Both the position numbers and the translations under genes were made by a program. This document shows positions 1 to 45,418 of a DNA stretch of 45,418 nucleotides, piece by piece. The DNA is from a candidate division WOR-3 bacterium (GTDB lineage Bacteria; Hydrothermota; Tepidihabitantia; SM23-42): assembly GCA_030671005.1 (NCBI GenBank), contig DAOVAN010000002.1:1-45418 (forward strand). The letters run 5' to 3'. The stretch's first letter is position 1. Each line of letters opens with the position of its first letter. The notes below the pieces were generated by a model that searched no databases, was not told where the DNA came from, and worked only from the letters and a program-made list of their open reading frames with translations.

Positions 1-372
1 CCCACCCCCCTGTAGTTGCCCAATTCATTGGGCATGTTTGATAAATCAAACAACTACGGCAAAAATTGTCTAAAGGTTCCCCGAGCCCGCCAAAACCCTT
101 AGCGGGCTCGACATACTCAATTTCACAATCGCATCACAAAACAGATGCGAGTGAAAATGGCATGGGTTAGGAAGCTTGATGAGATTCTGGATGCTCGATT
201 CAGTAATCGGATGTTAGTTTCCAGCATCTTAACCCTAACCATCCAACCATCTGGTTCAAGCATCCCAACCTTAACCCTTGGACTATCTTTATCAAGTCAC
301 CCAATTCATCAGGCCTTTGTCAGCAAAATCCAGCAAGAAGAGAATAGCATACCACTCAAAAAACCAATGTAA

Positions 373-400
373 TTGACAAAACCTGACCACACCATATAAT
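373..400 (+). promoter_or_regulatory. sigma70-type promoter for the BNR protein gene
   Basis: TTGACA at 373-378, a 16-nt spacer and TATAAT at 395-400. AGGAGG at 407-412 precedes ATG 417. Confidence 0.6.
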
Positions 401-416
401 AATGACAGGAGGAAAC

Positions 417-2096
417 ATGAAGAGATATCTGCCATTAGTGATAGTTTTATGTGTCATACCCTCAATCCATCTGCTACTTGGCTTTGAGTGGCAGCGTGAT
501 TCCGCGTACCTTAACATAAAGATCAACAATGATACGACAACCGAAGTTCAAAATGAAGAACAGATCGTCATGAACCCCAAGGATTCAACGAATCTAGTTG
601 CGGTATGGCGGGATTTCCGTGTCGGGTATCGTCAGGTTGCCTACGCGTATTCTTTTGATGGCGGTCTAACCTGGGACCAAGAGCTATTTGTCGAGCCTCA
701 GTATATCTGGGATAGTGATCCTGGTTTAACCGTTGACACTGCGGGTCATTTCTATGCCGTGATTTTATCATTCTTCACCACATCACAACCCAATGGTCTG
801 TTTGTCTACAAGTCAATTGATGGCGGGGTCAGCTGGACTGGTCCCGTGACTGTCATCAACGACGTGCAGAACGTCTTCGAGGACAAGGAACTCATCGCCT
901 GTGATCGCTCAGGTGGTCCACACACGGACAATCTTTATGTTGCGTGGACAAGATTCGGGGCAGGCACAGAGATCCTGATGTGCCGCTCCACTGATGGTGG
1001 TAGCTCGTTTGTCGACCCGGTCACGATCAGCGACGCAGGTGGTGTGCAATGGCCCGTGCCTTGCGTGGGTCCAAATAGTGAAGTATATGTTGCCTGGGTA
1101 AAGTATACTCCGGCTAGCATTCGCCTTGACCGGTCGTATGACGGCGGGCAGACTTTTGCCAGTGATTTAACGATACAAAATGTGAACGATGCTTCCAGGT
1201 TAGTGAACGGAAACATATGGGTCTTCTCTTTCCCGGCCATCGATGTCGATATCACGGGTGGTCAATACAACGGCAACCTGTATGTGGCGTACATGGATGA
1301 CTCACCAGGCTTTACTGACACTGATATGTATTTCACGCGCTCAATTGATGGCGGCACCACCTGGAGCCAGGAGGTGCGTATCAACGACGATCCCCTCAAT
1401 AACGGATGCGATCAATTCCACCCATGGCTCACAGTCGCACCCGATGGAAGTATTATCGTGGTGTTTCTTGACCGCAGGAATGACCCGGGGAATCTACTCA
1501 TGGATTTGTATATGACCACCTCAACTGATGGAGGTGATACATGGTCTCAAAATGAGCGCATCTCCACGGTTTCTTGTGACCCGACTGCAGGTTCCTCTTT
1601 TGTGGATCACATGGAGGACCCGGTAAATACAAAATTGCCGGCCATTCTTGCGAACCGCGCCGGCTTGATAGGTGAATATATCGGGGTGACCGCATCATCT
1701 ATTGATGATATTCATCCAATCTGGACTGATACCCGCATGGGCGACCAGGACGTCTTTGTCGGCGTTGCCGACACAAGCGGCACAGGTATCGACGAGTATG
1801 CACTCACGGGCATGAATTCGGGGCTATTATCGATCTCCCCGAACCCGGTCCGCGGTCAAATCGTTATCAGTATTGAGTTTCCGCAGCACATCGAACTCCC
1901 CTCAAATGCGTACTTGGCCCTGCACGATGTCAGCGGACGCCTGGTCAAAGTCCGCAAAGTCGACCTCTCCGCCACCACGCTAAGACTGCACTGGGACCTG
2001 AACCATGATGAAGAAAAGAGTCTCGGCAAAGGGGTCTATTTTTGCTCTCTTTGCTTAGGAAAGACTGTAATTTCAACAAAATTCGTGATTTTCTAA
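417..2096 (+). CDS. secreted BNR/Asp-box (sialidase-like) repeat protein with T9SS C-terminal sorting domain
   Basis: ORF 402-2096. I prefer ATG 417, which follows the AGGAGG and gives the signal peptide MKRYLPLVIVLCV. There are six SxDxGxTW-like Asp boxes (SFDGGLTW, SIDGGVSW, STDGGSSF, SYDGGQTF, SIDGGTTW, STDGGDTW). The C-terminus (SPNPVRG...LHDVSGRLV...GKGVYFCSL) looks like a T9SS type A sorting domain. Confidence 0.8.
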   Translation: MKRYLPLVIVLCVIPSIHLLLGFEWQRDSAYLNIKINNDTTTEVQNEEQIVMNPKDSTNLVAVWRDFRVGYRQVAYAYSFDGGLTWDQELFVEPQYIWDSDPGLTVDTAGHFYAVILSFFTTSQPNGLFVYKSIDGGVSWTGPVTVINDVQNVFEDKELIACDRSGGPHTDNLYVAWTRFGAGTEILMCRSTDGGSSFVDPVTISDAGGVQWPVPCVGPNSEVYVAWVKYTPASIRLDRSYDGGQTFASDLTIQNVNDASRLVNGNIWVFSFPAIDVDITGGQYNGNLYVAYMDDSPGFTDTDMYFTRSIDGGTTWSQEVRINDDPLNNGCDQFHPWLTVAPDGSIIVVFLDRRNDPGNLLMDLYMTTSTDGGDTWSQNERISTVSCDPTAGSSFVDHMEDPVNTKLPAILANRAGLIGEYIGVTASSIDDIHPIWTDTRMGDQDVFVGVADTSGTGIDEYALTGMNSGLLSISPNPVRGQIVISIEFPQHIELPSNAYLALHDVSGRLVKVRKVDLSATTLRLHWDLNHDEEKSLGKGVYFCSLCLGKTVISTKFVIF

Positions 2097-2118
2097 GCGC
2101 CAAAAACCCTGGGGACTC

Positions 2119-2146
2119 TTGACAAAAATAGAAATCTGCATAGAAT
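2119..2146 (+). promoter_or_regulatory. sigma70-type promoter with apparently leaderless start for the cNMP-binding protein gene
   Basis: TTGACA at 2119-2124, a 16-nt spacer and TAGAAT at 2141-2146. ATG 2153 lies 6 nt after the -10 and there is no SD. Confidence 0.55.
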
Positions 2147-2152
2147 CATGAT

Positions 2153-2668
2153 ATGAAAGAGCTCGGAAAGATCAAGCTTTTCAAATATCTAACGCCTCAG
2201 GAAGTAGACTGGATGCTCGTCAAATGGCAACCTCGAGAAATCCCTGAAGGAACAGTCATCATCAAAGAAGGAACAGGCGGTGAGGATATGTTCCTCATCG
2301 AATCGGGTCGTGTTGAGATTTACCTCACGAGGGGTGACGTTGTCTTATTATTGACTGAGCTCCAGGAATCGTCCTTCTTCGGAGAAATGTCGATTTTAAC
2401 AAGCAAACCGCGCTCGGCAACCGTAAAAGCAAAAACCGACGTCCGACTACTCGTCCTGAAGAAGAAGGATTTCATGGATATTGTGAATGAAAATCCAAAG
2501 GTGGCAGCAAAGTTCTTGTTGGCAATGGGGGAGGATTTCTGTAATCGAATAATCACAACAAATACAAATTTAGAAAACTTTTTCCTGATAAATCAAGCGA
2601 TAGTCGACAATAAGTCTTTCCGGGAGCTTTACATACTTGCTCATAAGGCCCCATCGTCTAGTGGTTAG
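2153..2668 (+). CDS. cyclic nucleotide-binding domain protein (stand-alone cNMP-binding)
   Basis: 171 aa with the cNMP-binding signature FFGEMSILTSKPRSATVKA plus a beta-roll region. There is no obvious output domain. The last 22 nt overlap tRNA-Glu. Confidence 0.75.
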   Translation: MKELGKIKLFKYLTPQEVDWMLVKWQPREIPEGTVIIKEGTGGEDMFLIESGRVEIYLTRGDVVLLLTELQESSFFGEMSILTSKPRSATVKAKTDVRLLVLKKKDFMDIVNENPKVAAKFLLAMGEDFCNRIITTNTNLENFFLINQAIVDNKSFRELYILAHKAPSSSG

Positions 2669-2718
2669 GACATCACTCTTTCAAGGTGGAGACACGGGTT
2701 CGAGTCCCGTTGGGGCCA
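2647..2718 (+). tRNA. tRNA-Glu (anticodon UUC)
   Basis: Hand-folded cloverleaf. Acceptor is GGCCCCA/TGGGGCC, D stem GTCT/GGAC and anticodon stem TCACT/GGTGG. The anticodon loop is CTTTCAA (anticodon TTC) and the T arm is ACGGG-TTCGAGT-CCCGT. The discriminator is A and no CCA is encoded. Confidence 0.9.
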
Positions 2719-2739
2719 TTTTTCATTAAAGGAGAGGTT

Positions 2740-4791
2740 ATGAAAAAAACAATTGTTTTCATCGCAATAATCCCATTACTCGCTTTTACCCAGGAAATAT
2801 CCTTTTTTGGTAATAGGGGTATGTTCAGGGTAAAATATGCTGAGGGCCACAAGATGGGCAAGCTCTCTTTCCATCTTAATGCCGTTGAAAGGTATCAGAA
2901 CAACCGGGTTCTGATTCAGGGCGACTCAGTTACGGACCGGAATCACTTCTTGCAGACCAGGCTCGGAATATCGTACGCGATCAATGACTTCGTCGAAACA
3001 CGGTTCCATGTAGGTCCGTTCACAAAATACTACGAGGCCAATGACTACCCTATTCAGCGGGGTGATCCGAACCCGGTCATCGGTATCAACACCTATGAGA
3101 TCGGCCTGAAACTAGGGTATCTAACGGTTGCGAATGAAGCCACACCGACCACATACGCTTTTGGCATTGACGGCTACGTCGACTTTGGGCCGGGTCTTTC
3201 AACCGAATTGTTCTCGAATGCGTTTGAGAACGACCGCGCCCTCTACGCAGACTCCTTCTACCCTCCGGATTATATCAAAACAAACACCGTGCCTCACATA
3301 CCGCATAATCCGGATTTTGGGTTTGATGCGCTCTTCGATTTCCGAACCGGGCCTTTTGCTCTTCATCTGAATGTCGGCTACCTCATCACAGGAACCGATC
3401 AGAATCCTGGATATGTCACGCCGGCAGATTTTACGCTACTCGAAAGAGACAATATCATCCCGCACGGACTCGGGATAGAACTTGGTCCGGCTAAGGATCT
3501 GAGATTCTTATTCGAAACATCAGGGTATTCGACGCCCGGAATAGATTCTACCGTCTTATGGGTGACGCCGGGTATACGATTCGGTACGACGAATGTCAGT
3601 TTTGACCTTGGCTTTCAACTCGCCGTCGTGGGTGAATGGTTCTGGAAGCCTTTCTTCAATTTCTCGGGCGGTTATGATCTGGTAGAGAAGCCGACCGTGC
3701 CCATCGCACATGTTACCGGTATAGTAACCGACGCACAAATGAATACTCCTATAGCCGGGACAATCACTTTTCCGGACACGGAAAAAGAAGCCGTTCCCAC
3801 CTCACCGGATGGTAGTTATAAGCTTTCTCTGCCTCCGGGGAGCTACCGCATTCGCGCCGATGCGCCCGAACACAGATGGCGTGAGCAGAACATCGTCCTT
3901 AAGGATGGTGATAGAATTACGCTCAACTTCCCATTGAATAAAAAGCCGATGGCTAAGGTGACCGGCAGAATATATGATGCCGAAACCAATGCACCAGTAA
4001 TCGCTAACATAACGTTTCCTCAGACTGAATTTCCTACTGCTTCGTCAGATTCAGCCGGCTTTTACAGTATAGACCTGGCACCCGGGACGTTCAGGCTTCG
4101 TGTCCTTGCCCCGAATTACCTCGCCGAAGAGAGGTTCATCGACTTGAAGGAGAATGAAACCCAGGTCACTGACATTCCTCTTCACAAGGGTGGCGTACTC
4201 ACGGGTAAGGTATCTGAATTTGAAACCGGTAAGGCATTGCTCGCACAGGTCATTTTCGTTGGCTCCCAGATCCCCAAGGCAACGACTGAAGGAGCCACGG
4301 GTATATACAAGGCCGGAGTACCACCGGGCACCTATACGGTCAGGGTCGAGGCAGCAGACTACATACCTGAGACGATACCGCTTGTCATGGGACGAGACGA
4401 GACAAGGATTCAGAATTTTGTCTTGAAGCCTGTTCCCAAGGTGGGCGAAAGAGTCGTTCTCAAGGGCATAACCTTTGACTTCAATTCCGCAGTCGTCAAG
4501 CCGATATCCTATCCCGCGCTTGATGATGCAGCGCGCGTACTCAAGGCAAAGCCCAAGATGAAGGTAGAGATCGGCGGCCACACCGACAGTGTCGGTCCTG
4601 ATGCCTACAACATGAAGCTCTCAAATGAAAGAGCGATGGCGGTCCGTGAGTACCTGATGCGCTATCATAACATAGAAACCTACCGCCTCATTGCGGTCGG
4701 GTATGGAGAAACACAATCGATTGCTGACAACCGAACAAGATCGGGTCGCGACATAAATCGACGCATCGAGTTCAAGATACTGAGTTGGTAA
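2740..4791 (+). CDS. OmpA-family outer membrane protein with CarboxypepD_reg-like repeats
   Basis: ORF 2686-4791, but that start runs through the tRNA. ATG 2740 follows AAAGGAGAGG and gives the signal peptide MKKTIVFIAIIPLLAF. There are four repeated ~80-aa beta-sandwich units (e.g. GTYTVRVEAADY). The C-terminus is an OmpA domain (ITFDFNSAVV...GHTDSVGPDAYNMKLSNERAMAVREYL). Confidence 0.85.
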   Translation: MKKTIVFIAIIPLLAFTQEISFFGNRGMFRVKYAEGHKMGKLSFHLNAVERYQNNRVLIQGDSVTDRNHFLQTRLGISYAINDFVETRFHVGPFTKYYEANDYPIQRGDPNPVIGINTYEIGLKLGYLTVANEATPTTYAFGIDGYVDFGPGLSTELFSNAFENDRALYADSFYPPDYIKTNTVPHIPHNPDFGFDALFDFRTGPFALHLNVGYLITGTDQNPGYVTPADFTLLERDNIIPHGLGIELGPAKDLRFLFETSGYSTPGIDSTVLWVTPGIRFGTTNVSFDLGFQLAVVGEWFWKPFFNFSGGYDLVEKPTVPIAHVTGIVTDAQMNTPIAGTITFPDTEKEAVPTSPDGSYKLSLPPGSYRIRADAPEHRWREQNIVLKDGDRITLNFPLNKKPMAKVTGRIYDAETNAPVIANITFPQTEFPTASSDSAGFYSIDLAPGTFRLRVLAPNYLAEERFIDLKENETQVTDIPLHKGGVLTGKVSEFETGKALLAQVIFVGSQIPKATTEGATGIYKAGVPPGTYTVRVEAADYIPETIPLVMGRDETRIQNFVLKPVPKVGERVVLKGITFDFNSAVVKPISYPALDDAARVLKAKPKMKVEIGGHTDSVGPDAYNMKLSNERAMAVREYLMRYHNIETYRLIAVGYGETQSIADNRTRSGRDINRRIEFKILSW

Positions 4792-4805
4792 TACGAATTT
4801 CGTTA

Positions 4806-4837
4806 AGAGAAAAGGGGGCGTGAGCCCCCTTTTCTCT
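4806..4837. terminator. bidirectional intrinsic terminator between convergent genes
   Basis: Hairpin AGAGAAAAGGGGG-cgtgag-CCCCCTTTTCTCT, with A/T runs on both sides so it gives a U-tract on either strand. Confidence 0.8.
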
Positions 4838-7800
4838 TATACACTCGTCCCGGCAATCTCCTGCTCTATCTTGTCCAAGTACCTTAGATTGCCAATCTTC
4901 TTGAATATCCCCTCGGCCTGGAGAAACATCTTCAATGCCTCCTTCATTCTCCCTTCTCGCTTGTAAGCTACACCCCTCAGATAGTAAATCTCACCGGATA
5001 TCTTGTTTTCGGGAAGCATTTTGACGTAACTATACGCCTTACTGTAATAAGCCTGGGCTTTAGAATATTCCTTCGCTTCAATGAGTATCCGGGCACGATA
5101 TATGAGGTTATATATTCTGTACAGCACGTTACTCTCGGTCTTGAGTTGCATCGTCATTCTTCTCACCAGTCTACTTGCCATCTTGTATTCCCCTGAGCTC
5201 AAGCAGTACTCAATCTTCTCCATCAAGCAATCGATATTCAAAAACTTAACATTTATCTGCTGAGCAACGCGGAGCGCGGTCTCAAGATGCGCCCTGCCTT
5301 TTTTCACGCTTCCCTTTTCCCGGCACAATTCACTCAGGCTCACACTGCCGAAAATGACGCCTTCATAAAACTTTATTTCCTTGGCAAGCTTCAGTGCCTG
5401 TTTGAAACTTCCGAGCGCCGGCTCGGTCATCAACCGGTTGTAACTGATCATACCCAGGTTGTTGTACAATAACACAATCGTCCTTTTTGCCCCAATCAAT
5501 TTTGCCTTAGCCAATGCCTCCAGACAGTACGCCTCTGCCTTAGGCAAATCATAGTTCGCGTACATTACCCCGAGATTGTTCAGAGTTATCAGAATGCCTT
5601 CCTGGTAACCGACTTCCTGATAGATCTTCAATGCATGATTGAAGAATTTTTCGCTCATCTTTATGTTGAACTTTCCCTGATAATTTAATCCCAGGTCTAC
5701 ATAACAAGCAGCGATATTCTTCTTGTCACCGATCGACTTCCTTATTCTCAGACTCTTCCTGAAGCATTGTTCGGCCTTGTTAAACTTGCCCAATCTCAGA
5801 AGGACAACGCCGAGTATGACATAAGTATCACCCAATGCCTGCCTGGTCATCTGCTTCTTCTTTCTCAACATATCCTCGCACTCTTTCTTGGCGTGCCCGT
5901 ATTGTCCCATTCTGGTGTAAAGCCATGCGACCGCGGCTCTGAATATGTAAACCGCACCTGTCCCTTGGGTCATGCTCATGCCTTTCTCATATTGCCTCAG
6001 ACTTCGCTTGTAATTACCCGTTTTTTCATAGATGTTCCCGAGTTTTTCATAAACACGGTAGGCATGCGGGTTAATTCTCAGACAGATTTTCAATTGTTCC
6101 AGCGACTTCTTGTAATTGCCGACTGATGAGTGTACATCGGCAAGTGAAAGGTTGATCTGAAATATATGTTCTATGTTATCTTCGTATTTCAGCGCCGACT
6201 CATAGAACTTGATGGCCAGACTATGGGCATAGTTATCCTTAGCCTTGGAGGCTGCCTTTTTTGAATAGAGTAATGCTTTAGACCCGTTACGCGCAAGGGC
6301 AAAATGATGCGCCAGTTGTTCGTAGTAATTCAAAATAACATTCTGAAACATCATCTCAATAGCCTCGCCCACAACTTCATGATAGCGCAACACATCACCA
6401 CGCGCGATGTTTTTATAAACAATCTGGCGTACTACGTCTTCGGAAAAGAAATATGTATCCGCAGTCCTACTCTTTATGCAACCTAACCTGGTCAATTCGT
6501 CCAAGGCTTCCAGGATCTGACCAACATTACGTTTACTGGCAATGGCAATAATATCGGGCGTGAACTCCTGGCCAAATACTGCAGCGATCTCGAGAAACGC
6601 CCTCACCTCGCGGTCGAGCAGTCCGATTTTTCTCTTTACTGTCTCCTCAATTGTCGAAGGGACAGATACCGTCATGCTCTTCACAAAAACCCATTCCTGA
6701 CCACTCCAGTACAACTTCCTGCGGCGATAGAATTCCATTAGAATCTCTTCGATGAAGAAGGGGTTACCCCCGCTCTCGTGATATACAGACTTGGCCACCG
6801 CAACCGGTACCGTGCCCATGATGGCTTCCAGCAACTGATTGGCTTGAATCTCATTCAAGGGAGAAAGGCTTATCTGCGTGTAGAGCCGCTCCCTGGCCCA
6901 AATACCCCAATAGTCGGCAAGGGGAGAACCCTTCATTTCTTCAACACGGTATGTCCCAAAAATCTTGAGATTCTGTTTAATACTACGCATGAGAAAATCG
7001 AGCAGCTCGCAACTCGGTCTATCTGCCCAATGCAAATCATCGAAGAGGAGTAGTGTCGTTCCTGGGTATACGGTCTCTGACAATTTCACGAGGAATTCAC
7101 TCACCGCATGATAAAGGCGATACTTATCTAATTCCTCGGCTTGCATGGCACGAAGAATTCCTTCTGCAGGCAGCAATTTGGTCAGTTCCGACTGATATAT
7201 CTCATCCATCCTCTTAACCGTGGACTGCACTAACGAAAAATCTTTATTTATCAATTCGCTGAACATATTCTTGAACGGGTGATACGCAACTGATGAGAGA
7301 GCTTCGTATGCATTACCCCTCGACAATATTTGGGTGTTTAAGCGGTCCTTTATTTCAAGAACAAGACGCGTCTTGCCTATGCCTACTTCACCAGCGATAA
7401 AAATCGTGTGATGGTCTCTGAGCTGACCCAAACACCAATTTGTCTCATCATCACGACCGATTGTTATTGGTGAAGGAAGCCGCAACCTCTTGATAGCCTC
7501 ATGCTTCACGCCGATGCGGTTCTTGCCCTGCCGTTTGGCTTGATACATCAGGTTATCAGCATGGCTTAGGAGCGTGTCTGCCTTCGTAGCGTCGTCAGGA
7601 AACACGGAAAACCCTATACTACAGTGTATGCTGTGTGTACGCAGTTCGGTGGCATTCAGTGCATTAATGATCCTCTGGCCGAGTTCGAGTACTCCTTTTG
7701 CGTGACTGTTGGGCATGAGCACGATGAACTCATCACCGCCGTAGCGCACAACGTTATCAACTTCCCGGATGTTGGCGCCCAAGAATTCGGCAAACTTCAC

Positions 7801-7986
7801 CAGAACTCTATCACCCTCGAGATGCCCGAAGTCGTTGTTGATGTTACGGAAATCATCGATGTCGAGAAGCATCAACGAGAATTTTGTATCAAACCGGTTG
7901 GCGCGCTTCGTTTCATTTTCAATCCAGGGATACATGTATCGCCGGTTGTAACAACCGGTCAAATCATCACGGTATATTTCCTTCAT
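4837..7986 (-). CDS. GGDEF diguanylate cyclase fused to an AAA_16/STAND-type NTPase and a long TPR array
   Basis: 1049 aa. The N-terminal GGDEF domain is intact (RYGGDEF) and has an RxxD I-site 5 residues upstream (REVDNVVRYGGDEF). Walker A is GEVGIGKT and the Walker B-like motif is LLLFDDLHWAD. The C-terminal ~450 aa are TPR-like repeats. Confidence 0.8.
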   Translation of the reverse strand: MKEIYRDDLTGCYNRRYMYPWIENETKRANRFDTKFSLMLLDIDDFRNINNDFGHLEGDRVLVKFAEFLGANIREVDNVVRYGGDEFIVLMPNSHAKGVLELGQRIINALNATELRTHSIHCSIGFSVFPDDATKADTLLSHADNLMYQAKRQGKNRIGVKHEAIKRLRLPSPITIGRDDETNWCLGQLRDHHTIFIAGEVGIGKTRLVLEIKDRLNTQILSRGNAYEALSSVAYHPFKNMFSELINKDFSLVQSTVKRMDEIYQSELTKLLPAEGILRAMQAEELDKYRLYHAVSEFLVKLSETVYPGTTLLLFDDLHWADRPSCELLDFLMRSIKQNLKIFGTYRVEEMKGSPLADYWGIWARERLYTQISLSPLNEIQANQLLEAIMGTVPVAVAKSVYHESGGNPFFIEEILMEFYRRRKLYWSGQEWVFVKSMTVSVPSTIEETVKRKIGLLDREVRAFLEIAAVFGQEFTPDIIAIASKRNVGQILEALDELTRLGCIKSRTADTYFFSEDVVRQIVYKNIARGDVLRYHEVVGEAIEMMFQNVILNYYEQLAHHFALARNGSKALLYSKKAASKAKDNYAHSLAIKFYESALKYEDNIEHIFQINLSLADVHSSVGNYKKSLEQLKICLRINPHAYRVYEKLGNIYEKTGNYKRSLRQYEKGMSMTQGTGAVYIFRAAVAWLYTRMGQYGHAKKECEDMLRKKKQMTRQALGDTYVILGVVLLRLGKFNKAEQCFRKSLRIRKSIGDKKNIAACYVDLGLNYQGKFNIKMSEKFFNHALKIYQEVGYQEGILITLNNLGVMYANYDLPKAEAYCLEALAKAKLIGAKRTIVLLYNNLGMISYNRLMTEPALGSFKQALKLAKEIKFYEGVIFGSVSLSELCREKGSVKKGRAHLETALRVAQQINVKFLNIDCLMEKIEYCLSSGEYKMASRLVRRMTMQLKTESNVLYRIYNLIYRARILIEAKEYSKAQAYYSKAYSYVKMLPENKISGEIYYLRGVAYKREGRMKEALKMFLQAEGIFKKIGNLRYLDKIEQEIAGTSV

Positions 7987-7995
7987 CTCCTAACT

Positions 7996-8024
7996 ATTAT
8001 ATTCATCGAGTAAACCAAAGTCAA
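7996..8024 (-). promoter_or_regulatory. sigma70-type promoter for the GGDEF-AAA-TPR gene
   Basis: On the minus strand: TTGACT (8024-8019), a 17-nt spacer and TATAAT (8001-7996). ATG at 7986 is 9 nt after the -10. Confidence 0.55.
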
Positions 8025-8409
8025 CTAACACCCCGAAACTGAACAAGAAGGTTGCGTCATACGGTTGCGAGGCCCGCCCCGTAGAATAACAACACTTCTG
8101 AAATGCCGAAAACCTCCACAAAAGGCACGCAACCAAAGAAAAGGAAGACAACCCAAAAGAAAAGTCAATTCAACGGGGCCCGTATCGTCTGGTGTCCTTC
8201 GGTTACGGTTTTTTTTCGTCGAACGTAACCGCTCAACGTCTCCGTGTCTCCAGCACCAAATTCAAAACCATTTTGGTCATTGGGGTTTAGAATTTATGAT
8301 TTGTTTAGAGATTCGTGCTTAGAATTTCGTATTTCCCGTGTTGGGTAACCTTCAGGCTTGTGAAAACGTGTTAAAAGTTAGAAAAGTATAGGTCTGTGCC
8401 AACACGGGA

Positions 8410-9657
8410 TTATTCGTATCTGAGCGCTTCGATCGGGTTAAGCCCGGCCGCGCGGCGCGCTGGATAAATCCCAAAGAAGATGCCGACCGCGGCTGAGAAT
8501 CCAAACCCGAGCAGCACCATCCAGAAGGACACGGCTGCCTTGAGCGGTGATACGGTCGAAATGAGTGCGGCCAACAGCATGCCAAAACCGATACCTATGA
8601 TCCCACCGATCAACGCAAGGATGATGGACTCAGTAAGAAATTGAGACAGGATATACTGATTTGAGGCACCGACTGCCTTGCGGATGCCTATCTCCCGCGT
8701 CCGCTCAGCAACCGAAACGAGCATGATATTCATGATGCCGATACCGCCGACAACCAGGGAAATGGCGGCGATGGCGACAATGGCAATGAATCCCACGCGT
8801 GTGATATTCTGGTAGAGATCCATCAACATCTGCTGCGTGTTCAGTTCAAAGTCGTCCTCTTTGTCAAACCCGAGTCCGTGCCTGCGCCGCATCAGCTCCC
8901 GTATATCGTCTAGTGTCTTCTCCACATCACTCGTTTTAGGCTTCACACCGATCGAGTATCCTCCATAGACGCGAGCGAATAGGGATGTTCTGCTTCGCGG
9001 AAAGAACTTCTCGAACACCGTATTCGGTATGAGAACGAAATCATCGAGGCTGTTGCCAAGAAACTGACCCTTTTCCTTGAATACCCCGATTATCTTAATC
9101 CGGTGCCCTTCAACCATTAAATCTTTACCTATGGGCGACTCGTCTGGAAAGAGGTTTGCAGCAACATATGACCCTATTATACCTAAACTGCGACGGTGCG
9201 TAATATCATCCCTCGTGAAGTCCCGACCGCTTTCTACCAAATAGTTATTGACGTAGGAATAGTTTTCGTTTGAGCCTGCCACAGATACATTACTAATCTC
9301 TTCATCTCTGTATCTCAAATTGGAGAGCTGCCGTGAAATCGTCGGCACCGCGATTTCCACCGAAGACAACTGGTTTATCGCCTCGGCATCTGCCGGTACA
9401 AGATCGGGTCGTTCGGCGAGCTTATCCAAATCCCGATGGCCGGTTGAAATCCAGGTGAATTTTTGAATATAAATCAAGTCTGATCCAAGTGCCTGCACTT
9501 GCTCAGCAACCGTACGGTTAAGACCCTCGATCAAGGATAATATCGCAATCACCGTTGTCACGCCGATGATAATACCGAGTGTCGTAAGGAAGGACCGGAG
9601 TCGATGACTCCGAAAGGTTTGTAACGAGAGTGCGATCTTGCCCAGAATACTAATCAT
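8410..9657 (-). CDS. macB: MacB-type ABC transporter permease (MacB_PCD + FtsX domains)
   Basis: 415 aa. An N-terminal TM helix is followed by a periplasmic domain and three C-terminal TM helices. The C-terminus is typical of FtsX-family permeases. Confidence 0.8.
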   Translation of the reverse strand: MISILGKIALSLQTFRSHRLRSFLTTLGIIIGVTTVIAILSLIEGLNRTVAEQVQALGSDLIYIQKFTWISTGHRDLDKLAERPDLVPADAEAINQLSSVEIAVPTISRQLSNLRYRDEEISNVSVAGSNENYSYVNNYLVESGRDFTRDDITHRRSLGIIGSYVAANLFPDESPIGKDLMVEGHRIKIIGVFKEKGQFLGNSLDDFVLIPNTVFEKFFPRSRTSLFARVYGGYSIGVKPKTSDVEKTLDDIRELMRRRHGLGFDKEDDFELNTQQMLMDLYQNITRVGFIAIVAIAAISLVVGGIGIMNIMLVSVAERTREIGIRKAVGASNQYILSQFLTESIILALIGGIIGIGFGMLLAALISTVSPLKAAVSFWMVLLGFGFSAAVGIFFGIYPARRAAGLNPIEALRYE

Positions 9658-10336
9658 TTTCGATCATACCGTCTTTCAATTTCACTGTCTTTTTCGCATG
9701 CGCGGCAAGGCTTGAATCGTGCGTCACCATGACCACGGTATTGCCCTCATCCACGAGCCGGTCCAATATCTCCATGATTTCCGCACCGGTTTTTGAATCC
9801 AGATTACCGGTCGGCTCATCAGCGAAAATGACCCTCGGATTGTTGACCAGGGCACGACCAATAGCGACGCGCTGACATTCGCCTCCTGACATCTCATTGG
9901 GGCGATGCGACATTCTATCACCGAGGCCGATCTTTTCCAAGATTTCCTGCGCGCGCAGAATCCGGTCCTGTTTCTTGGTCCCAGCATATATCAGAGGGAG
10001 AGCAACATTGTCGAGCGCGGTCAGTCTGGGCAATAAACTGAAACTCTGAAACACAAAACCAAAGAATGTGTTTCTCACGCGTGCGAGTTCCTCATCTGTA
10101 TAATTGGAAACTAGCTTGTCTTCAAGGTAATATTCGCCCGAGGTTGGGGTGTCGAGGCAGCTCAGTATGTGGATGAGTGTCGACTTACCAGAACCAGAGA
10201 CGCCCATGATCGAAACATAGTCATTACTCTTTATTTCGAGACTCACGCCGCGCAGGGCATCCACCGCAACCTTACCGCGCCAGTACCTCTTTGTCACATC
10301 GACCGCACGACATATGACCCTATTTCTAGCCATCAT
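9650..10336 (-). CDS. ABC transporter ATP-binding protein (MacB/LolD-like)
   Basis: Walker A is GVSGSGKST, the signature motif is MSGGECQRVAIGRAL and Walker B is IFADEPTGNLD. It overlaps the permease gene by 8 nt. Confidence 0.9.
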   Translation of the reverse strand: MMARNRVICRAVDVTKRYWRGKVAVDALRGVSLEIKSNDYVSIMGVSGSGKSTLIHILSCLDTPTSGEYYLEDKLVSNYTDEELARVRNTFFGFVFQSFSLLPRLTALDNVALPLIYAGTKKQDRILRAQEILEKIGLGDRMSHRPNEMSGGECQRVAIGRALVNNPRVIFADEPTGNLDSKTGAEIMEILDRLVDEGNTVVMVTHDSSLAAHAKKTVKLKDGMIEND

Positions 10337-11487
10337 TACGTGCGCCTTCGGAGTCTCCTGAATAGTCCGCCCCGTGGTCTAAGCGAACCAGAAGTCGAGT
10401 CCTCCTCGGGTGCTTCAAAACTGACCTTTTGACCATCCTTCAATTTTGACAGAACCCGGTACGGACCAATGATGACGGTATCTCCTTCTTCAACACCGGC
10501 TACGACTTCGATATCCGTATCACTCGACACGTCAGTGCTTATCTCGGTCAGCTGTGCCTTACCATCCTTCACGATGAATACTGTCTGAGCTGTCTCGCCA
10601 TCGATCTTGCGCTTACCCGAAGCCTGAATTGGTATGACCAAGACATCGGTCTTTTCATTCGTTGTAATATCGGCCTTAACATTCATGCCGGGCCTGAGCA
10701 GTGGCGAGAGTGCGTTCAATTGAATCTCGACTTCAAAATCGGTTACCTTGTCCGTAGTCAGTTGACTGGTGATCGGCATCAAGCCGACCTTTATCACATT
10801 ACCCGGGAATGTCGTATCGGGTAAAGCATCGGCAACGACCTCTGTAACCTGACCAACCTTCATCTCGGGAACATCGGTTTCATCAATCGTCACGACCGCG
10901 ATCACGACCGACATATCAGCAACGGTCATCATTACTGTGCCACCATAGTTCAGGGCACCCATTACCGCGGTTTCACCCTCTTCGACATTGATCTTCATTA
11001 TGCGGCCAGAAATCGGGGCATGTATTCTTGTTTTCCGGTAGGCATCCATCGCCTGCTCATACGATGCCTTTGCTATCTTGTAACTCAACTCTATTCGCTC
11101 AAAGCTTTCAAGGGATATCAATTCCTTCTCTAAGAGCTTCTGGGCACGTTCCAAATCCTGCTCTGCTTGTTCAAACTGGGCGAGAGCTAGCCGTCGTGAC
11201 GCGCCTGCCTGGATGTCATCGAGCTCGATCAACAGCTCTCCCTTCTTCACAAAATCACCTTCATTGTAGTGAATTTTCTCCACCCGCGCAATCGTCTCGG
11301 CGGATATGTCAACTTGTGCCTGCGCCCGTAATTCTCCAGAAGCAGTGACTTTGGAAGTGATGTTCCCCTTTCTGACCAACGCGACCTCAACCTTCTCGCC
11401 CCCCTCCCGCTGGCCCAAGTTCAGGACGACAATCACCACAACTAAAATAATGGCACCAACTATTATCAATATCCTCTTTTTCTTCAT
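10336..11487 (-). CDS. macA: HlyD/MacA-family efflux periplasmic adaptor
   Basis: 383 aa with an N-terminal TM anchor, a coiled-coil hairpin, and lipoyl and beta-barrel segments. It lies between the TolC and ABC genes with overlapping stop/start codons. Confidence 0.8.
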   Translation of the reverse strand: MKKKRILIIVGAIILVVVIVVLNLGQREGGEKVEVALVRKGNITSKVTASGELRAQAQVDISAETIARVEKIHYNEGDFVKKGELLIELDDIQAGASRRLALAQFEQAEQDLERAQKLLEKELISLESFERIELSYKIAKASYEQAMDAYRKTRIHAPISGRIMKINVEEGETAVMGALNYGGTVMMTVADMSVVIAVVTIDETDVPEMKVGQVTEVVADALPDTTFPGNVIKVGLMPITSQLTTDKVTDFEVEIQLNALSPLLRPGMNVKADITTNEKTDVLVIPIQASGKRKIDGETAQTVFIVKDGKAQLTEISTDVSSDTDIEVVAGVEEGDTVIIGPYRVLSKLKDGQKVSFEAPEEDSTSGSLRPRGGLFRRLRRRT

Positions 11488-12728
11488 CGCGGCTCCTTAT
11501 TGAGCGTCATCGAACCCAAGAGATACGAAAACGTAGCCTGCTGTATATAGTAACCGGTCAACGCTTGAGTGTACGATACCCTCGCGTCGAAGATGGCTTG
11601 TTCCGCAGTCAAGAAATCCAGGAAGGATATCAGTCCCAGAGTATACTGTTCCCGGGCGATCACCGCTGCTTCGTTAGCAGCATCATAACTCTTCTTGGCG
11701 AGTTCCGATTTGTCCAAAGATTCTTGTAGTGAATAATATGTAGTACGCAAAGCCTTCTGCGCTTCTAACTCACTTCCTTTCTCAGCATACTGACTACGTT
11801 CATAGTCCTTCTTGGCATTCAGATACCTAAAAATGAGATTCTTGATCTCGAAAATGGGAAATGATACACTGATCCCATAATTCTTCGTTGCATTGTCCCG
11901 ATAGTACTGGAAATCGAAAATGAGCGAATCGCTAAAGACATTGCTGCTGTAGAACAGAGAAATATTCGGCAAGAATGCAAGGTATGAAGAAATGAGATTC
12001 AGCCTCGAAACCCTTCTGAATTCCTGCGCGATCTTCACCCCGTAATTGACACCGTATAGAACCGCGGTGAGCGAATCGAGGTTCGGCATCTCCGCGTGGC
12101 CGGGGTCGATCAGCGTATCAACGGGATAAACATCTGATTCAGTGCCCAGTATTGACCTCAATTCCTCCTGAGCGGTTATCTCCAGAGTCCTCGCTCTTGA
12201 TTTATCTTGGGCTGCGTTCAGATAAAACACCTCACCCTGCAATAACTCGAGCTTCGACGCGGCACCCAACTGGTATTTTGCCTCAACGAGCTCTAAGTTC
12301 TCACGTGCCCTTTGGATCGTTATCTCGGCCGAGTTCAATAACTCAAGGGCATTGATTAGACTATAATAAGCGGTCTTGATGCGCAACATGAGATTGGCTA
12401 TTTCCTCCTGATGCTCAATACCGCTCCCGGTCCACTGACCGCGGGCAACGAATATGGAAGTGATAATATCGAGGTCAAACACGGGCATGGTAAGGTTCAC
12501 CGAGCCTTCGTAGCCACTACTGGTAGTCCCCTGGTACTCGCTCTTTGTGTAGCTGCCTGCTACGCGCATGGTCGGTAAGAGTTCGGTGAGAATCTCGTAG
12601 AACTGAAGACGTGATTTCTCATAAGACACCCTCGATTCGTAGTAGATCGGGCTATTCTCCAAAGCGAGATCAATGGCCTCGTTCATTGAGAGCGAGTCAA
12701 CCTGTAGGAATAAAGCGAATAATAGCAT
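11484..12728 (-). CDS. tolC: TolC-family outer membrane efflux protein
   Basis: 414 aa with duplicated OEP-like halves and characteristic coiled-coil segments (e.g. LNSAEITIQRARENLELVEAKYQLG). It is first of the contiguous TolC-MacA-ABC-permease set. Confidence 0.8.
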   Translation of the reverse strand: MLLFALFLQVDSLSMNEAIDLALENSPIYYESRVSYEKSRLQFYEILTELLPTMRVAGSYTKSEYQGTTSSGYEGSVNLTMPVFDLDIITSIFVARGQWTGSGIEHQEEIANLMLRIKTAYYSLINALELLNSAEITIQRARENLELVEAKYQLGAASKLELLQGEVFYLNAAQDKSRARTLEITAQEELRSILGTESDVYPVDTLIDPGHAEMPNLDSLTAVLYGVNYGVKIAQEFRRVSRLNLISSYLAFLPNISLFYSSNVFSDSLIFDFQYYRDNATKNYGISVSFPIFEIKNLIFRYLNAKKDYERSQYAEKGSELEAQKALRTTYYSLQESLDKSELAKKSYDAANEAAVIAREQYTLGLISFLDFLTAEQAIFDARVSYTQALTGYYIQQATFSYLLGSMTLNKEPR

Positions 12729-12756
12729 ACTATATTATTTTGACAGTCTTCAGGCG

Positions 12757-13431
12757 CTACATCCCGCGGCCGAAAATGCCTCTAAGGCCAATTCCACCTA
12801 ATAGCGAGACGAACCAGATGACGAAGATGAGAATATAAGCATTCTTCTTAGGGACATTATTAGTAATATTGATGCCCATGGCAACTAATATCATCTGCCA
12901 GATAACGAAGAAATCAAACCCCGCGAGGAATTGGTACGTGAAGGACTCCTTGGCTAGATTCGGCACGAGAAGCGCCAAAGATGTCGTCACGAAAGGCGAT
13001 TTCGTCATCGCGATCAATATCAGCTTCAGTATTGCGGCGGGTACGGCGATCAACGCTGAATAACATATCACCGAGAAAACGGCCTTGAAGCCGCTCTCCC
13101 CAGTAAAAAGCGGAATGAACAGATTGACAATCAGCGTGAAAACTAACAATATGGCAGCGATAAAAAACGTGGCACCTACCGCGCTCGAAATCATGAGTAT
13201 GGGCCCGGATGTGAACTGCCTCGCCTGTTCCATCTGCTCTTCTGTCAACCCCCGTTCAATCATCGATTCTTCTTGTCGCGCCATAATCGCATCTCGACTG
13301 AAATTGACGGTCAAGGCGGCGGTTAATGCAATGACAACAAGGACAATGATGAAAGGCGTGATCCATCGGGGTTTTTCTTTCAAGACGTTGAACACTTTGC
13401 TCGGCGCAAAGTATATGTCCATGATATTCAT
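12757..13431 (-). CDS. Yip1-domain integral membrane protein
   Basis: 224 aa with 5 predicted TM helices. The N-terminus (DIYFAPSKVFNVLKEKPRWITPF) is typical of the Yip1/DUF1282 family. It sits upstream of the efflux genes on the same strand. Confidence 0.6.
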   Translation of the reverse strand: MNIMDIYFAPSKVFNVLKEKPRWITPFIIVLVVIALTAALTVNFSRDAIMARQEESMIERGLTEEQMEQARQFTSGPILMISSAVGATFFIAAILLVFTLIVNLFIPLFTGESGFKAVFSVICYSALIAVPAAILKLILIAMTKSPFVTTSLALLVPNLAKESFTYQFLAGFDFFVIWQMILVAMGINITNNVPKKNAYILIFVIWFVSLLGGIGLRGIFGRGM

Positions 13432-13625
13432 TCTCTCCCCTTTCGTATATATATATTACGTATGATCCATGATTTTTGTTTCAACCCTGCGCAATAAACA
13501 TCTATTTCAGACGTATCGAACACAAGTTTATGTAAAAATCAGCTAATGTCAACCTGGCACGTCTGTGCGAGCTCTGAATTACATTCAGAGATCTCAAGTT
13601 TTTTCAGAAATCTCTCTTCTGTTTC

Positions 13626-13653
13626 TTGACAGGGGTGGTCTTTTGGCTATGGT
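13626..13653 (+). promoter_or_regulatory. sigma70-type promoter for the small membrane protein gene
   Basis: TTGACA at 13626-13631, a 16-nt spacer and TATGGT at 13648-13653. AAGGAGG at 13661-13667 precedes ATG 13672. Confidence 0.5.
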
Positions 13654-13671
13654 TATGAAAAAGGAGGAGAC

Positions 13672-14022
13672 ATGCTGAACCCACGTCGATTGTTTATCGC
13701 CACACTCTTCGGAGTAATCTCCGGCCTGGTATGCTGGGCCCTATCATCCTCAGGAGGCCCACAACCCTGGTTTTTTGCGGTCTCGACGATTCTCGCGCGC
13801 ACTCTTATTGGATTCACCATCGGCATCAGTATACTGAAAATGAAATGGTGGCTGCATGGTATTGCGATTGGCTTCATTTTTAGTCTGCCTATGGCGTTCC
13901 AGGGATTTTATGTTCCCGGTAAGGAGATGTACATTTTCTTTGGCTCTCTAATAATGGGTGTGATCTACGGATTCTTCATCGAACTATTCACCACGGTCGT
14001 CTTCAAAGCAGAGGCAAAATAG
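13672..14022 (+). CDS. hypothetical small membrane protein (about 4 TM)
   Basis: 116 aa, strongly hydrophobic, with a good SD and a promoter. I recognise no family. Confidence 0.6.
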   Translation: MLNPRRLFIATLFGVISGLVCWALSSSGGPQPWFFAVSTILARTLIGFTIGISILKMKWWLHGIAIGFIFSLPMAFQGFYVPGKEMYIFFGSLIMGVIYGFFIELFTTVVFKAEAK

Positions 14023-14196
14023 CTAGGTCTATATAAGATATCGAAAAAATTGCACATTCACTATTTCGCCAGCACTTCTGTATCTCGTAGAGATTGGCGA
14101 ATTCTTGAATTCCTAAAACATTGGCTGGAAGCAAAACGCCACTCCAATCCTTTATTCATTTCGGCAGGTGGTTGTGAATTAAGCCTTAGATACAAG

Positions 14197-14224
14197 TTGC
14201 TTTTTGCTGTTGCATAATTATAAT
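14197..14224 (+). promoter_or_regulatory. promoter with apparently leaderless start for the DUF554 gene
   Basis: TTGCTT at 14197-14202, a 16-nt spacer and TATAAT at 14219-14224. ATG 14231 lies 6 nt after the -10 and there is no SD. Confidence 0.5.
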
Positions 14225-14230
14225 GAATAA

Positions 14231-14917
14231 ATGATTGGAACGGTTGTAAACATAATCCTGGTAATCATCGGCAGCCTGCTCGGGCTGCTATTGAAGAAAG
14301 GCATACCGGACAATATCAAAAAGATAATACTGGTGGGTCTCGGGCTCTTCTCCTGCGTGCTTGGCACTAAAATGGGCATCGAAATGCAGCGACCCCTTGT
14401 CGTCATACTCAGTCTCATATGCGGTGGTGTAATCGGCGAGGTCCTGAAGATCGAAGATTTTTTGGAGGGCATTGGCGCAAGACTAAAGCGATTTACCAAA
14501 GCCCAGGGTGAAACATCTTTTACTGAAGGGTTTGTCACGGCCAGTCTTCTCTTCTGTGTTGGACCCCTGACAATACTCGGTTCGATTCAGGCCGGGCTCC
14601 AGAACAGGCCTGACCTTCTTTTCATAAAGGCTCTGATGGATGGAGTCTCATCAATCATTCTAGCGTCGACATTGGGTTTTGGTGTAATATTCTCCGCACT
14701 GACGGTGCTCATTATTCAAGGCGGGCTCACCCTGCTCGCCGGGCAGTTTCACTTTCTGACCAACCCAGCCTATCTCAATGACTTCGCGAGCGTGGGAGGT
14801 ATAATGATCTTTGCCATTGGCATCAAGCTACTGGGCATCAAGCCGATCAAAGTCGGCAACTTCCTCCCCGCCTTGATCATCGTAGTATTACTCACTTATT
14901 TCATTGGACTGATATAA
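14231..14917 (+). CDS. DUF554 (YqgA/YdfK-like) membrane protein
   Basis: 228 aa. The N-terminus MIGTVVNIILVIIGSLLG and the multi-TM layout are typical of DUF554. Confidence 0.7.
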   Translation: MIGTVVNIILVIIGSLLGLLLKKGIPDNIKKIILVGLGLFSCVLGTKMGIEMQRPLVVILSLICGGVIGEVLKIEDFLEGIGARLKRFTKAQGETSFTEGFVTASLLFCVGPLTILGSIQAGLQNRPDLLFIKALMDGVSSIILASTLGFGVIFSALTVLIIQGGLTLLAGQFHFLTNPAYLNDFASVGGIMIFAIGIKLLGIKPIKVGNFLPALIIVVLLTYFIGLI

Positions 14918-14942
14918 GTCATCGCTTCGTTCCACTAGAATC

Positions 14943-14971
14943 TTGACAAATACCCTGGCCAAAGATATACT
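14943..14971 (+). promoter_or_regulatory. sigma70-type promoter for the riboswitch and receptor transcript
   Basis: TTGACA at 14943-14948, a 17-nt spacer and TATACT at 14966-14971. Confidence 0.6.
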
Positions 14972-15140
14972 GGCCTGGCTGGTGGATTCAAGGGAAGCGC
15001 CGTGCGAATCGGCCGCGGTCGCCGCCACTGTGATTCCGAGTATACTCTGATCACAGAAAACCACTGTCCGTGCATACTAACAATATGTAGGATGGGAAGG
15101 TTGATCAGAGTCGGGTAAGCCAGGAGACCTATCCCCCAGT
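14972..15140 (+). promoter_or_regulatory. cobalamin (B12) riboswitch
   Basis: Conserved core strings GGTGG..AAGGGAAGCG..GTGCGAATC...GCCGCCACTGT are present, with the B12 box GTAAGCCAGGAGACCT at 15115-15130. A downstream GGAC-GAAAGGAG-GTCC hairpin encloses the SD of the receptor gene. Confidence 0.85.
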
Positions 15141-15173
15141 TACAATAAGAACCTTCGGACGAAAGGAGGTCCA

Positions 15174-17162
15174 ATGCTTTTTTTTATCCTTCAGATACTG
15201 ATTACCCAACCCATCTATGAAATGGACGAGGTTGTGGTAACGGCCAGGCGCTATCCGACCCTGCTGAAAGATGTCGCGGTCGCCGTCATGATCATCGAGA
15301 AAGAGCACATTGAAGCTCTTCAGCCAATCACCCTAGGCGAGGTTTTGCATGCTACAGCAGGTATTGATTTCAAGGATTATGGCACGCCAGGAGGTGTGGC
15401 GAGCATGGCCGTACGCGGAATACCTTCCCATGGCATACTTGTACTCGTAGATGGCCATCCCATCAATTACATTACAAATGGCATGGCTGACCTGAGTGTT
15501 GTCGATGTCAATACGATCGAACGCATAGAGATCGTCAAAGGACCCGTGTCGAGTGTCTATGGTGCAAATGCACTGGGCGCGGTGGTAAATATCATTACGG
15601 AAAGAGAATTCTCCAAATCCGAGATCGGCATGAAAATCACATCCTCGACCACAACCCTCGACACGCTTTTCCAGACGAGCAACATATTCACCGAGTTAGG
15701 CATGCCAGTACACAATAGCCAGTTGAGACTAGCCGGTGCATACACCAATTCTCATGGTTTCAGAAGCAACAGTGACTTGGGTAAATACCATGTTATTGGC
15801 TCGGTTCTTCACAAAGGTGATGATTTAGATCTCCGTGCATCGATTCTCTATGACGATAAGGAATACGGCATCCCGGGGCCAATGCCTCTTGTCGACAGCC
15901 TCCACCCCCTACCTCAGTTTGGAGACAGCACAGCAACATCATTGCATGACCGGGAAAGAGACAAAACCCTATTAGGTAAAATAGACACCGAATGGTCAAT
16001 TACTGATGATGTTAGCTGGTATAACAAAATTCATGCAGACCGAAGACGCACCGCGTTCCACACCACGTACGCTGGTTTGCCCGGCGATACGGTGAGCGAA
16101 GATTATGATTATCTCAGTCACACAATCGGCTTTAACACCATGACCCATCTGCACATGAAAACATTCGATCTTACCCTTGGTCTTGATGCCCATTATGACA
16201 CGCTTCAAACGCACAGCAGCTCTACCCTGAGCACAGACACAACTTGGCGTGCAAGCTCACACAACCTTGGAGCCTGGAGTGAGCTGAGGATCAGCCTGGC
16301 AGATTTAGTAACGGTAACATCAAGCATCCGCTTTGATCGTCACTCCCAGTTTGGTGGCTTTCTTTCGCCCGGCCTTGGTGTAGTCGGCATGATCAAACAA
16401 AACATCTGGCTGAAGTTTTCGGCTGGGAAGACGTTCCGCGCACCAACATTCAATGATCTCTACTGGCCTCATTCGGGCAATCCTGATCTCGAGCCTGAAC
16501 ATGGCTGGGCATATGAAATACGCATGGAGGGCTCGCCCTTACCCCAAATGCTCAGCGCGCTTTCGCTCTTCTTGCGTAATGTCTCCGACCGCATCGCCTG
16601 GCTCCCTGCTGAGGACAACCTATGGCAACCACAAAACGTCAATTATCTGGCCGTGAGGGGGATGGGCTTTGAATGGAGACATCACGTTTACAGCTTCGTG
16701 GAATATACTATCCAGGCAACCTACCTGGATGCTCGGCAAAAGAACGATGAAATCGTCTATTCCTATTATGACTGGATTGCTGACACCAGCCACACGGTCA
16801 TTGAAGAGATCGAACGAAGGGCCGCCTTCACCCCGAAACTGAACGTCATGACGAGAATCGATTTCAAGCTACCAAACAGGTGGCAGGCGAATATCGCTGG
16901 CTCATACGTTACAGAACGCGCAAATTACTATCCCAATTATAACAATTATCCGGTTGTATCCATGGACACAAAAATCCTGGATCCCTACTTCATCATCAAC
17001 GTTGCCTTGAGCAAGAAATTGTTCAGCTACGCCAAGATAACGGCGGGCATCAAGAATATGCTGAACAATAGCTATGCTACACAATTCGGGTACACATTAG
17101 ATGACCTCGATTACCCCATGCCTCATAGAACCTTTTTTGTCCGGTTAGCAATGCATTATTGA
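15174..17162 (+). CDS. btuB: TonB-dependent receptor (BtuB-like, cobalamin-riboswitch controlled)
   Basis: 662 aa with the TonB box DEVVVTA and plug motifs (IERIEIVKGPVSSVYGANALGAVVNIIT). The C-terminal beta-barrel ends in an aromatic residue (...RLAMHY). The substrate is inferred only from the riboswitch. Confidence 0.8.
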   Translation: MLFFILQILITQPIYEMDEVVVTARRYPTLLKDVAVAVMIIEKEHIEALQPITLGEVLHATAGIDFKDYGTPGGVASMAVRGIPSHGILVLVDGHPINYITNGMADLSVVDVNTIERIEIVKGPVSSVYGANALGAVVNIITEREFSKSEIGMKITSSTTTLDTLFQTSNIFTELGMPVHNSQLRLAGAYTNSHGFRSNSDLGKYHVIGSVLHKGDDLDLRASILYDDKEYGIPGPMPLVDSLHPLPQFGDSTATSLHDRERDKTLLGKIDTEWSITDDVSWYNKIHADRRRTAFHTTYAGLPGDTVSEDYDYLSHTIGFNTMTHLHMKTFDLTLGLDAHYDTLQTHSSSTLSTDTTWRASSHNLGAWSELRISLADLVTVTSSIRFDRHSQFGGFLSPGLGVVGMIKQNIWLKFSAGKTFRAPTFNDLYWPHSGNPDLEPEHGWAYEIRMEGSPLPQMLSALSLFLRNVSDRIAWLPAEDNLWQPQNVNYLAVRGMGFEWRHHVYSFVEYTIQATYLDARQKNDEIVYSYYDWIADTSHTVIEEIERRAAFTPKLNVMTRIDFKLPNRWQANIAGSYVTERANYYPNYNNYPVVSMDTKILDPYFIINVALSKKLFSYAKITAGIKNMLNNSYATQFGYTLDDLDYPMPHRTFFVRLAMHY

Positions 17163-17187
17163 CATTTTCGATCTCCGTGACTATAAT
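17159..17187 (+). promoter_or_regulatory. consensus sigma70 promoter for RNase P RNA
   Basis: TTGACA at 17159-17164 overlaps the receptor stop codon. An exactly 17-nt spacer precedes TATAAT at 17182-17187. The P1 5' strand starts at 17191. Confidence 0.75.
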
Positions 17188-17268
17188 CGAGTGTGGGGTA
17201 ATCGGATAGTCGCTCCACGTGAGAGGAAAGTCCGGGCTTCACAGGGCAAGATGCTTCCTAACTGGAAG

Positions 17269-17368
17269 CCCCGCCTCTTTCTTACCATATGAGATCGAGA
17301 AGATCGCGGCTCGTATTTAGGATAAAAAGTGTCTTCGTACAGTCTTGTATGGCTAAAAAGGGGCGGGG
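17269..17368 (+). repeat. RNase P insertion module copy 1 (hairpin replacing the P9 loop)
   Basis: The closing stem is CCCCGCCTCTTT/AAAGGGGCGGGG. The repeated core is 17281-17356 (CTTACCATATGAGATCGAGAAGATCGCGGCTCG...GTGTCTTCGTACAGTCTTGTATGGCTAA). Confidence 0.8.
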
Positions 17369-17390
17369 GGAAAGTGCCACAGAAAATATA

Positions 17391-17493
17391 CCGCCCTGCC
17401 CTTTTCTTACTATATGAGATCGAGAAGATAGCAGCTGATATTTGGGATGAAAAGCGTCTTCGCACATTCTTGTATGGCGAAAAAAGGGCGGGG
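17391..17493 (+). repeat. RNase P insertion module copy 2 (tip of P12)
   Basis: The closing stem is GCCCTTTT/AAAAGGGC. The core is 17406-17481, with about 65 of 76 positions identical to copy 1 by hand alignment. Confidence 0.8.
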
Positions 17494-17606
17494 TAAGGGT
17501 GAAAAGGCGAGGTAAGGGCTCACCGCTCTGATGGTGACATCAGGGGCTTGGCAAACCCCATCTGAAGCAAAACCAAGTAGTTCCGTTTGAAGTGGCCCGC
17601 TTCTTT

Positions 17607-17839
17607 CCCGCACCTATTTTGCCATATGAGATCGATAAGATCGCGGCTGATATTTAATATGTCAATATTCCTAAGAGAACGGAGATAGGCACAATACATG
17701 TTTTACAAACGATCTCAATTGAGTATTCAAGAATGGGAACGACGCTAGTGCTTTGGAAAGGTCCACAAATATGGAAGAGGCATTCCACGCTAGATGAAAA
17801 GCGTCTTCGCTCATTCTTGTATGGCAAAAAAGGTGCGGG
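17607..17839 (+). repeat. RNase P insertion module copy 3 (P16/P17 arm), split by a nested ~137-nt insert
   Basis: The closing stem is CCCGCACCT/AGGTGCGGG. The 5' half of the core is 17618-17655 and the 3' half is 17793-17828. The segment 17656-17792 sits where the apical loop is in copies 1 and 2. Confidence 0.75.
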
Positions 17840-18085
17840 ATCCGGAACGGGTAGGTTGCGCAGAACCTGGTAGTGATACCGGGACAAGAGAAATGGCTAT
17901 CTACTACAGAACCCGGCTTATAGATTACCCCACACTTTTCATTCAGGTGCAATGAGGAATCGGTGTTTTATTCTCTACATTTCTTGAAATTAATATAATG
18001 CTGGACGCAGTTGGCTTCGCTTTACCGAAAGGAAACCATGCACTTAACTCGTCTTCTGGACAAGCACGAAGGATGACAAATCACA

Positions 18086-19777
18086 ATGACTAAATGGCTG
18101 TCAAAAAACTCTAATAGCACGGCAACCGACATTGAAATCAGAGGCAAGAGAATCCCTGGGGCGATAGTCCAAATCCTACACAACCGTGGTTGCGACACTC
18201 CCGAGGCCATAGAGAAATTCTTCGCCCCCTCGCTTTCTGATCTTTACGATCCGTTCTTGATGAGTGATATGGAGAAAGCGGTTGACCGTATTACTAGGGC
18301 AATCCGCGACAAAGAAAGAATTCTCATCCATGGAGATTATGACGCGGATGGTATCACTGGTGCGGCGCTTCTCATCGGTAACTTGAGAAAATTCGGGGCC
18401 GTGGTCAGCTATTACATACCTCGCCGGCTCGAAGAGGGTTACGGCTTATCTGTCAGTGGCATTAAGAAAACAATTGAAGAAAAGTGTTCGGTACTCATCA
18501 CGGTCGATTGTGGCAGCAGTGCGGTAGATGAAATCTCTTACGCAAACAGGCACAACATCGATGTCATCGTTTGCGACCACCATCAACCGAAAGAAGTCTT
18601 GCCTGAAGCTCTGGCGCTCATCAACCCCAAACTCCCGGACAGCGACTATCCATTCAGAGACCTGGCCGGGGTTGGCGTTGCCTTCAAACTGGTCGAGGCC
18701 CTACACGCGAAAATGCATCAACCGAAAGAAGAAATCTACGAGGACCTGGACTTGGTCGCCATAGGCAGTGTGGTCGATATCGTACCCCTGGTTGATGAAA
18801 ACCGAATCTTGGTGAAATACGGCATCAACAGAATACCAAAGAGTACTAAGATCGGCATCAAGGCGATGTTAGAAGAAACCGGGTTAAAGCAGGGCATAAC
18901 CTCTTATCATCTGGGCTTCGTGATCGGCCCCAGGATCAATGCCTGTGGTCGATTGCATGATGCGGCAAGCGCTCTGGAACTCTTCCTCGCACAAGATATG
19001 TCTCACGCATCAGAACTGGCACATGGTCTTTCTCTAGACAACGACGAAAGGAAAGGCATCGAAGAAATTATATACAAAGAGGCGCTCGAGATCGTCAGAA
19101 CTACGGGTCGTGAAAAAGATCGAATCATGATCGCGGCCAAGCAAGGCTGGCATGAAGGGGTACTCGGCATCGTTGCCTCACGAATCATTGCTGACTATTT
19201 CCACCCTACGATGGTATTGTCGCTCAGAGAGGGCGTCGCAAAAGGCTCGGCTCGTTCGATACCGGGCTTTGACATCACAGAAGCGATCGGTTCCTGCCAG
19301 AACCTACTCACAAAATACGGCGGACACACCCAGGCCGCAGGACTAGAATTCCCCAGTAAGAACCTTGACCTCTTCAAGGAATGCATCAATAGCTATGCCC
19401 AACGGTTCGAAAGCACACTCTTCGAAAGAAAAAGTCTCTATGATATGGAGCTCAGCCTCTCTGAGATAACGCCGGAACTCGTCTACTTCTTGAAGTACTT
19501 TGAACCAACCGGTACTGCGAATCCACAACCAGTGTTCCTGGGCAAAGATCTAGAAGTCGTCGGCATACCGCGGGTCATCGGTTCAAATCATCTGAAGATC
19601 GCCCTAAGGCATAAGGGCAAGGCCTTCCCGGCAATCGCATTTGGTCAAGCAGACGATATCCTGAATATCGAGGTAGGTAAGACAAGAGTGAATTGTCTCT
19701 ATTCTGTCGCCGAGGATTCGTTTCTGGGCAAGAGAAAAGTCGTCCTCAAGATAAAGGAGATGAACAAAATCACATAA
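18086..19777 (+). CDS. recJ: single-stranded-DNA-specific exonuclease RecJ
   Basis: 563 aa with DHH motifs (IHGDYDADGITG, ITVDCG, VCDHHQP) and a DHHA1 region (GGHTQAAG). Confidence 0.9.
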   Translation: MTKWLSKNSNSTATDIEIRGKRIPGAIVQILHNRGCDTPEAIEKFFAPSLSDLYDPFLMSDMEKAVDRITRAIRDKERILIHGDYDADGITGAALLIGNLRKFGAVVSYYIPRRLEEGYGLSVSGIKKTIEEKCSVLITVDCGSSAVDEISYANRHNIDVIVCDHHQPKEVLPEALALINPKLPDSDYPFRDLAGVGVAFKLVEALHAKMHQPKEEIYEDLDLVAIGSVVDIVPLVDENRILVKYGINRIPKSTKIGIKAMLEETGLKQGITSYHLGFVIGPRINACGRLHDAASALELFLAQDMSHASELAHGLSLDNDERKGIEEIIYKEALEIVRTTGREKDRIMIAAKQGWHEGVLGIVASRIIADYFHPTMVLSLREGVAKGSARSIPGFDITEAIGSCQNLLTKYGGHTQAAGLEFPSKNLDLFKECINSYAQRFESTLFERKSLYDMELSLSEITPELVYFLKYFEPTGTANPQPVFLGKDLEVVGIPRVIGSNHLKIALRHKGKAFPAIAFGQADDILNIEVGKTRVNCLYSVAEDSFLGKRKVVLKIKEMNKIT

Positions 19778-20397
19778 TGGACTGGCAACTGATCTCGGAA
19801 GACAATATTCGCTATTTTCGGTTTGTGTGGCATGATAATGTTGCCATATACACTACAAAACAGAGCCAAGGAAATTTCGACAAGTTCTTCAAACCCGTCT
19901 TTCTTGAGCAAATACACTCTGACATCATAATCGATATAGACTCAAATAACGCGAGAATTGGAGATGGTCTTTTGAGTTCAAAACACGAATGCCTGGGAAT
20001 CAAGATCGCCGACTGTCTGCCGGTTTATCTCTTTTCCCGGGAAAAGATATGTATCATACATTGCGGGTGGCGTGGTATTACCAAGGGAATCGCGAAGAAT
20101 GCAAAAAAAATCATCCGGGATTTTCACTACGTGCTCGGGGCATCCATCGGGCCATGCTGCTATGAAGTAGGAGAGGATGTGGTGAATCTTTATGCAAAAG
20201 AGTATGAAGGGTCAATCATCACCCGCGATAAGCAATACTTTCTCGATCTAAAGGCAGCGGTCAGAAAAGATCTGGGTGATGAAACATTACTCGGTTCACT
20301 CGATCTGTGCACGAAATGCCATCCTGAATATTTCTATTCTAACCGAAACGGAGACAAGGGACGCAATTACGGTTTGACCCTGTACTCCGGTGATTGA
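19777..20397 (+). CDS. pgeF: PgeF/YfiH-family (DUF152, laccase-domain) protein
   Basis: ORF 19693-20397. The likely start is ATG 19777, in a TAATG overlap with the recJ stop. Motifs LGIKIADCLPVYLF, IHCGWRG and GPCCYEVG are present. Confidence 0.8.
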   Translation: MDWQLISEDNIRYFRFVWHDNVAIYTTKQSQGNFDKFFKPVFLEQIHSDIIIDIDSNNARIGDGLLSSKHECLGIKIADCLPVYLFSREKICIIHCGWRGITKGIAKNAKKIIRDFHYVLGASIGPCCYEVGEDVVNLYAKEYEGSIITRDKQYFLDLKAAVRKDLGDETLLGSLDLCTKCHPEYFYSNRNGDKGRNYGLTLYSGD

Positions 20398-20427
20398 CGC
20401 AGGCCCGATTTGTCGATAATATTACGG

Positions 20428-22494
20428 ATGAAACACCTTCTATTCCTGCTGGTCTTTCCCCTCATCATCGTTGCCCAAGAATGGACGGTTCTCGTCTACG
20501 TTGCTGCGGACAACGACCTTGCGCAATGGGCTGACTCCGACCTCGTCGAGATGGAACAAGTGGGTTCTAATAGTGACATAAGGGTTGTCGTCCAGATCGA
20601 CAAGCCCTCGGTGGGCGCGAGAAGGTTGCTCATTGGGCAGGGTTCTTCTGTTCTGCTTGGGGAATTGGGTATTATCGACATGTGTTCGTGGGAAACTCTC
20701 AGCAGCTTTCTGGCCTGGGGCATGACGAGTTTTCCCGCTGATAAGTATCTGGTCATACTCTGGGATCATGGCACAGGGTGGACAGCTGTGCCCCACCGGT
20801 CATTCGGCACAGACTGGTCGAGCGGTAATGTCTTGAGTATCGCCAATGGTGATTTCCAGAAGGCCTTGAGTAGCGCATTTGAATACACCGATGAACGCAT
20901 CAACGTTCTCGCATTTGATGCCTGCCTGATGCAGCAAATCGAAGTCGGCTTCGAGACCAGACGATATACCAACCTACTCCTCGCCCCTCAATCGATCATG
21001 CCTCTCGAGGGATTCAGGTATGATGAAATACTACAGGTGCTTCATTCCGACCCAACCATTGGAGAAACAAACCTATCCACGAGAATCGTGCAAAGCACCG
21101 TCGACAATTACACCGGGATTCAGCCGATCGCGATTTCAGCAGTACGCGTATCAAGGTTGAACGAAATCACAGACAACCTCATTGATTTGGTAAACATCCT
21201 CTTGTATGATTCTCCTAATCAGGCACTGACCGATCTGAGAAGAACAGTACAAACCATTCCAGCTATCGGCTGTACACCCGATACCTCAGATGATTTCGTT
21301 GATTTTGGAGATTTTGTTACCGGGATGGATGCCGTCTACGAACTCGGCGCGGTCGATCGTGTACTGACCGCCTATTCCAGAACGATCGTGGCTGCACACC
21401 ATTGGGGGCAGGAATTCTCCAAGACGACCGGGTTGACCGTATGGTTTCCTGACAAGTATCTGCAGTTCAAGCAGCTGTTGGACCGCTACACGAGTCTCCG
21501 ATGGGTTGGCTCGAAATGGCTCGTATTCTTAAACTGGTTTTATGACACGGATGACATCAGACCAACCACACCCCATGTCAGTGCAAGCTCACCTGGAGGA
21601 AAGAACGATTTCTCTCTTTTCTGGTCGAGGTCTTATGACCTGGCAGCTGTTACCTATAATATCGTTGAGTCGCGTGATACTAGCCTCACATTTCAGAACC
21701 CGTGTGAGGACTCGAGTCAATGGTACCTTAACGGCTTCACGTTGAGTTCAGTGAATCCCCACTCGGGCAACTATTCATTCTTCTCCGGTAATGCGGTAAA
21801 TATCGCTACCCACATCGAAACGAGGGATAACATCACAGTCCAGACCATGGGTTTGCTCAGTATATTTCTTCACTACAGCACAGAAGACAGGGGTGATTCT
21901 CTGGTGATAGAATATGGTTCGTTCCAAGATGTACACTATGGTGTGTCCAATGGCTGGATCGAGAGAAGGGTGATATTGCCACCCGGCAGTAGCCCGATAC
22001 GCATCTCTTACCACACAAACGGCGCAGTCAATATGGGTGGTTGTTACATCGACGATGTCGAGCTCCATGAACTCAACGAAGGTCTTTTCGTCAGGCAAAA
22101 CCATCAAGACACATCAATCTATATATACAACAAGTTACGGGGAGATTACCTGTACTCGGTATGGGCCCGAGACCGATACCAGAACACAAGCAATATCAGT
22201 GCTCTCCTCAGTCTCTCAATTGAAGAGTACGCGGTACCTTATTCGATCCCCAATCCTTTTCAGACCACATGCTACATTGCCGTTGATTATCCAGATACAC
22301 TAAGTCCGACCGTCGAAATATACTCGCTACGTGGCGCAAGAGTCAGGAAATTCGAACCCGGTCAAATTATCAATAAAAGAATATACTGGGATGGTAAAGA
22401 TGAACAGAACCGCGATGTCGGCTCTGGTATCTATTTTATACTCCTGAAGGCCAATGATTTTGAAAGACTGGGAAAGGTCGCAAGGCAAAGATGA
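20428..22494 (+). CDS. secreted clostripain-family (C11) cysteine peptidase with T9SS C-terminal sorting domain
   Basis: ATG 20428 gives the signal peptide MKHLLFLLVFPLIIVAQ. WTVLVYVAADNDL, the catalytic His context ILWDHGTGW and the Cys context LAFDACLMQ are present. The C-terminus (IPNPF...EIYSLRGARV...WDGKDEQNRDVGSGIYFILL) is T9SS/FlgD-Ig-like. Confidence 0.8.
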   Translation: MKHLLFLLVFPLIIVAQEWTVLVYVAADNDLAQWADSDLVEMEQVGSNSDIRVVVQIDKPSVGARRLLIGQGSSVLLGELGIIDMCSWETLSSFLAWGMTSFPADKYLVILWDHGTGWTAVPHRSFGTDWSSGNVLSIANGDFQKALSSAFEYTDERINVLAFDACLMQQIEVGFETRRYTNLLLAPQSIMPLEGFRYDEILQVLHSDPTIGETNLSTRIVQSTVDNYTGIQPIAISAVRVSRLNEITDNLIDLVNILLYDSPNQALTDLRRTVQTIPAIGCTPDTSDDFVDFGDFVTGMDAVYELGAVDRVLTAYSRTIVAAHHWGQEFSKTTGLTVWFPDKYLQFKQLLDRYTSLRWVGSKWLVFLNWFYDTDDIRPTTPHVSASSPGGKNDFSLFWSRSYDLAAVTYNIVESRDTSLTFQNPCEDSSQWYLNGFTLSSVNPHSGNYSFFSGNAVNIATHIETRDNITVQTMGLLSIFLHYSTEDRGDSLVIEYGSFQDVHYGVSNGWIERRVILPPGSSPIRISYHTNGAVNMGGCYIDDVELHELNEGLFVRQNHQDTSIYIYNKLRGDYLYSVWARDRYQNTSNISALLSLSIEEYAVPYSIPNPFQTTCYIAVDYPDTLSPTVEIYSLRGARVRKFEPGQIINKRIYWDGKDEQNRDVGSGIYFILLKANDFERLGKVARQR

Positions 22495-23369
22495 AATCGA
22501 AAATTGCCATCATCGCGCACGGAGGAGCAGGTGGCATCAATTACCCGCACCGGCGCCGCAGTGGTTTGATTAAAGCAGTACAGGCAGGCTATGAAATCCT
22601 GCGTCAAGGAGGAACGAGCCTGGATGCAGTCGAAAAATCAGCCACTATCCTCGAGGACATAACAATCTTCAACGCGGGCACCGGGTCTTATTTCAACCTG
22701 TCGGGTGATGTGGAGATGGATGCTTCGGTTATGACCAGCGATCTGATGTTCGGTGCGGTTGGAGTAATCAGGGATGTGAAGAATCCGATAAGGGTAGCGA
22801 GACTGGTAATGGAGAGAACCGACCATCTCCTGCTCTGTGGCGAGAATGCCATCACGTTCGGTCGCCTCATGGGAATGGAATACCACAATCCCAAAACCAA
22901 AGAAAAAAAACGTATTTGGAAAAGGAAAAAGAAGAAGTGCACAAGTACTTACTTCAAGAAAATCAGCGAACTGGTTGACCTCTATGGTACAATAGGTGCG
23001 GTGGCGATTGACCAACACGGGTTAATCTCAGTTGCTACTTCGAGCGGTGGAATTAACTTAAGGCTACCCGGGCGAGTGGGTGATACCCCGGTCATCGGTG
23101 CAGGCACATATGCCGACAAAAACGGAGGAGTCAGCGCGACCGGCCACGGTGAAGAGATAATGCGTCATCTCCTGGCATTTCGTGCCGTGACATTAATGGG
23201 TAAAACAACCATAAAGCGGGCCGGTGAGCGGGTAATGAGATACGCAACAAAGAATAGTTGCAAGTGTGGCATTATCGGCATCAACAAGAATGCTGAGATG
23301 CTGTGTTTGAATAACACGAAGGCGATGTCCTGGTGTTATATCCGGAACGGGAAGCTATCCGTTTTTTAG
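22491..23369 (+). CDS. isoaspartyl peptidase / L-asparaginase (Ntn hydrolase, asparaginase_2 family)
   Basis: 292 aa with IAHGGAG, the autoprocessing and nucleophile context LYGTIGAVAID, and GAGTYAD...ATGHGEEIMR. An ATGA overlap joins it to the upstream gene. Confidence 0.85.
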   Translation: MKSKIAIIAHGGAGGINYPHRRRSGLIKAVQAGYEILRQGGTSLDAVEKSATILEDITIFNAGTGSYFNLSGDVEMDASVMTSDLMFGAVGVIRDVKNPIRVARLVMERTDHLLLCGENAITFGRLMGMEYHNPKTKEKKRIWKRKKKKCTSTYFKKISELVDLYGTIGAVAIDQHGLISVATSSGGINLRLPGRVGDTPVIGAGTYADKNGGVSATGHGEEIMRHLLAFRAVTLMGKTTIKRAGERVMRYATKNSCKCGIIGINKNAEMLCLNNTKAMSWCYIRNGKLSVF

Positions 23370-23377
23370 ATGAACAA

Positions 23378-23405
23378 TTGACAAACCCGAATCGGCATAT
23401 ATAAT
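23378..23405 (+). promoter_or_regulatory. promoter with apparently leaderless start for the zinc-ribbon ORF
   Basis: TTGACA at 23378-23383, a 16-nt spacer and TATAAT at 23400-23405. ATG 23411 lies 5 nt after the -10 and there is no SD. Confidence 0.5.
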
Positions 23406-23410
23406 ACCCC

Positions 23411-23608
23411 ATGGCAAAAATTGATAATGTCCTGTGCCCGGTCTGTCTATTTACTTCGTATTACATCAACCTGATGGTCACGGATGAGGAATTCTATGTA
23501 TGTCCAAAATGCAAAGCCACCTTTTCCTACGAAGAACTCATGCAGTTATACACGATCAGCCAATTCTCATATGAGATAAACAAGCCAAAACACAAGCCAA
23601 GCCCATAG
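23411..23608 (+). CDS. small zinc-ribbon protein (CxxC...CxxC)
   Basis: 65 aa with CPVC and CPKC pairs 26 residues apart, and its own consensus promoter. Confidence 0.5.
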   Translation: MAKIDNVLCPVCLFTSYYINLMVTDEEFYVCPKCKATFSYEELMQLYTISQFSYEINKPKHKPSP

Positions 23609-23636
23609 AGACTACAGACCATTCCCGTCCAAGATT

Positions 23637-24599
23637 CTAAAAAAGACCTTCTATCTCCTGAAACGAGGGGTTACGATGATGTTTATAGAAGAAAATATCC
23701 TGGTAGTCCTTCTGATCTTTTCGGTACGCCTCCTGGTTAATCAGATCGAAGGACAGCCAGCCCCGGCTTGATATAATAGCTCCCCCAAAGAACTCGAGTA
23801 ACAGAATGCCAATCGTCACGGCAATCGCAATGGGCGTGACAAAAGACTTCACCGAAACATCAATCTTGTGTTTCTTCTTGAGCGAAGGCCTTGCATAGGC
23901 CACCTCGATTTGCCCGGCCGATTGCAGGTGATACAAACACGCATACGTATGAAACTTACCGAGACCACACAATTCAACAAGGTCATCAACACTACGTCTT
24001 TCGTCGATCAGTGATAATACGCGTGACTCATCCTCTTTGGGCTGCAATTTCAATTCTGGGCGGTCAACCCGCTTAAAGACGATATCACCCGAAGAGATCG
24101 CCTTTGATATTCTAGGCCACTCATCCAACCGACGTGCCGACTCCAATATCAACCCTTCCGTATGCATCCTTATTTTAATCACACTCTTCGGGTAGATCAA
24201 TGCTCCCTCTTCAAACTTGAACTCGCCTTCACCCCATGTAAATAACTCATCCATTACTTCCTGTATCTTGAATTTAATGGTCCTCTCTATCTCCTCGATA
24301 GTTAAATATTTATCTTCGACTATGATGTTCATGATCGGCCTTTTGGTCTCACGGTGAATATCTTCTATCATCTCGAAAAGATTCTTGCCGATCATGCCCG
24401 ATTTCACCAAGTATGTCTCTAATCTCTCCACGTGATCGCCCAACTCAAAGAATGCCCCGGTGATATCGCCGTCGACGAACCCCACATCAACGATGTCGGG
24501 TTCTTTCTTGACCTTGAGCACCCCAGTTATTTTTTCGCGCGAGATGAGCTGCAGGACGCTCGTAATATTCAGACTTCTCAGATCACCCTCAATCGCCAT
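23637..24599 (-). CDS. DUF4388 (PATAN-like) domain protein with C-terminal TM segment
   Basis: 320 aa. The N-terminus GDLRSLNITSVLQLISREKITGVLKV is the typical DUF4388 opening. There is a hydrophobic helix near residue 260. Confidence 0.65.
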   Translation of the reverse strand: MAIEGDLRSLNITSVLQLISREKITGVLKVKKEPDIVDVGFVDGDITGAFFELGDHVERLETYLVKSGMIGKNLFEMIEDIHRETKRPIMNIIVEDKYLTIEEIERTIKFKIQEVMDELFTWGEGEFKFEEGALIYPKSVIKIRMHTEGLILESARRLDEWPRISKAISSGDIVFKRVDRPELKLQPKEDESRVLSLIDERRSVDDLVELCGLGKFHTYACLYHLQSAGQIEVAYARPSLKKKHKIDVSVKSFVTPIAIAVTIGILLLEFFGGAIISSRGWLSFDLINQEAYRKDQKDYQDIFFYKHHRNPSFQEIEGLF

Positions 24600-26316
24600 A
24601 TGAGCTCCTCATTGCAAGAAATGAGTATAAATAGGTAAATACGGCAAGAACGATCGCAATCATTGCGAAAATTGGTGACAGCGACAAGCTTATCCATCCA
24701 GCGGGTTTAATGAACAAATACGGAAATAAGAGAGGTGCGTAGCCAAGCATCACAATGAATACTACCAAAAGCCCTACAAAGTTTCTGCCCATATATATGA
24801 GCCCCGCACCTGGAATTATGAAATTAACTAAATACGCAATAAGCGATTTCATGCGCCGTTTCCGTTTTCCGACCGAATGCTTTAGCAATGCTTCCATTTC
24901 TACGTTCTCAGTAGACTTCAGTTTCGTAAAACATTCCTTGCACATGGTTTCATCCTCGATCTGCTCCTGACATTTTTGACATACCGAACGACCACATGTT
25001 GCGCAGTAAAACGGTGAGGGGAATCTAAACGGCAAGAATGTGAGCGCAAAGATGATGATAAAAGGAAGCACAAACATGTGACTAACAATACCACCAAAGG
25101 GTTCGAGCGGTTCAGAAAAAATCACCTGGTAATGATCGCCCGTATTGGGCATGATGTCAACCGGCTCACTCGAGGGAGACGAGAAACCCCGCCGCCTGGC
25201 TTCGGCCATGAACCGTGATGACTCACTATATTCAATGTTTCTCAACCTTAACAGACCCATATTGAAAAATGGCTCACCGCGGTCATCGGCCCGCATTGCA
25301 TAAGTATAAAGCGTCTCGGCCCTGGCCTCTTCCTCATAGATGAGATAGATGTTTGCGAGATTGTTCACAACCGCGATGTCACGATGACCCGTGTAATACA
25401 TATCCTCATACAAATCCATTGCCTTCTCAAGTTCACCGCGCTGTTTCAGAGCGTACGCCAAGAATATTTTCTCGCTCTCACTCTTATCAACAATCGCCGG
25501 CCTGCTATCGTAGTGCACCATCTCGTAGATGCGGTAATTTCTCGAATTCTTTGTAAGGAAATCGATAAAATGACTCAAGGGTAACGAAAAAACAAATACT
25601 ACAATCAGAGACACAAGAATGAGTCTTAACCAGTTACGTTCCTTCGTACTGAGTGTGAGCAGCAGCAATACTGTATAGCTGATAAATATTAGATAGAGGT
25701 GGCGAAACACGAGTACGGGAAAGAGCAATAGTGCCAATCCTATTATTCCCTTGAATTGGTTATGTTCCTGAGGATCAATGCGGTGACTGATCATCGGTAG
25801 ATACTTGATGACCTTCGTTACCACATAAACGAACCCGCACATGAACAAAACAATGAAAAGAAGAATTAGAAAATTAGTGAAGAGGAAGACCTGATTTCTG
25901 AAGTCGGAGAACATTGGCAGCGACAATGCAGAAATAACCGGATCAAGATTGCGTTTTCGAACTGCCAGCGTTATGAACGACAAGAAATTTTCGATCGCTG
26001 AAGAATCGAAATGGCTCGCCATGTGTAGCTTACTCATTGCCGTTTCATAATCCCTCGCCTCTTTTGCCTCCCATCTCAATACTGCTGAAAGATGGAAGTT
26101 ACGTCTTATACTGATTCTTTTGAGCAAGGTGTCGGCGCGCGGGTCATCGGCACTGTTGCGCCAGAACCACAGCACCACAGGATCATCGGCAAAATCGTTG
26201 ATATTGTACCGGCCTTGAGTGAGACCGACGAAGATTTCTTCGCTTCTGGATGACTGTAGGAAGTCCTGATAGCGTGTATCAAACTGGCAAAGGAACAAAA
26301 GGATTATCGCAAACAT
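24589..26316 (-). CDS. multi-pass membrane protein with TPR region and internal zinc-ribbon
   Basis: 575 aa with several TM helices and TPR-like repeats (ALKQRGELEKAMDLYEDMYY...). It contains CATCGRSVCQKCQ...CKECF. Its stop overlaps the DUF4388 gene start by 11 nt. Confidence 0.6.
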   Translation of the reverse strand: MFAIILLFLCQFDTRYQDFLQSSRSEEIFVGLTQGRYNINDFADDPVVLWFWRNSADDPRADTLLKRISIRRNFHLSAVLRWEAKEARDYETAMSKLHMASHFDSSAIENFLSFITLAVRKRNLDPVISALSLPMFSDFRNQVFLFTNFLILLFIVLFMCGFVYVVTKVIKYLPMISHRIDPQEHNQFKGIIGLALLLFPVLVFRHLYLIFISYTVLLLLTLSTKERNWLRLILVSLIVVFVFSLPLSHFIDFLTKNSRNYRIYEMVHYDSRPAIVDKSESEKIFLAYALKQRGELEKAMDLYEDMYYTGHRDIAVVNNLANIYLIYEEEARAETLYTYAMRADDRGEPFFNMGLLRLRNIEYSESSRFMAEARRRGFSSPSSEPVDIMPNTGDHYQVIFSEPLEPFGGIVSHMFVLPFIIIFALTFLPFRFPSPFYCATCGRSVCQKCQEQIEDETMCKECFTKLKSTENVEMEALLKHSVGKRKRRMKSLIAYLVNFIIPGAGLIYMGRNFVGLLVVFIVMLGYAPLLFPYLFIKPAGWISLSLSPIFAMIAIVLAVFTYLYSFLAMRSSYGD

Positions 26317-26422
26317 TGTGGAATTATAGAAGAAATTTTATATTTGTCAATACTTAATCGACACTTAAGTTGGAAAAAGAAGAAGATCTGCCAATATATC
26401 CACGGTTTTTTGAGTACTTTTC

Positions 26423-26450
26423 TTGACTTCTAAAGTCAATTGGGTATAAT
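26423..26450 (+). promoter_or_regulatory. sigma70-type promoter for the oxidoreductase operon
   Basis: TTGACT at 26423-26428, a 16-nt spacer and TATAAT at 26445-26450. The -35 is half of the palindrome TTGACTtctaAAGTCAA. Confidence 0.55.
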
Positions 26451-26517
26451 ATATTGAATTCTTGAGATTCATCATACATTGACATATGCGAAAAATCGTA
26501 CCAGAAGGGAGGACTTA

Positions 26518-26727
26518 ATGCCTCAGGTGAAGATTTTAGAGGAAGTTTGCAAAGGCTGTGGCTTGTGCTGTGACAATGTCTGCCCCGTAGACATTCTCAT
26601 CCTTTCGCCCGACAGGATCAATTCTAGCGGCTACCATCCTGCTGAAGTAACCGACAATAGCAAGTGTACCGGCTGTGGATACTGCTTCAAGATATGCCCA
26701 GAGCCAGCTATCGAAGTATACAAGTAG
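26518..26727 (+). CDS. korD: 2-oxoacid:ferredoxin oxidoreductase delta subunit (2x[4Fe-4S] ferredoxin)
   Basis: ATG 26518 follows GAAGGGAGG. Two CxxCxxCxxxCP motifs are present (CKGCGLCCDNVCP, CTGCGYCFKICP). Confidence 0.8.
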   Translation: MPQVKILEEVCKGCGLCCDNVCPVDILILSPDRINSSGYHPAEVTDNSKCTGCGYCFKICPEPAIEVYK

Positions 26728-26737
26728 AGGAGACGAC

Positions 26738-27805
26738 ATGGCGGAAAAGAAATTGATGTATGGCAATTACGCAATAGTCGAAGGTGTTCTCGCTGCCGGG
26801 TGCAGATTCTTTGCCGGATATCCCATCACACCCCAGAATGAAATACCTGAATATATGTCCATTAGGATGAACGAGATGGGCGGCGTATTCATACAGACCG
26901 AGAGCGAAATTGCCGCAATCAATATGCTCTTCGGCGTGGCCGCCGCCGGCAAAAGGGCGATGACCTCTTCTTCTTCGCCCGGCATCAGCTTAATGCAAGA
27001 AGGCATTTCTTACATCGCCGGTGCTGACATACCGGTTTTGGTAGTGAACGTCATTCGGGGTGGTCCAGGACTGGGTAATATTGCACCAGCACAATCCGAC
27101 TATTATCAGGCAACAAGAGGTGGTGGTCATGGCGACTACTTCACAATCACTCTGGCGCCTAATTCAGCACAGGAATTGTTTGAGTTCCCGAAACTGGCTT
27201 TCGAACTAGCCGAGAAGTATCGTAATCCTGCTCTTATTCTGGCTGATGGTCTACTCGGCCAGATGATGGAGCCAGTCGAATTCTCATATGAACCGGTTGA
27301 CCCGAATACCCTTCCCGAACCCGCATATGCCCTGAGTGGTTGTAAGGGAAGAGAACGCAGAGTTGTCCGTTCATACGACTTGAAACCGGGCAAACTCGAG
27401 GAGTGGAACTGGCGGCGTCAAAAGAAATATCAGCAAATCATGCAAGACGAGCAACGATTCGAAACCACCTCATGTGAAGACGCAGATCTCGTCATTGTTG
27501 CTTTCGGCACCTGTGCCCGTGTCTGCAACGCGGCAATGCGCATGGCGCGCGAAAAAGGTCTCAAGGTGGGATTGCTCAGACCTATAACCCTTTGGCCATT
27601 CCCAGCAAAAGTGCTCGCCGAGCTATCCAAAAAAACTGACGATTTCCTGGTCGTCGAGATGAACATGGGTCAGATGATTGAGGACGTGAAATTGGCTACC
27701 GAGTGCAGAGGGAAGATTCACTTCCATGGCCGGCCAGGAGGCGGCGTACCTGCACCACCCGAGGTCTTCGAGAAGATCCAGACCATTCTTGGGGGTGCCC
27801 GATGA
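26738..27805 (+). CDS. korA: 2-oxoacid (likely 2-oxoglutarate):ferredoxin oxidoreductase alpha subunit
   Basis: ATG 26738 follows GAGGAGA. The N-terminus is MYGNYAIVEGVLAAGCRFFAGYPITPQNEI. The D-A-B-C gene order matches OorDABC/KorDABC-type enzymes, but substrate specificity cannot be proven from sequence. Confidence 0.8.
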   Translation: MAEKKLMYGNYAIVEGVLAAGCRFFAGYPITPQNEIPEYMSIRMNEMGGVFIQTESEIAAINMLFGVAAAGKRAMTSSSSPGISLMQEGISYIAGADIPVLVVNVIRGGPGLGNIAPAQSDYYQATRGGGHGDYFTITLAPNSAQELFEFPKLAFELAEKYRNPALILADGLLGQMMEPVEFSYEPVDPNTLPEPAYALSGCKGRERRVVRSYDLKPGKLEEWNWRRQKKYQQIMQDEQRFETTSCEDADLVIVAFGTCARVCNAAMRMAREKGLKVGLLRPITLWPFPAKVLAELSKKTDDFLVVEMNMGQMIEDVKLATECRGKIHFHGRPGGGVPAPPEVFEKIQTILGGAR

Positions 27806-28551
27806 AACAGATTTTTGGCAGACCTGCAGGATTGACGGATGTTCTCCAAAGATATTGTCCAGGTTGTGGCCATGGTATAGTCCATCGCATAATCGGCGAG
27901 CTAATGGTTAAGCTAGAAATCCGGGAGCGTACGGTCGGCATCGCGCCCGTGGGTTGCTCAGTATTTGCCGATGAGTATTTCAATTGCGACATGATTCAGC
28001 CGCCTCATGGCAGGGGCCCGGCAGTATCAACCGGTATCAAGCGTTCCAGACCAGACACAGTGGTATTCAGTTATCAGGGCGATGGCGATCTTGCGGCAAT
28101 CGGCACTGCCGAAATCATACACGCCGCGGCCCGCAATGAGAACATCACGATTATCTTCATCAACAATGCCATCTTCGGCATGACCGGTGGTCAGCTTGCG
28201 CCCACAACACTGCCTGGCATGAAATCTACGACCTCGGTTCAGGGTCGCGATGTCAAGAAACAAGGATACCCGATAAAGGTGTGTGAATTACTCGCTGGCC
28301 TTGACGGTCCCTCCTATCTCGTGCGGACATCGGTGCATAAACCGAAAGACATAATCAAAACGGAGAAGGCGTTAAAGAATGCCTTCCTAAACCAAATGGA
28401 GAACAAGGGATTTTCCTTGGTTGAAATACTATCGATGTGCCCCACAAATTGGGGGATGACTCCGATACAGTCAAAAAACTGGATCGAAGAAACGATGATG
28501 AAATATTTTCCTCTTGGAGAATACCGTAATCGGGCAAAGGAGGAAAAATGA
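27802..28551 (+). CDS. korB: 2-oxoacid:ferredoxin oxidoreductase beta subunit (TPP-binding)
   Basis: ATG 27802 overlaps the alpha subunit stop. CPGCGHG is present, with the TPP motif GDGDLAAIG...NNAIFGMTGGQ. Confidence 0.85.
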   Translation: MKQIFGRPAGLTDVLQRYCPGCGHGIVHRIIGELMVKLEIRERTVGIAPVGCSVFADEYFNCDMIQPPHGRGPAVSTGIKRSRPDTVVFSYQGDGDLAAIGTAEIIHAAARNENITIIFINNAIFGMTGGQLAPTTLPGMKSTTSVQGRDVKKQGYPIKVCELLAGLDGPSYLVRTSVHKPKDIIKTEKALKNAFLNQMENKGFSLVEILSMCPTNWGMTPIQSKNWIEETMMKYFPLGEYRNRAKEEK

Positions 28552-29081
28552 CCAAGGAAATAATCATTGCTGGTTTCGGCGGACAGGGAATCGTATCGTC
28601 AGGCATCATTTTGGGTCACGCCGGCTTGTTCGAGAACAAAAATGTCACTTTCTTCCCTTCGTACGGTGCAGAAATGCGCGGCGGCACAGCAAACTGTTCA
28701 GTGGTGATATCGACCGAACCAGTAGCATCCCCGATTGTCGCTGATCCGGACATAGTCATCGTGATGAACGAACCATCACTAACCCATTTTGAGCCAATGG
28801 TCAAACCCGGCGGAACCCTGTTCGTGAACAAGACCCTCATCAAATCACGCCCAAAAAGAACCGATATCACCATCATCCCCATTGAAGCTAACGCGATCGC
28901 TGAGGAACTCGGGCAGGGACGCATCGCCAATATGGTCATGCTTGGTGCGCTAATCAAGAATACGAAGATGCTCAGTTTAGAAACATTAAAGAAAGCACAA
29001 CGCGAGAGGTTCGTCAAATCAAGCGAGGAGCAGCTGAACCTGAACGACAAAGCATTGGAACGCGGTTACGAACTCGTATAA
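28548..29081 (+). CDS. korC: 2-oxoacid:ferredoxin oxidoreductase gamma subunit
   Basis: 177 aa with IIIAGFGGQGIVSSG and SYGAEMRGG. An ATGA overlap joins it to the beta subunit gene. Confidence 0.85.
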   Translation: MTKEIIIAGFGGQGIVSSGIILGHAGLFENKNVTFFPSYGAEMRGGTANCSVVISTEPVASPIVADPDIVIVMNEPSLTHFEPMVKPGGTLFVNKTLIKSRPKRTDITIIPIEANAIAEELGQGRIANMVMLGALIKNTKMLSLETLKKAQRERFVKSSEEQLNLNDKALERGYELV

Positions 29082-29218
29082 ACCGCTAATGATGAGAGAT
29101 GAGAAATGAAAAGAATTCTTAGGTGTCAACATAGTGGAACATTAGAATGCTGTGACTGCCCGCATAAGTAGGGTGGTTAAAGCAAGAGAAATAGGTACTT
29201 GTTTTACAAACACTTATA

Positions 29219-31633
29219 ATGCTGGATGATGTCCTGCCTCTGGTGAGAAAACCGATTCGCTACACGGGTGGCGAATACAATATCACGATAAAAAAACATC
29301 CCCGGGTACTCATCGGTCTGGTCTTCCCCGAGATCTACGAATTGGGTATGTCCAACCTTGGCATCAAAATCGTATACCATCTCTTCAACCGTGAACAAGA
29401 TATTCAATGCGAGAGAATTTTCGCGCCCTGGCCCGATTTTGGCGGTAAGCTCAGGGAACACAATATTATACCCTACGGGCTCGAAACAAAAACCCCGATA
29501 ACTGAATTCGACCTGTTGGGCTTTTCCCTCCAGAGTGAATTATGCTACACTAATGTTTTGTATATCTTAGACCTTGCCAACATACCATTCAGGGCTGCTG
29601 ACCGCGACCGGCGTCATCCAATCCTCATTGCCGGCGGACCAGCCACGCTAAATCCCCGGCCCCTTTCCCAGGTCTTCGACGCGTTTGTGATCGGCGATGG
29701 CGAACCCGTGGTCGGAGAAATCGCCAGAATACTCAAAGACACTGCCAAGGACAAAAAGGCACAGCGCCTGCGAGCGATGTCGCGCATGCGCGGTGTATGG
29801 GTACCGGCACTGCACGGCGCCGACTCAAAAATCCAGAAATGCACAGCATCGCTACTCCATGAAGAGACCTTACCCTTTCCGCCGATACTACCAATATGCG
29901 ACATCACCCACGACCGTTATGTTGTCGAGGTGATGCGAGGATGCACCTGGGGCTGTCGCTTCTGTCAATCTGGCTATACGAATCGTCCATTGCGGGTCAG
30001 GCCCGAGTCCGAAATCTTGAGGGCCGTGGAGAAAGGAATAAGACACACAGGCTGGGAAGAGGTCTCTCTACTATCATTCTCGATCCTCGACTATCCCGAC
30101 CTCTTGAACCTTATCCGAAAACTCAACGAACTGCTTAAGAAAAAAAGGGTAAGCATTTCTCTGCCGGCCATGCGCGGCGAGCTCTTCACCGAGGATTTAG
30201 CAATGCTCTTACGAGAAATCAAGAAAAGTGGGTTGACCTTTGCTCCCGAGACCGCTAGCGAAAAGCTTCGTTGCCGGTTGAACAAATCCTTTTCCAATGA
30301 CCGTCTCATCAACTCAATAGACACCGCATACCGACTCGGCTGGAAGCAGGTGAAACTATACTTCATGATTGGACTACCCTTTGAGCAAGATGACGACATC
30401 AAAGAGATAAACAAATTGAGCGCGATGATACTACAAACATGTTCCAGTGGTAGCATCAAGCTTTCGTTGAGTTCCTTTGTTCCCAAACCTCACACTCCCT
30501 TTGAGTCGGTGGAATTCGCGCCGATCGAAGAACTGGAAGCCAAAATTGAAAGGATAAAGAGCACGAAGAGACGCCGTTTAGAAATTAAGTATCAGTCTCC
30601 TCAGGTTTCATATATCGAAGCTGTTCTGTCTCGGGCAGACGAAAGAATATTGCCGGTCATCGAAGATGTGTACCATAAGGGCAGTATATTTGAGGAATGG
30701 CGCGAGGGGTTCGACTTTTCGCGCTGGCAAGACTCTTTCCAGAAACACGATATAGACCCGGGTGAATATCTCAAATCGCGGGAGAGCAACCCCTGGGATA
30801 TCGTTGACACCGGGGTCAGTAAAGACTTCCTACGAAAAGAATTTCATAGATCAAGACTCGGTTTGACAACCGAGAACTGTTTCTACAAGAATTGTACTCA
30901 TTGTGGAGCATGTGATGGTGATCAATCAAAGCATCACGAAAGCCAGGACAAATACCTCAGTGTTGAGCAGGAACCTAAGAAATCAGGGCAGCAAATAATG
31001 TATCGTGTGAAGTACTCAGTGGGCGAGCCGTTCCGTTATGCTTCACACCTGGATATCGCGAGGACTATCTACCGAACCCTGCGTAGAACTGAGCTGCCGA
31101 TAAAATTCACTCAAGGGTTCTCCCCAATACCAAAGGTTTCGTTTTGTCCACCTAAGAGTGTTGGGCAGATATCCAAGGGCGATTTTTTTGACATCTACTT
31201 TGACGCTGAGTATTTCGGCAACATCTCGAGGGAATTGAATTCCAGACTTCCGGCAGGCATCAGGGTGCTGGATATTCGCGCCTTGGAGTCCAGAGCACCA
31301 TCACTTTCCAGCTCCATAAACTTGATAGAATACGAGGTCGATATTGCGGGGAGTGAGTTAAGGAAACAGATTGATTCCTCATCCAGAGAATCGGTCTACA
31401 TAGAAACAAAATCCGGGAGGAAGGATATCGCTGCCGGGCTTGATTCCATTTCAATCAGCAACGGTAAACTTACCTGCGCCCTATACTATGGCGGCGGGCA
31501 AATAAATATTTATGACCTCATTAGCTATTTGACTGGTCTTCCTTCAGACCAGGCCAAGCGCTACAAAGTAACGAGAACGACGATGTTCACAAAAAAAGAG
31601 GGTGAACTATATTCTCCGATGGAGGCCAAGTGA
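29219..31633 (+). CDS. radical SAM protein with B12-binding-like N-terminal region fused to a DUF2344 domain
   Basis: 804 aa. The N-terminus VRKPIRYTGGEYN and the Cys cluster CTWGCRFC are present. The C-terminal ~220 aa resemble DUF2344. This family is commonly adjacent to RNase E/G genes. Confidence 0.75.
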   Translation: MLDDVLPLVRKPIRYTGGEYNITIKKHPRVLIGLVFPEIYELGMSNLGIKIVYHLFNREQDIQCERIFAPWPDFGGKLREHNIIPYGLETKTPITEFDLLGFSLQSELCYTNVLYILDLANIPFRAADRDRRHPILIAGGPATLNPRPLSQVFDAFVIGDGEPVVGEIARILKDTAKDKKAQRLRAMSRMRGVWVPALHGADSKIQKCTASLLHEETLPFPPILPICDITHDRYVVEVMRGCTWGCRFCQSGYTNRPLRVRPESEILRAVEKGIRHTGWEEVSLLSFSILDYPDLLNLIRKLNELLKKKRVSISLPAMRGELFTEDLAMLLREIKKSGLTFAPETASEKLRCRLNKSFSNDRLINSIDTAYRLGWKQVKLYFMIGLPFEQDDDIKEINKLSAMILQTCSSGSIKLSLSSFVPKPHTPFESVEFAPIEELEAKIERIKSTKRRRLEIKYQSPQVSYIEAVLSRADERILPVIEDVYHKGSIFEEWREGFDFSRWQDSFQKHDIDPGEYLKSRESNPWDIVDTGVSKDFLRKEFHRSRLGLTTENCFYKNCTHCGACDGDQSKHHESQDKYLSVEQEPKKSGQQIMYRVKYSVGEPFRYASHLDIARTIYRTLRRTELPIKFTQGFSPIPKVSFCPPKSVGQISKGDFFDIYFDAEYFGNISRELNSRLPAGIRVLDIRALESRAPSLSSSINLIEYEVDIAGSELRKQIDSSSRESVYIETKSGRKDIAAGLDSISISNGKLTCALYYGGGQINIYDLISYLTGLPSDQAKRYKVTRTTMFTKKEGELYSPMEAK

Positions 31634-33105
31634 GAAAAAAAGACATGATTGTTAACATCTCGAATACAGAAACAAGAATTGCAGTAATGCAAGACGGCAG
31701 CTTCGCCGAGTTTTATCTGGACCGTGCTGAACAGACAAGCCTGGTTGGCAACGTCTACAAGGGCAAAGTCCTTAATCTGATCTCCGGTCTAAAGGCCGCA
31801 TTCGTCAACATCGGTATTGAGAAGAATGGATTTCTTCCGCTTAATGAAATTCCATTCGAAGAATTCTCAGAGCTCTTCGAGAGCGACATTGAGATGGAAC
31901 ACAAGTATCGGCCGGAAGAGATAAAACTCAGGGAAAACCAAGAAATAATCGTCCAGGTAACTAAGGATCCATACGGCATAAAGGGTCCACGCATCACTTC
32001 ATACATCTCCATTCCTGGCCGATACGTTGTACTACTGATAAACGCGAAGAATATCGGCATCTCCCGTAAGATTCGTCAACGACGCGTGCGCGAGATGCTC
32101 TTCCGAACAGGTAAACACATCAAACCGCAGGGTATGGGGATCATCATTCGGACTGCAGCCGCACGCGCGAAATCCGAAGAAATCAAGAAAGAAGTAGAGG
32201 TACTCAGGCGTGAGTGGGACATAAATCTTCAGAAGGCAAAAGCCACAGCACCGGTTCTCATTTACCAGGAGCCCGATGTACTCATCAAGACGGTCCGTGA
32301 CGTATTCAATAGCGAAGTAAGGAATCTAATCATAGATTCCCAGCCGGCCTATAGTAAGATCATCACTTACCTCGGCAGGGTATCTCCCCGCATGCGCTCG
32401 CGGGTCAAGCTCTATACTGATAGCCAACCCATATTCCAGAAATACTCCGTCGAGGATCAGCTAAAGAGCATACTGGAGAGGAAAGCATGGCTGCCTAGTG
32501 GTGGTTACATCGTACTCGACCAGACCGAAGCACTGGTGACCATAGATGTCAACACCGGCAAGTCTTCTAAGGAAAAACAGGCTGAGAAGTTAGGCTTATC
32601 GACGAATCTCGAGGCGCTAAGAGAAATCGTGCGCCAACTGCGTTTAAGGGATATCGGTGGCCTGGTCGTGGTCGACCTCATTGACCTTACAAGAAAAGAA
32701 AATATTAGCCGTATGCTGAGGGAATTCAAGTCGCTCATTCGTGAAGACCGGGCGCGCTACCGGATCGGCGCGATAAGTGAATTCGGGCTATTGGAATTCA
32801 CGCGCGAACGCTCACGAATCAGTGTCACCTCAAGCCTGAGTGAGCCCTGCCCGATCTGCAAGGGTAGAGGGAGAACCATGTCCCGGCAGAGTGCGCTGGG
32901 ATATGTCGAACGCTGGTTCAGGTCCAATGGCCAGAACGTCAAGGGTAAAATGGTTGAACTACAAACATCGCCCCGGCTTGCTGATTTCCTCAGTCTTCGG
33001 CACGCCGAGGTCATTGCGGATATCGCCAAGGAATACAAATTAATTCTCCGCATCAAGGCTGACTATGCATTTAGTGAAGGTGATTTCAAGGTGATCGTGT
33101 TATGA
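31630..33105 (+). CDS. rng: ribonuclease G/E family endoribonuclease
   Basis: 491 aa with an S1 domain (GNVYKGKVLNLISGLKAAFVNIG) and a DNase I-like region (IVLDQTEALVTIDVNTG). It also has a zinc link (CPICKGRG). It overlaps the upstream gene by 4 nt. Confidence 0.85.
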   Translation: MRKKDMIVNISNTETRIAVMQDGSFAEFYLDRAEQTSLVGNVYKGKVLNLISGLKAAFVNIGIEKNGFLPLNEIPFEEFSELFESDIEMEHKYRPEEIKLRENQEIIVQVTKDPYGIKGPRITSYISIPGRYVVLLINAKNIGISRKIRQRRVREMLFRTGKHIKPQGMGIIIRTAAARAKSEEIKKEVEVLRREWDINLQKAKATAPVLIYQEPDVLIKTVRDVFNSEVRNLIIDSQPAYSKIITYLGRVSPRMRSRVKLYTDSQPIFQKYSVEDQLKSILERKAWLPSGGYIVLDQTEALVTIDVNTGKSSKEKQAEKLGLSTNLEALREIVRQLRLRDIGGLVVVDLIDLTRKENISRMLREFKSLIREDRARYRIGAISEFGLLEFTRERSRISVTSSLSEPCPICKGRGRTMSRQSALGYVERWFRSNGQNVKGKMVELQTSPRLADFLSLRHAEVIADIAKEYKLILRIKADYAFSEGDFKVIVL

Positions 33106-33129
33106 CAGCGCTAGGAAAGGGGTCAAAAC

Positions 33130-35028
33130 ATGCAGGGATTCTTTAGAGACATTACCGAAGGTGAGATTCGAGACCTGGAAGAGAATGCCCGGCTCTGCCG
33201 TGGCGACATAATCAAGATGACGACAATCGCAGGATCTGGACATCCCGGTGGTTCTATGTCATCGGTCGACATCTTTCTCACGCTCTTCTCTTACGCCCAC
33301 GTTTCACCAGGAAAACACGATGACCCGACCCGTGACCGCATCATAGTCAGCCACGGTCATACCTCGCCCGGCCTGTATGCCTGTCTAGCACGAATGGGTT
33401 ATGTTGACCTCCAAGAGGTGCTGACGGCTTTCAGAAAGTCGGACAGCTCATTTGAGGGACATATCGAAAGAAATGTACCCGGCGTTGAGTGGACAACGGG
33501 CAACCTGGGACAGGGGTTGTCAGCAGGCTGTGGATTTACACTGGCCGGCAGGTTGAACGGTTCAAACTTCAACACCTTTGTGGTGATGAGCGATGGCGAG
33601 CAGGCAAAAGGACAGGTTTGCGAAGCCAGAAGATTCGCCCGCAAATTTAATCTCAATAAACTAACCGTAATCATCGACCACAATCACATTCAGATATCCG
33701 GAAGAACCGAAGATGTCATGCCGGTTAACATCAAGGACAATTATCTCGCTGATGGCTGGAAGGTTCTGGAGATCTCTGGTCACGATTTTCGAGAGATTCA
33801 TGACGCGGTTAAACAGTCCATCATTGATAAGAATCACCCGTATGCGATCATTGCGGAAACGACAATCGGTAAAGGTGTCTCATTCATGGAAAACCAACGC
33901 GAATACCACGGGCGCGCCCTTAACGAAGAAGAGAGCACAAAGGCGCTGAGTGAATTGAATGTTTCAAACGATATCGCAGCGATATCGCAGACCCGGGCCA
34001 CACGTAAGGTCAAATACCACCATGATCTTCATTACACAGAGTCGCCCACACTAAACACTGGAACGCCCAGGACATACGACAATGACACCCATCCCAGGAT
34101 GGTCTTCGGCAAAGTACTGGAAGAGATCGCACGCCTAAACCCGGACGCCCCTATTGCCGTGCTCGATTGCGACTTAACCGAATCAGTCAAAACCAACAAG
34201 TTTGCAGAAGTACGGCCCCAGAACTTCTTCGAAGCCGGCGTCAGTGAACATACTACGGCTACGATCGCCGGTGCGCTCTCGGTCAACGGCATCATCACAA
34301 TCTGGGCCGACTTCGGGGTGTTTGCAATCGACGAAGTTTATAACCAACTGAGGTTGAATGACATTAACCACACGAATTTGAAGATCTGTGCTACACACCT
34401 TGGCTACAACGTGGGCCCGGACGGTAAGACCCATCATTGCATAGATTACATTGGTCTATTGAAAAATCTTTTCGGCTTCAAGTTAGTGATGCCCGGTGAT
34501 CCAAGTCAAACCGATCACGTGGTACGCTATGTGCTAAATCAAAAGGGCAACTATGTAATTGGGCTCTGCAGAACCAAAATGCCGGTCATAAAAACCGAGG
34601 ATAACAGGAATTTTTTCGATGAAAACTATGTGTTTGAATACGGCAAGTGTGACCTGGTCAGAGAAGGCAAGGACTGTACGATACTCACCTTCGGTACAAT
34701 GCTACCGCTGGCTATTATTGCATGCGAAAAATTACTCGCCATGGAAATTTCTGCTCGCATATACAATGTTACATCGCCCCTACACATTGACAGTAGAATT
34801 CTTCATGAAGCAGCGAACACAAAACTAGTCGTAACCTATGAGGACCACATTGTAACCTCTGGACTTGGCAGTATAGTTGCTCAAAACATCGCGCGCGAGA
34901 AACTGAATGTAAACCTCATCACGGTGGGAATAAATCAGTACGGTGCTTCGGATAATTCCGATGTCTTGTATGAACAATATGGTCTGAATGTTGATTCTTT
35001 AGTTAAAGTAATTAGCGAAAATCTTTGA
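33130..35028 (+). CDS. tkt: transketolase (single-chain, short form)
   Basis: 632 aa with the TPP-binding region SGHPGGSMS...GHTSPGLY...GNLGQGLS...SDGEQAKGQ, followed by pyrimidine-binding and C-terminal domains. Confidence 0.8.
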   Translation: MQGFFRDITEGEIRDLEENARLCRGDIIKMTTIAGSGHPGGSMSSVDIFLTLFSYAHVSPGKHDDPTRDRIIVSHGHTSPGLYACLARMGYVDLQEVLTAFRKSDSSFEGHIERNVPGVEWTTGNLGQGLSAGCGFTLAGRLNGSNFNTFVVMSDGEQAKGQVCEARRFARKFNLNKLTVIIDHNHIQISGRTEDVMPVNIKDNYLADGWKVLEISGHDFREIHDAVKQSIIDKNHPYAIIAETTIGKGVSFMENQREYHGRALNEEESTKALSELNVSNDIAAISQTRATRKVKYHHDLHYTESPTLNTGTPRTYDNDTHPRMVFGKVLEEIARLNPDAPIAVLDCDLTESVKTNKFAEVRPQNFFEAGVSEHTTATIAGALSVNGIITIWADFGVFAIDEVYNQLRLNDINHTNLKICATHLGYNVGPDGKTHHCIDYIGLLKNLFGFKLVMPGDPSQTDHVVRYVLNQKGNYVIGLCRTKMPVIKTEDNRNFFDENYVFEYGKCDLVREGKDCTILTFGTMLPLAIIACEKLLAMEISARIYNVTSPLHIDSRILHEAANTKLVVTYEDHIVTSGLGSIVAQNIAREKLNVNLITVGINQYGASDNSDVLYEQYGLNVDSLVKVISENL

Positions 35029-35697
35029 TTATCCTTTAGGCGACAAGTAGAAGAAAATCGAAAAATAGTGGCAAATACTGCCACCCAGAACAAATAGATG
35101 CCAAATGGCATGGCTATATTTCAATTTGCGCCAGGCATAAAATACGACGCCCGCCGTATAGAGAACCCCACCAGCTGTTAATCCAATAAGACCACCGAGG
35201 GGGATGCTAACCAGCATCTGCTTAATAGCGACTACACAAAGCCAACCCATCATGATATAGATCAAGACTGAAAGCTTCCTGTAGCGATCGATAAAGAGGG
35301 ATTTGAACACTATGCCCAACACAGCCAACCCCCAAATAATTACAAATAGAGTCCAACCCAATACCCCGCGCAGGCTAATCAACAAGAAAGGAGTATAAGT
35401 GCCGGCAATCAATAAGAAAATCGTGGAGTGATCAATGATTTTAAAGACCTTTTTAACCTTTCTATTTCGAAAACTATGATAAAGTGTTGAAGCGAGGTAA
35501 AGAACTATTAAGGTTGCTCCATAAATGCTAAAGCTGACAATTCGCCAAACATCACCATACAATGTAGCCAATACGACCAGGACGACTAACCCCACTACAC
35601 TCAATCCAGCTCCAATGCCATGCGTGATGCTATTGGCTATTTCTTCACCTAGGGTATCATGTCGGGTCTGCAAGCAAACAAATATAGACGCTGACAA
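35029..35697 (-). CDS. hemolysin III / PAQR-family membrane protein
   Basis: 222 aa with 7 TM helices and motifs EEIANSITHGIG, STLYHS and HAIWHLFVLGGSICHY. The start is TTG per the ORF track. Its stop abuts the tkt stop with zero intergenic nt. Confidence 0.8.
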   Translation of the reverse strand: MSASIFVCLQTRHDTLGEEIANSITHGIGAGLSVVGLVVLVVLATLYGDVWRIVSFSIYGATLIVLYLASTLYHSFRNRKVKKVFKIIDHSTIFLLIAGTYTPFLLISLRGVLGWTLFVIIWGLAVLGIVFKSLFIDRYRKLSVLIYIMMGWLCVVAIKQMLVSIPLGGLIGLTAGGVLYTAGVVFYAWRKLKYSHAIWHLFVLGGSICHYFSIFFYLSPKG

Positions 35698-35751
35698 GCA
35701 GGAGTCAAGGGGTAAGAATGTTGGGAACCACAGAAATTACTGTATCTGACC

Positions 35752-35925
35752 GGGGTCAGGTCTCTACCCCATTGAAATAGTATCCTATTCACGGGGCAGG
35801 CTTTGAACATAACAGCTGAGGGTATTGTTTGGGGAAAAACTCTCTTGTAGTCGAACATAATTGCGTGGAATTATGTTCAAAGCATGCCCTCGGAGCGAAG
35901 GCGTAGGGGGTAGAGACCTGACCCC
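35752..35925. repeat. nested inverted-repeat element in the hlyIII-archease intergenic region
   Basis: IR1 is GGGGTCAGGTCTCTACCCC (35752-35770) against its exact reverse complement (35907-35925). IR2 is GGGCAGGCTTTGAACATAA (35794-35812) against 35871-35889, matching 18/19. Confidence 0.7.
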
Positions 35926-35980
35926 AAGAGGCCCCATTGACTATGGTGCGGATGTGGCTAAACTCCTGAAAAGGACAATC

Positions 35981-36394
35981 GTGAAGAAACCATTTCGATA
36001 TCTTGACCACACGGCTGACTTGGGCATTGAGGTTCTCGGAGAGAACCTCAGTACGCTGTTTGTCAATATCGGCAAGGCCATATTTGAAACCCAAATTCAG
36101 GGTAAGATCATTGCCCGCAAAGAGAGATCGATAAAAATCAAGAGTGACTCACTCGAGGATCTCTTCATTGATTGGTGCCGGGAGCTGCTCTACGATTTTT
36201 CAGTCAGCAGTTTTATACCCTGTGAATACCAAATATCTATAGAAAACCTTTCGCTGCACGCACAAATGCGCGGCGATGAGTTTGATTCGACCCGGCATCA
36301 GATCAACATGGAAATAAAGAATCCTACCTACCATAAACTCTCCGTCAAGAAACAAGACAATAATTATTGTGCACGGATTATATTTGATGTATGA
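35981..36394 (+). CDS. archease
   Basis: The ORF track starts at 35861, but that extension lies inside the inverted repeat. GTG 35981 gives VKKPFRYLDHTADLGIEV, a typical archease N-terminus with the DHTAD motif. The alternative start is GTG 35953. Confidence 0.75.
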   Translation: MKKPFRYLDHTADLGIEVLGENLSTLFVNIGKAIFETQIQGKIIARKERSIKIKSDSLEDLFIDWCRELLYDFSVSSFIPCEYQISIENLSLHAQMRGDEFDSTRHQINMEIKNPTYHKLSVKKQDNNYCARIIFDV

Positions 36395-36395
36395 T

Positions 36396-36509
36396 ATGAA
36401 AAGGGTAGAAGAAGGCATGAGAAGGCTTAAAAAGGCTATGATGGCTTCATTGGTTCGAGCCTTGATAGCCATTATAGTCATAGTAGCCTTCTCTGAGCCT
36501 TTTAGGTGA
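36396..36509 (+). CDS. 37-aa single-TM micro-protein (below the ORF-track cutoff)
   Basis: Read by hand as MKRVEEGMRRLKKAMMASLVRALIAIIVIVAFSEPFR. It starts 1 nt after the archease stop and ends 1 nt before the MFS ATG. Confidence 0.4.
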   Translation: MKRVEEGMRRLKKAMMASLVRALIAIIVIVAFSEPFR

Positions 36510-36510
36510 T

Positions 36511-37800
36511 ATGAAACCCGTTACGCGCAGCACCTTTTTCAATATCTCTTCGTTCCAGATATTGACGATGTTTCGAAGGGGGCTATTCTACAGCTACCTC
36601 TCAATCTATCTCCGGTTCTTCCTCGGCCTGAGTGTCACAGAAACAACACTCTTCGCCACATTGCCTATGGTACTCAACATTGTTTTCCAGCGATTCGTAT
36701 GGGGAGCGCTATCTGATAAGTACCAGCGGAGACGGACACTCATCATCCTCGGTGAGGTTCTGGCGGCAATAGGTACCTTGATTGTCTGGTATGTCCATAA
36801 GCTGCCCGTCAGCAAACTCGCCGCAGGTTATGTCATCATAGGCGGATTGTCGCTGGTCGAGATATTCTGGTCGATGTCGAATATCGGATGGAGCGCCATC
36901 ATCTCTGACCTCTATCCTGAAGAAGAACGTACCGGCGTGCTGGGCAGACTAACAAGCATTGGCGCCCTGGGTAGGATTGTGGGTGTCTTGATTGGAGGGC
37001 TGGCATACGATGGCCTTGCACGATATTATGAGGGGTGGGGTTTTGATGAAGGATTTCTATTCTTTGTTGCTTCTGGGGTCATGCTCATTTCAACCATTCC
37101 CATGTTCTTCGTGCCCGAAGGCGGAGTCAAAACCAGGGAGCAAAGTCAAGGAGAAGTCTCTGCCAAAGATAGTAAAGAAAGCAAGTTCTCAAGACTCTCC
37201 CGGGTATTCACCGTATTCCTATTGGCAATGATTTTCATCAATTTCGGCCGCAACTCAATCGTGGTAATCAAAGCCCAGTATCTCTCACTCGATGAGGGGT
37301 TTAATGTATCAAGCCAGCTTCTCAGCTATATTGTGAACATGCAATCTCTAGCGATCTTCATCTTCGGGCTGCTTGTCACAAAACTATCGCGCCGCTACAA
37401 AGATGTTGCTCTGCTATTCACGGGTACGATCATTGGAATCCTGAGTCTTGTAGGCTTTGTGCTAGCAACCGGATTACCCGTCATTTTCATGAGTAATTTT
37501 CTTGCTGGTGTCTCCATGGTGGTAATCTTATCGTCATCATATTCATACGCGTCAAAATTGATTCCGCCATTGCAGCGTGGAAAACAGTTCGCTTGGTTCA
37601 ACGCCACATTCTTCCTCAGTTGGGGCGTTGCCGGAACCCTGATTGCCGGGCCGATAATAGATCTACTCACACGGGCCGGCGCGTCTCAGGTCTTCGCATA
37701 TAGAATTTCCTTTTTGTCATCAGCGGTGCTAGTCGTGATTGGCGCAATTATATTATTCTTTGCCGACCGGATGAAAAGACGTATCATGGATCAGCCGTAG
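36511..37800 (+). CDS. MFS transporter
   Basis: 429 aa with about 12 TM helices in two 6-TM halves separated by a charged loop (TREQSQGEVSAKDSKESK). Confidence 0.75.
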   Translation: MKPVTRSTFFNISSFQILTMFRRGLFYSYLSIYLRFFLGLSVTETTLFATLPMVLNIVFQRFVWGALSDKYQRRRTLIILGEVLAAIGTLIVWYVHKLPVSKLAAGYVIIGGLSLVEIFWSMSNIGWSAIISDLYPEEERTGVLGRLTSIGALGRIVGVLIGGLAYDGLARYYEGWGFDEGFLFFVASGVMLISTIPMFFVPEGGVKTREQSQGEVSAKDSKESKFSRLSRVFTVFLLAMIFINFGRNSIVVIKAQYLSLDEGFNVSSQLLSYIVNMQSLAIFIFGLLVTKLSRRYKDVALLFTGTIIGILSLVGFVLATGLPVIFMSNFLAGVSMVVILSSSYSYASKLIPPLQRGKQFAWFNATFFLSWGVAGTLIAGPIIDLLTRAGASQVFAYRISFLSSAVLVVIGAIILFFADRMKRRIMDQP

Positions 37801-37926
37801 AAGACTGCCACAAGGTATTTTTTCTCAAATAGACGACGTATATTAGACCAAACATACAAAAAGAAAAGATACACCTTGCGCTAGCCTAATCTCCGCTATT
37901 CAACCCTCTAAAAATCATAGTCTGTC

Positions 37927-37954
37927 TTGACTTTGTGCGGTTCTTGGCTACAAT
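37927..37954 (+). promoter_or_regulatory. promoter with apparently leaderless start for the V-ATPase operon
   Basis: TTGACT at 37927-37932, a 16-nt spacer and TACAAT at 37949-37954. ATG 37960 lies 5 nt after the -10. Confidence 0.5.
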
Positions 37955-37959
37955 AGAGC

Positions 37960-38280
37960 ATGAAATTGATTGAAGAAATCAAGAAAGCGGAAGAAAAAGG
38001 CGAAAACCTGAAGAAGAATGGCGAAAATGAAGGCCGACAACTGCTTGAAAAAACGAGAGAAAAGGGCGAGAAAAAAATCGCAGCCCTTGATGATGAACGG
38101 AAAAAATTATTGGAAAAGGAACTGAATAAGGCACAGAAAACAATCGATGCCGAGATCAAGAAACTGGATGCCCAGCACGAGAAAAGCACCATTAAAATAG
38201 AGGATTCATATAAAAAGAATGAAGAAAAAGCAGTCAAAAAAATCCAAGAATTAATACTCAAATGGCCGTCCTCCCAGTAG
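37960..38280 (+). CDS. V/A-type ATPase peripheral-stalk subunit (G/H-like)
   Basis: 106 aa, a highly charged coiled-coil (KKAEEKGENLKK...). It is the first gene upstream of subunit I. The assignment rests on position and composition. Confidence 0.5.
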   Translation: MKLIEEIKKAEEKGENLKKNGENEGRQLLEKTREKGEKKIAALDDERKKLLEKELNKAQKTIDAEIKKLDAQHEKSTIKIEDSYKKNEEKAVKKIQELILKWPSSQ

Positions 38281-40349
38281 AAAAAGTACAGATAGTCGTT
38301 CATAAGAGCATCAAGGATCAGTTCCTCCATGAGCTGCAAAAGGAAGGAATTGTCCACATAGCTGAACTAGAGGAGTCCACGCCGAAATCATCGAGTGAAC
38401 TGACCCGCATAGATGAAGCTCTGAGTCAGCTCTCCTCTTATAAGAAAAGGAGTCCACTCTCGATGTTTTTCAGCGTCAAACGCCGGCTATCCTATGATAC
38501 TTTTGTGAGTTCAACTGGGTCTTATGACCACACAAAGACGGTGGCCCAACTCGAGAAGGTTAAAGCAGACCGCGAGAAGATGCTCGTACGTATGCATCAG
38601 CTCGAGAATGACATCGAGCTCTTATCTCCATGGCAAGCCTTCAAAGAAAATCTCCGCACCTTGCGAGAATTCAAGCAAACCGATGCTTTGACAGTAATCA
38701 TCCCGTCAAAAGAAACATTCGAACAGCTGTCAGATATCATCGCTGACATACCGCACTCGGTGGAGCATGTCAACACAATCGGAACTACCTTGTACTCTAT
38801 CTTCTTCGTTAAAAAAGAACAGAGCATGTCGTTGCGGGCGCGTCTCGTTGAAAATAATTGCGATATCCAGGATCTTCAAGGTCTTGATGGCATTCCAGAA
38901 AAACTCGTTCGTCAGTACGAGCAAGGACTGTCAAACATAAGGGAGACAATCACCACACTAACCGAACAAGAGGAAAAGCTTTCACAGGAAATTCTGCACT
39001 TGGAAGCAACATCTGACCTCCTTTCCATAAGGCACGAGAAAGATGATTTAGCCGAAGCCTTACCCGAGACCATACGCACAACTAACATAACAGGTTGGGT
39101 ACTCAGACGTCACCTTAAGCGATTGGATAAACTCATGGATAAGTTTCAGCTGGTCTTCTATGAGAAGATCGCAAGGGAGCCCGACGAGCGGCCGCCGGTT
39201 GCTCTGCAGAATGTTACGCTGAGCAAGCCTTATGAAATGCTCATAAAATTATATAGCATGCCCGAACCAAAAGAGTATGATCCAACACCTTTCTTGGCTG
39301 TCTTCTTCCCGATCATGTTCGGCTTGTGCATCACGGATGCAGTGTATGGTATTCTATTGATACTCATTTCAATATACCTTATGCGTAATGTCACGGGCGA
39401 CAAAAGTCTATTCAGAATTCTTTTAGTCGGCGGCATCTTGACTATCTTTGCTGGAGCAATGGTCGGCGGGTGGGCTGGTGATATCTTTGAGTACATAGGT
39501 TTTGAACCGCTCATGAGATTCAGGCAATCCCTCATCCTCTTCGATCCAATAACCAGCCCAATGATTTTCATCGCGATTGCACTGGGACTAGGGTTTATTC
39601 ACATGATGCTGGGCATTGGTATCGAGATATATGACGATTTCAGAAATGGCGACTACAACGCGGCGATTTTTGCCAACCTTACCTGGTTTGTCCTCTTACC
39701 ATCAATCATATTATACTTCGCAGTATTCGGTTCATCCCCAGGGGTAAAAGCAGTCCTGGAGATTATATTGTGGCTCTGCATCATGGGTATCATAGTAGCA
39801 TCACACCCCGAGGGTGACCCAAAGCCCATCCATCAAGTTGTTTGGGCAGTGATCATCTGGTTTGTATGGTATTGGTTTACGAGCACAGCAGGTGCCCTGC
39901 TTCAATTCAAATATGTCATTCAAATTCCATCTATTGCCTATCTGGGTATTGTTCCATTACTTATTTTTGAAATCACACGGATGAAGGAAGCGAAGAGAGT
40001 ATTAGGAAAAACCGCATGGGGTTTTTACAACCTATATGGTATTTCAAGTTATCTTGGTGTACTACTTTCATATGTACGCCTTATGGCATTAGGCATGGTC
40101 ACTGGAGTCATTGCCATTGCCATCAACAAAATCGCTTGGATGATGACCGGCATACCGGTTCTGGGCATCATTCTCGCCATCATTATTCTCATTCCTGCCC
40201 ATCTCTTCAATCTTATTATTAACACGCTTGGTGGTTTCATTCACACCATGCGCCTACAATATATTGAGTTTTTCGGCAGATTTTACAGTGGTGGAAGCAA
40301 GCCATTCAAACCATTCAAGTTTGAAACGAATTATGTGGAAATAGAATAA
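38262..40349 (+). CDS. ntpI: V/A-type ATPase subunit I (a-subunit, membrane stator)
   Basis: 695 aa. The N-terminal cytoplasmic domain begins with the typical M..VEKVQIVVHKS, and the C-terminal half has about 7-8 TM helices with RLMALG. Confidence 0.85.
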   Translation: MAVLPVEKVQIVVHKSIKDQFLHELQKEGIVHIAELEESTPKSSSELTRIDEALSQLSSYKKRSPLSMFFSVKRRLSYDTFVSSTGSYDHTKTVAQLEKVKADREKMLVRMHQLENDIELLSPWQAFKENLRTLREFKQTDALTVIIPSKETFEQLSDIIADIPHSVEHVNTIGTTLYSIFFVKKEQSMSLRARLVENNCDIQDLQGLDGIPEKLVRQYEQGLSNIRETITTLTEQEEKLSQEILHLEATSDLLSIRHEKDDLAEALPETIRTTNITGWVLRRHLKRLDKLMDKFQLVFYEKIAREPDERPPVALQNVTLSKPYEMLIKLYSMPEPKEYDPTPFLAVFFPIMFGLCITDAVYGILLILISIYLMRNVTGDKSLFRILLVGGILTIFAGAMVGGWAGDIFEYIGFEPLMRFRQSLILFDPITSPMIFIAIALGLGFIHMMLGIGIEIYDDFRNGDYNAAIFANLTWFVLLPSIILYFAVFGSSPGVKAVLEIILWLCIMGIIVASHPEGDPKPIHQVVWAVIIWFVWYWFTSTAGALLQFKYVIQIPSIAYLGIVPLLIFEITRMKEAKRVLGKTAWGFYNLYGISSYLGVLLSYVRLMALGMVTGVIAIAINKIAWMMTGIPVLGIILAIIILIPAHLFNLIINTLGGFIHTMRLQYIEFFGRFYSGGSKPFKPFKFETNYVEIE

Positions 40350-40359
40350 AGGAGGCAAG

Positions 40360-40839
40360 ATGGCAGAAAGTTTTGGGTTAGCTATAGCAATCTCTGGCGG
40401 AGCGCTCGCAGCAATACTTGGTGGAGTTGGATCTGCTATCGGCATAGGTTATGCTGCTCAAGCAGCGAACGGAGTATTGAGTGAAGATCCGGAGAAATTC
40501 GGCAGCTTGTTGATTCTCGTTGCCCTCCCAGGCACTCAGGGTGTATACGGTTTCATAGGTGCTTTTATGGTGTTACAGAAAATCGGGATCTTCGGTGGTG
40601 AAATGGTTACCCTCACTCTAGCGCAAGGTTTTCAGTTCTTTTGGGCCGCGATGCCCGTTGCCATCGCCGCTCTTGTCTCAGCCATATGGCAAGGCAAGGT
40701 ATGTACGTCGGGTGTCGAGATGGTTGCCAAGAGACCAACTGAGGCCGCCAAGGCAATGATTTATGGAATTCTCGTTGAGTTCTACGCAGTCCTTGGTCTG
40801 ATCGTCACTATTTTGGCTGTCGTGCAGATGCAGCTGTAG
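40360..40839 (+). CDS. ntpK: V/A-type ATPase proteolipid subunit K (4-TM duplicated c subunit)
   Basis: 159 aa that aligns by eye with Enterococcus hirae NtpK, including PGTQGVYGF, WQGKV and LVEFYAVLG. Confidence 0.85.
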   Translation: MAESFGLAIAISGGALAAILGGVGSAIGIGYAAQAANGVLSEDPEKFGSLLILVALPGTQGVYGFIGAFMVLQKIGIFGGEMVTLTLAQGFQFFWAAMPVAIAALVSAIWQGKVCTSGVEMVAKRPTEAAKAMIYGILVEFYAVLGLIVTILAVVQMQL

Positions 40840-40840
40840 T

Positions 40841-41404
40841 ATGTCAACACAGAAAGTAACTAACAAAATAATCGAGGACGCAAGGAGAGAAGCTCAGGAT
40901 ATCCTCACAAAATATAAAGTCGAAGCAGCAAGTATCGAGAAAGAATTTGCTGAGCGCATAGCACAAAAAAAGAAACAGATCGATATCGAAATCGAGGAAA
41001 TCAAGCAAACAGAGATTATGAGGGCGCTCTCTCAGAAGAGACTCGACCTTAACAAGAAGATTACCGGACAGAAACAGAAATTGATCAGCTCCACAATCGA
41101 TGAAGCAGTATCAAAATTACTCGGTCACAAAGAATACCTCGATTTTTTGAAAGCGCTGATCAAAAAAAGTGGTGAAAAGGAAGGCGAACTGCTACTCAGC
41201 AAGAACGACGTTAAACGGTACCGTGGTGACCTGGAGAATTATATCAAGGCCGAAGGGTTGAATCTAAAGATCGCAACTGGCGATGATATGACGGGTGGAA
41301 TGATCATAAGAAGGAAAATGACAAACCACATCGGATCGCTTAACATAATACTCGAATTACTGAGCGACGAATTGGCTATCGCCATTTCAAAAATATTATA
41401 CTAA
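40841..41404 (+). CDS. ntpE: V/A-type ATPase subunit E
   Basis: 187 aa with an N-terminal long charged helix (IIEDARREAQDIL...) and a C-terminal globular part. It starts 1 nt after the subunit K stop. Confidence 0.75.
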   Translation: MSTQKVTNKIIEDARREAQDILTKYKVEAASIEKEFAERIAQKKKQIDIEIEEIKQTEIMRALSQKRLDLNKKITGQKQKLISSTIDEAVSKLLGHKEYLDFLKALIKKSGEKEGELLLSKNDVKRYRGDLENYIKAEGLNLKIATGDDMTGGMIIRRKMTNHIGSLNIILELLSDELAIAISKILY

Positions 41405-41431
41405 GCTGGGGAATATGTAAGGAGGTCGTGC

Positions 41432-43468
41432 ATGGCTGAAAAAGGCATCAGAAACATCGGACTATTTGGACACGCCAGCAGTGGTAAGACTACGATTGCG
41501 GATGGTATCCTCTATCTTATGGGCGCCAATACCAGATTCGGTAAGGTCAGTGAGAAAACTTCAATCTTTGATACTGACCCCGAAGAGCAAGAAAAAGAGT
41601 GCAGCCTCAACCTGGGACTGGCATCATTCAATCATAAAGACGTCACGATTAATCTCATTGATACACCTGGCTATGCCGATTTCATTGGTGAAGCACTAAG
41701 TGGAATTGAATCAGTTGATTGTGCAATTGTAGTGGTCGATGCCTTTGCTGGAATCGAAGTCGGAACCGAAAGACTGCTCAGCGAGATCGCCAAGAAGAAT
41801 ATACCGGTGGTGTTCTTCATCAATAAATTGAGCAAGGAGAACACTGATTTCTACAAAACCCTCTCCTCGATCGGCGAGGTCTACAAAGAAAAGATCGTCG
41901 CGTTGACACTGCCCATCGGCGAGACAAACAACCTCAGCGGCGTCGTTGATGTTCTTAGAACCAAGGCTTATGGTAAGGAAGGTAAGGAAGGTTCAGTCCC
42001 CGATGACATGAAGGAGAAGATCCAACAGCAACAGGAAAAGTTCATTGAAGCCGCGGCTGACCTCAACGAAAGCCTGATGAATAAATACATCGAGGGTGAG
42101 AAGGTAGAACTGAATGAATGCATCGAACCCGTGAGGAACGGCATCATAGAAGGCAAGGTCGCCCTGTGTCTTGCCGGCGATGCACTGGAACTGATCGGCA
42201 TAAATAATCTGCTCGAAGCTATCATCGAGTTCCTGCCCTCATCTCAATCATTACCTGAGATTCAACTGGACGACCAGAAGATTAAACGCACGGATGATGC
42301 ACCGTTCTTAGGCTACGTGTTCAAGACCGTAGTCGAACCACATCTTGGTGAACTGTGTTACCTGAGAGTCTTGAGTGGAAAGGCCAAGAGTGGCGACGTA
42401 ATCAGCAACACAACGAAGTCCACCGAGGAAAAGATTAACCAGATCTTCTCGCTCAAGGGTAAAGAGAAAACCGAGATCGGTGAAATTACCAGCGGTATGA
42501 TAGTGGGTCTAGTTAAATTAAAGAATACCCACACCGGCGACACGCTGGCGAAAGGCATCAAGGTATCGCTGCCGCAAATAGAATTCCCAACCCCATCGAT
42601 ATCTATGGCAATTGTGCCCAAGGCAAAGGGGGACGAGGAAAAGATTTCCTCTGGACTAACACGCCTCCGTGATGAGGATCCCACATTCACCTTCGCATAC
42701 GATCCGGAAATTAAGCAGCTGATAATTTCGGGTATCGGCGAATTACATCTCGACATCATCCTTGCCCGGCTGAAAAGGAAGTATGGCGTAAGTGTTGACC
42801 TGATCAAACCACGCGTCAAATACCGCGAGACGTTCACGAAAAAAACCGAGGCCCAGGGTAAATACAAGAAACAAACCGGAGGTCATGGACAGTATGGTGA
42901 CTGCTGGCTGAGGGTCGAGCCATTGGAGCGAAGTAAGGGTCTTGAATTCGTCAATAAAGTCGTAGGTGGCGCCATTCCCACACGTTATATACCGTCGATC
43001 GAGAAAGGCGTAAAAGAAGGATTGGACCAGGGCTTTATTGCCGGCTATCCACTCACCGACTTACAGGTCACTGTCTATGATGGCTCCTATCACCCAGTTG
43101 ACTCTTCAGATATCGCGTTTAAAATTGCCGCCTCGATGTCCCTCAAGGCAAATGCAGAAAGAGGCAAAGTAGTCTTGTTAGAACCAATCCAGGAGGTAGA
43201 AGTCTACGTTCCTGAATCTTTCATGGGTGATGTCATTGGCGATCTAAACAGCAGGCGTGGTAAGATCATGGGCATGGAAGGCGAGGGCAAGACACAAAAG
43301 ATCAAAGCACTGGTCCCCGAGGCTGAGATGTACAAGTATTCCACCAGTCTTCGTTCAATGACCCAGGGCCGTGGTTATTTCAACATGAAGTATAGCCACT
43401 ATGAGGAAGTACCGCGCGATACAACCCAGAAAATAGTCGAAGAGGCACAAAAAGCAAAAAAGGAATAG
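41432..43468 (+). CDS. elongation factor G paralogue (EF-G2-like translational GTPase)
   Basis: 678 aa. G1 is GHASSGKT, G3 is DTPGYADF and the G4 position reads NKLS. Domains II-V are recognisable (e.g. GELHLDIILARLKRKYGV). AAGGAGG lies upstream. Confidence 0.8.
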   Translation: MAEKGIRNIGLFGHASSGKTTIADGILYLMGANTRFGKVSEKTSIFDTDPEEQEKECSLNLGLASFNHKDVTINLIDTPGYADFIGEALSGIESVDCAIVVVDAFAGIEVGTERLLSEIAKKNIPVVFFINKLSKENTDFYKTLSSIGEVYKEKIVALTLPIGETNNLSGVVDVLRTKAYGKEGKEGSVPDDMKEKIQQQQEKFIEAAADLNESLMNKYIEGEKVELNECIEPVRNGIIEGKVALCLAGDALELIGINNLLEAIIEFLPSSQSLPEIQLDDQKIKRTDDAPFLGYVFKTVVEPHLGELCYLRVLSGKAKSGDVISNTTKSTEEKINQIFSLKGKEKTEIGEITSGMIVGLVKLKNTHTGDTLAKGIKVSLPQIEFPTPSISMAIVPKAKGDEEKISSGLTRLRDEDPTFTFAYDPEIKQLIISGIGELHLDIILARLKRKYGVSVDLIKPRVKYRETFTKKTEAQGKYKKQTGGHGQYGDCWLRVEPLERSKGLEFVNKVVGGAIPTRYIPSIEKGVKEGLDQGFIAGYPLTDLQVTVYDGSYHPVDSSDIAFKIAASMSLKANAERGKVVLLEPIQEVEVYVPESFMGDVIGDLNSRRGKIMGMEGEGKTQKIKALVPEAEMYKYSTSLRSMTQGRGYFNMKYSHYEEVPRDTTQKIVEEAQKAKKE

Positions 43469-44227
43469 ATGCGCCCGGTTCTTATTGAATTCGGCGGGAT
43501 AGAGATCCCAGCATACGGTGTCATGCTGGTCGTCTCCTTTCTTGCCGCCCTCTGGTATGTAAAACGCAACGCACCCAGATTCAATATCTCCCCTGTCATC
43601 ATTGAAAACCTGGCTTTCTACATAATGCTCGGCGTCATTGTTGGTGGCCGGCTGCTGTATGTAGTCTTCCACTGGGCACAGTATGAAAGCGACATCCTCG
43701 GCATAATCAGAATCTGGGAAGGTGGGATGATGTTTTTCGGAGGGTTTATTGGGGGCTTTCTCATTGGCGCGCTATACATGAAGAAACAAGGCGTCGCCAT
43801 ACTGAGAATATCTGACTTGGTCGCTCCCGCACTAGGTCTTGGGCTGTTCTTCACGCGGATCGGCTGTTTCCTGAACGGCTGCTGTTTCGGAACACCATCA
43901 GCATTACCATGGGCAATACGCTTTCCCGACGCATGTGTGGCCGGTTCTTCACCCGTGGGCGGTCAATACCTACATCCAACCCAAATCTATGAATCAGCGT
44001 TTGGCCTTGCCCTCTTCTTTTTTCTTAACAACCGACTGGGAAAGGCGCACCAAAAGGGTGCGGTAATTGCGCAATACCTTATTTTTTATGGCGGGTTTCG
44101 CTTCGGGGTAGACTTTATCCGCTATTATGAAAATAGTGCCAACTTCTGGATTAATCAGGTTATTGCCTTGTGTCTAATCGCCGTAGGAGTCATAATTCTA
44201 ATCAACCCCTTCAAAAAAGAGTCTTGA
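43469..44227 (+). CDS. lgt: prolipoprotein diacylglyceryl transferase
   Basis: 252 aa with YGVMLVVSF, RIWEGGMMFFGGFIGG and HPTQIYES motifs. Its ATG immediately follows the EF-G paralogue stop. Confidence 0.85.
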   Translation: MRPVLIEFGGIEIPAYGVMLVVSFLAALWYVKRNAPRFNISPVIIENLAFYIMLGVIVGGRLLYVVFHWAQYESDILGIIRIWEGGMMFFGGFIGGFLIGALYMKKQGVAILRISDLVAPALGLGLFFTRIGCFLNGCCFGTPSALPWAIRFPDACVAGSSPVGGQYLHPTQIYESAFGLALFFFLNNRLGKAHQKGAVIAQYLIFYGGFRFGVDFIRYYENSANFWINQVIALCLIAVGVIILINPFKKES

Positions 44228-44928
44228 GCCCTTTCTTCAAATTTCTGAAACCGGGATTAGATTTCGTACTCCCCCAGATGTGCTTACTATGTGATGAAGA
44301 AACCGAGAAGGGTATGGTTTGCGACAACTGTTTAGATTACCTACCCCTCGTGAACCCCCCCGTGTGTCAGCATTGCGGCAGACCAGTGAAGAAAGGACCG
44401 TTATGCCATTTGTGCAAGAAGGAGGGTAGGCTCGATCACGGACGCGCCTGGATGGTCTTTATTCCACCATCAGACAGATTGATTCATCATTACAAATATC
44501 GAAAGAAGACAAAACTGGCACACCTTTTTGGCCGTGCGATGGCATCGCTTATACACGCTGACCACCTACTCAAAAATGCTGATGTTATAACCCCGGTGCC
44601 TCTTTTCTGGTGGAAGCGACTCCGTCGAGGGTACAACCAAGCGGCCCTGCTCTCACGGATCATCAGCGAGGAAACCGGGATTCGCACACAGGACATACTC
44701 AAACGAGTCAAGAATACGAAAACGCAGACCCGTCTAAGTGAATCCGAGCGTGAGAAGAACGTCATGAATGCGTTCACTCTGCACACGAATAGTTTTAAGA
44801 ACCAAAATGTGATTTTAATTGACGACGTTCTCACGACCGGCGCAACCATGAATGAATGTGCCCGCGTGCTTAAAGAACACGGCGCGACTGAAGTGTATTC
44901 ATGTGTTGCGGCAATAACACCGGGATAG
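44224..44928 (+). CDS. comFC: ComF-family protein (double zinc-ribbon + phosphoribosyltransferase domain)
   Basis: ORF 44170-44928. TTG 44224 overlaps the lgt stop and is the more plausible start. CLLC...CDNC and CQHC...CHLC are present, with the PRT motif VILIDDVLTTGAT. Confidence 0.75.
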   Translation: MSPFFKFLKPGLDFVLPQMCLLCDEETEKGMVCDNCLDYLPLVNPPVCQHCGRPVKKGPLCHLCKKEGRLDHGRAWMVFIPPSDRLIHHYKYRKKTKLAHLFGRAMASLIHADHLLKNADVITPVPLFWWKRLRRGYNQAALLSRIISEETGIRTQDILKRVKNTKTQTRLSESEREKNVMNAFTLHTNSFKNQNVILIDDVLTTGATMNECARVLKEHGATEVYSCVAAITPG

Positions 44929-45189
44929 AATCGTACAATGGTTGAGGTTGAGATGCTGGAAAGACAAAAGTCTTATGTCTTTCAACACATCAACAGACTG
45001 AATCGTGCATCAAAAGAGACCCCACTTAATCAATTTGTCATCATGGATTCGAGCTCTCAGTCATCATCCGGCTTGTCCCTCTTGTCATCGTCCGGCTTGA
45101 CCGGACGATCCAGAAAAAATGCGAATGCATACGACCACCTGGATTCCCTGGTTAAACCAGGGAATGACAGAATAGCAGCTTTTGAGGCG

Positions 45190-45218
45190 TTGACACACCT
45201 GCAAATTTCGAATAATAT
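45190..45218 (+). promoter_or_regulatory. sigma70-type promoter for the aldolase gene
   Basis: TTGACA at 45190-45195, a 17-nt spacer and TAATAT at 45213-45218. A short A-rich leader without SD precedes ATG 45239. Confidence 0.5.
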
Positions 45219-45238
45219 TCAATCCTGAGAAAAAAAAT

Positions 45239-45418
45239 ATGCTCGTTAACCTAAACGACATCCTCCCTAAAGCCCGTAAAGAAGGATATGCAGTGGGTGC
45301 CTTCAATACCTCCAATCTCGAAATCACCCAGGCAATCATCCAAGCCGCGGAGAACTCAAACGCACCGGTTATTGTAGCAACGAGTGAAAAGGCAATCAGA
45401 TATGCTGGGATTGAGAAT
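45239..45418 (+). CDS. fba: class II fructose/tagatose-bisphosphate aldolase (5' fragment, runs off the window)
   Basis: Hand translation gives MLVNLNDILPKARKEGYAVGAFNTSNLEITQAIIQAAENSNAPVIVATSEKAIRYAGIEN, a typical FbaA/KbaY-family N-terminus. It is absent from the ORF track because no stop lies in the window. Confidence 0.75.
   Translation, partial: MLVNLNDILPKARKEGYAVGAFNTSNLEITQAIIQAAENSNAPVIVATSEKAIRYAGIEN

What the first reader, a model, noticed from the sequence alone, without database searches (positions are those of the whole stretch)
17191..17935. RNase P RNA about twice the normal size, with three near-identical ~76-nt modules at the tips of P9, P12 and the P16/P17 arm
All type-A core elements are present, in order, and driven by a perfect TTGACA-17-TATAAT promoter. 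The gene nevertheless spans 745 nt, whereas bacterial RNase P RNAs are usually roughly 350-400 nt. The excess is three hairpins at 17269-17368, 17391-17493 and 17607-17839. They emerge where P9 normally ends in a small loop, at the tip of P12, and as an extra branch of the P16/P17 arm. All three carry the same core: C/T-TTAC(C/T)ATATGAGATCGA(G/T)AAGAT(C/A)GC(G/A)GCT...GAT(G/A)AAAAG(C/T)GTCTTCG..CA(G/T)TCTTGTATGGC. By hand count, copies 1 and 2 share about 65 of 76 positions. Each copy has its own GC-rich closing stem followed by a T-run/A-run. Each also has an inner CCATA/TATGG helix (CTATA/TATGG in copy 2, a wobble-compatible change). A distal helix GAAGA(T)CGC/GCGTCTTC is also present (GTGTCTTC in copy 1, again wobble-compatible). 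Three paralogous inserts in three different terminal loops of a conserved ribozyme do not look like ordinary helix-length drift. One possibility is the spread of a discrete structured element, analogous to rRNA intervening sequences or a hairpin-targeting mobile element. Another is a repeated protein or tertiary-contact platform. Archaeal RNase P RNAs carry protein-binding K-turns in P12 and P16, which is a loose precedent. The normal L9 loop, which usually makes a tertiary contact, is displaced. I am not aware of this arrangement being described.
Basis: partly seen in the sequence, partly recalled or inferred. Interest (0 to 1): 0.85.

Follow-up and report, generated by a model that had tools for sequence, protein, structure and literature searches.

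The report
Hairpin elements colonising RNase P RNA
The gene for the RNA enzyme that trims tRNAs is twice its usual length in this uncultured WOR-3 bacterium because three copies of a small structured hairpin element sit in three of its outer loops, and relatives carry the same element family in different loops or not at all.

Summary
Window 17194-17936 (+) is a complete class-A RNase P RNA gene of 743 nt (RF00010, 235 bits, model 1-367). It has inserts in the P9 loop, the P12 tip and an extra hairpin 3' of P17. A second assembly reproduces it at 99.9% identity.

Comparison with nine related WOR-3 lineages changes the picture. The third insert (17606-17840) is a full-length, ~200-235-nt structured element. 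The two ~100-nt modules are copies of it lacking 17657-17792.

The same element family occurs in the orthologous btuB-rnpB-recJ locus of relatives, in other helices. It is in P12 in one lineage, P9 plus P12 in another, and the P17 arm in others. Three lineages have a normal 372-373-nt gene.

Elements are always in rnpB and always in the sense orientation. None was found elsewhere in 197 kb of related DNA. One subfamily is 84-88% identical between hosts with saturated synonymous sites, yet the window's copy differs from that of a 97%-identical relative.

Best reading: an rnpB-resident, intervening-sequence-like mobile hairpin family with decayed miniature derivatives. Processing, the mechanism of spread and genome-wide copy number are untested.

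The parts
17159..17187 (+). Sigma-70-type promoter of rnpB: TTGACA, 17-nt spacer, TATAAT
   Evidence: 12/12 consensus match. The same arrangement (TTGACA...TATAAT) precedes rnpB in L045.
17194..17936 (+). Complete class-A RNase P RNA gene (rnpB), 743 nt
   Evidence: RF00010, 235.2 bits, model 1-367/367. The core aligns column by column with 373-nt orthologues. It lies between the btuB-like receptor gene and recJ, as in all relatives.
17269..17368 (+). Miniature element 1 (~100 nt with its closing stem) replacing the P9 apical loop
   Evidence: Insert state in P9. It is 85% identical to miniature element 2. The hairpin folds at -44 kcal/mol, z -4.9. The site is empty in L012, L013, L015, L019, L020 and L045. 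CM R1 scores it 34 bits.
17394..17493 (+). Miniature element 2 at the tip of P12
   Evidence: -40.7 kcal/mol, z -4.1. The orthologous site holds a different 66-nt variant in L011, a ~27-nt remnant in L012, and nothing in L013.
17589..17603 (+). P17 hairpin GAAGUGGCCCGCUUC. Its GGCCC loop can pair with GGGC at 17244-17247 to form P6 (inferred)
   Evidence: It is conserved in all relatives. The assignment is by analogy with the E. coli P17 loop and rests on my own knowledge, not on a tool result.
17606..17840 (+). Full-length element (subfamily C, 235 nt) in an extra hairpin ('P17.1') between P17 and the 3' strand of P16
   Evidence: CM R1 scores it 151 bits. It is homologous to the 204-213-nt elements of L011, L012, L019, L039 and L045. 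It folds at -81 kcal/mol, z -6.5.
17657..17792 (+). Interior of the full-length element, absent from miniature elements 1 and 2
   Evidence: Global alignments of m1 and m2 against m3 give one ~135-nt gap.
17627..17634 (+). 5' strand of the conserved internal helix UGAGAUCG (partner strand at 17710-17717)
   Evidence: The helix is conserved in all eight full-length elements. L019 shows U-A to C-G covariation.
17710..17717 (+). 3' strand of the conserved internal helix CGAUCUCA

Best explanation
Shown:
- This is a genuine, promoter-driven, full-length class-A rnpB gene.
- Three of its peripheral apical loops are occupied by members of one family of self-contained structured hairpin elements. The loops are P9, P12 and a clade-specific hairpin 3' of P17.
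- The family has full-length members of about 204-235 nt. Each has a ~21-bp basal stem, an 8-bp helix UGAGAUCG/CGAUCUCA enclosing a conserved hairpin, and a 3' domain.
- The family also has internally deleted miniatures of about 70-100 nt. The window carries one full-length copy and two miniatures.
- Across a WOR-3 subclade the elements are present, absent or in different helices of the orthologous gene. They are always in the sense orientation. They were seen only in rnpB.

Inferred:
- The elements behave like the intervening sequences of rRNA. They survive only in loops that make no essential tertiary contact.
- Their long basal stem stacks on the host helix, so the ribozyme core folds normally.
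- They are either tolerated in the mature RNA or cut out by RNase III, which would leave a fragmented but helix-held RNase P RNA.
- They spread at the DNA level, by copying a whole element-bearing hairpin between helices that share the stem CCCGCACC/GGTGCGGG. The route would be gene conversion or template switching, not a dedicated transposase.
- Full-length copies are under purifying selection on their RNA structure.
- The miniatures are decaying derivatives that keep only the hairpin needed to avoid disturbing RNase P.
For: Core integrity:
- RF00010 hits at full length.
- The global MFE keeps every insert as a separate hairpin.

Presence/absence and site change in orthologous loci:
- L013 and L015: 373 nt, no insert.
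- L020: 372 nt, no insert.
- L012/L018: 575 nt, element in P17.1 only, plus a P12 remnant.
- L045: 563 nt, P17.1.
- L019: 562 nt, P12.
- L039/40/41/44: 752 nt, P9 and P12, identical in 4 samples.
- Window and L017: 743 nt.

Replacement:
- Window and L011 are 92% identical at recJ fourfold sites.
- Their P17.1 elements are only 54% identical on alignment A5, 48% in the interior.
- blastn does not align the interior.

Constraint or transfer:
- L039's P12 element is 87% identical to L012's P17.1 element (84-88% against the three clade-I copies).
- recJ fourfold sites between those hosts are saturated at 36%.
- L039's two own elements are only 65% identical to each other.

Structure, on the 43 pairs of the consensus:
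- 94% of cells are paired.
- 13 pairs show compensatory changes, against 4.7+/-1.7 in shuffles (0 of 500 shuffles reach the observed value).
- Slid controls are 33-52% paired.
- Stems contain G-U pairs, so the constraint is at the RNA level.

rnpB restriction:
- nhmmer finds no copy outside rnpB in the 376 kb held.
- CM R1 finds none in 197 kb of WOR-3 loci, both strands.
- There are none in viral, plasmid or phage collections.

Hairpin transplant:
- Element-bearing P17.1 stems are CCCGCACC/GGTGCGGG, like the native P9 and P12 stems.
- Empty P17.1 hairpins have other stems.

Miniatures:
- They equal the full-length copy minus 17657-17792.
- Two of the 3 SNPs between window and L017 fall in miniature 1. 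Both move it towards the miniature-2 state.
Against: - No transcript data, so retention versus excision is unknown.
- No whole genome of an element-bearing strain could be searched. Only about 90 kb of DNA from element-bearing genomes was available, so a low-copy dispersed family is not excluded.
- The long-term sequence and structure conservation of full-length copies is more than a purely neutral passenger needs. It could mean a host benefit or an RNA-level activity.
- The copying mechanism is inferred from end sequences only.
- No clear target-site duplication was seen. There are TATA flanks in L019, but inverted flanks TTTG/CAAA or TATG/CATA elsewhere.
- Miniatures 1 and 2 are 15% diverged. 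That is hard to fit with a very recent duplication.
Confidence: 0.55

Rival explanations
1. Host-beneficial expansion segments. The element is a functional add-on of RNase P RNA in this clade. It could be a docking platform for a protein (for example a K-turn/L7Ae-type binder at CUGA...GAUGA) or a tertiary or intermolecular contact. It would work from any exposed helix tip.
For: - Full-length elements are conserved far above the neutral expectation, and their structure covaries.
- The hairpin CGUCC-UUCAAAGAAUC-GGACG and a GAUGA-like block are conserved.
- All copies are in the sense orientation.
- Archaeal and eukaryal P12-tip expansions bind proteins (PMC12974513).
- D. radiodurans has a functional P9 extension (PMC8457005).
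Against: - Three lineages, two of them nested among carriers, have no element.
- Position varies between the S-domain (P9, P12) and the C-domain (P17 arm).
- The window's miniatures lack the conserved interior.
- Copy 1 has CUCG...GAUAA instead of CUGA...GAUGA.
- L039_P9 and L045 also lack a clean GAUGA.
- The element at one site was swapped between hosts that are 97% identical in RecJ.
Confidence: 0.2
2. An ordinary dispersed palindromic repeat or MITE of these genomes, like Rickettsia RPEs, that happened to land in rnpB several times.
For: - Inverted-repeat ends, and miniature derivatives made by internal deletion.
- TATA on both sides of the L019 copy.
- Precedent of RPEs in the tmRNA and M1 RNA genes (PMC2229807).
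Against: - No copy outside rnpB in 197 kb of related DNA, against 15 instances inside rnpB.
- All copies are in one orientation.
- The interior is conserved with RNA-level (G-U containing) covariation, rather than only the ends.
- Flanks are mostly inverted, not direct, repeats.
- No transposase gene lies in the window or in syntenic loci.
Confidence: 0.15
3. Ordinary helix-length drift or slippage of P9, P12 and the P17 arm, with the sequence similarity due to chance or convergence.
For: Peripheral helices of RNase P RNA do vary in length between lineages (general knowledge; PMC12974513).
Against: - The inserts share 82-91% identity over 47-101 nt within one gene.
- They belong to a family recognisable by a covariance model at 150-234 bits in other lineages and other helices.
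- Chance expectation for the module pattern is 0.
Confidence: 0.02
4. Repeat-driven misassembly or a chimeric contig.
For: Some short-read contigs of this clade break inside rnpB (L011, L042).
Against: - A separate ENA assembly reproduces all three inserts with 3 SNPs in 3029 nt and no gaps.
- A 752-nt two-element rnpB is identical in four JGI samples.
- The CM threads the core through the inserts as one molecule.
Confidence: 0.02
5. The element encodes a micro-protein: a conserved ATG-led ORF, MRSKESTCMYYINVLQRIGRSEIYDLITSDLMR in subfamily B. This would resemble ORF-bearing 23S rRNA intervening sequences.
For: - An ORF of 33-52 codons starts at the conserved AUG in subfamilies A and B.
- One pair (L012 vs L039_P12) has 8 of 11 differences at third codon positions.
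Against: - Variable columns by codon position are 16/15/17. Nine other pairs show no bias.
- The ORF is frameshifted or truncated to 24 aa in L045 and 20 aa in the window.
- The start codon is buried in an 8-bp helix.
Confidence: 0.03

Closest known systems
Intervening sequences (IVS) of bacterial 23S/16S rRNA (Salmonella, Leptospira, Coxiella and others)
   Same: - Extra stem-loops replace the apical loops of peripheral helices of an essential structural RNA.
- A long basal stem is formed by the two ends.
- Distribution among close relatives is patchy.
- They are regarded as selfish or neutral (Coxiella IVS: PMC4990558, abstract listed).
   Different: - The host here is RNase P RNA, not rRNA.
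- Up to three copies of one family occupy three helices of one 370-nt core.
- No ORF is present.
- Excision by RNase III, which defines an IVS functionally, is untested here.
- The interior of the element is conserved and structured.
Rickettsia palindromic elements (RPE) inserted in the tmRNA and M1 (RNase P) RNA genes (Ogata et al. 2002, as cited in PMC2229807)
   Same: A small palindromic repeat element sits inside rnpB without destroying the gene, and is thought to be tolerated as neutral.
   Different: - RPEs are a genome-wide family found mostly in protein-coding genes.
- The element here was seen only in rnpB, in one orientation, in several helices, and with a conserved RNA structure.
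Bacterial MITEs (Correia, ERIC, RUP, Nezha and others)
   Same: - Short non-coding elements with inverted ends.
- Miniature derivatives arise by internal deletion.
- They form hairpins when transcribed.
   Different: - No dispersed copies were found.
- There is no consistent direct target duplication.
- No parent transposon was found.
- Constraint falls on the whole RNA fold rather than on the termini alone.
Lineage-specific helix extensions of bacterial RNase P RNA: the D. radiodurans P9 extension and P9c pseudoknot (PMC8457005), and cyanobacterial STRR repeats in P12 (my own knowledge, Vioque 1997)
   Same: The P9 and P12 tips are the places where bacterial RNase P RNAs tolerate extra sequence.
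   Different: Those are single, lineage-fixed extensions or simple heptamer repeats. They are not a shared ~200-nt structured module that moves between helices.
Archaeal/eukaryal P12 and P16 expansions with K-turns that bind L7Ae/Rpp38 (PMC12974513; general knowledge)
   Same: - Extra modules sit at P12 and in the P16 arm.
- Copies 2 and 3 carry CUGA...GAUGA, which could form a K-loop.
   Different: - The motif is not conserved across copies or lineages.
- These are bacterial class-A RNAs.
- No L7Ae-type partner was examined.

Membership tests
Bacterial RNase P RNA class A (RF00010) | Covariance-model match above the gathering score over the whole model | tested here: met
   235.2 bits against a gathering score of 100, model 1-367/367, no truncation.
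Bacterial RNase P RNA class A (RF00010) | Conserved core blocks (GAGGAAAGUCCGG, ACAGAA, GGUAAGGGUGAAA, ACAGAACCCGGCUUA) and helices P1-P5, P7-P11, P13-P15 and P18 in order | tested here: met
   All are aligned with high posterior probability. The core is column-for-column alignable with 373-nt orthologues.
Bacterial RNase P RNA class A (RF00010) | Catalytic activity on pre-tRNA | not testable with these tools
   Needs biochemistry. A second rnpB, or a protein-only RNase P elsewhere in the genome, cannot be excluded from a 45-kb window.
rRNA-type intervening sequence (IVS) | Replaces the apical loop of a helix of a structural RNA, with the ends paired in a long stem | tested here: met
   Insert states lie at the P9, P12 and P17.1 loops. 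There is a 21-bp basal stem with 7 covarying pairs. The hairpins are kept in the global fold.
rRNA-type intervening sequence (IVS) | Sporadic presence among close relatives or gene copies | tested here: met
   Orthologous genes carry 0 to 3 elements.
rRNA-type intervening sequence (IVS) | Excised from the transcript by RNase III without religation, giving a fragmented mature RNA | not testable with these tools
   No RNA data. The stems are long enough (more than 20 bp) to be plausible substrates, but that is inference only.
MITE / dispersed palindromic repeat | Many copies dispersed in the genome | tested here: inconclusive
   No copies outside rnpB in 197 kb of WOR-3 loci or in the 376 kb held. 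No complete genome of a carrier could be searched.
MITE / dispersed palindromic repeat | Terminal inverted repeats flanked by a direct target-site duplication | tested here: inconclusive
   Inverted ends GUGCUAUA.../...UAUAGCAC are present. TATA lies on both sides in L019. Flanks are inverted (TTTG/CAAA, TATG/CATA) in L011, L012, L039 and L045. Stems use G-U pairs, which points to RNA-level rather than DNA-level symmetry.
MITE / dispersed palindromic repeat | A related autonomous element encoding a transposase | tested here: not met
   No transposase domain was found among the 17 window proteins scanned, nor in the precomputed Pfam annotations of the syntenic loci. The rest of the genome was not available.
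K-turn / L7Ae-binding platform | Tandem sheared G-A pairs from CUGA and (U)GAUGA boxes next to a 3-nt bulge or loop, conserved in all copies | tested here: not met
   Copies 2 and 3 have CUGA...GAUGA. Copy 1 has CUCG...GAUAA. L011 and L012 have CUGU on the 5' side. L039_P9 and L045 lack GAUGA.
Known ribozymes and introns (group I/II, hammerhead, twister, HDV-like and others) | Match to an Rfam covariance model | tested here: not met
   Permissive cmscan (E up to 10) on window 17150-17990 and on L019 9400-9630 gives only noise hits.

The most novel reading that the evidence does not exclude
The ~200-nt element is a new class of autonomous structured RNA that lives specifically in RNase P RNA loops. 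Two forms are possible. It could be an RNA-level mobile or self-processing element. Or it could be a stable small RNA that hitch-hikes on the strong rnpB promoter and is released by RNase III or RNase P. Either way the organism would have a naturally fragmented RNase P RNA of up to four pieces. Its conservation at the level of the ribozyme core, its strict sense orientation and its rnpB-only distribution would then reflect its own function.
Probability: 0.18. Interest if true: 0.88.

Novelty: new variant of a known kind. Interest (0 to 1): 0.7.

Why it matters
**Size and mechanism of growth.** Bacterial RNase P RNA is a textbook conserved ribozyme of roughly 350-400 nt. Here a whole subclade of an uncultured phylum carries genes of 560-750 nt. 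The gene grew by repeated insertion of one structured module into its three permissive loops.

**A view of expansion in progress.** Empty sites, full-length elements, miniatures and near-deleted remnants can all be seen in orthologous genes. That gives a live view of how large RNAs acquire expansion segments by insertion rather than slow helix growth. Accretion models of RNase P and rRNA only infer this step.

**A map of permissive loops.** The occupied sites show which loops of the ribozyme tolerate large insertions.

**A testable prediction.** The long stems raise the possibility of a naturally fragmented RNase P RNA.

**A practical consequence.** These elements break short-read assemblies and attract spurious ORF calls. 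rnpB will therefore often look missing or odd in MAG quality checks for this clade.

Tried and rejected
1. **Collection scans for the window's module.** I scanned the GTDB representative genomes and the JGI metagenomes with ATATGAGATCGANAAGATNGC. This gave 1 and 9 hits. All were chance matches in coding sequence, and none lay in an rnpB.

2. **Viral contigs.** Four pattern scans gave only chance 16-18-mers. blastn against plasmids and phages hit only the RNase P core, plus one 27-nt chance match.

3. **Known RNA families inside the inserts.** Permissive Rfam scans gave nothing credible.

4. **Coding potential.** The conserved AUG-led ORF shows no codon-position bias and is truncated in two subfamilies.

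5. **K-turn platform.** The motif is not conserved between copies or lineages.

6. **A kissing contact.** A contact between the conserved UUCAAAG loop and UUUGAAG at the P16/P17 junction was considered by eye. It does not covary in L045, so I dropped it.

7. **The window's own contig.** Its exact RecJ protein is not on record, so the rest of this genome could not be reached.

8. **Literature.** Searches for a description of this arrangement found none. They did turn up the Rickettsia RPE precedent.
Full report
**1.

- A gathering-threshold Rfam scan of the window finds bacterial class-A RNase P RNA (RF00010) at 17194-17936 on the + strand. The score is 235 bits, E 2.4e-75, covering model positions 1-367 without truncation.
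- The alignment shows the conserved core in order. It has three large insert states: 93 nt in the P9 loop, about 80 nt at the tip of P12, and 17+231 nt in the P16/P17 region.
- A 12/12 TTGACA-17-TATAAT promoter lies at 17159-17187.
- Repeat analysis gives 17268-17368 vs 17393-17493 at 85% identity. The 50-nt left half and the 47-nt right half are each present three times at 82-91%.
- The module sequence occurs nowhere else in the 45-kb window, and none is expected by chance.
- Each insert folds as a self-contained hairpin, much more stable than shuffled controls. It does so in the minimum-energy fold of the whole 743-nt RNA as well.

**2. It is not an assembly artefact**

- The neighbouring TonB-dependent receptor protein has a 100%-identical entry in an ENA assembly.
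- That contig (L017, ERZ23498525 scaffold_74800, 3057 nt) matches window 14901-17929 with three mismatches and no gaps, and contains all three inserts.
- Two of the three mismatches fall in module 1. Both change it towards the module-2 state.

**3. What the third copy really is**

- Modules 1 and 2 align to the third insert (17606-17840) with one internal gap of about 135 nt, corresponding to 17657-17792.
- So the third insert is the full-length form. The two ~100-nt modules are internal-deletion miniatures of it.
- The hairpin GAAGUGGCCCGCUUC just upstream (17589-17603) is conserved in all relatives. By analogy with E. coli (my own knowledge) it is P17, whose GGCCC loop forms P6.
- The element therefore occupies an additional hairpin between P17 and the 3' strand of P16. 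Insert-free relatives have this as a short 7-bp hairpin.

**4. Relatives**

RecJ homologues place the organism in candidate division WOR-3. The locus order (B12 riboswitch, btuB-like receptor, rnpB, recJ) is conserved. I used it to fetch orthologous rnpB genes and annotated them with Rfam or by alignment.

| Locus | RecJ identity to window | rnpB length | P9 | P12 | P17.1 |
|---|---|---|---|---|---|
| Window / L017 | 100% (window; L017 has no recJ) | 743 nt | miniature | miniature | full-length, subfamily C |
| L011 | 97% | incomplete (contig starts inside rnpB) | not covered | 66-nt miniature | full-length, subfamily B |
| L012 / L018 | 88% | 575 nt | empty | ~27-nt remnant of a C-type basal stem | full-length, subfamily B |
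| L013 | 81% | 373 nt | empty | empty | empty |
| L015 | 79% | 373 nt | empty | empty | empty |
| L045 | 75% | 563 nt | empty | empty | full-length, subfamily D |
| L019 | 74% | 562 nt | empty | full-length, subfamily A | empty |
| L039 / L040 / L041 / L044 | 73% | 752 nt (identical in four samples) | full-length, A-like | full-length, subfamily B | empty |
| L020 / L024 | 72-73% | 372 nt | empty | empty | empty |

**5. The elements form one structured family**

- The consensus from eight full-length copies has four parts: a ~21-bp basal stem, an 8-bp helix UGAGAUCG/CGAUCUCA, a conserved hairpin CGUCC-UUCAAAGAAUC-GGACG, and a short helix closing a 3' domain.
- The 8-bp helix shows a U-A to C-G exchange in L019.
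- On the 43 pairs, 94% of cells are paired.
- Thirteen pairs show compensatory changes, against 4.7+/-1.7 in column shuffles (0 of 500 reach the observed value). Structures slid by 1-3 columns are 33-52% paired.
- L045 alone contributes three double changes in the basal stem (GUGACACA/UGUGUCAC versus GUGCUAUA/UAUAGCAC).
- Several stem pairs are G-U. The symmetry is therefore maintained at the RNA level, not as DNA inverted repeats.

**6. Evolutionary behaviour**

recJ fourfold-degenerate sites give a neutral yardstick. Element identities are from alignment A5.

| Pair | recJ fourfold-site identity | Element comparison | Element identity |
|---|---|---|---|
| Window vs L011 | 92% | P17.1 vs P17.1 | 54% (48% in the interior) |
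| L011 vs L012 | 71% | P17.1 vs P17.1 (both B) | 91% |
| L012 vs L039 | 36% (saturated) | P17.1 (L012) vs P12 (L039) | 87% |

- The subfamily-B copies of L012 and L039 sit in different helices yet are as similar as the ribozyme core.
- Between window and L011, blastn cannot align the element interior at all.
- L039's two own elements share only 65%.
- So full-length elements are either strongly constrained or transferred between lineages. They change helix, and they can be replaced outright between near-identical hosts.
- The miniatures look like decay products. The three clade-I lineages have three different deletion states at P12. The only SNPs in the window's rnpB relative to L017 are in a miniature.

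**7. Where the elements are, and are not**

- A profile-HMM search of all 376 kb held finds copies only inside rnpB.
- A covariance-model search (R1) of 197 kb of WOR-3 loci on both strands does the same. It finds fifteen instances, all in the sense orientation.
- There is nothing in viral contigs, plasmids or phages.
- Permissive Rfam scans of the elements match no known RNA family, ribozyme or intron.
- No transposase or other mobile-element gene lies in the window or in the syntenic loci.
- The limitation is plain. Only about 90 kb comes from element-bearing genomes, and no complete carrier genome could be searched.

**8. Ends and target**

- In every filled site the closing stem is CCCGCACC/GGTGCGGG. 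That is the native sequence of the P9 and P12 stems in this clade.
- Empty P17.1 hairpins have other stems, for example CCGGUGC/GCGCCGG in L020 and CCGCCGC/GCGUCGG in L013.
- This suggests that a whole element-bearing hairpin was copied from P9 or P12 into the P17 arm, rather than a bare element inserting into a loop.
- L019's P12 equals its own P9 hairpin (CCCCGCACC-UAUA-GGUGCGGGG) with the element and a second UAUA added.
- Elsewhere the 4-nt flanks are inverted (UUUG/CAAA, UAUG/CAUA). A transposase-type direct duplication is therefore not supported.
- Gene conversion or template switching between similar hairpins is my inference, not a demonstrated mechanism.

**9. Why these three loops**

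- The occupied loops are the apical loops without an essential tertiary role.
- L8, L14 and L18 (tetraloop contacts), L15 (tRNA 3' end) and L17 (P6) are untouched.
- Insert-free relatives have non-GNRA L9 loops. The L9-P1 contact is minor in mesophilic class-A RNAs (PMC8457005).
- The window's gene has all three permissive sites filled.

**10. Interpretation**

- The best-supported reading is an rnpB-resident, intervening-sequence-like family of structured hairpin elements with miniature derivatives. They are tolerated because their basal stems stack on host helices.
- Whether they stay in the mature RNA or are removed by RNase III cannot be told from sequence. The continuous stems of more than 20 bp make good candidate substrates.
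- The main rivals are a host-beneficial platform and an ordinary dispersed MITE.
  - The platform reading is favoured by the strong conservation. It is disfavoured by absence in three lineages, by shifting position and by decayed miniatures.
  - The MITE reading is favoured by precedent. It is disfavoured by the rnpB-only distribution, the sense-only orientation and the conserved interior.
- A coding function for the conserved AUG-led ORF was tested and rejected.
- A conserved K-turn was not found.

**11. Comparison with the known**

- A review (PMC2229807) reports Rickettsia palindromic elements inside the tmRNA and M1 RNA genes. A palindromic element inside rnpB therefore has precedent.
- rRNA intervening sequences are the closest functional analogue.
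- I found no description of the following combination: one structured ~200-nt family, up to three copies in one RNase P RNA, movement between P9, P12 and the P17 arm across a clade, and conservation comparable to the ribozyme core.
- I rate it a new variant of a known kind, with a modest chance that the element is something categorically new.

Noticed in passing
window 14967-15150 (+) and 15174-17162 (+): A cobalamin riboswitch (RF00174, 68.7 bits) lies directly upstream of a TonB-dependent receptor (Plug plus beta-barrel), which JGI annotates in relatives as outer membrane cobalamin receptor. The block DUF554 - riboswitch - btuB - rnpB - recJ - Cu-oxidase_4 - Peptidase_C11 - asparaginase is syntenic across the WOR-3 loci fetched. 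This is ordinary, but the block is a handy anchor for retrieving rnpB.
   Followed up: partly
L011:1, L042:1, L043:1 (contig ends): Several short-read metagenome contigs of this clade start inside or right after rnpB, at element boundaries. L011 starts at P10/11, and L042 starts just after the P12 element. The elements probably break assemblies, so rnpB may be missing or truncated in MAGs of this clade.
   Followed up: no
L017:2648-2827, L039:2389-2601, L040:2316-2597, L021:9355-9896: Public gene calls place hypothetical ORFs of 59-128 aa on top of these enlarged rnpB genes. They have no Pfam hit and are almost certainly spurious.
   Followed up: no
window 17277 and 17330 (vs L017): Two of the only three differences between the window and the second assembly over 3029 nt lie in miniature element 1. 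Both convert it to the base found in miniature element 2. This suggests ongoing gene conversion between copies or a raised mutation rate in the hairpins.
   Followed up: partly
window 17626-17688; L012:2320-2421; L019:9429-9557: A conserved AUG in the element opens an ORF of 20-52 codons with a shared VLQR(I/V/T)G motif. Codon-position analysis (16/15/17 variable columns) and frameshifts in two subfamilies argue that it is not coding. The conservation reflects the RNA hairpin CGUCC-UUCAAAGAAUC-GGACG.
   Followed up: yes
window 17269-17275/17362-17368, 17394-17404/17486-17493, 17607-17614/17832-17839; L019:9362-9383: In this clade the native P9 and P12 stems and every element-bearing hairpin share the sequence CCCGCACC/GGTGCGGG or close variants. 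L019's P9 hairpin is identical to its P12 hairpin with the element removed. This intragenic sequence similarity may be what lets the element move between helices.
   Followed up: partly
L020:9311-9573: In the element-free SM23_42-like lineage there are about 260 nt of extra non-coding spacer between the btuB-like receptor gene and rnpB. The other loci lack it. I did not examine it.
   Followed up: no
window 2647-2718 (+): A tRNA gene (67.9 bits) overlaps the mechanical ORF calls at 2153-2668 and 2686-4791. The 5' ends of those ORFs are probably mis-called.
   Followed up: no
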